Shown in pieces: positions 1 to 44,737 of a DNA stretch of 44,737 nt (positions are counted from its first letter, which is position 1; the number at the start of each line of letters is the position of its first letter). Location of the stretch: IMG/VR virus record IMGVR_UViG_3300011443_000023, positions 1 to 44,737 of that record. The stretch is one strand, 5' to 3'. The DNA comes from a virus. Its lineage: Duplodnaviria > Caudoviricetes. Both the position numbers and the translations under genes were made by a program. Under the pieces are notes generated by a model, which ran no database searches, was not told the DNA's origin, and was given only the letters and a program-made list of their open reading frames with translations.

Positions 1-10
1 ACCCGTGTAG
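1..10. repeat. Terminal 10-nt direct repeat (circular assembly overlap), copy 1
   Basis: acccgtgtag at 1-10 equals 44728-44737. Confidence 0.9.
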
Positions 11-1536
11 GTCGCATGGGAAGTGCCAGCGAGGCAGACGTAGTTGCGTGTCGCCCCGACAGTTAGGAGGACGCAGTTCGGATAACCGCCCGAGACGCCA
101 TCGACATGGTTTCCGTTGGACGAGATGATGACACCGCAGGCGACATAAACAAAACCGGGACGCCCTGTTGCGGAAGCTAACCCGCCTGGGATAATCCCAC
201 GGACAAGGTTGCCTCCGATGGGAAAGGTGGCGTTGGCGGGAAAACGAATGATGCAGGTATCCGTGGTTTCGCCCAGGGTGCCCCCGGCATCGGAATCATA
301 GTCAATAAAGTGATCGAAGTCGTTGTTTCGCCCGTCACAGTGGACGATTGACCCGCCCGGAGGCATGTGGATGTATTCTGACTGGCAGGCGATGAACTTG
401 TTGTTGTTTGGGCTGTAGGGATTACCAGGACCAAGACCATCTGGGTTCATTTCGATACGGATGCATCCGCCCACGCCCGAAAGCTCGGTATTAGTCGCCT
501 CCCGCAAGATGAGGGTTTTGAAGACGTTGCCATTGGCAACGCCATAGAGGTGAACCCACGGGACGTTGTTGGCATTGGCACCAATGGGCTTGTTGAGGGT
601 GATGTTCTCGAACGAGCAGCAGTCCGACTCAGTTTCGAGCTTCAGACACGCTCCGCCGGTGCCCCCGATTATCAGATGGTGAAAGGAAACACAGGTGACC
701 GCCCCGTGGAGACGGATGCCGCAGTGGGTCTTGGTGGGATCGGCAACTTGATCACCCAGGAGATAGAGATGGGCGATCTGCTGACTGAACTGGAAGTCGG
801 AAACAAGCGAGGAGATGGAGAGGTCGATGATGGCACCAGTCTGCGCAGTGCATTCGATGATGCTGTAGCGACCCTCGCCAACAAGCGAGGCGATGGACGA
901 ACCCCAGGTGAGGCCACCGACGATCTTGTAGGTGCCGCAAGGAACAAGGATGGTGCCCCCGGCGGCAAAATGCTGAATCGCGGCAATAAACGCAGACGTA
1001 TTGGCGGCCGCAGCAGTGCCATCGCCCCTCGCCCCGAAACAACGAATGCTCAGTCCTCCGGAAAAGATCCGCAGCCACCGACCGGCGCCAGCATCTGGCG
1101 CAATTACCGTCCCGCCATTCCCGTCTTCGGCCACCGATGTCGTGAACCGAAACTGCCCGCCCCCGCCATCCCCAGGCGTGTAGTAGCCCAGCACGTCGAC
1201 CAGGTCTTCCTCCTCCACCACCCCCTCCACCGACAGCGCCTGCAGCTCCGCAATGTTCGAGAACTTCAGCCCGGTTCCCCCGCCAGTCTCGAGCGACTCG
1301 AACTTATCCCGCAGCACGTTCTTGGTGGCGGCAGACAGATTGCCGTCCCAGAGGACCGGGTCGTAGGGCAGGTCAGAGGGGGGAGTGCCGGCCGGACCGC
1401 CGCTTGGCGGAGCGATCGAAGGCGTGCCCTCGGCATCAAACGTCAACACCCCACCTGACAATGTCTCAAGAACGATCGGAGCAAAGTTCCCCGTCGCCTC
1501 CTCGCGCATGTCGAGCCGGATCTGGTCGTTGATCAT
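1..1536 (-). CDS. Tailspike 1, N-terminal 512 aa (continues across the circular join into 44727..43963; about 766 aa in total); pectate-lyase-like beta-helix
   Basis: Missing from the ORF track because it has no stop before the window edge. ATG at 1536 overlaps the adaptor stop (ATGA). Translation MINDQIRLDMREEATGNFAP...GYYTPGDGGGGQF...GRWLRIFSGGLSIRCFGARGDG...AFIAAI is a typical tailspike/beta-helix start. The frame joins ...HATYTG|LIVDNSAAANAIINTVPTGTLQ. Confidence 0.85.
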   Translation of the reverse strand, partial: MINDQIRLDMREEATGNFAPIVLETLSGGVLTFDAEGTPSIAPPSGGPAGTPPSDLPYDPVLWDGNLSAATKNVLRDKFESLETGGGTGLKFSNIAELQALSVEGVVEEEDLVDVLGYYTPGDGGGGQFRFTTSVAEDGNGGTVIAPDAGAGRWLRIFSGGLSIRCFGARGDGTAAAANTSAFIAAIQHFAAGGTILVPCGTYKIVGGLTWGSSIASLVGEGRYSIIECTAQTGAIIDLSISSLVSDFQFSQQIAHLYLLGDQVADPTKTHCGIRLHGAVTCVSFHHLIIGGTGGACLKLETESDCCSFENITLNKPIGANANNVPWVHLYGVANGNVFKTLILREATNTELSGVGGCIRIEMNPDGLGPGNPYSPNNNKFIACQSEYIHMPPGGSIVHCDGRNNDFDHFIDYDSDAGGTLGETTDTCIIRFPANATFPIGGNLVRGIIPGGLASATGRPGFVYVACGVIISSNGNHVDGVSGGYPNCVLLTVGATRNYVCLAGTSHATYTG

Positions 1537-2288
1537 GGCAATGTCTCGTAGACTGCCTGAAACCTCACCGTGCCGTCGGGGAAGGTAGTTTTGGTGTACT
1601 GGGCGCCGTCCGAGCCGGTAACCAACGCAATAGCGGGTGCCTTTACCGGCGGCCCTGTCTTTGCCGGTTCAGTGCTAGTTTCGGGCAGCGGATAGCTGGA
1701 ATACCCGAAGCGCGCGTTAAGGTAGCCGCTCGCAGACTGTGCCAGCACCGCCCTCGGGCGCGTCTCGAGGTTGTCCGGCCCGAATGCCTTCACCATGATG
1801 CGCTCGGCCTCAACCCGCAGGTCGCCCGCAAGGCCCGGCGCCGCAGTGATAGATGGCGCGATTGCAGACGCGAGCTTCAGGCAAAAAGCCTCGCAGAAAG
1901 CGGCGTCCCACAGCGACGTCTGTTCCACGCGTCGAACGTACTGAAGGCGAGCCTCGCAATCTGCGCAGTGAAGTTGATTCCCGATGATCTCAAACCGCGC
2001 TTCACTCGTGCCGCCCCGCCGGCTGTTCAGCTCGACCGCCAGCAAGTAATCCTCGGGGAGTTGATACGCCCACCCCCAACCGAACGCCGGCGCATTCGCC
2101 AGCGGTGAGAGGAACGCCAAGCGCAGTGCGAAATTCCAATGCCTTTGCCGCAGCAGGCCATCGCGCGTCAGATTCCACATCCGCCGACAATGTTCTGCCT
2201 GCGGGCTTTGCTCATCGATGTTCAAGATCCGCGCTTCGCCCAGGTGGCCCAAGGCGACGTTCGCGAGCTCGGTTTGCGTGCATCCCAT
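1533..2288 (-). CDS. Tail tubular protein A / head-tail adaptor (T7 gp11-like) with C-terminal extension
   Basis: N-terminal ELANVALGHLGE, internal HWNFA...YQLPEDYL and WDAAFCEAF...LASAIA motifs; lies downstream of the capsid genes. Confidence 0.85.
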   Translation of the reverse strand: MGCTQTELANVALGHLGEARILNIDEQSPQAEHCRRMWNLTRDGLLRQRHWNFALRLAFLSPLANAPAFGWGWAYQLPEDYLLAVELNSRRGGTSEARFEIIGNQLHCADCEARLQYVRRVEQTSLWDAAFCEAFCLKLASAIAPSITAAPGLAGDLRVEAERIMVKAFGPDNLETRPRAVLAQSASGYLNARFGYSSYPLPETSTEPAKTGPPVKAPAIALVTGSDGAQYTKTTFPDGTVRFQAVYETLP

Positions 2289-2301
2289 GAGCGTTCATGG
2301 C

Positions 2302-2784
2302 TTAGCCGGCTGCCGGCGCATCGTACGCGATTTCAATTATGATCCCGCACGTCACCGGCAGCGTCACCGCGGACGCACCGGTCGTGAGCACGAGGATCAG
2401 TTTGTCCGCTTGGTCGAGCACTATCGCGTCTCCCACGCCAGCCACCGGCGCCAGAACAATCGGCGCGGTGAGCGCCGCGACCGTTGCGGTTGCCGCACTG
2501 ATCGTCGTCTGCGTCCCGGTCGGGCCGAGCTTCTTGAGCGTCGCCTTGAAGTCAATCGTGCCGGTCCCGCTAAATCGAATGTAGGACAAACTCGGAATGA
2601 TCCGCGCGTCATCGATCCCGAGCGACCCGAGCACGATCCACTCGTTGTTCAGTTCGCTCGCCGCTGGCGTGTAATGGAAGACGGCAACCCGCCGCACAAG
2701 CTGCAACCCGCTGCGGTCCAATGCCGATGCGAGCGAACTCGAGGACCGGACCTTTGCTTCCTCTGTTGTATAGAATGTTGCCAT
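2302..2784 (-). CDS. Putative capsid decoration/cement protein
   Basis: 160 aa, rich in beta-strand residues, directly after the major capsid gene. Confidence 0.5.
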   Translation of the reverse strand: MATFYTTEEAKVRSSSSLASALDRSGLQLVRRVAVFHYTPAASELNNEWIVLGSLGIDDARIIPSLSYIRFSGTGTIDFKATLKKLGPTGTQTTISAATATVAALTAPIVLAPVAGVGDAIVLDQADKLILVLTTGASAVTLPVTCGIIIEIAYDAPAAG

Positions 2785-2831
2785 AAAAAAAACTGGTTAG
2801 TATGAAATTTGGGTTTCTGGTTTCTTGTGTC

Positions 2832-3785
2832 TTATGGCGACCGATCACATGGAATCGCAATGATTCGCTCGTCGTAGCGACGACCGATCCCGACCATCGC
2901 CGACCCCTGAATCAGGAGCATGTTCCGTTGCGTCGGAACCCGGTCCATCGAGCTCTTTACTTCGCTCGCCGGCGAAACCACGAAGGCCGACCGGCAGAAC
3001 GCATAGCAGGTGCGAATGTCGGTCGCCGGCAGCGGCAGCCTCGTGGTCGTGATCACCTTGAAGAGGCCAAGCAGTCGAGCCTGCGCATTGCCTCGAGCGT
3101 CCTCCTTGAACCAGTCGCCAACGAGCGTCGCCCACACATCGTTCGGTGCGACTTCCACCGTGAGCGCGAGATCGAGCTTTTCGTCCGGCGACATTGCCAG
3201 GCAGACTTCCTCGCGGTCCAGGTTGATGTTCAGGTTCTCGAACCGCTGCTTGGCGAGCAGCAGTTTCCAAATCGTCATCCCGAGGTTTGCACCAGCGACG
3301 GCCCCAGGCTTCACCGCATTGACCGGAATGACCTGCGAAGCCGGGAACGGGATCGCCGTGTTGTATGGATCTTTCCCGCCCAGCGCATCCTCACTGGACG
3401 CTTCGATGAACAAGTCGTCTCGCGCTCGCTCGTATCCATACATCATCGCCTGCATTTCCTGCGACGAGGGCAGGACGATATGGTCGAGCAACGCCTGGTC
3501 CCACTGGTCGAACTTGATCGGCTCAGCATGGATCTTTTTCTTCCATGCCTTGCGGAAGCTGGCCAGCGATTCGCGCGCGACCGTCGCACCGAATCGGGTG
3601 TCATCGCGCACCCAGGTGTTCTGACTCAAGTCGCGGTAGACCTTTTCCTTGGCCGTCCACGATGGGTCTATAATGCCTGCGTTGACGAATCTTCCTTCAG
3701 TTTGCTGGATCTGGTGGGCGAACTGATCCGAAAATTGGCGCGGATAGTGTTCTGGAATTTGGTAAGTGGTATCGCTAAAGCTCAT
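2832..3785 (-). CDS. Major capsid protein
   Basis: 317 aa after the scaffold gene. N-terminal YPRQFS...QIQQTEGRF and C-terminal MDRVP...MVGIGRRYDERIIAIPC resemble podoviral HK97-fold capsid proteins. Confidence 0.85.
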   Translation of the reverse strand: MSFSDTTYQIPEHYPRQFSDQFAHQIQQTEGRFVNAGIIDPSWTAKEKVYRDLSQNTWVRDDTRFGATVARESLASFRKAWKKKIHAEPIKFDQWDQALLDHIVLPSSQEMQAMMYGYERARDDLFIEASSEDALGGKDPYNTAIPFPASQVIPVNAVKPGAVAGANLGMTIWKLLLAKQRFENLNINLDREEVCLAMSPDEKLDLALTVEVAPNDVWATLVGDWFKEDARGNAQARLLGLFKVITTTRLPLPATDIRTCYAFCRSAFVVSPASEVKSSMDRVPTQRNMLLIQGSAMVGIGRRYDERIIAIPCDRSP

Positions 3786-3825
3786 TTTTATAAAGGCTGA
3801 CGGTTCCTATGAACGCGTCTGCCTC

Positions 3826-3894
3826 TCGGTAGGCCGTAAGGGCCGATGGGCTTCTGCGGTGCGTGGATTGGAAGTAAGCTCGTGAGAGGCTTCC
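3826..3894 (-). promoter_or_regulatory. Structured 5' leader of the capsid gene (two similar bulged hairpins)
   Basis: Minus strand GGAAG-CC-tctcacgagc-TTA-CTTCC (3870-3894) and TCGG-CC-cttacggc-CTA-CCGA (3826-3846). Confidence 0.4.
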
Positions 3895-3910
3895 CGCACG
3901 AGGCACTTGT

Positions 3911-3934
3911 GGGAAATCGGATTTGAAAAAGCAA
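3911..3934 (-). promoter_or_regulatory. Late-promoter-like motif TTGC-N13-ATTTCCC upstream of the capsid gene
   Basis: ttgctttttcaaatccgatttccc; the same motif recurs at 8191-8214 and 25393-25417. Overlaps a 9-bp inverted repeat (3923-3931 / 3939-3947). Confidence 0.5.
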
Positions 3935-4032
3935 ATGACTTTTTCAATTGCCTTTCCGTCCTGCGATTCGATAGGAAAGGCGGGCGGGGCAGTCGTTGTA
4001 GCGACCACCTCGCCCTAACCCGAATCCGTAGA

Positions 4033-4587
4033 ATGAGTACGAACCAGGCTGACAGCCTTCTGTCGCAGATCACGGCCGAAGTCGAGGCTCGATTTTGGTC
4101 CCATGTAGCGAAAGGAGGGCCACAGGACTGCTGGTTGTGGACCAAGGGCAAAACGAGGAGCGGATATGGGCGGTTAAAAATTCGACGGCGGACATACAGG
4201 TCACATCGCGTTAGCTGGGTACTGCATTCCGGACAGCCAATTCCTGAAGGAATGTACGTTTGCCACAACTGCCCCGACGGAGATGAGCCACTTTGCGTAA
4301 ATCCGATCCACCTTTTCCTTGGAACCCACCAAGAAAACATGGACGATTGCGTCCGAAAGGGCAGACGTCCCTGCGGCGAAAGAAGTGGGCCGCGCATGCA
4401 TCGGGAAAAAATGTCGAGAGGAGAACGCAGCGGGATGGCGAAACTCACTGATGACGCTGTGCGTGAAATCCGCCGCCTTGCGCGTGAAGGCGGCATTTCC
4501 CAGCCAAAGCTCGCGGTACGGTTTGGGGTCGACCGAACGACCGTACAGCGCATCCTGTACCGTCAAACGTGGACGCACGTCGAGTAA
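4033..4587 (+). CDS. HNH homing endonuclease (antisense insertion between scaffold and capsid genes), C-terminal HTH
   Basis: RFWSHV...CWLW...GYG...SHRVSW...VCHNC...CVNPIHLFLGTHQENMDD, then KLTDDAVREIR...LAVRFGV. Start chosen by alignment with the paralog at 38184. Confidence 0.9.
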   Translation: MSTNQADSLLSQITAEVEARFWSHVAKGGPQDCWLWTKGKTRSGYGRLKIRRRTYRSHRVSWVLHSGQPIPEGMYVCHNCPDGDEPLCVNPIHLFLGTHQENMDDCVRKGRRPCGERSGPRMHREKMSRGERSGMAKLTDDAVREIRRLAREGGISQPKLAVRFGVDRTTVQRILYRQTWTHVE

Positions 4588-4588
4588 T

Positions 4589-5521
4589 TCAAGTTCCCGA
4601 GCGATACCCACGGTTTACCTGAGCAACCACCTCAGGATCACCGGCTTGAAATTTCGCATACATCGGGTTCGAAGGATTTGTGCTGACATCCTTTGCCCAA
4701 GCAGCTTGAGAGAGATTCTTGACGGCAGCCCCAGGCACGAGATGCCCCTCGCCGACATCGACACCCAGCCGCGCGATGAGGGACAGTGCTTCTACGCCCC
4801 AGAATTTTTCAGATTGAGGGTCGAAGTACGCTGGATCAACGCCCTTGGTCCGCGCGACCCTCTGTGCCAGGTCCACGGATCTCTCGACCGCATCACCGAA
4901 GGTTGCGCGTAACTCGGCCTTCTCCTGCGCGAGTGCCACCGCCACCGCATCGCGACTTGCCCGCGCCTGCTCACCGACCATCCGCAATTGAAATTCTTGT
5001 AGACCGAGAGCCTGCTTCGGCGTCAGTCCAAGTTTGACCGCCTCCTGCGCGAATGCCTCTCGCAGTTTCGGATCGTCGCCGACTCCCTCGGGAAACTTGT
5101 CCGGCGGTTTCAGTCCGTAATCGGCCGCCCGCTCCGGCACGCCGATCGACTTGTGGAATGCCGTCCATTCTTCCGGCGTCGCCTCGGCGCCTGGCACTTT
5201 GACCATGCCGTCAGTCTTTTGCCTGGCGGCCGCCATGTTGTCTTTCATCACCCGCGCCAACGACTTCAGGTCGCCAAACTGCGCGAGCATTCCGCGGTCC
5301 TCCTCGAACTCCGCGGGTAGGCGATCCTGCCACCCCTGGATGAATTTCCCCTCGGGCGTGATGATCGATGAATTCCACGGCGCCTCGGCCGGCGGAATGC
5401 TCGACGGCTGCTGAGTGGCGGGGACTGGCGACGCCACCGCGCCGCCGACTGCTGGTGCAGCCGGCGCTGGCGCTGACGACGGTGGTGGTGCGGACGGTGG
5501 CGGTTCTGCGACTGGGCTCAT
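4589..5521 (-). CDS. Capsid scaffolding protein
   Basis: Pro/Ala-rich N-terminus, WQDRLP, KVPG...W...F...GVPE...DY and KLGLTPKQA motifs; lies between portal and capsid genes. Confidence 0.8.
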   Translation of the reverse strand: MSPVAEPPPSAPPPSSAPAPAAPAVGGAVASPVPATQQPSSIPPAEAPWNSSIITPEGKFIQGWQDRLPAEFEEDRGMLAQFGDLKSLARVMKDNMAAARQKTDGMVKVPGAEATPEEWTAFHKSIGVPERAADYGLKPPDKFPEGVGDDPKLREAFAQEAVKLGLTPKQALGLQEFQLRMVGEQARASRDAVAVALAQEKAELRATFGDAVERSVDLAQRVARTKGVDPAYFDPQSEKFWGVEALSLIARLGVDVGEGHLVPGAAVKNLSQAAWAKDVSTNPSNPMYAKFQAGDPEVVAQVNRGYRSGT

Positions 5522-5868
5522 GCGGGTTCAGTTTCCTCCTTCTCTTCTGGCGCTGGGGCTTTGGGCGCCGGCGGCGCTTTCCCTTTCCCCTTCCATTTCC
5601 CCTTCCCGCCCTTCCTGCGCCAGGCGAGCCACTCAGCGTCCTCGGGGTCACCCCCGTTGCGCTCGCACCAGGCGAGCCACTCAGGGTCCTTGGCCCCGAG
5701 ATACGGATCCTGCTTCGGTTCAGGATCTGGGTCCGGCGCTGGCTCCGTCGTTTCGGTTGTTTCGGTCGTCTCTACCGGGTCCTCTTCACTCTCTTTCGTC
5801 GTCCAGGGCGAGGATTTTTGCCCGTGGATGTTCCTGTCAGGATGCTTCGGCGTTGGTTGCGTGCTCAT
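5518..5868 (-). CDS. Low-complexity hypothetical protein with a duplicated EWLAW motif
   Basis: Stop overlaps the scaffold start (ATGA); 16-nt direct repeat caggcgagccactcag near 5621 and 5669. Confidence 0.6.
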   Translation of the reverse strand: MSTQPTPKHPDRNIHGQKSSPWTTKESEEDPVETTETTETTEPAPDPDPEPKQDPYLGAKDPEWLAWCERNGGDPEDAEWLAWRRKGGKGKWKGKGKAPPAPKAPAPEEKEETEPA

Positions 5869-6124
5869 GGCTCGTTTGCGGGTTTTGGGTTTCGATCGGG
5901 AAGGTGTTCTGGTTCGACGCATACCGCCACAGCATTGCCACCACTTCAGCGTTGCCGTGCAGGTGCTCCGATAACGAAGGCGGGTGGAAGAGCGGATGCT
6001 GGCCGGCGCAAAGCCTCGTCAGCACACGAGCCCCGGCGTCGCCGCCGAATATCTCGGCGCAATCCTCGGCAAATTGCCGGCGGACTGCCTCCGTCTGTAA
6101 TGCGCGGTCCTCGAAACACGTCAT
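5837..6124 (-). CDS. Small conserved head-region protein (Bbp19-like position)
   Basis: IFGGDAGARVLTRLC motif; ATGA-coupled to the portal gene. Confidence 0.6.
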   Translation of the reverse strand: MTCFEDRALQTEAVRRQFAEDCAEIFGGDAGARVLTRLCAGQHPLFHPPSLSEHLHGNAEVVAMLWRYASNQNTFPIETQNPQTSHEHATNAEAS

Positions 6125-7794
6125 GCTGCTAATTTTTGAACCGCCTCGACCCCGGCTTCAGCGATCGGCTGCGACTTCATCGCCTGCTGCATCATCTCCT
6201 GCTGTTGCGCCGCCTGTTCCGCTGCCTGTTGCGCCTGCGCCCGTGCCGCCCGGTAGGCGGCGACCGCCTCGCTATCGCGCAAATACATCGATGGCATCCC
6301 GTCGCCGCGGGTCAGGTCGCGAAATGCCGCGTCCTCGTCCAGGTTGTCCATCACGGCGGCGCTCTGCATCGCGGTGATATACGGCATCCACAGTTCGAGC
6401 ATCGAGCCAAAGGCGGCCTTCTTGAGCGCCTGGAGTGCGAGCGCCATTCGGGACGTCTGAACCGCTTGTGGAAACATCATCACCATTTCACCCATGCTGT
6501 TACGCACGAGCGCCTCCTGCGGCGGCGCGGGAAATTTCCCGGCACGGAAGAGCAGCATGAAGACGCGCTCGAGCACAGGGTTGATGATCTCAGTGACAAG
6601 CAGAGTGAAGGCGGGACTGAACCGCGCCAGCTTTTCCGCCTCGCGCGCCCTGACCTCAGTCGCAGTGATCTGGCGGTCGAGCAGCGCAAACTGGTCGAAG
6701 AGCGAGCGGTGGAAAATCTCGCGGATCATCTCCTCCTTCCGTTTGATCAACTCCAATCCAAAGTCGATCCGACCGCCCGTGAGCCATTCTTGCGGGTGAG
6801 TGTCGCGGCTTATTCCGCCCATCGTCAGGCCGCCGGCCCGCAAGTCCGGAACCCCCTGCATGCTCTGCGGCATGATGATCCGCGGGTTCACGGTCACCTC
6901 GGCCATCGTGCTGACCAGCATCTCGAGGTAATTCACGCCGCGGATCTCCGCCAGTGCCTGCATCGCAGGAGACGCGCCGTAAACGCTCGCCTCGGACCAG
7001 CGCAGATAGCGCGTCCCAAATGCCGGATTTGCCTCATACCCTTCCTCCTTGCACTTCGTTTTCGAGGCCTCGTGCAGGTAACAGGAGGCGAACCGCATCC
7101 GCGACGGTCCGCCAGGTCCGCCGCGTTCCTTCTCGTCGCGCTCGTAAACCGCATGCAAGAACCGATGCCGCTTCGCCGGGTTCCGCTCATAGTCGTTGCG
7201 CACGATCTCCGGCACCACCGGGAACGCTTCCATCGCCTGGTCCGCCGTGTACTCCAATTCGCGGAAAACCGAGTTCACGCGGCCCTCGGAGTTCTCGGCA
7301 AGGCAGAAACTTCCGACGTCGAACGAGCGGAAAAAGATAGGTGATTCCATCCCCCCTTCAGCCCACAGACACGCAGTCCCAAAGCACGAGCGGTCGAGGA
7401 AGACCTCGTGAATCTTGCTGTAGAAGTTGCTGGCCTGGAGCCAATACTGCGCGATCTCAGCGCACCTGTGCAGCCAGGTTGTCACCGAGTCCGAGCCCTC
7501 GAGTTGGAACGGCGGTTTCCAGGTGAACCAGGGGGAATCGGCCGGCGTGATCCATGATACGCAGCCAGCCGCGAGCACACTGTTCGACTCGCTCGCCACC
7601 GTGTTCATCACTCGAAGGTCCGGGGTGTAGCCGGTCCCGATCGCCGTGTCCTGGCGGTTCACGCCGTAGTTGAGCGCCTGGACTTTGCGCGTCACGCACA
7701 TATTCCCGCACTCGTTCCACAGCGCGACCATGCCCGCCGCCTCTTCGCGCAGCCGCTGGTTGCGCCGGATCAACCCATCGGGGGACGTGTCCAT
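6121..7794 (-). CDS. Portal (head-tail connector) protein
   Basis: 557 aa; SNFY...FLD...FGTACL, YLRW...YGASP, ITATEV...EKL and EIINPVLER motifs typical of T7/BPP-1-like portals. Confidence 0.92.
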   Translation of the reverse strand: MDTSPDGLIRRNQRLREEAAGMVALWNECGNMCVTRKVQALNYGVNRQDTAIGTGYTPDLRVMNTVASESNSVLAAGCVSWITPADSPWFTWKPPFQLEGSDSVTTWLHRCAEIAQYWLQASNFYSKIHEVFLDRSCFGTACLWAEGGMESPIFFRSFDVGSFCLAENSEGRVNSVFRELEYTADQAMEAFPVVPEIVRNDYERNPAKRHRFLHAVYERDEKERGGPGGPSRMRFASCYLHEASKTKCKEEGYEANPAFGTRYLRWSEASVYGASPAMQALAEIRGVNYLEMLVSTMAEVTVNPRIIMPQSMQGVPDLRAGGLTMGGISRDTHPQEWLTGGRIDFGLELIKRKEEMIREIFHRSLFDQFALLDRQITATEVRAREAEKLARFSPAFTLLVTEIINPVLERVFMLLFRAGKFPAPPQEALVRNSMGEMVMMFPQAVQTSRMALALQALKKAAFGSMLELWMPYITAMQSAAVMDNLDEDAAFRDLTRGDGMPSMYLRDSEAVAAYRAARAQAQQAAEQAAQQQEMMQQAMKSQPIAEAGVEAVQKLAA

Positions 7795-8175
7795 TTACGC
7801 TGCGAGTTGCACCGCCCCACCGAGCGCCGGCCGCTGGTACTTCGGCGATTCTCCCGCGAAGACACTGCGCCCAGCACCGAACCGGCGGCGCGAGCTTCGT
7901 CGGTAATCCCGGCCAGCCTCGATAGCATCAACCCCGACCGAGGTCGGCGGTGACGGTGGCTTGTACTCGGGGATCTCGATCTGCTTGGACATCTCCATTT
8001 GCTGGCGGGCAAGCTGCATCGATTCAGCGTGCTGTTTCGCAGAAAGCTCGCGCCCAAGGCGTTGCTCACGCAGAGCCGCCCCCTGGTTCGCCCCTTTATG
8101 CAGTCGAGCAAGGCGCCCGTTGGGGCCGATCAGGCCCGGCTCGAAGTACGGCCCATCGCAGCATGAGTGTGTCAT
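7795..8175 (-). CDS. Small basic virion protein upstream of the portal gene (T7 gp7.3-like position)
   Basis: RLARLHKG N-terminus, Gln/Met-rich helix, C-terminal RRRFGAGRSVFAGE; abuts the portal start. Confidence 0.55.
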   Translation of the reverse strand: MTHSCCDGPYFEPGLIGPNGRLARLHKGANQGAALREQRLGRELSAKQHAESMQLARQQMEMSKQIEIPEYKPPSPPTSVGVDAIEAGRDYRRSSRRRFGAGRSVFAGESPKYQRPALGGAVQLAA

Positions 8176-8190
8176 CGCGGAGGGAACGGG

Positions 8191-8214
8191 GGGAAATCGA
8201 GCCACGAAAAGCAA
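8191..8214 (-). promoter_or_regulatory. Late-promoter-like motif TTGC-N13-ATTTCCC upstream of the portal block
   Basis: ttgcttttcgtggctcgatttccc in a short intergenic gap. Confidence 0.5.
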
Positions 8215-8223
8215 GTGGAGATT

Positions 8224-8577
8224 TCAGGGCGCCCGGAAGGGGAGAAACCGCGAGGAACGGTAAAATTTCATCCTGTTCTTCCGCTCAAACACGATCCATG
8301 GTTTCGGGACCGGCAGCCACCGCGCAGCAACCGACAGATCGCCCGCCAAGAGCCAAATCAGCCAGGCGTCGCCCTGCTCGTCTACGACCCACGGTTGACG
8401 CAGCACGTCCAGCGGCCAATAATGCCAGACGATGCGAACCATGGCGAAGGCGTCAGGCGTCGAGACAACGTACCCGTGCGCGAGGTGATGCCACAGGTCC
8501 TCCTCGAACGACCGAGCACAGGGCTCCGTTGTGTAAACGGCCATGGCGCGGAAAAGCGGCGGCGGCAAACTCACCAT
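8224..8577 (-). CDS. Hypothetical protein downstream of TerL
   Basis: 117 aa, overlaps the TerL stop, protein-like composition. Confidence 0.65.
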   Translation of the reverse strand: MVSLPPPLFRAMAVYTTEPCARSFEEDLWHHLAHGYVVSTPDAFAMVRIVWHYWPLDVLRQPWVVDEQGDAWLIWLLAGDLSVAARWLPVPKPWIVFERKNRMKFYRSSRFLPFRAP

Positions 8578-9902
8578 GACATTCTGGTTCCCATGATCGC
8601 ACGCTGCGGCCTGGCGCGCTCCTGCTCGCCAGTCTCATAGCGCGGGATCAACCCATTGACATCCGCCTCGGCCATAGTGCGCAGCGCGTCAGCAACGTGC
8701 GCCGCCCACGTTGCCAGTGGATCGCGCCTCTCTATCCCTTGTTTGTTGGCAGGCGCGCTCTCGTAGCTCTTGAGCCCCCGGACCCCGACCTCGCAGGCAG
8801 GCAGGCGAAACTCGAACGTGCCGAACAGGCTCGCGGCATGGTTGATCCCGTTCCACACGTCCGCGACCTGGGGCACAATGAGCATTCGGCCGAGCTGCGC
8901 CTCGCGCGCGTCCTGTTCGAACGTCCGGCCGGTGCGGGCGGTCTGTTTCGCATCGTGAGGCAGGTAGTGGATTCCGTAGTTGTATCCTTTTTGGCGCATG
9001 TGGTGGACGCGCTCGGCCAGCGTCAGGTTCAGTCCATAATCGCAGTCGATGAAACGGGTTACCCCAAACGGGAGGCGCTGCCAATACCACACCACTGTGT
9101 TTTGTGGACTCCCGAGGTCCCAGGAAGTGTGGACAGGCACCCGCCCGTCGACCACAAATGCCCCGATGCGCCCCTCAGCGAGCGCCGCGCTCATAAATCT
9201 GCCGTAAATGGCATTTTCGTTGGCGCTTGTGAAGTCGCACCAAAACTCCTGGCGGATCAGGGCATCGCTCATCCCCTGGCGCCGCTCGGCTTCGATGTCA
9301 GCCAAGCTGATGGACCGGGTATCGTCGACAGTAAGCACCTGGGCGAACCAATCAGGATCGCTCCGTGCCATCGTCAGCATGTCATAGAGATGGTTTTCGC
9401 CGCGTGGAGTGGCGTTGAACCAAGCGAAGCCGCCATTCTCCGCGAGGATCGGGCGAGTCAGATCCCATGCCAGTGGGTTCTGGAGAGCGTATTCCGAGAA
9501 CGCGACGCCAAAGAAGTTACCGCCGACCACGTCCAGGTTGTCTGTCCCGAACACTTGGATCGTCGAGCCATTGATGAGCGAGATTTTCATCTCAGTCTGG
9601 TTCGGCTCTTTGGCCAGGAGTTCGCGCGGGATGTGATCGATGACGCGCATCTTGTTGGCCACGTCGACGTTCTCCCAGAGCGCGCGCCGACCGAGGCGGG
9701 CGGTGGGGAAATAATACGCATAGTTCGCCATCGTCTTGCACGCGCGGACGAGCATTTTGTTGAGGAACACTTTGTCTTTTCCGCAACGTCGATGCCAAAT
9801 GCACAGCACGCGCTTGTGGGCGTCCATGGCGCGCCAAGCTGGCAACTGGTAGTCGCGCGGCGTGAATCGATGTGGGACCTGAATGACCACTGGTGTCAGC
9901 AT
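8571..9902 (-). CDS. Terminase large subunit
   Basis: PRDYQ (Q motif), WHRRCGKD (Walker A), FSEY (Walker B variant), ATPRGENH, QEFWCDF, SWDLG nuclease motif, HVADALR. Confidence 0.95.
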   Translation of the reverse strand: MLTPVVIQVPHRFTPRDYQLPAWRAMDAHKRVLCIWHRRCGKDKVFLNKMLVRACKTMANYAYYFPTARLGRRALWENVDVANKMRVIDHIPRELLAKEPNQTEMKISLINGSTIQVFGTDNLDVVGGNFFGVAFSEYALQNPLAWDLTRPILAENGGFAWFNATPRGENHLYDMLTMARSDPDWFAQVLTVDDTRSISLADIEAERRQGMSDALIRQEFWCDFTSANENAIYGRFMSAALAEGRIGAFVVDGRVPVHTSWDLGSPQNTVVWYWQRLPFGVTRFIDCDYGLNLTLAERVHHMRQKGYNYGIHYLPHDAKQTARTGRTFEQDAREAQLGRMLIVPQVADVWNGINHAASLFGTFEFRLPACEVGVRGLKSYESAPANKQGIERRDPLATWAAHVADALRTMAEADVNGLIPRYETGEQERARPQRAIMGTRMSW

Positions 9903-9975
9903 AGGACCAAAGTCCTATTCCGCGCAAGGACCGTGGGAGGCGCGCCTGACGGCCAGCTTTTTCTCGAGTACTGGG

Positions 9976-10269
9976 TCAGAGTTCGCGCTCCAGCGGCGAA
10001 AGGTCGCTCCAGTGTGTCACCGACTTTACGGGTCCACTCCATGCCCCATCGTCTTCCTGAGACATCCAACCCATCCCTGTCCATTGTCCGATCTCAAAAT
10101 GCGGGGTCATCGCGGTGAGAGACGGATTGAACGCCTGCCAATCGATGAACAGCAGAAAACATTTTCCTACATCATCGTCCGCAGGCTGTTTATCGCAATA
10201 GCGATGCCATAAAACAGGCATTGATTCAATCATGGCGTTCCACCGGAGCGGGATCGGCGGCGAGGTCAA
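9976..10269 (-). CDS. Hypothetical protein (ends in VTHW, DUF551-like)
   Basis: 97 aa, TTGA overlap with the TerS stop. Confidence 0.5.
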   Translation of the reverse strand: MTSPPIPLRWNAMIESMPVLWHRYCDKQPADDDVGKCFLLFIDWQAFNPSLTAMTPHFEIGQWTGMGWMSQEDDGAWSGPVKSVTHWSDLSPLEREL

Positions 10270-10748
10270 AGGTTGCGCACTTCAATCACGATGCGGCCGT
10301 CGTGGTCGTGCAACTCCGGCTCATACCATCCCGCCATTTTGTTGAGCCGGTCGATGGCATCGATTTTAGAGGGCGTCTTGACGTGCTCAGTTTGCCATTC
10401 TGCGGCATCCTCGCCGGCGCCAGTGACCCGGCGGGATCGTTTGTATTCCTGGCAAAGCGGGGAAGTTTCGTCCACTTCGCCGACCGGAGTTTTGATGATT
10501 TCGACCAATGAACGGGCGATTGTCTCGCGCTTCACGCCGAGCTTTTTCTCGAGTACTTCGGCGAAAGACGTCTGAAGCTCCGCGATTCTTGCGGCAATCT
10601 TGCAGTCGGCCAGGAGTCTCGATGCGGCCTCCATTGCGGTTTTGGTCGTGCCCCCTTGGGAGACGTGTTCGAGGTAAGCGGCGCAGGCGAACTGACCGGC
10701 CGCGATGCCCTGGCAGAATTTCTCGTGCTTGGGAGAAATCGGCAGCAT
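10266..10748 (-). CDS. Terminase small subunit
   Basis: SPKHEKFCQGI...AAY...AASRLL...IAARIAELQ...KIDAIDRLNKMAG; start at ATG 10748 (TGATG coupling). Confidence 0.85.
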   Translation of the reverse strand: MLPISPKHEKFCQGIAAGQFACAAYLEHVSQGGTTKTAMEAASRLLADCKIAARIAELQTSFAEVLEKKLGVKRETIARSLVEIIKTPVGEVDETSPLCQEYKRSRRVTGAGEDAAEWQTEHVKTPSKIDAIDRLNKMAGWYEPELHDHDGRIVIEVRNL

Positions 10749-10984
10749 CAGGCGTGGCTGGCCTTTCTGCTTAGCGGAGCAGGCGCGAGCGAATGGGGAG
10801 TGCCATTTGGTGCGGGCCATGGGGCAGTTTGGATGCCGCGGATGATGCGTTGGCAACGGAGGCATTTGCGGTCGATTTGACCGTCGAGCGGGATGCCGCC
10901 GAGCCATGAGGCGCCACAGATTGGGCCGGCGAGTGCTGGAAGAACGAAGTGAGCTGAGTCATGCCAGAGCGACCGTTGCCACAT
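10748..10984 (-). CDS. Small putative Zn-binding protein (H..C...CxxC)
   Basis: AHFV...PICG...KCLRCQR; stop coupled to the TerS start. Confidence 0.45.
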   Translation of the reverse strand: MWQRSLWHDSAHFVLPALAGPICGASWLGGIPLDGQIDRKCLRCQRIIRGIQTAPWPAPNGTPHSLAPAPLSRKASHA

Positions 10985-11137
10985 GTTGAGCGAGAGGGAA
11001 CCATGGGAGTGGGGCAAAGGTCAAGCACAAAAGTGAGTCTGAGGGCCAGAGATTGGGCCCGTCTCCCCTCCGCTGTTCTGACCCTCTGGCACCCCCGCGG
11101 AGCCCGCCACGGGCATCCTGGTGCAAATGCGGGCTGT

Positions 11138-11755
11138 TTAGCTGCCGGTCGCAGAGCCAATGGCTTTGCGAAACAAGCCCATCCCCGCGAGAAGCAGTCC
11201 GAAGAGCATCACGCCTGCACCGCCTTCCGGAACCGGCGGCTCATCGTCCGGGGGATCGTCGCCTGGAGGAGGCGTCGGCCCGTCGAAGAGCGTGTAGTGG
11301 GAAATCTGGTATTGCGAAGGATTGGTGGTCCAGAGGTTCCACGGGTTCTCTGGGATTGTGCTCGCCTGATTGCCAAGGGCAAAGAGGACGTAGCCGGCAT
11401 TCTGACCGTCGTATTTGGCGAGCACCCAGCGCCAGCCCGCCTCAATGCTCACGGTGTCGTCAGCATCGCCAAAGCCGCCGCCGGGTTCCTCGTTCTGCCC
11501 GCCATTCGAGGTGATGGTCCCCGAGAAGGAGAAGACGGTGTTGGCTTTGTAGAACCCGTCGATCTCACCAAGGGAGAGATCGAGGATGTCCTGGGCGTAG
11601 CCGAGTTCAGTGGCGAGGTTGGAGTTGCCGGGTTGACCCTCAACGATGCCGACCAGGAACGGCTTCTGGAGGCTCAGCGGATTATCGATGACGATGGCCG
11701 AGGCCGGAAAAGCCAGCACGAAGGCGGCCGCGAAGAGAGTGAAGACGGTTTTCAT
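11138..11755 (-). CDS. PEP-CTERM / VPDSG-CTERM-type exosortase substrate (secreted, surface-sorted protein)
   Basis: Signal peptide MKTVFTLFAAAFVLAFPASA, Pro/Asp linker, VPEGG followed by hydrophobic helix AGVMLFGLLLAGMGLF and basic RK. Confidence 0.85.
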   Translation of the reverse strand: MKTVFTLFAAAFVLAFPASAIVIDNPLSLQKPFLVGIVEGQPGNSNLATELGYAQDILDLSLGEIDGFYKANTVFSFSGTITSNGGQNEEPGGGFGDADDTVSIEAGWRWVLAKYDGQNAGYVLFALGNQASTIPENPWNLWTTNPSQYQISHYTLFDGPTPPPGDDPPDDEPPVPEGGAGVMLFGLLLAGMGLFRKAIGSATGS

Positions 11756-11794
11756 GAAATTATCTGATGCGCGTAGGTGGGTCAGGAAGCTTCC

Positions 11795-12055
11795 CTAATG
11801 CTCACCGCCAGCAATTTCCAGAGGAGTTTTCAAGCGCCTGGCCTTGAGCAACCCCATCGCCGCCTGCCGCACCGCCAGCATCCGCTGCTTCGGCACCGTC
11901 CCGACGCGCGCGATCAGTCGGCCCACGTCTTGGGTCGCCATGCCCGCGACGTATGGCCGCGGGTGGATCGAGCCGATGCAGACGACGGACTCCAGGTCGG
12001 CGAGGAGCGGGGCGAGTTCGGTCGCCTGGTCGTCGGTTATGGGGAGGTCGATCAT
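11795..12055 (-). CDS. Hypothetical protein
   Basis: MIDLPITDD..., ATGA-coupled to the upstream ORF. Confidence 0.55.
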   Translation of the reverse strand: MIDLPITDDQATELAPLLADLESVVCIGSIHPRPYVAGMATQDVGRLIARVGTVPKQRMLAVRQAAMGLLKARRLKTPLEIAGGEH

Positions 12056-12240
12056 TGGCCGATTTTCGCGCTCGCCAGTATCCGCGCGCACTCCGCTTTT
12101 TCTGGCGAACGCTGCCACCGCGCGAGCAGTGCCTTCACGTCCTCGGCGCTGTATGGATCGGGTTGGGATTGCTTCCACTCTTCTCGGATCTCGCGGCAGC
12201 GATCGAGGGCTTGCTGGTCGGTTTCGGGCGTGATGGTCAT
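12052..12240 (-). CDS. Hypothetical protein
   Basis: 62 aa directly after the helicase gene. Confidence 0.55.
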   Translation of the reverse strand: MTITPETDQQALDRCREIREEWKQSQPDPYSAEDVKALLARWQRSPEKAECARILASAKIGQ

Positions 12241-12243
12241 GGT

Positions 12244-14121
12244 TTAGAATGGGCGTTGAATTTCGTTCTCGGTCATTTGGCAGAACAGTGGTTGAAACGT
12301 GATTTTGAAATCACCCCGCGGCATGGAACGGGCTCTCTGGATCTTTAGCAGCATCTCTCGCGGGGCTTTATAATCGGCCGGAGAATCCTCCTCAGTCAGC
12401 ACCATGATTGCGTGGGCATCGTGCCCGACGGCGCGCGACTCCCGCAGCTTGCCGTCGTCATTCAATTGGCTGAGGACTAGAAACGGGACATTCAGATTCT
12501 TTGCCATTACGCGAATGGCGCGCCCGATGCTGGCAATCTGCTGCTCTCGATTATCCCGGAAAGAATTCCCGGGAGCCACCAATTGCAGATAGTCAATAAC
12601 GACGAAAGCCAGATTGCGCTCGCGTTTGAGTTTCCTGCACCGCAATTCTATCTCATCGGTGGTGGTGGTGGGTGAGTCGAAAATGTAGAGCGGCGCTGTG
12701 TTGAAAGTTTGCATTACCTCACGCGCGCTTTCGATCTCCTCGGCATCAAAGAAACCTGTGTTGTAATGGTTTCGATTCACCTGGCCATTCATGCAGATGA
12801 GCAGATCGGTCAGTTCATCCTTATCCATCTCCATCGAAAAGACTGCGGTCGGTGCCTTGCCGTGCAGGCAGACGTTGTTGATGATATTTAGGGCAAGCGC
12901 CGACTTTCCTCCCTTCGATTCCGCGGCCAGAATAATCATCTGCTTCTTACGAAACCCGCCCGAGATCTCGTCGAATTTCGGCAAGCCGATATGCAGTCCG
13001 ATCTTGCCACGATTCGCAATCAGATCGTCGAGCCTTTCCCCCGCATCCAGCATCACTTGATGCATTGGATTTTTGGGCAACGCCTCGGTCTTTAACGCCT
13101 CCTTGAAATACTCGATCCGATCCGAAGTCATCGGCTCAACCTGCGGGTCGAGGTAAACCAGCGATTGCAGCCCGTCCCCCTTGGCACCGATGGTGCGTTT
13201 CGCGCCGGCCAAGCGCGAAAGTCTCGATGGGTTTTTGTTCGCCTGGTCGAATCCGAATGGCTCCAATGCCGTCAGGATCTCTTTCGCTTTCTCCGCATAG
13301 TCCTCACGCGATTTGGCATCTAGTTTCACCCAGGCGTGAGCAGAACTCCCGCCAGACAGAATGATTGCCGCGATGGCAAGGTTCGAGCAGTCGAGAAACG
13401 CGAGTTGTGACGCCATGTCGAGCCGATCGTTTTCCACCAACAGGAACCGATAAGAGGCAATGTCCGCGTCTGTGATTGCGCCATCGGCTCCGGTCCCCTC
13501 ATTGCACGGGTTGGGCCGCATCCATGCGCCAGCGGCGCTCTGGGGCACGCTGTGCGCCTCCAGGTAGTCCATCCACCCAGCGGCATCCAAAAGCTTCCCA
13601 CTGCCTTGTGGATTCGCTTTCTCGCCGTTCTGCGTGAATCGGCAAACAATGTTCAGTTTTTCATTCGGGGCGTAGAGCGTGCAAATGAGAACCTCGGTTT
13701 GTCCGACCGGGGTCCGCGGAATCTCGACTTTGCTTTTCGCGGACCAGTCAGCCGGTGAGCATTCCCAGTTGCCGATGAGCTTTGCGACCGCGGCCTTGGG
13801 TGTGGGTTTTGGTGCCGGCGGGACGCCTTGCACGCCGAAGAATTTCTTGCGCTCGGCCGGCTGGTATCCGCCGCCGTTTCCATTGCCGCTCGGGGTTGGG
13901 TTTTTGTCCAGCACCCACGAAATCACGTCGTTGATTTCCTTGTCGGTTTTGTCGGCGTCTTGGAACGTCGCCCGCAGTTGCGCAAATACGGCTTCCGGTG
14001 CCACGCCGTTTCCGATGAGTGGCACCGCGATTTTGATCATCGCGGCGTGGCGCGTGCCGGTCGGGTGACTCGCCGACAACTCCTCGATCGTCTTCGCTGG
14101 GATGTAGGGCGCGCCGTTCAC
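12244..14121 (-). CDS. Primase (RepB/PrimPol-like) fused to a DnaB-like replicative helicase
   Basis: N-terminal helical region (GTRHAAMIKIA), FLLVEND...SGGSSAHAWV...KNPSRLSRL primase motifs; helicase motifs ILAAESKGGKS, FSMEM, VIDYLQL, LSQLN...LRES. GTG start at 14121 overlaps the upstream stop. Confidence 0.88.
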   Translation of the reverse strand: MNGAPYIPAKTIEELSASHPTGTRHAAMIKIAVPLIGNGVAPEAVFAQLRATFQDADKTDKEINDVISWVLDKNPTPSGNGNGGGYQPAERKKFFGVQGVPPAPKPTPKAAVAKLIGNWECSPADWSAKSKVEIPRTPVGQTEVLICTLYAPNEKLNIVCRFTQNGEKANPQGSGKLLDAAGWMDYLEAHSVPQSAAGAWMRPNPCNEGTGADGAITDADIASYRFLLVENDRLDMASQLAFLDCSNLAIAAIILSGGSSAHAWVKLDAKSREDYAEKAKEILTALEPFGFDQANKNPSRLSRLAGAKRTIGAKGDGLQSLVYLDPQVEPMTSDRIEYFKEALKTEALPKNPMHQVMLDAGERLDDLIANRGKIGLHIGLPKFDEISGGFRKKQMIILAAESKGGKSALALNIINNVCLHGKAPTAVFSMEMDKDELTDLLICMNGQVNRNHYNTGFFDAEEIESAREVMQTFNTAPLYIFDSPTTTTDEIELRCRKLKRERNLAFVVIDYLQLVAPGNSFRDNREQQIASIGRAIRVMAKNLNVPFLVLSQLNDDGKLRESRAVGHDAHAIMVLTEEDSPADYKAPREMLLKIQRARSMPRGDFKITFQPLFCQMTENEIQRPF

Positions 14122-14627
14122 TGCATGTGCGGGTGGAGCCGCCGATGGCATGGGAGGCAGACGGCCACGAGTTCCCACAGAAACTCGTTTTCGAGGTGCT
14201 CGTAGGTCAGGTGGTGCGCCTGTTCCGCTTGGGCGTCCAAGCACCCCTGGCACGTCCAGTTGTCGCGTTTAAGCACCGCGAGGCGTCGGCGTCGCCATTC
14301 CGGTGTGGCGAGATATGCGTTGTATTTCGCCCGCCGCTCTTTTTCTGCTTTCTCCCGTTCGAGTTGCGCGCGCTCGAATTGCTCGCGTTGCTGCTCGTAA
14401 CGTGCCATTTCGCGCAGTCGAAAACTGTCATCCCACGGCCCCATTGCGGCGATATCTTCAGGCGTGAAAAGCGACTTTTTCAATGCGCGGCCGCCGCGGC
14501 CACAATCCGGGCATTGCTCGAAAATGGCGTCGGAACCGTTCGCGTAAGTGCGGCGCCGCGGGATTTTCGTCGTGCATTCGCATTCCTCACGATCGCCGGT
14601 TGATTGCGGGAATTCTAGTTCGCTCAT
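14118..14627 (-). CDS. HNH-family protein with N-terminal Zn ribbon
   Basis: YLATPEWRRRR..VLKRDNWTCQGC...AHHLTY...LVAVCLPCHRRLH; N-terminal CEC and CPDC. Confidence 0.8.
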   Translation of the reverse strand: MSELEFPQSTGDREECECTTKIPRRRTYANGSDAIFEQCPDCGRGGRALKKSLFTPEDIAAMGPWDDSFRLREMARYEQQREQFERAQLEREKAEKERRAKYNAYLATPEWRRRRLAVLKRDNWTCQGCLDAQAEQAHHLTYEHLENEFLWELVAVCLPCHRRLHPHMQ

Positions 14628-14629
14628 GG

Positions 14630-15391
14630 TCAGTAATGGCTTGGTTCTTTGAACTTTCTGGATCGGTCGAGCTCGCCGTTGAAGTTGTTCAGCAGTGTTG
14701 CGAGGCTGCGCCGTCGGATGTCCGAATCCTTTGGGATCTGGAGTTTGTAATACCATTCGAGGCGCTGCAAATCGGGCTCTGAAACCGTTTTTGCAATCTG
14801 GCGTAACGCCTTGATTTCCTTTGCGTCCCACTGGGTTGATTGCCGCCGGCCGAAGATGGCGCCGAGTCGCCGTTGGAGGTCGGCCAGCGGGATTGCGTCC
14901 GGCTCTTGCGGCTCACCGGACGGCTCGGCCCCCCTCGCGCTGGGGGTAGGGGTTTTGCTTTGAAAACCCCGTAGGGGGCTTCGCCCCCTGTACGTGGTGG
15001 GTGGTGGCGATTCGTCTGCGACCCCGTCTGCGGGGTCGCTTCCGTTGTCGCTAGCGACTCGCTCGCCCCATCGCTTGCGATTCGTTTCCTCTGCTCCCCG
15101 CCTTCGCTTTTGGATACGTTCGCGTTGATCAGCGCGGATCGTTTCGAGTCTCGCGTTTCGCCGCCTCCCATCCTCGCAGAGCGGAAACTTCTCTAGAACT
15201 GCGATTGGGATTTGAGCACCCTTCTTGTAGCCGATGATCTTAGCAATCGCGTCGATGCTGGCTGGCAGGCCTTCCTCCGTCCATTGATAACAGAGTAGGT
15301 CCAAGTAATCACACCGCTCGATCTTGGACATATGGCGCGTGCCATGAGTCCACCTCTCGGCATAAAGATCGAAGGCGGGCGCATCCTTCAC
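14630..15391 (-). CDS. Replication initiator-like protein (DUF1376/YdaU family)
   Basis: PAFDLYAERW..GTRHMS..ERCDYLDLLCYQW...GLP...N.RLE N-terminal domain; low-complexity linker; helical C-terminal domain. Confidence 0.8.
   Translation of the reverse strand: MKDAPAFDLYAERWTHGTRHMSKIERCDYLDLLCYQWTEEGLPASIDAIAKIIGYKKGAQIPIAVLEKFPLCEDGRRRNARLETIRADQRERIQKRRRGAEETNRKRWGERVASDNGSDPADGVADESPPPTTYRGRSPLRGFQSKTPTPSARGAEPSGEPQEPDAIPLADLQRRLGAIFGRRQSTQWDAKEIKALRQIAKTVSEPDLQRLEWYYKLQIPKDSDIRRRSLATLLNNFNGELDRSRKFKEPSHY
14942..15085. other. Candidate replication origin (iteron-like repeats inside the initiator gene)
   Basis: gcgattcgt twice (15007, 15077), tcgctWgcga twice (15048, 15071), inverted repeat gcgacccc/ggggtcgc (15018-15039), adjacent inverted repeats ggggttttg..aaaacccc and gggggc-ttc-gccccc. 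Confidence 0.4.
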
Positions 15392-15412
15392 TTATTGCTC
15401 CCTCCCACAAAG

Positions 15413-15533
15413 AATCCCTCCGTTCTGGCCGCGGCTACCCCCGGAACGCGAGGCACGACCAGAACGGAAGGATTGATTTGCAATTGCGTTCATAACTTAC
15501 AGGCCGGGTAGCATGGCCATGTGGATTCTAGCA
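15413..15533 (-). promoter_or_regulatory. Extended -10 promoter and attenuator-like leader of the replication operon
   Basis: TGcTAGAAT (15533-15525); leader box gctaccc; 16-bp stem (15413-15428 / 15459-15474) whose loop contains the complementary gggtagc, followed by cttt. Confidence 0.55.
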
Positions 15534-15598
15534 TCAAGCCGGTGGAAATTGCACAGCAAAAACGCGATTTGCGGGTACTTTTTTCGGTCGTGCTTGGT

Positions 15599-15640
15599 AA
15601 CGTCGGTCATAAGTCGGTAAACGTCGGCTCAACGTCGGTT
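15599..15640 (-). repeat. Helically phased GAC(G/T)T array (4 units)
   Basis: accGACGTtgagccGACGTttaccGACTTatgaccGACGTta, spacing 11/10/11. Confidence 0.75.
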
Positions 15641-16123
15641 TGGTTGTTCTGTTAGGCTCGGCACGATTGTCGTTTCCGCCCATTCCCCGTCCTTCCACTG
15701 CGCGAAAATCCACCTCACTGCCGGCCAGGACGCAACCGCTTCCTTCCAGGCCAGCACGCTGCGCGCAGAATGACCCAGGAACGCGCCTTTAACCTCGACC
15801 GCGGCCACGAGGCGGTCCCATTCCCAAATCGACCAGTCGCAGGTATAGAGGCAACCAGAGGGCAACCTGAAGGAAACCGCCTCATAGCGAAAGTCCGCGC
15901 CAGGCCAAAGGTGCCGGTGGTCGGTGAGCCAGCGGGCTTCGGTGGCGTTCGGGTGGCGCTGGCGCGGGACGCGGATGGAGGGCTTCTTCGCGGTGAGTTC
16001 GAGCGCCTCATGATGGTCGAGCGTCAGCGGCATCGCCTGCACCGGGATGACGCCACCGCGGCCGTCGCCTGGCTTGTAGCCGAGACGGTGCAGTTCTTCG
16101 CGCGAGAGTCGGACCGCTTTCAT
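15629..16123 (-). CDS. PD-(D/E)XK nuclease / Holliday-junction resolvase-like protein (DUF1064 / endonuclease I-like)
   Basis: NATEAR...YEAVSFRL...YTCDW...VEVKG. Confidence 0.75.
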   Translation of the reverse strand: MKAVRLSREELHRLGYKPGDGRGGVIPVQAMPLTLDHHEALELTAKKPSIRVPRQRHPNATEARWLTDHRHLWPGADFRYEAVSFRLPSGCLYTCDWSIWEWDRLVAAVEVKGAFLGHSARSVLAWKEAVASWPAVRWIFAQWKDGEWAETTIVPSLTEQPNRR

Positions 16124-16284
16124 TTAGATCGGGGGACCAGTGGTCGTTGCAGTTGCTCGCTTTGCCACGCTACGTCATGCCCATGGTTCGCGCTCATGTC
16201 ACACGGCTGCGAGTCCCGGCGTGTACGGCCGGCGAGGATAATACCTCGATACGCCCTTTGCCCTGGTCCCCCGAAAAGTTTCAT
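16120..16284 (-). CDS. 54-aa ORF running through a structured element
   Basis: ATGA overlaps with both neighbours; sequence not protein-family-like. Confidence 0.35.
   Translation of the reverse strand: MKLFGGPGQRAYRGIILAGRTRRDSQPCDMSANHGHDVAWQSEQLQRPLVPRSK
16129..16274. ncRNA. Candidate structured RNA (146 nt multibranch)
   Basis: Perfect 12-bp closing stem tcgggggaccag / ctggtcccccga; internal stems cgagg-ataata-cctcg and ccggc..gccgg. Confidence 0.4.
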
Positions 16285-16373
16285 CTGAGCAGCCGGTAAA
16301 ACAGCCAGACCATGAACGCGGCCGAGGCGCAGCAAATGACGACGCTGACGAGGAACCACCAGTCGGGTTTCAT
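16281..16373 (-). CDS. 30-aa single-TM peptide
   Basis: MKPDWWFLVSVVICCASAAFMVWLFYRLLR; ATGA-coupled at both ends; too short for the ORF track. Confidence 0.55.
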   Translation of the reverse strand: MKPDWWFLVSVVICCASAAFMVWLFYRLLR

Positions 16374-16882
16374 GGCTTCGCCTCCATCCCGAGCGCGGCC
16401 TTCAGGGTTTCAACCGCATGTGAGCACCCGCCGACCGAGCCATCCCGGTCGTGCCATGCGACGACGCTCTGCGCTGCGGTTTCGAGTTCGGCGATGCGGG
16501 CGCGGGCGGCATCTAGCTTGGCAGTTGCATCTGCTTCTCTACTTCTATTGTCTCGCTCGGCTTCGAGGGCGGCCACTTGCTTCCGCAGGTGATCTATTTC
16601 CGCGCGGAAAGCCTCTATGGCCACATCATCCCGACCATTGGAGTCATCGAGTTCCGTCTTGAGCGCCGCCACGCGATACCCAGCCTCAACCAGAAGGCGT
16701 TCCTTCTCGTCATTGTCATTGATGGCAGCGTCCCGCTCGGCTTCGAGCGCGGCGATGCGCTCGCGGGCTGTGGCGAGGTCGCGCTCCAGCGTGCGGGCAA
16801 CGTCAGCTATTGCAGACATTCCCCCATAATCTGCTCTGGGAGCAGCCTCCCATCCAGCATCAGTTCTCGGCGTGTCGCTCAT
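16370..16882 (-). CDS. Coiled-coil early protein
   Basis: MSDTPRTD start typical of phage accessory genes; repeated (R)IAALEAERD units. Confidence 0.65.
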   Translation of the reverse strand: MSDTPRTDAGWEAAPRADYGGMSAIADVARTLERDLATARERIAALEAERDAAINDNDEKERLLVEAGYRVAALKTELDDSNGRDDVAIEAFRAEIDHLRKQVAALEAERDNRSREADATAKLDAARARIAELETAAQSVVAWHDRDGSVGGCSHAVETLKAALGMEAKP

Positions 16883-17274
16883 GGCTGCTCCTCCTTGCCC
16901 ACCGCCAGCGCGGCGGACACGCTTGTGACTACGCATCCCACAGCATGTCTTAATTCTCCTGCTGGGCATGTAACTCCGCAGAATGGGCACTGGCTGTCCC
17001 ATGCGCCAGCATTTGGCAGGGCGCTTTTGATTCGGTGACTTGCGTCCTCCAACGCCTTCCGCAGCCGGTCCCGCTCGCGTTCCAGAACGGCAATCCGCTT
17101 TAGTGCACTGACGAATGGCCAGCCGTCCCGCTCCGCTTCGAGGGTGGCGATGCGGGCGGTTGCCTCGGACAACTCGAATTTCAGCGCGTCGATCCGCACC
17201 AGCGATTGCCCCAGTTGGATGGCAAGCTCGTGCTCGCGCTCCTGGGCGGATTTAAGGACGGGGTCGGTGGTCAT
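16879..17274 (-). CDS. Coiled-coil protein with C-terminal CPFC..H..C Zn motif
   Basis: ATGA-coupled; shares RIATLEAERD with its neighbour. Confidence 0.6.
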   Translation of the reverse strand: MTTDPVLKSAQEREHELAIQLGQSLVRIDALKFELSEATARIATLEAERDGWPFVSALKRIAVLERERDRLRKALEDASHRIKSALPNAGAWDSQCPFCGVTCPAGELRHAVGCVVTSVSAALAVGKEEQP

Positions 17275-18152
17275 GGCTTGAGTCTCAGAGACTCCGCTTC
17301 CCGCATCGCCCAGGCCGGCAGTTCCAGAAAACGCTCCTCCCCGCGCGAGTAGCCTGGCCACGACTTCGACGCCTGACATTCTGCGAAGACACTCAGCGCC
17401 CGCTCCATCTGGTCGACGCCGAGTTTCATCTGCTCCTCGGTCGGGCGGTAGACGGTCACGCACGCGGCCGGGCTGGTCTCTGCCACGATCCACGCCCACT
17501 GCGGCCAGCGCCCTGTCGCCAACTCGAAGATCCGGCAATACCACGCCGCACTGAGCAGATAGCGATACTCATGCACCGCACGCCCGAACCCGGCCGGCGA
17601 TCCATCCCGCGCCGTTTTCAGGTCGGCGAGTAATCCACGCTCAAAGTTAGCCGAATCGAAGCGCGCCTTGATGGGAATCCCGTGCCACTCGGCGAACACG
17701 GAAACCTCGCGCTCCGGGCAATTCGCGAGCGCCGCACAGGCCAGCGGGTCGTCGGCGATGGCGTCGCAAATGCGACATTCCCGTGTCGCATCCTCCTGCG
17801 TCATCACCGGGAGCGTCTGCGCCGCCTTCCAGTCTTTGCACCAGCGTTTCGACCCGTGCCATGGCTCAGACATGTCGAAGAGTCCGCCCCCGAGAGGCCG
17901 AAAATCGGGCCGGATGACATACTCCGGGAGCCTGCCTTCCAGGACCCACTTATGCACTATTTGCCCCATGCGCATGTCAATCGACTCCTCCCGCTCTGTC
18001 GTCAGCGCCGCCTGGTAGTGAGCGGGCGAGACCAGCAACCACTTGGCGAGAGACGCGTTTAATCCAGGCGCGGCGCAATACGCCTCAAAGGAGAGACCGC
18101 GTTCGATGCGAGTGCCTTCGGCCAGCTTGGTTTCGGGGAGGAGAGCGGTCAT
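17271..18152 (-). CDS. RecE/exonuclease VIII-like PD-(D/E)XK exonuclease (DUF3799-like)
   Basis: Y..APGLNAS..K....SPAHY, MGQIVH, REVS, KARFD, DLKT, Y....AWY, WPGY; adjacent to recT. Confidence 0.85.
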   Translation of the reverse strand: MTALLPETKLAEGTRIERGLSFEAYCAAPGLNASLAKWLLVSPAHYQAALTTEREESIDMRMGQIVHKWVLEGRLPEYVIRPDFRPLGGGLFDMSEPWHGSKRWCKDWKAAQTLPVMTQEDATRECRICDAIADDPLACAALANCPEREVSVFAEWHGIPIKARFDSANFERGLLADLKTARDGSPAGFGRAVHEYRYLLSAAWYCRIFELATGRWPQWAWIVAETSPAACVTVYRPTEEQMKLGVDQMERALSVFAECQASKSWPGYSRGEERFLELPAWAMREAESLRLKP

Positions 18153-19261
18153 GACTGGCACGCCTCCCGCAGCGAATCGAAGTCACTGAGCGCCGTCGCG
18201 GCGATCTGCTCCTCGTCGAGCGTCGGGTTCGCGACCCGCAGCGCCTCGAGGGAGTCATCCACGAGAAACCGGTCGAGCAGAAACTCCTGAACGCGCCGCT
18301 CCAGCCGCGCCTTCGCGCTCTCTTCCAGCGCGTTGTCCACCGTCAGCGGCAGCGCCTCGACCTTCGGCTTCGTCGTCCTCCGTGCCGGCGCCTTCCCCTC
18401 GGCCACAGGCGCAGGTCGGGCCTCCGCCACGTCAGCGACAGGCGAGGCCCCTCCCAGAACCTCACCATTCAGGTCACCGGCGGGCGGAGGAGAGTCTTGG
18501 GCGAGCGCGCCGAATGGGGCGGGCTTGTTCTCGATCGACGGGAACGCATCGACCACGCGCCCGTTGACGGCCCGCTCGATCAGCTTGTCGTCGTCCCGAT
18601 CGAGCGCATCGCGGAACTCAGGCGAGAGGGTGAGCCGCTTCGAGTGCCGCCGAATCACAGTCTTTTTCGCCATCTCGTCGAAGTCGGTCACCCAGGGACC
18701 ACTCTCAGCCGCCCGCGACCGCTTCCGGATGGCCTCGACTTCCGTCAGCGTCATCACTTCGAAGTCGCTGGTCCCGTCCGCAAGAGTGACGTGAGAGTAA
18801 TAGCATTGCGCCTTGCCGCGGTCCTCGCGCCAGTTGATCGCGTGCGAAACCACGCCATCGCGCCAGCCGAATTCGTCGCGCTCACAGACTCGCTCGGCCC
18901 GCCACGACTTCACGTCGCCGCTCCGCTTGGCGAGTTCGATCAAGCCCTTGAAATCGACGATCAGCTGGCACTCGACCACACCACGCTTGCGGTTCTCGAA
19001 TGGGATCAGGTGAGCGCGCCGGCCGTCGGGCTCGAGGCCCATGGCAGAGAGATCGAGCAAGCAGCGGAAGAATGACGGTTGCTCGCACTCGGCGAGTTTC
19101 GGCGTTCGGGTCAGCGCAGTGATCGCGATGCGGATGAATCGCTCGGGCGCGAGATGCTTTGGCAGGGCCAGGGCGATCTGGTCCTTCATTTGCTGGCCGA
19201 GGAGCATCGACTTGATAGTCGGCGAGGCCTTGGGCGGTTCGGCGAGGGCGGTTGTGCTCAT
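18149..19261 (-). CDS. recT: RecT single-strand annealing protein
   Basis: ALPKHL..ERFIRIA....TPKL..C...SF...GLEP...AHLIPF...CQLIVDFKGLIELAKRSG...GPWVTDFDEMAKKTVIRR. Confidence 0.93.
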   Translation of the reverse strand: MSTTALAEPPKASPTIKSMLLGQQMKDQIALALPKHLAPERFIRIAITALTRTPKLAECEQPSFFRCLLDLSAMGLEPDGRRAHLIPFENRKRGVVECQLIVDFKGLIELAKRSGDVKSWRAERVCERDEFGWRDGVVSHAINWREDRGKAQCYYSHVTLADGTSDFEVMTLTEVEAIRKRSRAAESGPWVTDFDEMAKKTVIRRHSKRLTLSPEFRDALDRDDDKLIERAVNGRVVDAFPSIENKPAPFGALAQDSPPPAGDLNGEVLGGASPVADVAEARPAPVAEGKAPARRTTKPKVEALPLTVDNALEESAKARLERRVQEFLLDRFLVDDSLEALRVANPTLDEEQIAATALSDFDSLREACQS

Positions 19262-19407
19262 AGTTTAGAAAGAGTTGCCCGTTTGTTATCGCGGTTGGGC
19301 GTCCGCTCCATGCCTAGGCTTGCCATGCCGCGCCGGACCCTGCCGTGCCCGGCCTTACCACGCCCCGCCGAACCCGGGCTGACCATGCCTGGAAAATCCG
19401 CATTCAT
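19258..19407 (-). CDS. 49-aa ORF spanning the pentamer array
   Basis: MNADFPGMVSPGSAGRGKAGHGRVRRGMASLGMERT...; TGATG at the start and ATGA overlap with recT. Confidence 0.4.
   Translation of the reverse strand: MNADFPGMVSPGSAGRGKAGHGRVRRGMASLGMERTPNRDNKRATLSKL
19308..19392. repeat. Degenerate 5-bp tandem array (consensus CCNNG, 17 units)
   Basis: ccatg cctag gcttg ccatg ccgcg ccgga ccctg ccgtg cccgg cctta ccacg ccccg ccgaa cccgg gctga ccatg cctgg. Confidence 0.85.
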
Positions 19408-19541
19408 CACATGAACGCCCCGGCTAAAAAACCCAAGGCAAACGCGACGATGGCAACCGGGAGCAGAACCCAGAGCGGAAACTTGTAGGGCTGCGGCTCT
19501 CGGAGTCGCCCGACCGGCTCGCGGTTGAGAAGAAAACTCAT
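19407..19541 (-). CDS. Small membrane protein
   Basis: 44 aa with a C-terminal TM helix; coupled. Confidence 0.55.
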   Translation of the reverse strand: MSFLLNREPVGRLREPQPYKFPLWVLLPVAIVAFALGFLAGAFM

Positions 19542-19843
19542 ACCTGTGCTTTCGATTTGCGGAGCGTCGCCAGGGACTCGCTGTTCGTTGGCTCCCGCCT
19601 GGCCGGCGGCGCCGTCGTCGTCAGGACCTCTTCGAAAACCTGGGGCGCGGACATCGGGGGGACGTCCGGCCACTGAACCGCCAGGAATCTGTTTGCATCG
19701 CGCAGCTCGATCCGCATGCCCCTGACGCCAATTGGGTGAACGACTGGCGTCTGCGTCAATTTCAGGGCACGAATTACCGTTTCCTGAGCCTTGCCGGCGT
19801 GGCGCGCGATCATGGCCGTGGTCACGTAGGTCGGGATTTTCAC
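19538..19843 (-). CDS. Putative excisionase / winged-helix DNA-binding protein
   Basis: YVTTAMIARHAGKAQETVIRAL...GMRIELRDANRFL resembles the Xis/MerR-like pattern; early operon. Confidence 0.45.
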   Translation of the reverse strand: MKIPTYVTTAMIARHAGKAQETVIRALKLTQTPVVHPIGVRGMRIELRDANRFLAVQWPDVPPMSAPQVFEEVLTTTAPPARREPTNSESLATLRKSKAQV

Positions 19844-20118
19844 GCCAGCGCCTCCGTTGCGGCGGTTTCCGCCAGCTTGGCCTTCAGGGCCCGGAGCCCC
19901 TCGGCGATCGACCCCTCGTCGACGACGCATTCGCCGTCCATATGCAGGCACCACCGGGCATCGATTTGGCCCGAGTGGGGATACCAGGTCGCATGAACGC
20001 TCAGCGCCTCGACGCCGTGGCGCTCGTGCAGGTCTTTGAGCCGGAGTTTCATCCAGTCGCGAATCGCCATCTCGCACGGATCACTCAGGGGCTCGGTGGT
20101 TGGGGCGTGCGCGCTCAT
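19840..20118 (-). CDS. Hypothetical early protein
   Basis: Coupled overlaps on both sides. Confidence 0.6.
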   Translation of the reverse strand: MSAHAPTTEPLSDPCEMAIRDWMKLRLKDLHERHGVEALSVHATWYPHSGQIDARWCLHMDGECVVDEGSIAEGLRALKAKLAETAATEALA

Positions 20119-20342
20119 TCGGTGCGAAGGTCGATGCCACACTCTGCGCAGCGGGTGATCGTCGGGCCGGCGCCGTAGCCGCGGACGTGGTCGATGGTGA
20201 ACCGCTCGAGCTCGGCCTCGGGTCCGCAGTCGGGACAGCCTGGGCCGGCGGAGGGCAGGCACTCCTCCGGGGTCAGGAGCGACAACCCCGGGGGATCGTC
20301 ATCGAAGCAACGCGGCGGCTCGGAGCGGGGGGAGGCCATCAC
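20115..20342 (-). CDS. Small Zn-ribbon protein
   Basis: CPDC...CAEC. Confidence 0.55.
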   Translation of the reverse strand: MMASPRSEPPRCFDDDPPGLSLLTPEECLPSAGPGCPDCGPEAELERFTIDHVRGYGAGPTITRCAECGIDLRTE

Positions 20343-20518
20343 GACGCCACCTCCTTTTTCTTTACCTTGCGGCGGGGCGGCTTGGGGGGTTGGGCCGCCA
20401 AATCTTCCCGGACCAACCTCCTCAGATATTGAGACCGGTTCAGGTCCAATTCCTTGGCCCGCTTATTGACCAATGGGAGCAACTCGTGCTCCAGCGCGAT
20501 CGAGATCGTCTCGTTCAT
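20339..20518 (-). CDS. Ribbon-helix-helix regulator in the Cro position
   Basis: ETISIALEHELLPLVNKRAKELDLNRSQYLRRLVREDL: alternating beta strand, helix, NRS turn, helix (CopG/Arc pattern). Confidence 0.8.
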   Translation of the reverse strand: MNETISIALEHELLPLVNKRAKELDLNRSQYLRRLVREDLAAQPPKPPRRKVKKKEVAS

Positions 20519-20525
20519 GGGCGGC

Positions 20526-20555
20526 ACGTTACCAACGGTTGAGAACCAGTGTCAA
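20526..20555 (-). promoter_or_regulatory. Early lytic promoter (leaderless)
   Basis: TTGACA-N18-TAACGT with TG extension; ATG 7 nt downstream of the -10. Confidence 0.7.
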
Positions 20556-20564
20556 CAAAAAAAG

Positions 20565-20593
20565 TTGATAATCGTTTGTTAACCGGGGATAAT
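20565..20593 (+). promoter_or_regulatory. Lysogenic promoter (leaderless)
   Basis: TTGATA-N17-GATAAT; GTG 7 nt downstream of the -10. Confidence 0.65.
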
Positions 20594-20600
20594 TCCAACC

Positions 20601-20795
20601 GTGAGAAAAACGATGTCCGTCGGCGTTTCAATGACGCCAGAATTGAAGAAGGCCTTATTAACCAGAGCCGTACAGCTCGGCATTAGCCCCTCGAACTATA
20701 TCCAACAGCTCATTCGAAAAGATTTGGGCCTGCCCACCGTTGGGGTTGCGCCGCTTGCCGAAAAAATGGTTCCGGCGAAGAAGAACAGCGCCTAG
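20601..20795 (+). CDS. Ribbon-helix-helix regulator in the CI position
   Basis: MSVGVSMTPELKKALLTRAVQLGISPSNYIQQLIRKDL (RHH pattern with GxS turn). Confidence 0.8.
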   Translation: MRKTMSVGVSMTPELKKALLTRAVQLGISPSNYIQQLIRKDLGLPTVGVAPLAEKMVPAKKNSA

Positions 20796-20840
20796 CCGAA
20801 ATCATCCCGTTCCCCCAAACCCCATAACAACCAACCCATA

Positions 20841-21350
20841 ATGGAGATCGCATCCCGCGCCGCCTCAGCCCGCATTCTGTCCAACCTCGCAGCCGAGCAA
20901 GGCGACATTCTTGTGCAAAGACTGGCCTACGCAGAAATGTTGCTGGCCGAGGCTACCACGCCGTCCGAGACGGTGAAAGCTTACAAGCTCGCCGAGGCTG
21001 CCCGCGTCTATGCCTACAATGTCGGCGCTGCTCCACCGCTCATAAATCGCGCTGTAGTCATTAAGCTCAAGGCCAGGCGCAAGCTGGGGGACTTGATGGA
21101 CAAGGAGCGGGCGCTACAGCGTTCCGGTCCCGGCGCCTTTTCAAAGTTGTTGCAGCGAGGGAGGAGACTACTCCAGCGGGGAACGGGGGCCTTAAAGCGC
21201 AATCCCATTGCGTCCCTGCTCTTCGCAATTCTTTGCGTCATGGTCGGGTTCCTCATCTTTGCGGTCTATTGCGCAATTTGGCAATTTCACATTTCCGTAC
21301 GGCATCTCCCTGGGGGCTCTCGGATAGAATTTCACCTCGACAGCTATTAG
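20841..21350 (+). CDS. Membrane-anchored lysogeny-module protein
   Basis: Helical N-terminal domain and C-terminal TM segment IASLLFAILCVMVGFLIFAVYCAIW. Confidence 0.6.
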   Translation: MEIASRAASARILSNLAAEQGDILVQRLAYAEMLLAEATTPSETVKAYKLAEAARVYAYNVGAAPPLINRAVVIKLKARRKLGDLMDKERALQRSGPGAFSKLLQRGRRLLQRGTGALKRNPIASLLFAILCVMVGFLIFAVYCAIWQFHISVRHLPGGSRIEFHLDSY

Positions 21351-21355
21351 AAGCC

Positions 21356-21617
21356 GCGCCCCACGCAGCGCCCCAGAGGTTTAGAAGTCGCGTAGTAGGA
21401 ACGAGTTCCAAAGCACCTAATTAAAACACTCTATCTACTTTCTCGTATAGGAGAAATAGGGTGATTCCGGCACCTTAACGCATGGCAAATCGACGCTAGC
21501 CCTACATACACAAGACGTATGGCCGACGTTCCTTGACTTTAGGCCGACGTATGGCAGACGTCGGGATGGCCGAGACTGCGCCCCATTTGCGCCCCAGGCC
21601 CGCCAGCACGCGCCCCA
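21356..21617. other. attP-like region: arm-type repeats, core-like inverted repeat and phased accessory-factor sites
   Basis: GCGCCCCA at 21356, 21368, 21578, 21589 and 21610; AT-rich centre with tttctc-gtatag-gagaaa (21439-21456); GAC(G/T)T at 21514, 21525, 21535, 21546 and 21557. Confidence 0.7.
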
Positions 21618-22723
21618 CGCGCATCAATCATGGCGGCCGGCAGTGGCCGATGTACTATGAGCCGGCCGGCTGGCGGCTGCGGTCGAAGGCGAAGGGGCGC
21701 CATGCTGATTTCAGGACGGGGACGCACAATCTGAAGGAGGCGACGAAGCGCGCCCGCGAATTCCTCGATCGCCGCGCGGATGATCCGATCCACAGCCGCA
21801 AGGGTGGGGGAACACTCGCCGCTCTGGCGCAGGTCTACATGGAGACGCCCAAGCGGACGAAGAAGGAATGCGCGGAGAACAATATTTCGCGGCTGCGGGT
21901 GATCTGCAAAACGATCGGGCGGGACTTCGACACGGTGACGTGCCGGGAGATCGAGCCGGAGTTCTGGCAACGCTATCAGCGGACGATGATGGAGAAGGCG
22001 GGGCGGAAATTCGACCTCGTCACCCGCTACCGGGAAAACATCAGCATCAACGCGGCAGTCCGTTCGGCCCGGTGCCTATTCCTTCGCACCCTGCTGCCGG
22101 CCTACCGTCGCGCAGGGCTCGACGTGCGCGCCGATGCCGGCCAGGCAAGCACGCTGCCTGTGCCGTATCTGCCGCCGAGCGCGGTGGATGACGCAGCTGT
22201 GGTGGATGCCTGGGCGAGCCTCGATGAAACTGACCACCTTTGGTTGGTGATCGGACTGGCGCGATTCGCCGGGTTGAGGTGCGCGGAGATCAGTGCGCTG
22301 CGCGGATCTTGGATCGAGGAGCAGGCCGGCGTGGTCTCGATCGCGCTGCGGGACCGGCCCGAAGAGAGCTGGTGGACGAAAACCGGGCGCCCCTACCGGG
22401 CCCAAGTCATCGAGCCGCGGCTTGCCGAGTGGCTCAGGACCGCCGCCAGGAATCCGGACGAACTCGTGGTCCCCGATCCTGGGGATGGATCGATCAGCCG
22501 GCGCTGCTGGTTTAGCTACGTGCCGCAGCGGTGGCTTAGGGACGTGGCCGGAGTGAGGGCAGGGAAACCGCTACACCGTCTCCGCGGGCTCTATGCTGAC
22601 CACGTGGCCCAGCTCACTGCCGATGCGGTGGCGGCCCGGCTCGCGGGCGTCGAGGCCGCTCGGGCGAATCTCGGGCACACCACCAGCGCGGTGACGGAGG
22701 CGCATTACCTCACTCCTCACTAG
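21566..22723 (+). CDS. int: Tyrosine recombinase (phage integrase)
   Basis: FAGLRCAEI (R), WTKT (K), HRLR (HxxR), LGH and AHYL (Y); start uncertain (21533, 21551 or 21566). Confidence 0.92.
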   Translation: MAETAPHLRPRPASTRPTRINHGGRQWPMYYEPAGWRLRSKAKGRHADFRTGTHNLKEATKRAREFLDRRADDPIHSRKGGGTLAALAQVYMETPKRTKKECAENNISRLRVICKTIGRDFDTVTCREIEPEFWQRYQRTMMEKAGRKFDLVTRYRENISINAAVRSARCLFLRTLLPAYRRAGLDVRADAGQASTLPVPYLPPSAVDDAAVVDAWASLDETDHLWLVIGLARFAGLRCAEISALRGSWIEEQAGVVSIALRDRPEESWWTKTGRPYRAQVIEPRLAEWLRTAARNPDELVVPDPGDGSISRRCWFSYVPQRWLRDVAGVRAGKPLHRLRGLYADHVAQLTADAVAARLAGVEAARANLGHTTSAVTEAHYLTPH

Positions 22724-25383
22724 TATCCGATCCTCAAATTTGACCCGAGAAATGCTGCGGTCGCCGTAGCCAGCGGATCTCCAGAGTTGCCAATGTAAAT
22801 CGTCGAGCCGCCCAGGTTCACGAAGGTTCCAAAGTTCTTTGCTGGCGCGCTCGGATACCAGGAGACGTTATTGCGCACCACGGCGAGCGTGACATTGACC
22901 AGGGCGATGGCCGGCCAGGACGCGTAGAGCGTCCCATAAATGGAATCATACTGCGCAGTGTAAAGGAATGTATTGCCCTCGATGACGTATCGCGTGTAAA
23001 AAGCCCCGAGCCCTCCGCTGGGCCCATAGATGGAGACATTGCCCGCATCGGTAAAGAGATTGTCCTTGATGGTAATGTTCGCCGAGCCATTGGGATTATC
23101 CGCCCACATCTGAATGCCGATGGCTTCGCCTGGCACACCGGGTTTCTTTGTGATCTTGCCAATTTGATTGTTGGCGACCAGGCACGGCATGACGACTTCA
23201 TCAATCGAAATCCCCAGGCTCGATGTTTTAGCATCTGGACTGTATCGGATGTCCTTCACAATGTTCCCGGTGCAAATGTAATTCCCGAGCGACTGCGGGT
23301 TGAAGTTGGCCAGCTCGATTCCGATGTTCATGGCACGCTCGATCTGGTTGCCCATGACGATCCCCGAGCTTGCCACAGTGAGGGAGATCCCAAACTGACA
23401 ATCCTCGCACACATTGTCGGTGACCCGCGTGGCGAAGCCAGATCCCGTGATCGGGTTGATGATCTCGATCCCATGTCGATCAACGTGCCGGCAGATGTTT
23501 CTGGCTATCGATGGGCGCATGATTTTAGCGCCGATGTAGATGGCATTTCCATGGCCGAAGTATGGATTGCGGGTGAAGGCAAACCCCTCGGTCAAGTCGC
23601 TGGTAAAATCGATGGATGGGCCGCCCGACGTATCCGAAACCCGGAACGTGTTCGCACTGAGTCCCGAGGCGATCACATAGTAAAACTTCTCCGCTCCGGC
23701 GCCGGAGGGCGGAGTGACGATAATGCCCGTGCCGCCGACAATCCAATTGAACCAAATGGCATCGTTGACCTTCAGTCCATGGGCTTGGGAGGTGAACAAA
23801 TCATCGCTCGCCGTTCCCGTGACCGCGAATCGACCCATCGTCGAATGGTTCTCGCGCGCCTGGCAGCAGGCGAACCCGGACGCGTCGGCAGTAATGTTGA
23901 CCTCTGCCCCGCCCGGAGTTTCGGAAACCTTGAATTGAGTGGCAGTTAATCCGCCGGCGATCACATAATAATCCTCGTGCTTGTTGATCAGCAGCGGTGC
24001 TCCCCCGCCGGACCCCCCGCCAAGAAGGTTTGGGAAAGACACTTGCCGGCCGGCAGTCAAACCGTGGGGAGTTGCCGTCGTGATGAGATTTGTCGCCGCT
24101 GATATCGTGATGCTAAACTCGGAGCCGAGCGAGCGCCCTTCGATCACGTTTCCTTCCACGATCACCGCCTCGACCTCGTAGTGCAGATAAATGCCGCTCC
24201 CGCAGAATGAGTGGATGTAATTGTTGTGGATGCGCCCGCGGGCGGCGACGCACGTGCCTTCACCCGCAGCAAACAGGATACCGACGCCAACGTGGTGGAT
24301 CACGCAATCCTCGATGCAGAATCCGCTCAGATCGAAATCCAGTCCACTGCCGACATAGGCACCGTACATGGTCACGCCCGCGTCCATGTAATATATATTG
24401 AACATGGACGTGTCGCTCGTGAGCGGGTGATCGGTCGTCAACTCGAGGCCGGAAATCTGACAATCGGTGGCACGGATATCGATCACCCCGCGGGCGCCTC
24501 CAGCGAGATGAGGGAACCGCAGGACCGCGCGATTCCCGGTCGCGTCGCGGATCGAGAAGAGCCGCGTTCCCGGCACTGTCAATGCGAGGCCAACCTGGGG
24601 GATCGATGGAGTCCATGGGTCACCAAATCCCGGTGTTGGAGTCAGCGTGATTGTGCCGACAATCCCGATGTCTCCGCCGCGCAAGACCGCTGCCTTTAGT
24701 TCCGCGTCGGTCCGGCAAATGTTCCCTGGACTGAGCCTTACCCAGGCCCCCGCAGTCAATGCCGTGGCAACCCACTGAGAGTTGTCGTCGCGCTGGATGC
24801 CGAGCTGCCCGACATACGCAGGCACTGTCGCTGCGCGGGCCGTTGCATCAGCGAAGGTCGCATTGCCGCCGGTTCCGGGGATATCTCCGCCCATCATCAC
24901 CAACTCGCGGACATAGGCCTGGTCGTATGTTGTTGGCTGGCCATCGGCATCATACCCGACGAGCGCATTGGGCACCGGCACCAGCGGGTCGAGCGGAGTC
25001 GATAACTCGTCAACGCGGAACGTGCGATCGACCGAGCGGTCGAGTTGCTGGATCTGGAATGTCGCGCGGTCGACGGTCTTCTCGTGCGTCTGGGCGAGGA
25101 ACCTGCCGCCCTCGGGATAAACAGTGGGCTGCGTCAGTGGGACCTCCCGGTAAATCGCCACCGTGCTCGTTGTTGGCGCGGCCTCGTCCAGCACCACCGC
25201 AGCTCCGGGCGGCAGGTGGACCTCGAACAGGGCCGGGTCGAGCTTGAGCGTCACGCCGTCCTGGTCGGTGATGGCAACCTGGATGTCGGCGGGATGGTGG
25301 AACGGGAATGGGATCGGGTAGGCGATGGCGGCCTCACCGTTCCCTGAGTAGTCGATGCGCGATTCGGTTGTTTCGACGGCCAT
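22720..25383 (-). CDS. Tail fibre/tailspike with T7 gp17-like N-terminal adaptor and beta-helix
   Basis: YSGNG....YPIPFPF....DIQV...IYREVPLTQ...F.AQTHE...DR...IQQL adaptor; beta-helix repeats with two inserted beta-barrel repeats. Confidence 0.85.
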   Translation of the reverse strand: MAVETTESRIDYSGNGEAAIAYPIPFPFHHPADIQVAITDQDGVTLKLDPALFEVHLPPGAAVVLDEAAPTTSTVAIYREVPLTQPTVYPEGGRFLAQTHEKTVDRATFQIQQLDRSVDRTFRVDELSTPLDPLVPVPNALVGYDADGQPTTYDQAYVRELVMMGGDIPGTGGNATFADATARAATVPAYVGQLGIQRDDNSQWVATALTAGAWVRLSPGNICRTDAELKAAVLRGGDIGIVGTITLTPTPGFGDPWTPSIPQVGLALTVPGTRLFSIRDATGNRAVLRFPHLAGGARGVIDIRATDCQISGLELTTDHPLTSDTSMFNIYYMDAGVTMYGAYVGSGLDFDLSGFCIEDCVIHHVGVGILFAAGEGTCVAARGRIHNNYIHSFCGSGIYLHYEVEAVIVEGNVIEGRSLGSEFSITISAATNLITTATPHGLTAGRQVSFPNLLGGGSGGGAPLLINKHEDYYVIAGGLTATQFKVSETPGGAEVNITADASGFACCQARENHSTMGRFAVTGTASDDLFTSQAHGLKVNDAIWFNWIVGGTGIIVTPPSGAGAEKFYYVIASGLSANTFRVSDTSGGPSIDFTSDLTEGFAFTRNPYFGHGNAIYIGAKIMRPSIARNICRHVDRHGIEIINPITGSGFATRVTDNVCEDCQFGISLTVASSGIVMGNQIERAMNIGIELANFNPQSLGNYICTGNIVKDIRYSPDAKTSSLGISIDEVVMPCLVANNQIGKITKKPGVPGEAIGIQMWADNPNGSANITIKDNLFTDAGNVSIYGPSGGLGAFYTRYVIEGNTFLYTAQYDSIYGTLYASWPAIALVNVTLAVVRNNVSWYPSAPAKNFGTFVNLGGSTIYIGNSGDPLATATAAFLGSNLRIGY

Positions 25384-25392
25384 GGTAATGGG

Positions 25393-25417
25393 GGGAAATT
25401 GAACGGTTTCTTGGCAA
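25393..25417 (-). promoter_or_regulatory. Late-promoter-like motif TTGC-N14-ATTTCCC upstream of the tail fibre gene
   Basis: ttgccaagaaaccgttcaatttccc in a 37-nt intergenic gap. Confidence 0.4.
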
Positions 25418-25420
25418 GGC

Positions 25421-28400
25421 TTATTTTGAAGCGGCGGCGCGGACAGCCGCCGCCTTGACCTCGGCTTCTTTCTTCAACTTCTTCGCGACCTCTTTCGCCT
25501 CCTTCAAGTCTTCTGGAATCGCCTCCTGCTTCGCCTCTTCCACATCCTTCTCTTCCTTCCGTTCCTTCCGCAACTGCTTCGCCCCGGCTTCCCCCTCGGT
25601 TTCGACCATGGCGTCAAGCGTGCGGAACAGGTCGGTGGCAACGTGCGCCACCGATGCCATGGCGGCGATCCGGTCGTCTGCCATCGCCATCCCGCTCATG
25701 AGCGACTCGACCTTCCTGATCGTCTCCTCGATTGGCTCGCCACTCTCGATTGCCTTGGGCAGGCTATGAATTGCCTCGGCAGCATCGACCAGACCCGAGA
25801 GCAGTGATCCCTCTGGCGCGAATTGCCCGGTCGCTTTTGCCGCCGCCAATTCGATTGCCTCCCCGAGGATCGGCAGTCCCTGAAGCGGGCCCGTGAGCGC
25901 CGCAAATGCGAGCCGCTTCGGCGACCAGTTCTTTTCGTCGAACCACTCTTCGTCGTCGTCGTCCCGAATATCCCGAAAGATGTTCCGGATGATTTGGGCA
26001 GCCAGGCCACCCACTCCCCAGGTCAGCGCGAGCACCTTGGCCGCCTGGGCTGGATTCTTCCAATCGGCGGCGGCCCACGCTGCCATGGCCAATTTCTGGC
26101 GCGCCTCGGAGGCAAACGCCCAACTGGCGCGGAAGATCGGATTGGTCGAGGTAGCCTCGAGGATGCTGCGTTGTGCCGCGCGTGTCGGTTGAGCCACCCG
26201 GTCAGTCGCTGCCTCCGCGGCAGAGTGGGCATAGGAATCCGCTGCGGCGCCATAGATCCCCTGCTTCTCCGCCTGGCCGTGATGGTAATCGAAGAGGATC
26301 GCATACGTCCCGGCGGTAAAGAGCGCGTCCGCGCCGGAGATAAGCCGCCCCATGCGGGCGACCTCGTGCCTGAGCCGTGAGGGCTCGCCCGCTTCCAACC
26401 CCATCATCCCCTCGCGCACCACTGCCGGCATCGTCGCCAGGCGCCGCTGGATATAAGGCGAACGCAGAGCGGCTCCCCACTCGAGGTTTCCTGTCATCAA
26501 TTTCCCGAATCGCGCAAGGTATGCCGGCAGCGGCATTTGGACCGACGCTGCGGCGAGCTGCGTCGACTGGATCATCAGCGTCGATGCCCGCCCGATGAGC
26601 GCCGCACCGCTGGCCCGCCGGACCATCCGGTTGAGCGAATTGTTGATTTCAAGATGCGCCTGTGCATCGCGCGTCCCGCCCTCGGTGAAGTAATTGACCC
26701 ACCCGCGCAACACGCTCTTTGCCTGCTCCCCGCCCTTTGCTTCGACGCTGTTGCCCACGCCGCGGTCGTTCAGCAGCGCGGACATCTCAGGCGCCAGCCC
26801 ACCGTACGCCCGCCAATGGATCATTTGTTTCCGGTGCCCGATGAATAACTGCAGGGCATCCTTAAAGTCCGGCTCGGCGACCGCCGTTTGCGACCTGGTC
26901 CGCAGACTGCCAGGCGTGAGGCTGGACCCAGCCGGTTGCGTCATGCCGCTGACCGGGTCGACCATCTGCCCCTCTTTCGCGAACGCCGGAGTCACCGAAA
27001 GCGGCGAGTAATTCGCATGCTGCGGCAGGTTCACCCCGTGCCGCTCGCGGAAGAGCGGGTTGAGCGTCTCCCACTCGTCGGCGTATTCGTTCGAGAGGTA
27101 ATCGCGCACCGCCTTCGCCTCGTCGCTCAGTTGCTTCTCGATCGAATCGACCCACGCCTGGTCGTAATGCCACTCACCAGTCGGCTGGCCGTTCTCATCG
27201 ATCTTCCCCTCCATATGCCGGCGACCGTCCGGCTGCCGCCACATCATCGTCGCCTGGATTGCCTCGAGCGGGGACATCTTGCCCGCGCGACCGCCATCGA
27301 GCGTGCGCTGAGACAATTCCCACCGCAGCCGCTCGCCCCGGTAAACACTGCCGCCAGCCAGGCGGGTAAATAGATCCTGGAGCGCATCCGCCATTCCCTG
27401 CTCCTCGTCCGCCTTCTGATTCGAGGCCGTGCTCTCTTCCTCGAGAAGCCGCTTGCCGACCGTCGAGTCTTTCCCAAATGCGAAATTCATCACCTGCTCG
27501 AACGAGGAGAGATTGAGTGCCCACTTTTTAAGCATTCCGAGGAACCCGTTTTGCCGGTCAAATTCCTCTTTCCGTTCGCTGAGTGGCCCGAGCCCGCCGG
27601 TATCGGTGCGCAGTGAAGCACGTTCCGTAGCGCGCCGCTCCCGTTGCCTGACCTTGTGTGCAGTCCACGCGAGCAGCCCGTCAGCGAGCGTCTTGTGGGC
27701 GGCATCGACCGCTTCCGCCATGCGCGCTGCGTCCGCGTTCTTCCAGTCGCCGAGCAGTTGAGTCAGTTCCACCTGCCGCTCGATCATCGCCTCTTGCTCT
27801 GGCGTGATCGTGCCATCGGCCAACCCCTGGGCGAGTTGCGTCGCGAGATCAGAGACACGGCCTGCCACCTGATCCGCCGTCATCCCCTGCACATCGCGCA
27901 GCGCGTCGAACAGAGCATGCACGTCAGCGCCGGCCTTGCCCGCCGGCTTCTTCCCTGCCTCCTTCTTCGGCTTTGCCCGCTCGAATATCTTCGCGAGTTC
28001 CTCGGTGTATTCCTTGCGCAGGTGTTGCTCGAGCACCTTGTCGAGCTTCTCGACGCGGGTGCGCAGCGCCTCTTCCCGCGCCTCGTTCGTCGTCGCTTTC
28101 GCCACCGAATAGAACCCGCCCACCTTGCCGCGGACCTCCGGCGGAAACTGCATCAGGATGGCATCGAGCGTCGCCAGCGCCCGCATCACTTCTCCCTTCT
28201 CCCGGCCGGCTTGTTTGCGCGGCAGTGCCGCCCGCTGCTTCGCCGCCCACTCTCGCGTCTCGGTCGCCGCCGTGCGCTTCGCCTCGGCCACTTCCGCCTT
28301 CGCCTCAGTCAGCGCCTTTGCCATCCGCCCGGCCTGTGCCAGTTCCTCGCGAATCCCATCCCACAAGGCATCGGGAGTCGGTTCAGCAATCAGACCCGCT

Positions 28401-31400
28401 TCAAATGCCTCCTGGGCCGCAGTGTCCGGCCCTTCGGTGCCGCCGCCAAATAGCCAGGACGGCAGCCCTTGGGCCCCGTCGTATTCCCCCCGAAAATCTC
28501 TCCCGGCTTTCCGGGCCGCGCTCTTGGAAAGCAACGTGCCGCGGAAAAATTTCTCCCCTGGTTTCTTGACCAGAAAGCGTGAGATCAGCGGGCCATTCTG
28601 CGCCTGCGCCAACTCGGGTTGACTCAGAATCCCACCGAGCCGGTTTTCGATCTCCCCGACCAATTCATCCTCCCGCGCCTTGCGCCGCTCGATCCGCTCA
28701 CGCTCGATCTCCGCGACACGCAACGCGCCAATCGTCGAATCATTCTCGCGCATCGCCCGCGCCATGCCGGCGACCTGTTCCTGCGCCCGCTGGAACATCC
28801 GTTGGCGCTCTTTCGGCGGGAGTCCTTTTGCCTGAAGCTGCGGGGCCAGGCGCTCGAGGTAATCCGCGGAGGCGATGGAGAAACTGGTTATTGGCGCTTC
28901 CGGAGTCCACCCGTCTTTCCATCTTTGGATGAATCCGGCAAGTTTGCCGATTTTTGCGCCCTCCATCATGACGGCGGCTCTTTTCCCGCTGTCATCTTCC
29001 ATGTCCAACGCCGCCTCGCCACCGCTCTCAACCAGCAAATCGGCGAGGCGCGCTTTTTGTGCGGCAGTGATACCGTTCCGGCCATGTAAGGTAATCGCTC
29101 CGCTCTTGTCGATGCGCACGGCTCCCATCGCCATAAATTCCACCATCGGCATCCATGTCTCCTTGTAGTCGGGCATTCCCTTCCACTCGATCTCCCTGTG
29201 ATCGGTGCTCCGTTGACCCTTCATCCAATCCCGTTCGCCGTTCTTGGGGACGAAGTAGTCACCCTTGCGAACATATCCGGCATCGGCTCTGCCGGTGAAG
29301 TCTAGCAGCCTTCCATCAGGTAAAATATAGCCCGCTTCCGCAATGTCTCGAGTCAGGCCAAACCGCTCAACGGCGGAGGCAAATGCCTCTTGTGGGGGGA
29401 TGGTATTTTCTGGCCGAGCCGCGAGGGAGAACGCCCTCCCGCCCTTGGCCGGCGCTATCGAGAAAGCCGCGCCGCCGCGTGCGACCACATCCGCTGCCTC
29501 CGCGGCCGCCGGGCCCCCGGCTTCGACCACGGCCTCATTGTGCGCCCGCTGCTCGTCCAGCCCAAGGAGCTTGTCCACGAACTGCGTGTAGTCGTCTCCT
29601 TCGAACAGCTTCCCCTCCCTCCGCGCTTTGCTCACGACCGCCGCCGCGCGGAACATCTGGCCGAAATAGTCGCGGGCCGCCCGCAGGAACGCGCGGAATT
29701 TCCCGAGCGCAGTCACCTCCTCTGGCTTGGTGGCGCGCCTGATTGCCTCATCAACCCCGCGGGTGATGGCGCCAGCAGGCAGTCGCCCCCCGTCCTTGCG
29801 ACGTCCCAGGACGTCCGCGACGACCAGTTCCGACACCGTCTCCCGCAGTTCGGTCGCGGTCCCCTCGCCTCGAGCGACTCGCTGCACCCGCTCGCGAAAG
29901 GACCGGTCTTCCGCCGTGCGCGCCCTGGCCGGATCAAATAGCTGCGCCGCATCGGCAACGAACATTTTTGCCTCCTGCTCAGTGATCGTCCCGCGCGCCA
30001 TGCCGGCACGCAGCATCGCCTCCGCCCGCTCATGCACCTGGGTCAGAACACCACGCGAGCCGGCATGTTGGCGGGTCGTCAGTGAAACGACCAAGTCGTT
30101 CACATCGCCAGCCATCCGCTGCCGCAGTTCATACTCGTTTTCCCCCAGGATTACCGCCGCCGCGGCCCGCTCTCCCTCCGGGCGCATCGCCATCTCCTGG
30201 TGCAAATTCGCCAGCGACTCAGCGTCGAATGTCACCACCCGCGCCGACCCGCCAGGCCGCACTGCAGTGACCCCTTCCTCTGTCGCGACCACCACGTCCC
30301 CGGTGAATTGCTGGCGCGATTCCCGGTCCTTCGCCGCCACGTCGCCGGCGGCAAACGATTCTGCCAATTCCACCATGGCGTCCGCTTCCTGCTGCGCCCG
30401 GACCATCCGCAGATCATCGACCAGCACGCGCGCCGCGTCCGCACTCTCGACCTTCGTCCGAGTCCCGTCATTGAGCACCACCTCCCACCCTTCCGGGGTT
30501 CGCTCGACAGCGGCCACGCCTCCCTCCGTGAATGACCGCTGCTGATCCTCCGCTGCCGTGCGAATCTCTTCGGCCAGCGCCTTCGAGTCTTGGGGTTTCC
30601 GGGTTTTCAGCCCCTCCATCCATGCGGTTTTAATTTCCTCGGGAGTCGTCGCCACCACCAGTTTATCCGTCGCTTCAGGCGTGAACCCCGCCCGTTTCGC
30701 CTCCGCAGCCCGCCGCACTCTCGGCATGTCCCCCATGCCGCCCAACGCGAAGACGATCGAGACCGCAAGCGTCGCCGGGTCAGTGACCGTTTCCTGTAGC
30801 TGCGCGATCACTTCGGCATCAGGAACAGGCGCCCCGAGCGCGTTCGCCGCATCTTGGACGATCGCCGGAATCGCTTGTTGAATAACCTCCTGACCCCATT
30901 GCTCGGTTGCCTCAACCGCGACGCCCGCAGCCAGGCGTTTGGCTATCGCAGATTCCGCAAGCCCTCCGATGATGGCGCGTTGAACGCCACCCAGCGGCCC
31001 CTTCGCGAGCCCGAAAGTTGCTTTCTCGATCGCTCCCATCGCCACGCCGGCAGTCGGTGCCAGCCGCGCCGCCCACTTCTCTGCTTCGGCCTCATCAACT
31101 CCGGCCTTGAGCGAATCCCGGCGAATCGCATCAAACGCATCATTTTCGAACTGACCGACGAGCGCCCAAGGAGTAGCCGCGCCGGCCACGATCACGCTCG
31201 GGATAGACCCCGCAACCGCCAGAGCCGAGCGATCCAACCATCCTCCACCTTCCCGCGCAATCGGTGCGATGTTCTCTTGCCGCAGATTCCTCAGGCGATT
31301 GACGACCCCTTTGTATCGATTCTCCTTCGCGAGTTCCTCGCTCGTTTTGGCATCACCGCCTCCTGTGACTCCCGTGACTGTAAGCCCCGAAATAATCGCA

Positions 31401-32311
31401 TCCATCCCGCGATTTGCCGCCATCGCCGCCCGCGCAAAAATTCCTTCCTGCTTCTCCGGTGGGAGTAGTTTCGCCCGGGCCGCCACCGCGCCCAGGATGG
31501 CGTCTACTTCCTCCCGTGGCCGCTCGATCAGACGTTCCGCGAGTGGACCATATTCCGCAGGCAGAGGATCAACGTCGCCAGCCAGGAACCGCCACACGAG
31601 GTTGACCTCGTCACGCATCAGCGGTGTTATGCCCTCGCGCGCTTTGCTGACGGCCGCGAGGTAATCAGCTTGGTACTTGCCGGCCGCGAACATATCGTAG
31701 CCAGGCAGTTTTTGCGCCTCCTCCTGCCACTTGAGAAATGACGGCCGCTGATCGGGGGCCATGTCCATCCCTTCGAACGCCGCCGCCCGCTGCGCCGCCT
31801 GTTCGATCGACTGGTAAAGAGCCCGTGTGTCCTTCCCCTTCTGTAGCCACGCCTTCGTTTCCACGTGGAACGCCGCATCGTCCCCCTTCCCGCGCCCGTT
31901 GTAGAGTTTCGCCGCCAGGCCATCGCGCAACAATTCATAATCTCGTTCCGCCGTCTCTGGATCGACCGCCGGCATCATGTGCCGGATGAAACTCCGGTTC
32001 TGAAGGTCGCGCTTCCGGGTCTCTTTTTCCGGCCCGTCGGACATCTCGACCGTCGGCAGTGCCGTGCCGGCCGCCGCCGCGTCGAAGTCATCGAAGATCG
32101 CCTCTACCTGCTGGCGTTCTGCCAACGCCGCCCGCTGCTCGTCGGCCGAGAATGGCCGCGGGAAATGCTCCCGGAAGTTCCTGTATTCATTGAGCTTCGC
32201 AGCAAACAGAGGCTTATCTTCCACGGGCGCCGCGTCGAAGTGAGCGGAAAGCGTTTCCGCGTCCTCGTCGGAGAGCAACCCGATCGGAGTCTTGATGAAC
32301 AGCAAGCTCAT
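25421..32311 (-). CDS. Giant internal virion / ejection protein (2296 aa, polyvalent-protein-like)
   Basis: Last and largest of three helical proteins between nozzle and tail fibre (T7 gp16 position); Ala/Glu-rich, Gly-rich hydrophobic stretch, inserted globular domain. Confidence 0.8.
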   Translation of the reverse strand: MSLLFIKTPIGLLSDEDAETLSAHFDAAPVEDKPLFAAKLNEYRNFREHFPRPFSADEQRAALAERQQVEAIFDDFDAAAAGTALPTVEMSDGPEKETRKRDLQNRSFIRHMMPAVDPETAERDYELLRDGLAAKLYNGRGKGDDAAFHVETKAWLQKGKDTRALYQSIEQAAQRAAAFEGMDMAPDQRPSFLKWQEEAQKLPGYDMFAAGKYQADYLAAVSKAREGITPLMRDEVNLVWRFLAGDVDPLPAEYGPLAERLIERPREEVDAILGAVAARAKLLPPEKQEGIFARAAMAANRGMDAIISGLTVTGVTGGGDAKTSEELAKENRYKGVVNRLRNLRQENIAPIAREGGGWLDRSALAVAGSIPSVIVAGAATPWALVGQFENDAFDAIRRDSLKAGVDEAEAEKWAARLAPTAGVAMGAIEKATFGLAKGPLGGVQRAIIGGLAESAIAKRLAAGVAVEATEQWGQEVIQQAIPAIVQDAANALGAPVPDAEVIAQLQETVTDPATLAVSIVFALGGMGDMPRVRRAAEAKRAGFTPEATDKLVVATTPEEIKTAWMEGLKTRKPQDSKALAEEIRTAAEDQQRSFTEGGVAAVERTPEGWEVVLNDGTRTKVESADAARVLVDDLRMVRAQQEADAMVELAESFAAGDVAAKDRESRQQFTGDVVVATEEGVTAVRPGGSARVVTFDAESLANLHQEMAMRPEGERAAAAVILGENEYELRQRMAGDVNDLVVSLTTRQHAGSRGVLTQVHERAEAMLRAGMARGTITEQEAKMFVADAAQLFDPARARTAEDRSFRERVQRVARGEGTATELRETVSELVVADVLGRRKDGGRLPAGAITRGVDEAIRRATKPEEVTALGKFRAFLRAARDYFGQMFRAAAVVSKARREGKLFEGDDYTQFVDKLLGLDEQRAHNEAVVEAGGPAAAEAADVVARGGAAFSIAPAKGGRAFSLAARPENTIPPQEAFASAVERFGLTRDIAEAGYILPDGRLLDFTGRADAGYVRKGDYFVPKNGERDWMKGQRSTDHREIEWKGMPDYKETWMPMVEFMAMGAVRIDKSGAITLHGRNGITAAQKARLADLLVESGGEAALDMEDDSGKRAAVMMEGAKIGKLAGFIQRWKDGWTPEAPITSFSIASADYLERLAPQLQAKGLPPKERQRMFQRAQEQVAGMARAMRENDSTIGALRVAEIERERIERRKAREDELVGEIENRLGGILSQPELAQAQNGPLISRFLVKKPGEKFFRGTLLSKSAARKAGRDFRGEYDGAQGLPSWLFGGGTEGPDTAAQEAFEAGLIAEPTPDALWDGIREELAQAGRMAKALTEAKAEVAEAKRTAATETREWAAKQRAALPRKQAGREKGEVMRALATLDAILMQFPPEVRGKVGGFYSVAKATTNEAREEALRTRVEKLDKVLEQHLRKEYTEELAKIFERAKPKKEAGKKPAGKAGADVHALFDALRDVQGMTADQVAGRVSDLATQLAQGLADGTITPEQEAMIERQVELTQLLGDWKNADAARMAEAVDAAHKTLADGLLAWTAHKVRQRERRATERASLRTDTGGLGPLSERKEEFDRQNGFLGMLKKWALNLSSFEQVMNFAFGKDSTVGKRLLEEESTASNQKADEEQGMADALQDLFTRLAGGSVYRGERLRWELSQRTLDGGRAGKMSPLEAIQATMMWRQPDGRRHMEGKIDENGQPTGEWHYDQAWVDSIEKQLSDEAKAVRDYLSNEYADEWETLNPLFRERHGVNLPQHANYSPLSVTPAFAKEGQMVDPVSGMTQPAGSSLTPGSLRTRSQTAVAEPDFKDALQLFIGHRKQMIHWRAYGGLAPEMSALLNDRGVGNSVEAKGGEQAKSVLRGWVNYFTEGGTRDAQAHLEINNSLNRMVRRASGAALIGRASTLMIQSTQLAAASVQMPLPAYLARFGKLMTGNLEWGAALRSPYIQRRLATMPAVVREGMMGLEAGEPSRLRHEVARMGRLISGADALFTAGTYAILFDYHHGQAEKQGIYGAAADSYAHSAAEAATDRVAQPTRAAQRSILEATSTNPIFRASWAFASEARQKLAMAAWAAADWKNPAQAAKVLALTWGVGGLAAQIIRNIFRDIRDDDDEEWFDEKNWSPKRLAFAALTGPLQGLPILGEAIELAAAKATGQFAPEGSLLSGLVDAAEAIHSLPKAIESGEPIEETIRKVESLMSGMAMADDRIAAMASVAHVATDLFRTLDAMVETEGEAGAKQLRKERKEEKDVEEAKQEAIPEDLKEAKEVAKKLKKEAEVKAAAVRAAASK

Positions 32312-34107
32312 TCCGAAAACGGCGGAAGGAGTGAATCACCGATCTCTCCAGCACCCTCAGGCAGCGGGATCGTGCGCATCTGGTTTCGCCGCGCCTGATC
32401 CTCAGCCCCCTCAATCTCGCGTTCCTTCTTCGTCTTCGGCTTGAGCTTCGGCGGTTCAACCCCAGGAGGCACGCTTGCCACCGGCTCGACCATGCCCGGC
32501 GTGAGCCGCCTTTTGATCGCCTCGAAGTCAACGCCGGCCGGCGGTGTCGCGGGTGCCGGTTTCTTCATCAGAGCATCGACATCCTTCGGCAGAAGCGCGG
32601 CATTGGTCGCCTTGAGCATCTCGTTTTTCGCCTCTGGGAATGTCGCCTCCGGATGATCCTTCAACCACTGGTCCATGTGCAGTTGAGCCCTCCCGTAATT
32701 GAGCCGAGCGGCGTCACGGCCAGGAGGATTCTCGACCTCCTTCATTTTCACGACATAAGTCCCCGTCGCGGCGTCGTAGACCTTGTCGCCAGTATACCCG
32801 GCCTCATCGGGCGCATACGGCACCTTCTTGGTGATCCCACCGACCCGCATGTCATTGAACCGGCCATCGTTATACCACGACTTGAGCGTGTCCCCAATGA
32901 AGTCTTTCACTGGCGCCGCAGCCTTCGGGCCGCCCTCGCCAGTGTATTTGCGGTTCAGTGGCTCCGTCACCTCGCCGCGGAGTCCTTCCGGTAGCAGCAC
33001 CTTGATCCGACTGTGAAGCCGCGCGTACTCGTCGTCCGCTTTCGGGTCACCCCGCTTGCCCTTGAATTTGTCCGACTCCTCAAGCAGCGCCGCGTAATTT
33101 TTCGCCACTCCATCCTCGGAGAAATTCTCCGCCTTCCATTTCGCGTTCTGAACCTGCTTGAGCAGTTCCTTTTGATGACCAAGCGCCGCATCAGAGAGCC
33201 GCCCCGCCGCGATCTTCTCGATGTCCTGATCAGTCATCTTCGGCGCGTCAGGCCCCGCCAAGGCGTCCGCGATCTCGTCGCTGGCCGAGCGCGTCCACAC
33301 TCCCTTGACCTCGCGGGCCGCGCTCTGGCCGTGCCGCCATGCTGAGTATCCAACTGGATCCTCCGGAGGTTGCTGGTTCTCCTTCAACCACGTGTCAGGA
33401 TCCGCCGCAGCCTCCATCCTCGTCTGGTTGACCTGTCGTTGCTCCTGCTTCGCCTTGGCAACCTCTTTGGTGTGCGCTTTCTGTTTTGCCCCGACTCCCT
33501 TGCTGATCAGCCCCTTGCTTACTGCCTCGTCGGTCTGCGCGTCCGCAGCCTCCGGGTTCCCAGCCTCCGCGAACGTCTGCCGGCGCACGTCGAATTCGAG
33601 TGCCTCGCTCTCTCGAGAGCGCGCGAAGGCAGCCTGCATCGTCTCGCGCACGGTGTAGGATTTCCACCGGATCCATTTCTGATTGATCTCCTCGTGCGCG
33701 TCAGGCGACAAGTCCTTGGTCAGGATTTGTTTCTGGAACGCGTCCGCCTGCTCCGAGGCGAGTTTCACCCACTTGGTGTCATCCGGCTCACTGGCGACTT
33801 TCTCGGCGATTTCCTGCGTCCCCTCGATCATGCGGTTCTCCGCCTCCATCACGCGCCGGTTATTTACCGAGCGCGCCATCTCCGCAGCCATCTTGTCGAT
33901 TGCGCCGGCGCCCTTCTGCAATCCCTCGCCGAGTTGCGCCCCGCCTATCCCTTCCACAATGAATCCCTTCGGGTCGATCTTCGTCGGCTTGCTTGCTGCT
34001 ACCAGTTCGCCAAGGTCCACCCGGAACCCGCGGGCCCCTGCATCCATCTGCGGCACCGGCGGAGCTTTGAGCATCCGCTCACGGTCAACTGTGTAAATCT
34101 TTGGCAT
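32308..34107 (-). CDS. Internal virion / ejection protein (T7 gp15 position)
   Basis: 599 aa, helical; MPKI start; synteny. Confidence 0.7.
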   Translation of the reverse strand: MPKIYTVDRERMLKAPPVPQMDAGARGFRVDLGELVAASKPTKIDPKGFIVEGIGGAQLGEGLQKGAGAIDKMAAEMARSVNNRRVMEAENRMIEGTQEIAEKVASEPDDTKWVKLASEQADAFQKQILTKDLSPDAHEEINQKWIRWKSYTVRETMQAAFARSRESEALEFDVRRQTFAEAGNPEAADAQTDEAVSKGLISKGVGAKQKAHTKEVAKAKQEQRQVNQTRMEAAADPDTWLKENQQPPEDPVGYSAWRHGQSAAREVKGVWTRSASDEIADALAGPDAPKMTDQDIEKIAAGRLSDAALGHQKELLKQVQNAKWKAENFSEDGVAKNYAALLEESDKFKGKRGDPKADDEYARLHSRIKVLLPEGLRGEVTEPLNRKYTGEGGPKAAAPVKDFIGDTLKSWYNDGRFNDMRVGGITKKVPYAPDEAGYTGDKVYDAATGTYVVKMKEVENPPGRDAARLNYGRAQLHMDQWLKDHPEATFPEAKNEMLKATNAALLPKDVDALMKKPAPATPPAGVDFEAIKRRLTPGMVEPVASVPPGVEPPKLKPKTKKEREIEGAEDQARRNQMRTIPLPEGAGEIGDSLLPPFSE

Positions 34108-34110
34108 GGG

Positions 34111-34848
34111 TCAGAGTATCGCCTGGCCGTATGACGCCGACTTGCGCGGCGTCCGGCGATACAGGTTGTAGCCACTTTCCAATCCGCTGCCGACATCGCC
34201 GAGCAGCGAGCCGACCGCAGCCGAACGGCGACCGGCCGCCCCCGCCCGCTCAGAATAAAGGTCCAATTGCGCCTGCGTTTGGCCAGCGGCTGCCTGCGCC
34301 CGTGCCGCCGCCCCGCCGGCCAGCGCGCCGATCCCCGAAATTCCTGCCAGCGTCCCCTGGGTGCGCTGCATGGCGGCCTCGCGGAAAAGCGATCGCCGGG
34401 AAATTTCATCCTGGTATCGGAACTCGTCCGCCATCCGTTGTTCTTCCTCTGCACTCGAGGCAAGGAGTTGGAGCGGCGAACCAGTCGTATCGACAAACCC
34501 GGATTTCGCGATCTGCGCCCGCTGGATTGACATTGCCCGCGCCATCGCCTCCCGCCCTCGCCGGGTGTTCTCCATGCTCACCCGCGTTCCCACCTCCGCC
34601 TGCTGTTCGAGCGCCGTCGCATTGGCCACCGCCGCCTGCCTATCTTTGTCCGCCAGGCTCTGGTTGATCATCGCCTGCATCGACGCCACCTCCCCTTGCT
34701 GCTTTAACGCCTGCGTCTGCGCCTGCGCATTGGCCAGGGCGATCGCCTCCTGCGCGGCCGCCGCGCGCGTGCTCGCCGAATAGGATACGCCCGCACCGAC
34801 TGCCCCCATGACAAGGGCGGCGATACCAAGCACAGTCTCAACGCCCAT
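34111..34848 (-). CDS. Internal virion / ejection protein (T7 gp14-like)
   Basis: Hydrophobic Gly/Ala N-terminus, QRAQIAKSGF..TGSPL motif, Ala-rich. Confidence 0.8.
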   Translation of the reverse strand: MGVETVLGIAALVMGAVGAGVSYSASTRAAAAQEAIALANAQAQTQALKQQGEVASMQAMINQSLADKDRQAAVANATALEQQAEVGTRVSMENTRRGREAMARAMSIQRAQIAKSGFVDTTGSPLQLLASSAEEEQRMADEFRYQDEISRRSLFREAAMQRTQGTLAGISGIGALAGGAAARAQAAAGQTQAQLDLYSERAGAAGRRSAAVGSLLGDVGSGLESGYNLYRRTPRKSASYGQAIL

Positions 34849-35273
34849 CAGTCGATCCTCCTCATCATCGTGATCATCCCCTCGGCCGCCCGCTTGTAGC
34901 CGGCATGCCGCTCGAGCACTCTCGCAATCGACCGAATCGTGTGCGCGATCAAAAGCCCGTGATTCCCGCGGAGTCTCAGGGTTTCCGCAATCGTCTCCTC
35001 AGCCATGCTCAGCGCACGCGTCGCCAGAACAGGCCCAATCCCAGGCTTGGTGCAGGGGAACTCAAGGAAAGCCACACCAATGCCGTACGATTCATAACAC
35101 CAGAGCGCGGCAACCGGCTCGTCGTTCAGTTCGACGACTAATCCCAATGGCGGCAGCAATGTTTCGGCAAATACCCTCCTGTTCCCACGCGCCCTCCACC
35201 AGTCGGAAATCGTCTGGAAGTCGCCCGCCTTGCTCGCGTAAGGACGCACCTGCAACACGTCTGTTGGTGCCAT
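34848..35273 (-). CDS. GNAT-fold-like virion assembly protein (T7 gp13 position)
   Basis: ISDWW..R...LPPLGLVVE...PVAALWCY...VAFLEF; between the nozzle and gp14-like genes. Confidence 0.6.
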   Translation of the reverse strand: MAPTDVLQVRPYASKAGDFQTISDWWRARGNRRVFAETLLPPLGLVVELNDEPVAALWCYESYGIGVAFLEFPCTKPGIGPVLATRALSMAEETIAETLRLRGNHGLLIAHTIRSIARVLERHAGYKRAAEGMITMMRRID

Positions 35274-35274
35274 C

Positions 35275-38116
35275 TCAGCTTCCATAGATGTTCACGTTGG
35301 GAATCAACCCCAGAATATTCAAGGCCAATGGACCGCGCGATTTCACGATGATCGTCAATTCATCGCGCAGCCGGCCGGCGGCTTGTTGCCGCACGAACCC
35401 AGAAAATGGCGGCGGCGGAAAGTCCTGGTCTTGCGGTGCCGACCGAAAGGGGAGCACGTAAAATGGCTCTTCCGGACCGTCCGCATATTGGCACCCGGAC
35501 GACTTGTACAAGCGGATGGCGAAAATCGGGACCGTCATCTTCCGGCCTTGTGCGGTGCCGTCTTGGAGCGGAAAATCGAGCGGCATCGGTTGCACCTCCG
35601 CTTCGCACGCCAGTCCGGCAGCCGCGAACGTCGACGGCGCCTCGAGCATGATCTGGCCGGCCGCGACCACCTCGCGCGTGTGCTCGCCGCCATCGGTGAC
35701 CACCTCGACCATCTCTCCATTCAGGTGATCCAATCCGCCGAGCGATGTCATCGGATCCACCCCCTTCGCCACTACCGCGGCGTCGATGTGGAACACCGGA
35801 TCAGTCCCGGCGTGCAGTCGGTCCCAGTGAGCGGAATCAAACCGCTCGATCCGCCGCGTCTCGACCCCGCCAACCGTCCGCCTCACCACGATCCACACCT
35901 CATCCGCCGCCCGGTTGTCGCCGTAGACGACTGAAACCGACTCGACAAATCCCGCCGTCGGATGCACCGCCCAGGCGACGACCTGTTCTGTCCGCTGATA
36001 TGTGCAGCTTAAAAGCTGGCCGTCATTGTTCACCGCCCACAGGATCTGGTCAGGATTCTGAGCATACGCGACCCGCCGCAGCCCGCTCCGCGTCAGGTGC
36101 CCGACCAGTTTGCTCACGTCCGGCGCCACATAGTTCTGCTCTTCGAACTGGTAGACATATTCCGCCAGCACCTGGCCGCCGCGCTGGATGAACAGAACGA
36201 CCGACCCGGCCATCAGCGCCTGGAATGGTTCTGACCCGTAGCGGCTGCGGCGCTCGACCACCGCATTGTCCGGTTTCAATCCCTCGTCCCCGCTATCCAG
36301 CAACCACTCCTCGGCTTGCGTCCCGATGATCATTCCGCGCTGCGAGGCCAGCCAGAGGATCGGATTCGCCTCCTGCGCCCGGATCTGAATCGTGATCGGA
36401 CTGTCCGCCTGCACTCCACGGCGAAAGTTTAAAAAATCATCGACCACGCTCCCCCAAAGTTTTTGTGGTTCGGTGCGCGTGCCGGCGAACCAGAGTCGCC
36501 CGTCACTGTGCAGGCAGACCGCCCGCGGAAACCCGCGCTCGTTCGACCAGGCGCCCTCACTCCAGTTGTTCGTCAGCTCGGTCGAATGCGCGGCACTGAT
36601 GATGTCCACCGTGGCAGTCTTGGGCGTTGTCACCGCGGTGATCTTTACCAACCCGAGAACCAGTGACTCCACCGACTCGAGGACGAACCGTGGCTTGGCC
36701 ACCCCGGCGGCGGCGCTCGCGCTGATCCCGGTCGCGCGCAGCCGCAAGATCGTTTCCTGCTCGACAATCGCTGATGCCGTCAGGTTCCGGTCGTTGACCC
36801 CGGTCCACTTATGGATCGGTTCCCATGTCCCCGCCGCCGTCTTTTCCTCGATGTAGACCGCTCCCTGCCAGATCCCCGTTGTCAGAAAGTCCCACCGCCC
36901 CTTCACCCTCAATTCGCTGGATGTCTTGTTTTGCGCAGGCCCTGCCGCCGGATCAAAAAGCAATTCTGCCGAGAGCGTGTCCCGAAAGTGACCCACCTCC
37001 CAAAAGCTGCCGACATGCCCGGCCGTGAATGTATCGGCGCTCGCCGTCAACGTCCGTCCAATCCCTGTCGTGTGCGAGAGTGCAACCGTCGTCGGCGAAA
37101 CATTCTCATCGAGCATCGGCGGCCACTTGATGACGCTCGCCAGTTCCGGCAATGGCGCCACCACATCCCGCTTTTTCAACATCGATGCCGGCACCGGCGC
37201 CTTGGCAAATCCTGGCCCGCTGAGCGAAATCGTGGCATACCCTGACTGGACGACATTCCAACTGTAAAGCTCGAGCATGTACGCCTGCCCGCCGGTCAAC
37301 GCCTTGTCGATAAACGCCGACTCGGTCGCAAAGGTTGCCACGCCCCCGACATACACCTCGTCCAGATACAGAGTGGCCCCCTCATTCGCCTGAAAATAGA
37401 TCCGCCAGGTGCCGGTCGTCGGAACCGTCAGGACCCCAGTGACCCGCCGCATCCATGAGCCCGTGGCCCCCGGCACTGCCGGCAGCGCCAGGCTTGTCAC
37501 GTCCGCCGCGCTCGTGGGTGTCTTGAAAAACGCCTCCTGAGTCCGCACCGCCATTACCGCCGCCGAGGTGCTCGGAAACGTCCCGGTCCACGGCATCCAC
37601 CACTCCATGTACGCCCTGCCCGCCTCGCCTGGAATCGTCGGTGCAGCCGCCGTCGATAAGTCAGCGAACAAATCAGTCAGCCTCCAATCCGTATCCGAAT
37701 AGCGGATCAACCGCTGCGGCCAATGTCCCTCGTGCGTCAGGAACATCAGATCATTGACCTGTCCATGCTGAATCCCATCCAGGTCGAGCTCGAGCCACGG
37801 CGTGGCAACCGGCGCGCCGCTCAGCGCGGAGCCGTCCCCGCGCCAAAACCGCATCGTCTGCGGGCCAAGCTCAAGTTGGAATTTCGTCGAGGCAGAGAAG
37901 TTGAAAGGAATTAATCTGCATTGCTTGTCGGGCATCGCCGCCATCCCGACATGCAGTAAGGGCGGTCGGCGAAACACGCCACCAAGGACGGATGGGATGA
38001 AGTTCCTTAACCGGGCGCATGCCTTCCGAAGATTCTCCAAATCCACGCGGCCAGCCAAGACCGGGTTGACCTCTCCAACATTGAAAGCGTTTAAAAGCAG
38101 TTTGATGGCAGTTCAC
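35275..38116 (-). CDS. Tail tubular protein B / nozzle (T7 gp12-like) with inserted PA14 domain; start codon problematic
   Basis: Frame extends upstream of the track start to LLNAFNVGEVNPVLAGRVDL; NFIP..GG..RRP, WSEGAWS..RGFP, LWGS..DDF, VLFIQR and AW..H motifs. In-frame TGA lies just upstream; the best start (GTG 38116) is one base out of frame. Confidence 0.88.
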
Positions 38117-38183
38117 GTTTGTGTTAAAAAGACGGACCCAGAAGCCGCGTCAACGGCCGCTGGGTCCTAACCCAATCCGTAGT

Positions 38184-38729
38184 ATGAATACGAATCAGGC
38201 TGGCAGCTTTCTGCCACAGTTCAGCGAAAAGGACAAACGCCGCTTCTGGAAGAAGGTGGAGAAGCGAGGAAAGGACGAGTGTTGGTTCTGGAGGGGCACC
38301 AAAGACGGCAATGGATATGGATTGTTTTTCATTAATGGGAGAAACCACCTCGCCCACCGCGTCAGTTGGACAATCCATTTTGGGGAGATTCCCCCAAAGA
38401 TTTGCGCTTGTCACCGCTGTGACCAGCCGCCGTGTGTCAACCCGTCTTGTATTTTCCTTGGCACACGAGCCGAAAACAACGCTGATTGCATCCGAAAGGG
38501 CAGAATGCGGCATGCTTGCGGCGAAAGAAGTGGGCCCCGCATGCATCCGGAGACCAGACAGAGAGGAGAGCGCCACTACAGAGCGATCCTCACCGAAACC
38601 AAAGTGCGTGAAATCCGTCGTTTGTATGCGTCGGGTCTGGCACGGAGAAACATTGCAGCCCTGTTCGGGATCAGCCAAGGGTGCGTAACCAACGTCGTAT
38701 CTCGCAAAACGTGGCGGCATATCTTGTGA
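38184..38729 (+). CDS. HNH homing endonuclease (antisense insertion upstream of the nozzle gene), paralog of 4033..4587
   Basis: RFWKKV...CWFW...GYG...AHRVSW...CHRCD...CVNP..IFLGT..EN; shares CGERSGPRMH and the C-terminal HTH with the paralog. Confidence 0.9.
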   Translation: MNTNQAGSFLPQFSEKDKRRFWKKVEKRGKDECWFWRGTKDGNGYGLFFINGRNHLAHRVSWTIHFGEIPPKICACHRCDQPPCVNPSCIFLGTRAENNADCIRKGRMRHACGERSGPRMHPETRQRGERHYRAILTETKVREIRRLYASGLARRNIAALFGISQGCVTNVVSRKTWRHIL

Positions 38730-38740
38730 GCTCGGGTCCA

Positions 38741-40183
38741 TTAGCTGGGTAGTTGAATATTTGAGCCACCGAAGCCCACAAGCCCCTCTGCCACGGGCAC
38801 TCCATCCACCGTCACAACGGAGGGGCGGGCTGTCGAGGCAAGGCAGGTGAGGCTGGTTCCAGGCTTCTGCCAGATGATGTTTCGCCCAACCTCGACGGTG
38901 GTGTCCTCGACGTAGACCGCCAGATGACTGCCGGAGTTCTCCAGATTGCGGAATGTGTTCCCAACGACCTCATTGAGCCCGCGTCCCCTGGGGGCCGATG
39001 AGCGCACAAGGCGGACGTAGCAGTGGCCAGCGTTCTCCAGATTGCACCCGCGAATCGATGACCGCTCACTGTCCGAGACCCAGATCCCCCGAGCCTCATC
39101 GGGAAAGTCGCAAGAGACGTTCGCCAGCCGCGTATTGCGAACCATCGAATCCCTCGCTCCATCGACCGAGATCCCAACCACGAAAGATGGACCTGTGATA
39201 TTCTCGACCTGACACCCGTCGATGATCCCCTGAGCATAAACGTAGCCGGAGGGGTCGTGCTCGGGAGGACGGCCACAAAGCTCGATTCCACAGCCAACCG
39301 CGCCATCAACCTTGCACTTGTCGTAAATGATCCCAGTCCCAAAACCAGCGGAAAAACCCATGCTCCCGCAGTTCCGGGAAACGCACCGGACAAACTGGGT
39401 CCGCTCGTGGTAGTAATCGTAGTTCGCGATCGTCGCCTCGATCCCGATCCGGCTCACATCCGCAAAAAGGCAGTTCTCCCAGACGCAGTCGCGCCAGTTG
39501 CTCCCGCCCCAGACACCGTTGTGGGTTTGATGAGTCGCCCCACCAACCCTTCCAATGAACCGGCTGTCACGGGCGGTGAGCCGGGTAAATCCAAAGTTCA
39601 GGGCCGCACCGATTTCGTTGAACGTATGGCAGTAAACCCGGCTTATCAGAATGTCCTCGTGCGGAGTCGTGATGAGGCTTCCGTCCTTCGAGATGCATCT
39701 GCGCCAGTTGTGAATGTGCATATCGAGCACCTTCATCCTGTGCCCGTGGTTTTCGTTCCCCTCGGAAAAAGCAATCCCATAGCAGGGATTCGAGGCGACA
39801 GGGTGGGTGCTGGTGAGTTCGAAATTCCTAAACGTGACATCGTCGGCATGGACCGTGATGCCGCGCAGCAGGTAGGCTGGAAGGTTCAGGTCGAGGGTGA
39901 AACTGAGAGCCGCCCCAGCGTCACTCTTGATCTCAGTATACCGGCCGGTGACCACCTTCGGCGTCGTCAGCGGGATGACGCCGCCCGAGCCTTCGCCGCG
40001 CAGCACCATCGAGCGGCCCGAGGCCAGAGCGGCATCAAACTGCGCCTCCGTGTCCACCATGGCGAACGGGCTTTCATCAACACTGACCGGCGGCCGGGCC
40101 GCTGCGCGCTCGGCGTACTCCTGCTCGGTCACCAAAGAATCCGGCGCCTCGCCCGAGACAGTGATGATTACAGGATCGCTCAT
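38741..40183 (-). CDS. Tailspike 3 / right-handed beta-helix protein
   Basis: FDAALASG start, ITVHADDVTFRNFELT, repeated G-I-x / N-C-x-F beta-helix rungs. Confidence 0.75.
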   Translation of the reverse strand: MSDPVIITVSGEAPDSLVTEQEYAERAAARPPVSVDESPFAMVDTEAQFDAALASGRSMVLRGEGSGGVIPLTTPKVVTGRYTEIKSDAGAALSFTLDLNLPAYLLRGITVHADDVTFRNFELTSTHPVASNPCYGIAFSEGNENHGHRMKVLDMHIHNWRRCISKDGSLITTPHEDILISRVYCHTFNEIGAALNFGFTRLTARDSRFIGRVGGATHQTHNGVWGGSNWRDCVWENCLFADVSRIGIEATIANYDYYHERTQFVRCVSRNCGSMGFSAGFGTGIIYDKCKVDGAVGCGIELCGRPPEHDPSGYVYAQGIIDGCQVENITGPSFVVGISVDGARDSMVRNTRLANVSCDFPDEARGIWVSDSERSSIRGCNLENAGHCYVRLVRSSAPRGRGLNEVVGNTFRNLENSGSHLAVYVEDTTVEVGRNIIWQKPGTSLTCLASTARPSVVTVDGVPVAEGLVGFGGSNIQLPS

Positions 40184-40803
40184 GCCGGCTTCAGTTCATA
40201 GCCAGGCACCTTCAATCCCGGAATCAGGGTATAGAGAATCTTCCGCTCACTGGTGCCGCCATTCTTTGGTGAAGACGGGATGCCCAGCACCTCCGCCGCC
40301 GCGATCGACGCCTCCCCCAGCTTGTCCTTCGGGCCGACATCTCCGACCAGCCCCCAGGCTACCAGCCCGTTTTCCAGGTTCTCCATCCGCACCCGACACC
40401 CGAGGACGACTGGTCCGACCAGTTGGCGTAGTTGAGGAGGGGTGACAGAGAATATGACGGATTCGGAATCGAGGTAGCGACGCGGATCGGTGTGGGCGTA
40501 GTCCGTATGCTCGTAGGCGGTGGGAGAAACGAAGTAGCCGGGGCAAGGATCGGAAGACTTCTGGTAGACCGGGTCCCCGTCGCCCTCACCAGTATCTGTC
40601 GCCACTCCCCACCAGTTGCCTGGGTAACCGGCGTTGGCGAGGTAGTCGAGAGCCACGTCGTCGTTCTCATGGTAGGTGCGGTAGCCTCCATCCCCGTCGA
40701 TCGACATCTTCGCCGTGTAGGACATGAAGATGCCACTCCAATAAACCTCGACGCCCTCAATCTCGGTGAGAATTTCGCCTTGTGGGATGGTGATATTGAT
40801 CAT
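40180..40803 (-). CDS. GH75 chitosanase-like glycoside hydrolase, probable endolysin
   Basis: MSIDGDG, YLDSESVIFSVTP, GLVGDVGP..KLGEASIAAAEVLG and NGG...ILY motifs; last gene of the membrane/lipoprotein cassette; start at ATG 40803 (ATGA coupling). Confidence 0.8.
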   Translation of the reverse strand: MINITIPQGEILTEIEGVEVYWSGIFMSYTAKMSIDGDGGYRTYHENDDVALDYLANAGYPGNWWGVATDTGEGDGDPVYQKSSDPCPGYFVSPTAYEHTDYAHTDPRRYLDSESVIFSVTPPQLRQLVGPVVLGCRVRMENLENGLVAWGLVGDVGPKDKLGEASIAAAEVLGIPSSPKNGGTSERKILYTLIPGLKVPGYELKPA

Positions 40804-40985
40804 GGCTTGGGTAGGGATTTCAGAACTTCCTGAAGGTCTTCTCTGATTGCTCGCTGCTCGATTTTGATCTCCTCCATCGACTCGCGCATCGCCGCAGCAT
40901 TCGACGAAATGCGCTGCCACAGCACTCCCACCGAGAAGACAGCCACGACCACAGTGATGAGAGACTGAAAGTTTCCATTTTTCAT
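40800..40985 (-). CDS. Small TM plus coiled-coil protein (lysis cassette)
   Basis: One TM segment, then an amphipathic coiled coil. Confidence 0.6.
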   Translation of the reverse strand: MKNGNFQSLITVVVAVFSVGVLWQRISSNAAAMRESMEEIKIEQRAIREDLQEVLKSLPKP

Positions 40986-41371
40986 GGGGTGACCGGCAAC
41001 TGAGCCGGATGCAGAAGGCGGAACTCTTCCAACTCCTTGGCGAGGCGGAGTTTTTCGACGTCGACCTTGAATCCTGCCTTGGTCACGCCCGCCCGTGTTG
41101 CGGCAATGTCAGTCGCCTTGGAGGCGGCGATCCCGGCCTCCGCGACGTTCTCGCCGCTCTTGGCGACCAGAGCCGCGCCGATCAGTTGCATCGCATCCTG
41201 AAACGGCTGATTCATTTTGTTGTGGAGGATTGCCGTGCCGTCGCGGGTGATCACCACCGTCGTGTTCCCGGCAAGGTGACCGCGGTCGGCATATGAAGCT
41301 CCGCTCGGCAAGGTCAAGGTCCTTCCAGTCTGGCACGCAGGCAGCATCAGCACTGGAAGGAGGTACTTCAT
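40982..41371 (-). CDS. Lipoprotein, spanin candidate
   Basis: MKYLLPVLMLPA-C lipobox-like signal; ATGA-coupled at both ends. Confidence 0.6.
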   Translation of the reverse strand: MKYLLPVLMLPACQTGRTLTLPSGASYADRGHLAGNTTVVITRDGTAILHNKMNQPFQDAMQLIGAALVAKSGENVAEAGIAASKATDIAATRAGVTKAGFKVDVEKLRLAKELEEFRLLHPAQLPVTP

Positions 41372-41490
41372 CGGCTGGAAATCTCCCCGGCGATGAACTC
41401 GCCGATGGCGCGATCGATCGGATCGTCCGCACGGTCGAGCGTGCTGCACCCCGCCAGCGCAAGCGCCAGGATGATCAGGGCGATCTTCAT
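41368..41490 (-). CDS. 40-aa lipoprotein
   Basis: MKIALIILALALAG-CSTLDRADDPIDRAIGEFIAGEISSR with canonical LAGC lipobox; coupled at both ends; too short for the ORF track. Confidence 0.7.
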   Translation of the reverse strand: MKIALIILALALAGCSTLDRADDPIDRAIGEFIAGEISSR

Positions 41491-41678
41491 CCGCGAAAGT
41501 TGAGCTTAGGGCCAGCACCCAACAAACCGAATCCGTACAGCAACCAGAGGATGACAGCGACGACGGCGACCCCAACGATGATCTTGGGGAACGGCTGGGG
41601 CATTGGCACGTACGTGAGTAGAAGCCAAAGTAAGAAGCCAATGACGGCGAGGGTGAGGATGAGAGTGATGATGCTCAT
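41487..41678 (-). CDS. Two-TM small membrane protein (Thivi_2564-like), holin candidate
   Basis: Two TM helices joined by YVPMPQPFPKI. Confidence 0.7.
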   Translation of the reverse strand: MSIITLILTLAVIGFLLWLLLTYVPMPQPFPKIIVGVAVVAVILWLLYGFGLLGAGPKLNFRG

Positions 41679-41683
41679 TTGTG

Positions 41684-43570
41684 TTATGCCGGTGTGGCGG
41701 ACAGCGCCCCGCCATTGGCGACCTGTATCCGATATCGAGTGCCGTCGGGAGATTTAAGGATGAATCCCTGACCCACAGTGGAAACCTCGACACTTCCTGC
41801 CGCGTTGATAAGAGCCAAAAGGGCATCACTGACATCGCGGCACTCCAAAAGGTTTCCCGTGTGGGCTGTCCATCCCTTGACGCGAAGACCGATTGCAGTG
41901 GCATTTTGAAGATCAACCTGGAGAGCACGGGCACCCGTGCCGCCGCTCGCCACCAGAATGAGGGAGGCCTTGGTTGTTCCGCTGTTGGAGATGAGGGCGG
42001 CATCGAAGCTGGAACCGGCTTTAGCTACATGGAGTCCGTAGCGAGTGCCGCCGGTCTCCGAAATAGTCAACGCAGCGCCATGTGGTCCGACATTTCCGAT
42101 GCCTACCGTACCAGCATTCAGAATGGTCATTACCTCGGTGGCCCCATTCGTGCCGACGCACAGGTGCATGTCGGCCCCGGTAGTCCCGGCACCCGTGGTC
42201 GGCTTGAGGGTGAGGTCTGAGGTAGTAGTGGTTCCGCCTGCGATCACAGGAGCAACCAAAGAATCGGCAACCAGAGATGGAAACTGGAACTCCCCTAGTG
42301 GCAGGTGGACTTTGACGACAGCATTCTCGCCATCTTCACCGTATCGGATTTGCTGATAACCACCGATCGGGTCATTTCTCTGGATGTAATTTGATGCGCC
42401 ACCATTGTTCACTACCGTGGCCCCTACGGCAAGCTGGTTTGAGGCATCGAAGGTGCAGCCGCCGGTGATGGTATCGAAGACGATGTCAACGATTCCGAAT
42501 TGGTTGCCGGTGAAGTTGGCGTTGGAGAGTCCGACAAACACGTCGCCGAGAATCCGGCATCCCTTGGTAATGCCACCGTTAGCACCACCGGCACCAGTTC
42601 CCTTTTGAATGGTCAGCTTGCCGAATTGGCCACCGCTAAGACAATGCGCACCCGTATCGATCAGAAGGATGCCGCCTGTAGCTTGACTCGTATAGATCCC
42701 CTCTAGTTGGTGGTAAAGTGTGCCCGTCCCTGCAATGCCGATCTCGATGTCGTAGCCGGTCAGTGTCGCGTCCGATGTGTGATAAATGCCGCAGGTGCCG
42801 AGGATCTGGAAATGAGAGCCGGTGGCCTTAACAGCGCGACCAGCGGCGAGTTGCGATCCGCAGTTGATCAGAGCACAGGAGAGACCGGAGAAGGCGACAT
42901 TGTCACCCGTGAACCCCTCGCCGTGGAACTTGATGTTCTGGAGTTGGACAAAGTCTCCTGTGGAAGTGAGAATGGGTCCGTTGGCGTTTTTGATGAAAGT
43001 GCCGATGCCGTTGGAACTGGTGAAACACTGGTTGTGCAGGGATTGGGTCAGGGCGCTGACGGCATAGGAGGCACCAACAAGATCGAGTGAATAGCCGGAG
43101 TTGATGGCGGCTTGAACTGCCGCAGTGTCGTTAGTGGAGCCATTGCCACGGGCACCGAACCATTTAAGGGAAACCGAACCCTCAACAACCCGCAGCCACC
43201 GTCCGCTGCCGCTCGTTGGTGCGATCACCGTCCCGCCGTTGTCCGCCACCACCGAGTCCCCATCAAACCAAAAGTCTCCCCCGCCACCATCCCCCACCGC
43301 GTAGTAGCCTGCCACACTCGCCTGCGCGCCATCCACCAACCCGGCGACGATCGCCGCCTTCAACTCAGCAATCGTGGCGAATGTCAGGCCGGCTGAGCCA
43401 GGCGAACCTGCGGGTAGCGGTGGCGTTGGCGGGGTCGGTGGCGTCAACCCCACAAGCAAGCCAGCGCCGTCGAACCCGAAAATGTTACCCGGAACCGCTG
43501 GAATCGTCCGCGGTGCGAATGTCGTCAACGTATCCCGTTGCGGGAGGACTACATCTCCTGTGCTGCTCAT
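41684..43570 (-). CDS. Tailspike 2 (beta-helix), paralog of tailspike 1
   Basis: FATIAELKA...GYYAVGDGGGGDF...NGGTVIAP...GRWLR...KWFGARGNGSTNDTAAVQAAI; C-terminal VGIG repeat and LKSPDGTRYRI motif. Confidence 0.85.
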   Translation of the reverse strand: MSSTGDVVLPQRDTLTTFAPRTIPAVPGNIFGFDGAGLLVGLTPPTPPTPPLPAGSPGSAGLTFATIAELKAAIVAGLVDGAQASVAGYYAVGDGGGGDFWFDGDSVVADNGGTVIAPTSGSGRWLRVVEGSVSLKWFGARGNGSTNDTAAVQAAINSGYSLDLVGASYAVSALTQSLHNQCFTSSNGIGTFIKNANGPILTSTGDFVQLQNIKFHGEGFTGDNVAFSGLSCALINCGSQLAAGRAVKATGSHFQILGTCGIYHTSDATLTGYDIEIGIAGTGTLYHQLEGIYTSQATGGILLIDTGAHCLSGGQFGKLTIQKGTGAGGANGGITKGCRILGDVFVGLSNANFTGNQFGIVDIVFDTITGGCTFDASNQLAVGATVVNNGGASNYIQRNDPIGGYQQIRYGEDGENAVVKVHLPLGEFQFPSLVADSLVAPVIAGGTTTTSDLTLKPTTGAGTTGADMHLCVGTNGATEVMTILNAGTVGIGNVGPHGAALTISETGGTRYGLHVAKAGSSFDAALISNSGTTKASLILVASGGTGARALQVDLQNATAIGLRVKGWTAHTGNLLECRDVSDALLALINAAGSVEVSTVGQGFILKSPDGTRYRIQVANGGALSATPA

Positions 43571-43935
43571 GGTAAGAATGGAAAGATCGGAAAGCTGTAA
43601 TCGACTGCGGAGAGGGTGAAGCTACCAATGCCGCCCAACACCGTGACCATTGCCGTTGTCCCGATCCCCGGATCGGTGGGCGTAACAGCCCAGGAAAAAC
43701 TGACCCCAGAAATAATCATGGAGGCGATGCCATCGGTAACAGCCGGCGAAAAGATGCCGCTCATGGTCCCGCTGTACGGCGCACTGCTCCACACAACCCA
43801 GTAGGAAGCGACCCCATCGAGCAGCACGGTGGCAAGATCCCCGGTCACCGAGACAATCTGCTCTTCCTCCGCTCCCCCGACGACGACAACGCCAGGCGGG
43901 CTGATTAAGTTGGTCACTTCTGGAAGTCGCCGCAT
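43567..43935 (-). CDS. Small beta-rich tail-region protein
   Basis: 122 aa, ATGA-coupled to tailspike 2. Confidence 0.5.
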   Translation of the reverse strand: MRRLPEVTNLISPPGVVVVGGAEEEQIVSVTGDLATVLLDGVASYWVVWSSAPYSGTMSGIFSPAVTDGIASMIISGVSFSWAVTPTDPGIGTTAMVTVLGGIGSFTLSAVDYSFPIFPFLP

Positions 43936-43962
43936 AGGTCATAGTGTGGATGGCTTGCGTTT

Positions 43963-44727
43963 TCAGTTCATCTTGGTGGCCGTAAAATACGATCCCGTGC
44001 CAACGATGGTGGTGGAGGCACCGCTGGTGGAGGCAAACATCAACTGGACGGTCCCGGCATTAACCCCGTTGGACACCAGCCCCGTGATGAAGACTGAACC
44101 GCTGGCAGTATTAACTGTGCCCAGGGTCAGTGTCGCATCGGCAGTGATTTCCCTGCTGGAGGAGGAACCGCGGGCCTGGGCGCCGACCGTCGCGGCAGTG
44201 GGAACATCGAGGGCGAATCTGGTGTCCGCCCCAGCAGCATTGGTCAGGAGCATAGAGAACTGGAACGACCAGACCTCGCCAGCAGCGATGGCAAAGGCCA
44301 TGCCGGTGATGTTGACCGCCGTGGTGGAGGTAGTCGGTTGGTTGGAGGTGAGATAGCCCTTGGCGGTGGCCCCACCGGCGGCGCTAGCGGCCCATTTGAC
44401 GCCGGTGGCCTCGGCGGAGTCAGCGGTGAGGACGTGGCCGTTGGTGCCCGCGGTTAGCTTGGCGGCGGTATTGGCCCCGGTGCCCACAGCAAGGTCGCCT
44501 TTGGCATCGAAGATGGCGTCGGTGGCCACTGACCCTGCGGCCGGGATAGTTGCCTCGAGGGCAACGATTTTGTCGCGGAGGGCGTTTTTGGTCGGCGCCG
44601 AGAGGTTGCCGTCCCAGGTGGTGGCGTTGTAGGCGTCGTCACCGACCTCCAACTTGTTGGCCTGAAGGGTGCCTGTTGGCACAGTGTTTATGATGGCGTT
44701 GGCAGCAGCGGAGTTGTCAACAATGAG
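43963..44727 (-). CDS. Tailspike 1, C-terminal 254 aa (continuation of 1536..1)
   Basis: In frame with 1536..1 once the 10-nt overlap is removed; AKGDLAVGTGA...GTNGHVLTADSAEATGVKW fibre motif and C-terminal beta-sandwich. Confidence 0.85.
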   Translation of the reverse strand, partial: LIVDNSAAANAIINTVPTGTLQANKLEVGDDAYNATTWDGNLSAPTKNALRDKIVALEATIPAAGSVATDAIFDAKGDLAVGTGANTAAKLTAGTNGHVLTADSAEATGVKWAASAAGGATAKGYLTSNQPTTSTTAVNITGMAFAIAAGEVWSFQFSMLLTNAAGADTRFALDVPTAATVGAQARGSSSSREITADATLTLGTVNTASGSVFITGLVSNGVNAGTVQLMFASTSGASTTIVGTGSYFTATKMN

Positions 44728-44737
44728 ACCCGTGTAG
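44728..44737. repeat. Terminal 10-nt direct repeat (circular assembly overlap), copy 2
   Basis: Identical to 1-10. Confidence 0.9.

Follow-up and report, generated by a model that had tools for sequence, protein, structure and literature searches.

How a phage whose genome carries no recognisable endolysin opens its host is the question raised by IMGVR_UViG_3300011443_000023, a soil-type phage record (CheckV 100%) analysed here over its whole stretch of 44,737 nt (the window), both termini of which have 10 nt in common. No endolysin family was found among the 50 listed ORFs by Pfam and PHROGs scans or by six-frame searches of the window with 14 Pfam families; Pfam likewise gave no hit to the CHAP-fold gene in a sister contig (L158, see below), so that a hidden endolysin is possible. 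A first-pass annotation had placed a GH75 chitosanase-like enzyme in the endolysin slot of a lysis cassette, and the evidence given below makes it likely that this 207-aa enzyme, a homolog of the viral chitosanase V-Csn, is indeed the phage endolysin.

The cassette comprises five minus-strand genes with a 4-nt overlap (ATGA) between each neighbouring pair, and its composition agrees with the earlier description. It contains a 63-aa protein with two TM segments (41487..41678), which belongs to the Thivi_2564 family and is a holin candidate; a 40-aa predicted lipoprotein (41368..41490; LAGC, Cys15), putatively o-spanin-like; a 129-aa predicted lipoprotein (40982..41371; Cys13), putatively spanin-like; a 61-aa protein with an N-terminal TM segment and a coiled-coil-like tail (40800..40985), an i-spanin-like or holin-like candidate; and the V-Csn-type GH75 glycoside hydrolase (40180..40803), a likely endolysin by its sequence and fold match and by a slot swap. 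The enzyme gene is surrounded by tail-spike genes, and the next gene after it, encoding a 480-aa beta-helix protein, is likewise coupled. No notable repeats were found at 38000-38800. Translational coupling was dropped as evidence for lysis: 46/63 GH75 genes are coupled versus 160/276 in a background of phage genes of similar size, and coupling alone is weak evidence because so many similar-sized genes, as well as the beta-helix gene, are also coupled.

The membrane and lipoprotein genes are less easily named. Judged by its sequence, the 63-aa protein is a member of the Thivi_2564 family (NF041949; 35.9 bits, cut-off 33) and not a recognised holin, and its homologs lie away from recognisable lysis genes in 11 of 12 other phage loci inspected by eye, the twelfth not being called. 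The 61-aa protein is 80% identical to its counterpart in the sister contig L158 and 47% in L002, and the 129-aa lipoprotein, whose atypical lipobox LPAC is replaced by LTGC, LASC, or LCAC in homologs, is 51-71% identical across L002, L158, and L173. Identity of the 40-aa lipoprotein is 49-74% in three sister cassettes, while its profile matches are at the signal-peptide level only. In Pfam, PHROGs, and NCBIfam, the 61-aa protein matches no lysis family and the 129-aa protein no family, and none of the cassette genes has a match among holin or spanin models. The TM/coiled-coil and lipoprotein architecture of the 61-, 129-, and 40-aa genes would fit a two-component spanin and accompanies both GH75 and CHAP-fold enzymes, but the holin and spanin identities of the cassette genes are unproven candidate assignments.

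The assignment of the enzyme itself is firmer. A PDB sequence search matches it to V-Csn, a soil viral GH75 chitosanase (PDB 7TVL-7TVP) that Wu et al. 2022 (PMC9485262) described as an auxiliary metabolic gene, with E 2e-26 and 34-35% identity. The AF2 model (pLDDT 96.9) is one compact enzyme that superimposes on V-Csn in Foldseek with TM 0.84, rmsd 1.7-2.2 Å, and E 2e-22, and both the double-psi beta-barrel catalytic domain and V-Csn domain 2 are present. The motifs noticed at first pass are there as D36-G-D38-G and G154-D155-x-G-P...G163-E164-A-S166; D36, D38, D155, and E164 align with V-Csn D34, D36, D148, and E157, so that all four active-site acids are kept, and D38, D155, and E164 are invariant across 90 aligned homologs. 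A GH75-type enzyme with catalytic Asp and Glu, as originally suggested, is thus borne out by structure prediction, whereas the HMM comparison with PF07335 (Glyco_hydro_75) fails, giving 14.9 bits and E 0.031 against a curated cut-off of 27 bits; this model matches 49/90 of the aligned homologs at E 0.1 or better. Neither Pfam (E 0.01) nor PHROGs or NCBIfam (E 0.01-0.1) names the enzyme. It is therefore a V-Csn-type homolog and not a PF07335 member by threshold, and its placement in GH75 derives from the match to V-Csn in sequence and fold. The N-terminus is acidic and non-hydrophobic, and there is no signal peptide. A tblastn search of 50,697 annotated phage records gave no match to the enzyme and hence no cultured relative from that set.

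The strongest argument for lysis comes from sister contigs. In L158, the four upstream cassette genes, at 79/56/67/80% identity to the window, are followed by a coupled 172-aa CHAP-fold protein, and DNA identity with the window stops at the start codon of the enzyme slot. The CHAP call rests on Atlas (features 0.98, TM 0.93) and PHROGs (endolysin, E 1e-4); Pfam and PDB sequence searches gave this protein no name. The same swap is seen in L173, where a CHAP-fold gene occupies the slot behind four upstream membrane/lipoprotein genes; the exchange is one-for-one in both contigs. L002 retains GH75 at 91% identity, although for three of the four upstream genes it is L158, and not L002, that is closer to the window; in L172 the cassette is present but the contig stops before the enzyme. 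Since CHAP-fold enzymes are a known wall-cutting class, their presence in the sister slot suggests that the GH75 enzyme likely lyses the host rather than serving as a metabolic helper, which supports the proposed endolysin slot. When one upstream membrane family was used to look for further swaps, nothing beyond the four input contigs came back; a second such family was too diverse for use as a query. Of the contigs from a portal search, one was close (23.6 kb, 45% complete, without GH75) and four were distant, too small a set for controls from the same pipeline.

Synteny was surveyed as envisaged at the outset. A small TM or lipoprotein gene lies directly upstream in 28/60 phage GH75 loci versus 7/148 size-matched genes (p 5e-12), the signal being maximal at position -1 and at background level within about three genes downstream; Pfam holins were matched in only 3/146 scanned neighbours. 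Recognised holins occur near GH75 in L006, L012, L045, and L078, and on the V-Csn contig (L189) a TM/coiled-coil gene is coupled directly upstream, preceded by a 104-aa membrane gene. Nine endolysin families were matched in only 2/43 GH75 contigs of at least 30 kb, some of them near-duplicates and only 21 at least 90% complete, and this exclusivity test has low sensitivity: all nine Pfam searches also scored 0 on three contigs that lack GH75, among them the one with the CHAP-fold gene, and for GH19 and PF11860 there was no positive control that scored. One of the two matches lies within a 1311-aa frame; the other is in G029, which has its own GH108 cassette. G029 was set aside because its GH75 gene is near the contig end and outside that cassette, but it is still counted in the 2/43. 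PG_binding_1 is fused to the phage homologs L016 and L059 and is present in 6/120 homologs among the matches listed. A signal-like N-terminus was seen in 1/65 phage versus 22/73 bacterial homologs, and related enzymes are also found in Bacteroidota and myxobacteria. In the V-Csn subclade, a nearby 153-157-aa M15-like gene, absent from the window, has a weak endolysin PHROG match (E 3e-4) and chance PDB matches only.

Which wall such an enzyme would cut depends on the host, and here the signs point to Verrucomicrobiota as the likely phylum, as the first-pass annotation had implied. A secreted protein with a VPDSG-CTERM-like anchor, encoded outside the cassette (11138..11755, minus strand), serves as a host marker: it matches no family itself, and 28/57 of its homologs carry PF18205. 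A quick tree with a midpoint root places the enzyme within a branch that comprises 38 viral and 4 Verrucomicrobiota rows (SH-aLRT 100). The verrucomicrobial wall data, which describe only two species, agree with the first-pass mention of non-N-acetylated glucosamine in Akkermansia: muropeptides of A. muciniphila are ~87% de-N-acetylated (10.1101/2023.04.17.537164), and those of V. spinosum are mostly GlcNH2-bearing (PMC12283558).

It can thus be proposed, with moderate confidence, that the enzyme is an endolysin specific for the de-N-acetylated peptidoglycan of its likely verrucomicrobial host, the predicted site of attack being the glycan strand. In V-Csn, D148 and D36 contact the free amine of GlcN-2 (PMC9485262). 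By transfer from this complex, D38 and D155 would grip the glucosamine at subsite -2 by its free amine, and hydrolysis would be inverting, with E164 as the acid and D38 as the base. On an alternating GlcN-MurNAc strand, glucosamine at -2 leaves MurNAc to occupy -1, and cleavage would be of muramidase type, in which case any activity on chitosan would be substrate mimicry. The enzyme may accumulate in the cytoplasm late in infection and be released by a cassette membrane protein, from either the 63-aa or the 61-aa gene, and the lipoproteins may afterwards disrupt the outer membrane. Whether the phage GH75 proteins, V-Csn included, form a new endolysin class of double-psi-barrel muramidases reading the free amine of de-N-acetylated peptidoglycan is evenly balanced.

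An endolysin of ordinary peptidoglycan, with no de-acetylation specificity and with chitosan as a side substrate, is a tentative alternative, to which the slot, neighbour, and exclusivity evidence fits equally. Weak fold matches of the model include other double-psi-barrel proteins, a fold used on peptidoglycan by MltA and RlpA, and PG-binding fusions occur in myxobacteria too. The specific reading is preferred because two carboxylates hold the free amine at -2 in the V-Csn complex (PMC9485262), D38 is kept in 64/65 and D155 in 65/65 phage homologs, and the host signal indicates a phylum with de-acetylated walls. It is improbable that the protein is a lysis-stage or virion-linked depolymerase acting on a different envelope polymer rich in glucosamine (a capsule or an exopolysaccharide), the true endolysin having escaped detection: the coupling to the beta-helix gene among tail-spike genes and the failure of Pfam on the CHAP-fold gene of L158 would suit it, but not the one-for-one exchange in L158 and L173, the PG-binding domains on homologs, or the compact model, in which no tail-attachment domain was seen. 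The published V-Csn reading, an auxiliary chitosanase helping the host to feed on chitin or chitosan, is very improbable here, despite AZCL-chitosan hydrolysis by V-Csn, the G029 gene outside a complete GH108 cassette, and secreted T9SS-tailed bacterial homologs, since there is no signal peptide for reaching an insoluble external polymer, the gene sits in a late cassette and gives way to a CHAP-fold gene in sister contigs, activity was seen with only one of two soluble proteins assayed, at 20 ug per assay, peptidoglycan and lysis are never mentioned by Wu et al. or in their six supplements (PMC9485262), and the gene context gives no sign of the role in host metabolism, apart from the core functions of the phage, that defines an auxiliary metabolic gene.

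If the endolysin reading is true, a glycoside-hydrolase family and a fold would be added to the endolysin catalogue, and V-Csn, the best-characterised soil-virus auxiliary metabolic gene, would be re-read as a core lysis gene, which would change the accounting of viral chitin turnover. Should phage GH75 proteins in general be such free-amine-reading muramidases, they would counter the lysozyme-resistant walls of Verrucomicrobiota, and their gene would mark phages that infect these hosts. An enzyme requiring de-N-acetylated peptidoglycan could serve to probe this wall chemistry, making testable the proposal that it typifies Verrucomicrobiota. In the literature searched, no test of GH75 proteins against peptidoglycan was found, nor any published proposal of phage GH75 as an endolysin.

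Among known systems, the holin-endolysin-spanin cassettes of Gram-negative phages resemble the locus in their small TM genes, lipoproteins, and one signal-less hydrolase within a coupled late cluster, but the window genes match no holin, spanin, or endolysin model, there are two lipoproteins instead of one, and the 2-TM gene is of the Thivi_2564 family. CHAP-domain endolysins (PF05257) fill this slot in both L158 and L173; CHAP is a Cys/His amidase or peptidase that cuts the peptide side, so its action should be independent of glycan acetylation. GH19 endolysins have a lysozyme fold, unlike the double-psi barrel of GH75. The likeness lies in a family annotated for chitin turnover yet found beside phage lysis genes: 59/68 GH19 phage chitinase-like genes are near a holin or spanin, and the lysis class, in the part of that survey available, holds GH19, GH28, and lyases and not GH75 (10.1101/2024.12.20.629349).

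V-Csn is likewise close, sharing both domains and the four acidic residues. It hydrolyses AZCL-chitosan with an optimum near pH 5, E157Q nearly abolishes activity, it is the only one of the phage proteins for which endo-chitosanase activity has been shown, it has been expressed and crystallised together with catalytic mutants, and a proteobacterial host was predicted for it (PMC9485262). The window enzyme differs in lacking the C-terminal extension, the match ending at V-Csn 189 of 224, and in lying on another branch than L043 and L053, close relatives of V-Csn; and whereas V-Csn was published as an auxiliary metabolic gene, its homolog in the window is read as a lysis enzyme.

The window (44,737 nt, rated 100% complete by CheckV) contains portal, terminase, capsid, tail, and integrase genes, and on its minus strand a cassette of five genes (41678-40180) with a 4-nt overlap at each junction. 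The first gene (41487-41678) encodes a 63-aa protein with two transmembrane (TM) helices; it is followed by genes for a 40-aa protein with a lipobox, a 129-aa protein with an atypical lipobox (more typical in its homologs), a 61-aa protein with a TM helix and a coiled-coil-like tail, and the 207-aa enzyme (40180-40803). The coupled cassette described in the first-pass annotation is thus borne out and, with its GH75 enzyme, is a real feature. Because 160 of 276 background genes in these phages are coupled as well, the coupling was given no weight as evidence. The holin and spanin assignments are candidate roles. The 63-aa gene belongs to the Thivi_2564 family; by eye, its homologs in other phages lie beside packaging, structural, or replication genes. 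Late operons of phages repeatedly encode 2-TM proteins of the Thivi_2564-like and DUF3309 types (41487-41678, minus strand, in the window; L159-L170; L035, L039, L190; L038, L041, L043, L053); these lie immediately past GH75 in several loci and amid packaging genes in others, and may be unrecognised holins. Inside the window's late operon, an HNH endonuclease gene (38121-38729) lies on the opposite, plus strand between a beta-helix gene and a tail gene. Spike or beta-helix genes in the window number three or four. Because the window's termini (1-1536 and 43963-44737, minus strand) have 10 nt in common and a tail-spike reading frame apparently spans both, circular permutation of the genome is probable.

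The enzyme had been taken for a GH75-like protein retaining the catalytic acids. A profile search did not recover the family, the score against Pfam PF07335 (Glyco_hydro_75) being 14.9 bits, below the cut-off of 27; the sequence and structure comparisons with V-Csn did. The enzyme matches V-Csn, a soil-phage GH75 chitosanase of solved structure, with E 2e-26, and its AlphaFold model (90-row alignment, pLDDT 96.9) superposes on V-Csn with TM 0.84, D36, D38, D155, and E164 being the counterparts of the four active-site acids. D155 and E164 do not vary across 65 phage homologs; 64 retain D38, and at position 36 there are 53 with Asp and 11 with Asn. The protein is acidic (net charge -13, pI 4.5). 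Short GH75 forms of 148-169 aa (L062, L067, L069, L072, L074, L076) are devoid of the middle domain 2 and keep the catalytic segments.

The alignment search gave 75 viral GH75 loci, in which genes were called by our own script; the adjacency count excludes nine near-duplicates, three loci in which no GH75 was called, and loci at the edge of a contig. The gene immediately upstream of GH75 has at most 260 aa and a TM helix or lipobox in 28 of 60 loci, compared with 7 of 148 for genes matched in size (p 5e-12); the share of such small genes climbs towards GH75, being 0.19 at position -5 and 0.44 at -1 (background 0.10). Neighbours with a holin name are few (3 of 146 scanned). On V-Csn's own contig (L189), V-Csn is preceded by a 104-aa membrane gene and then by a TM/long coiled-coil gene that is coupled to V-Csn. 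Bacterial chromosomal homologs are coupled in 5 of 68 cases, and signal-like starts occur in 22 of 73 of them versus 1 of 65 phage proteins. A Chthoniobacter prophage has an additional named holin five genes upstream of GH75; its cluster (L078:7267-10600) comprises the holin, a 3-TM gene, nuclease-like and patatin-like genes (both by eye), a lipoprotein, and GH75, and a phospholipase may be involved in envelope breakdown there. In Mu-like phages, lysis genes are located just before the terminase genes; in a Mu-like Chthoniobacter prophage (L081:9161-13802), GH75 follows a 4-TM gene at this very place. An N-terminal PG_binding_1 domain is found in two phage and 5 myxobacterial homologs; the latter (L108, L127, L135, L141, L142), chromosomal and mostly from Archangium, are candidate predation enzymes against de-acetylated walls.

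The placement of the enzyme in an endolysin slot is upheld by sister contigs. Thirteen viral loci matched the 63-aa gene, among them L158, with all four upstream cassette genes (79, 56, 67, and 80% identity to the window) and a different, likewise coupled 172-aa gene in the enzyme slot, at whose start codon the DNA identity to the window stops. Pfam and PDB sequence searches did not identify this 172-aa protein; Atlas assigns it to CHAP by features (0.98) and predicted structure (TM 0.93), and it matches two PHROGs endolysin families (E 1e-4 and 2e-3). This contig, only 46% complete, has no GH75 elsewhere. Searched against metagenomes, the 129-aa gene matched three loci: the window's own, L172, whose contig ends before the enzyme gene, and L173, with the cassette and the same CHAP-type gene as L158 (113 identical residues of about 170). 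With L002, which has the cassette and GH75, the slot is readable in four contigs, two with GH75 and two with the CHAP-type gene. The comparative support is strong, and the enzyme is probably an endolysin. Set against this exchange, a depolymerase for another polymer is unlikely, and a metabolic gene, as the term auxiliary metabolic chitosanase given to V-Csn by Wu et al. would favour (PMC9485262), is more improbable still.

Other endolysins were sought in six frames on 43 GH75 contigs of at least 30 kb (including some near-duplicates; completeness at least 90% in 21), the queries being the L158 protein and nine Pfam endolysin families, to which GH25 and PF11860 were added for 24 of the contigs. 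Two contigs gave a match: an M15 domain within a 1311-aa frame (G024), and GH108 in its own holin/spanin-like cassette, GH75 lying elsewhere near the contig end (G029). A preprint gives hydrolases for 38% of soil viral contigs of 30-50 kb and 45% of those of 50 kb or more (10.1101/2024.12.20.629349); 2 of 43 against 38% gives a binomial p of 4e-7, the two pipelines being different. Exclusivity serves as supporting evidence only, because three contigs without GH75 likewise had no match to any of the nine Pfam families, and the searches for GH19 and PF11860 lacked a positive control that gave a match. A conserved 153-157-aa gene with a weak PHROG endolysin match (E 3e-4) was found in 10 of 80 sequences, always near V-Csn-like genes (L189:1368-1829; L035, L037, L039, L042, L043, L047, L052, L053, L068), and is absent from the window. 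It may be a second lysis gene in those contigs; its product, by eye M15 peptidase-like with the zinc ligands replaced and an invariant LFWYG, may instead be an endolysin that has lost or changed its function, or a wall-binding accessory.

The host appears to be verrucomicrobial. In a quick tree of 137 rows (the fragment L045 excluded; genome rows being the best 80 of 142 matches), the enzyme's branch unites 38 viral and 4 Verrucomicrobiota rows (SH-aLRT 100), two of the latter being Chthoniobacter prophages. A secreted protein encoded among the early genes (11138-11755, minus strand) has a VPDSG-CTERM-like anchor, which we take to be verrucomicrobial; of its 57 homologs, 28 contain PF18205 ("VPDSG-CTERM" per one source), one of them coming from a Verrucomicrobia bin. 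Several contigs of 20-60 kb encode close homologs, and this phage-borne surface protein possibly acts in superinfection exclusion. Genomes of soil Verrucomicrobiota, most of them Chthoniobacterales and Ca. Udaeobacter among these, contain 21 stand-alone GH75 genes (L083, L087, L091, L092, L094, and others) that lack a signal peptide and form a tight clade. Counting against such a host, Wu et al.'s predictors assigned V-Csn a host in the Proteobacteria (PMC9485262).

The non-N-acetylated glucosamine mentioned in the first-pass annotation for Akkermansia peptidoglycan is documented: de-N-acetylation affects about 87% of the muropeptides of A. muciniphila (10.1101/2023.04.17.537164; also PMC10688800), and most of those of V. 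spinosum contain non-acetylated glucosamine, which has been put forward as a trait of the phylum (PMC12283558). The free amine of the -2 sugar in the V-Csn complex is gripped by D148 and D36 (PMC9485262). Specificity of the predicted endolysin for a de-acetylated wall is somewhat more likely than not. Released by the putative holin, the enzyme would bind GlcN at -2, place MurNAc at -1, and cut by inverting hydrolysis, after which spanin-like disruption of the outer membrane would follow. CHAP enzymes should be indifferent to glycan acetylation, so that their alternation with GH75 fits a host wall resistant to lysozyme-type enzymes.

The words peptidoglycan, lysis, and holin do not occur in the main text of Wu et al., nor do peptidoglycan, endolysin, and lysis in its six supplements (PMC9485262). 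In the portions of the literature consulted, PMC12713726 included, no proposal of GH75 as an endolysin class was found. In an appendix row of PMC12294143, Glyco_hydro_75 figures uncommented among the domain matches of four streptococcal endolysins.
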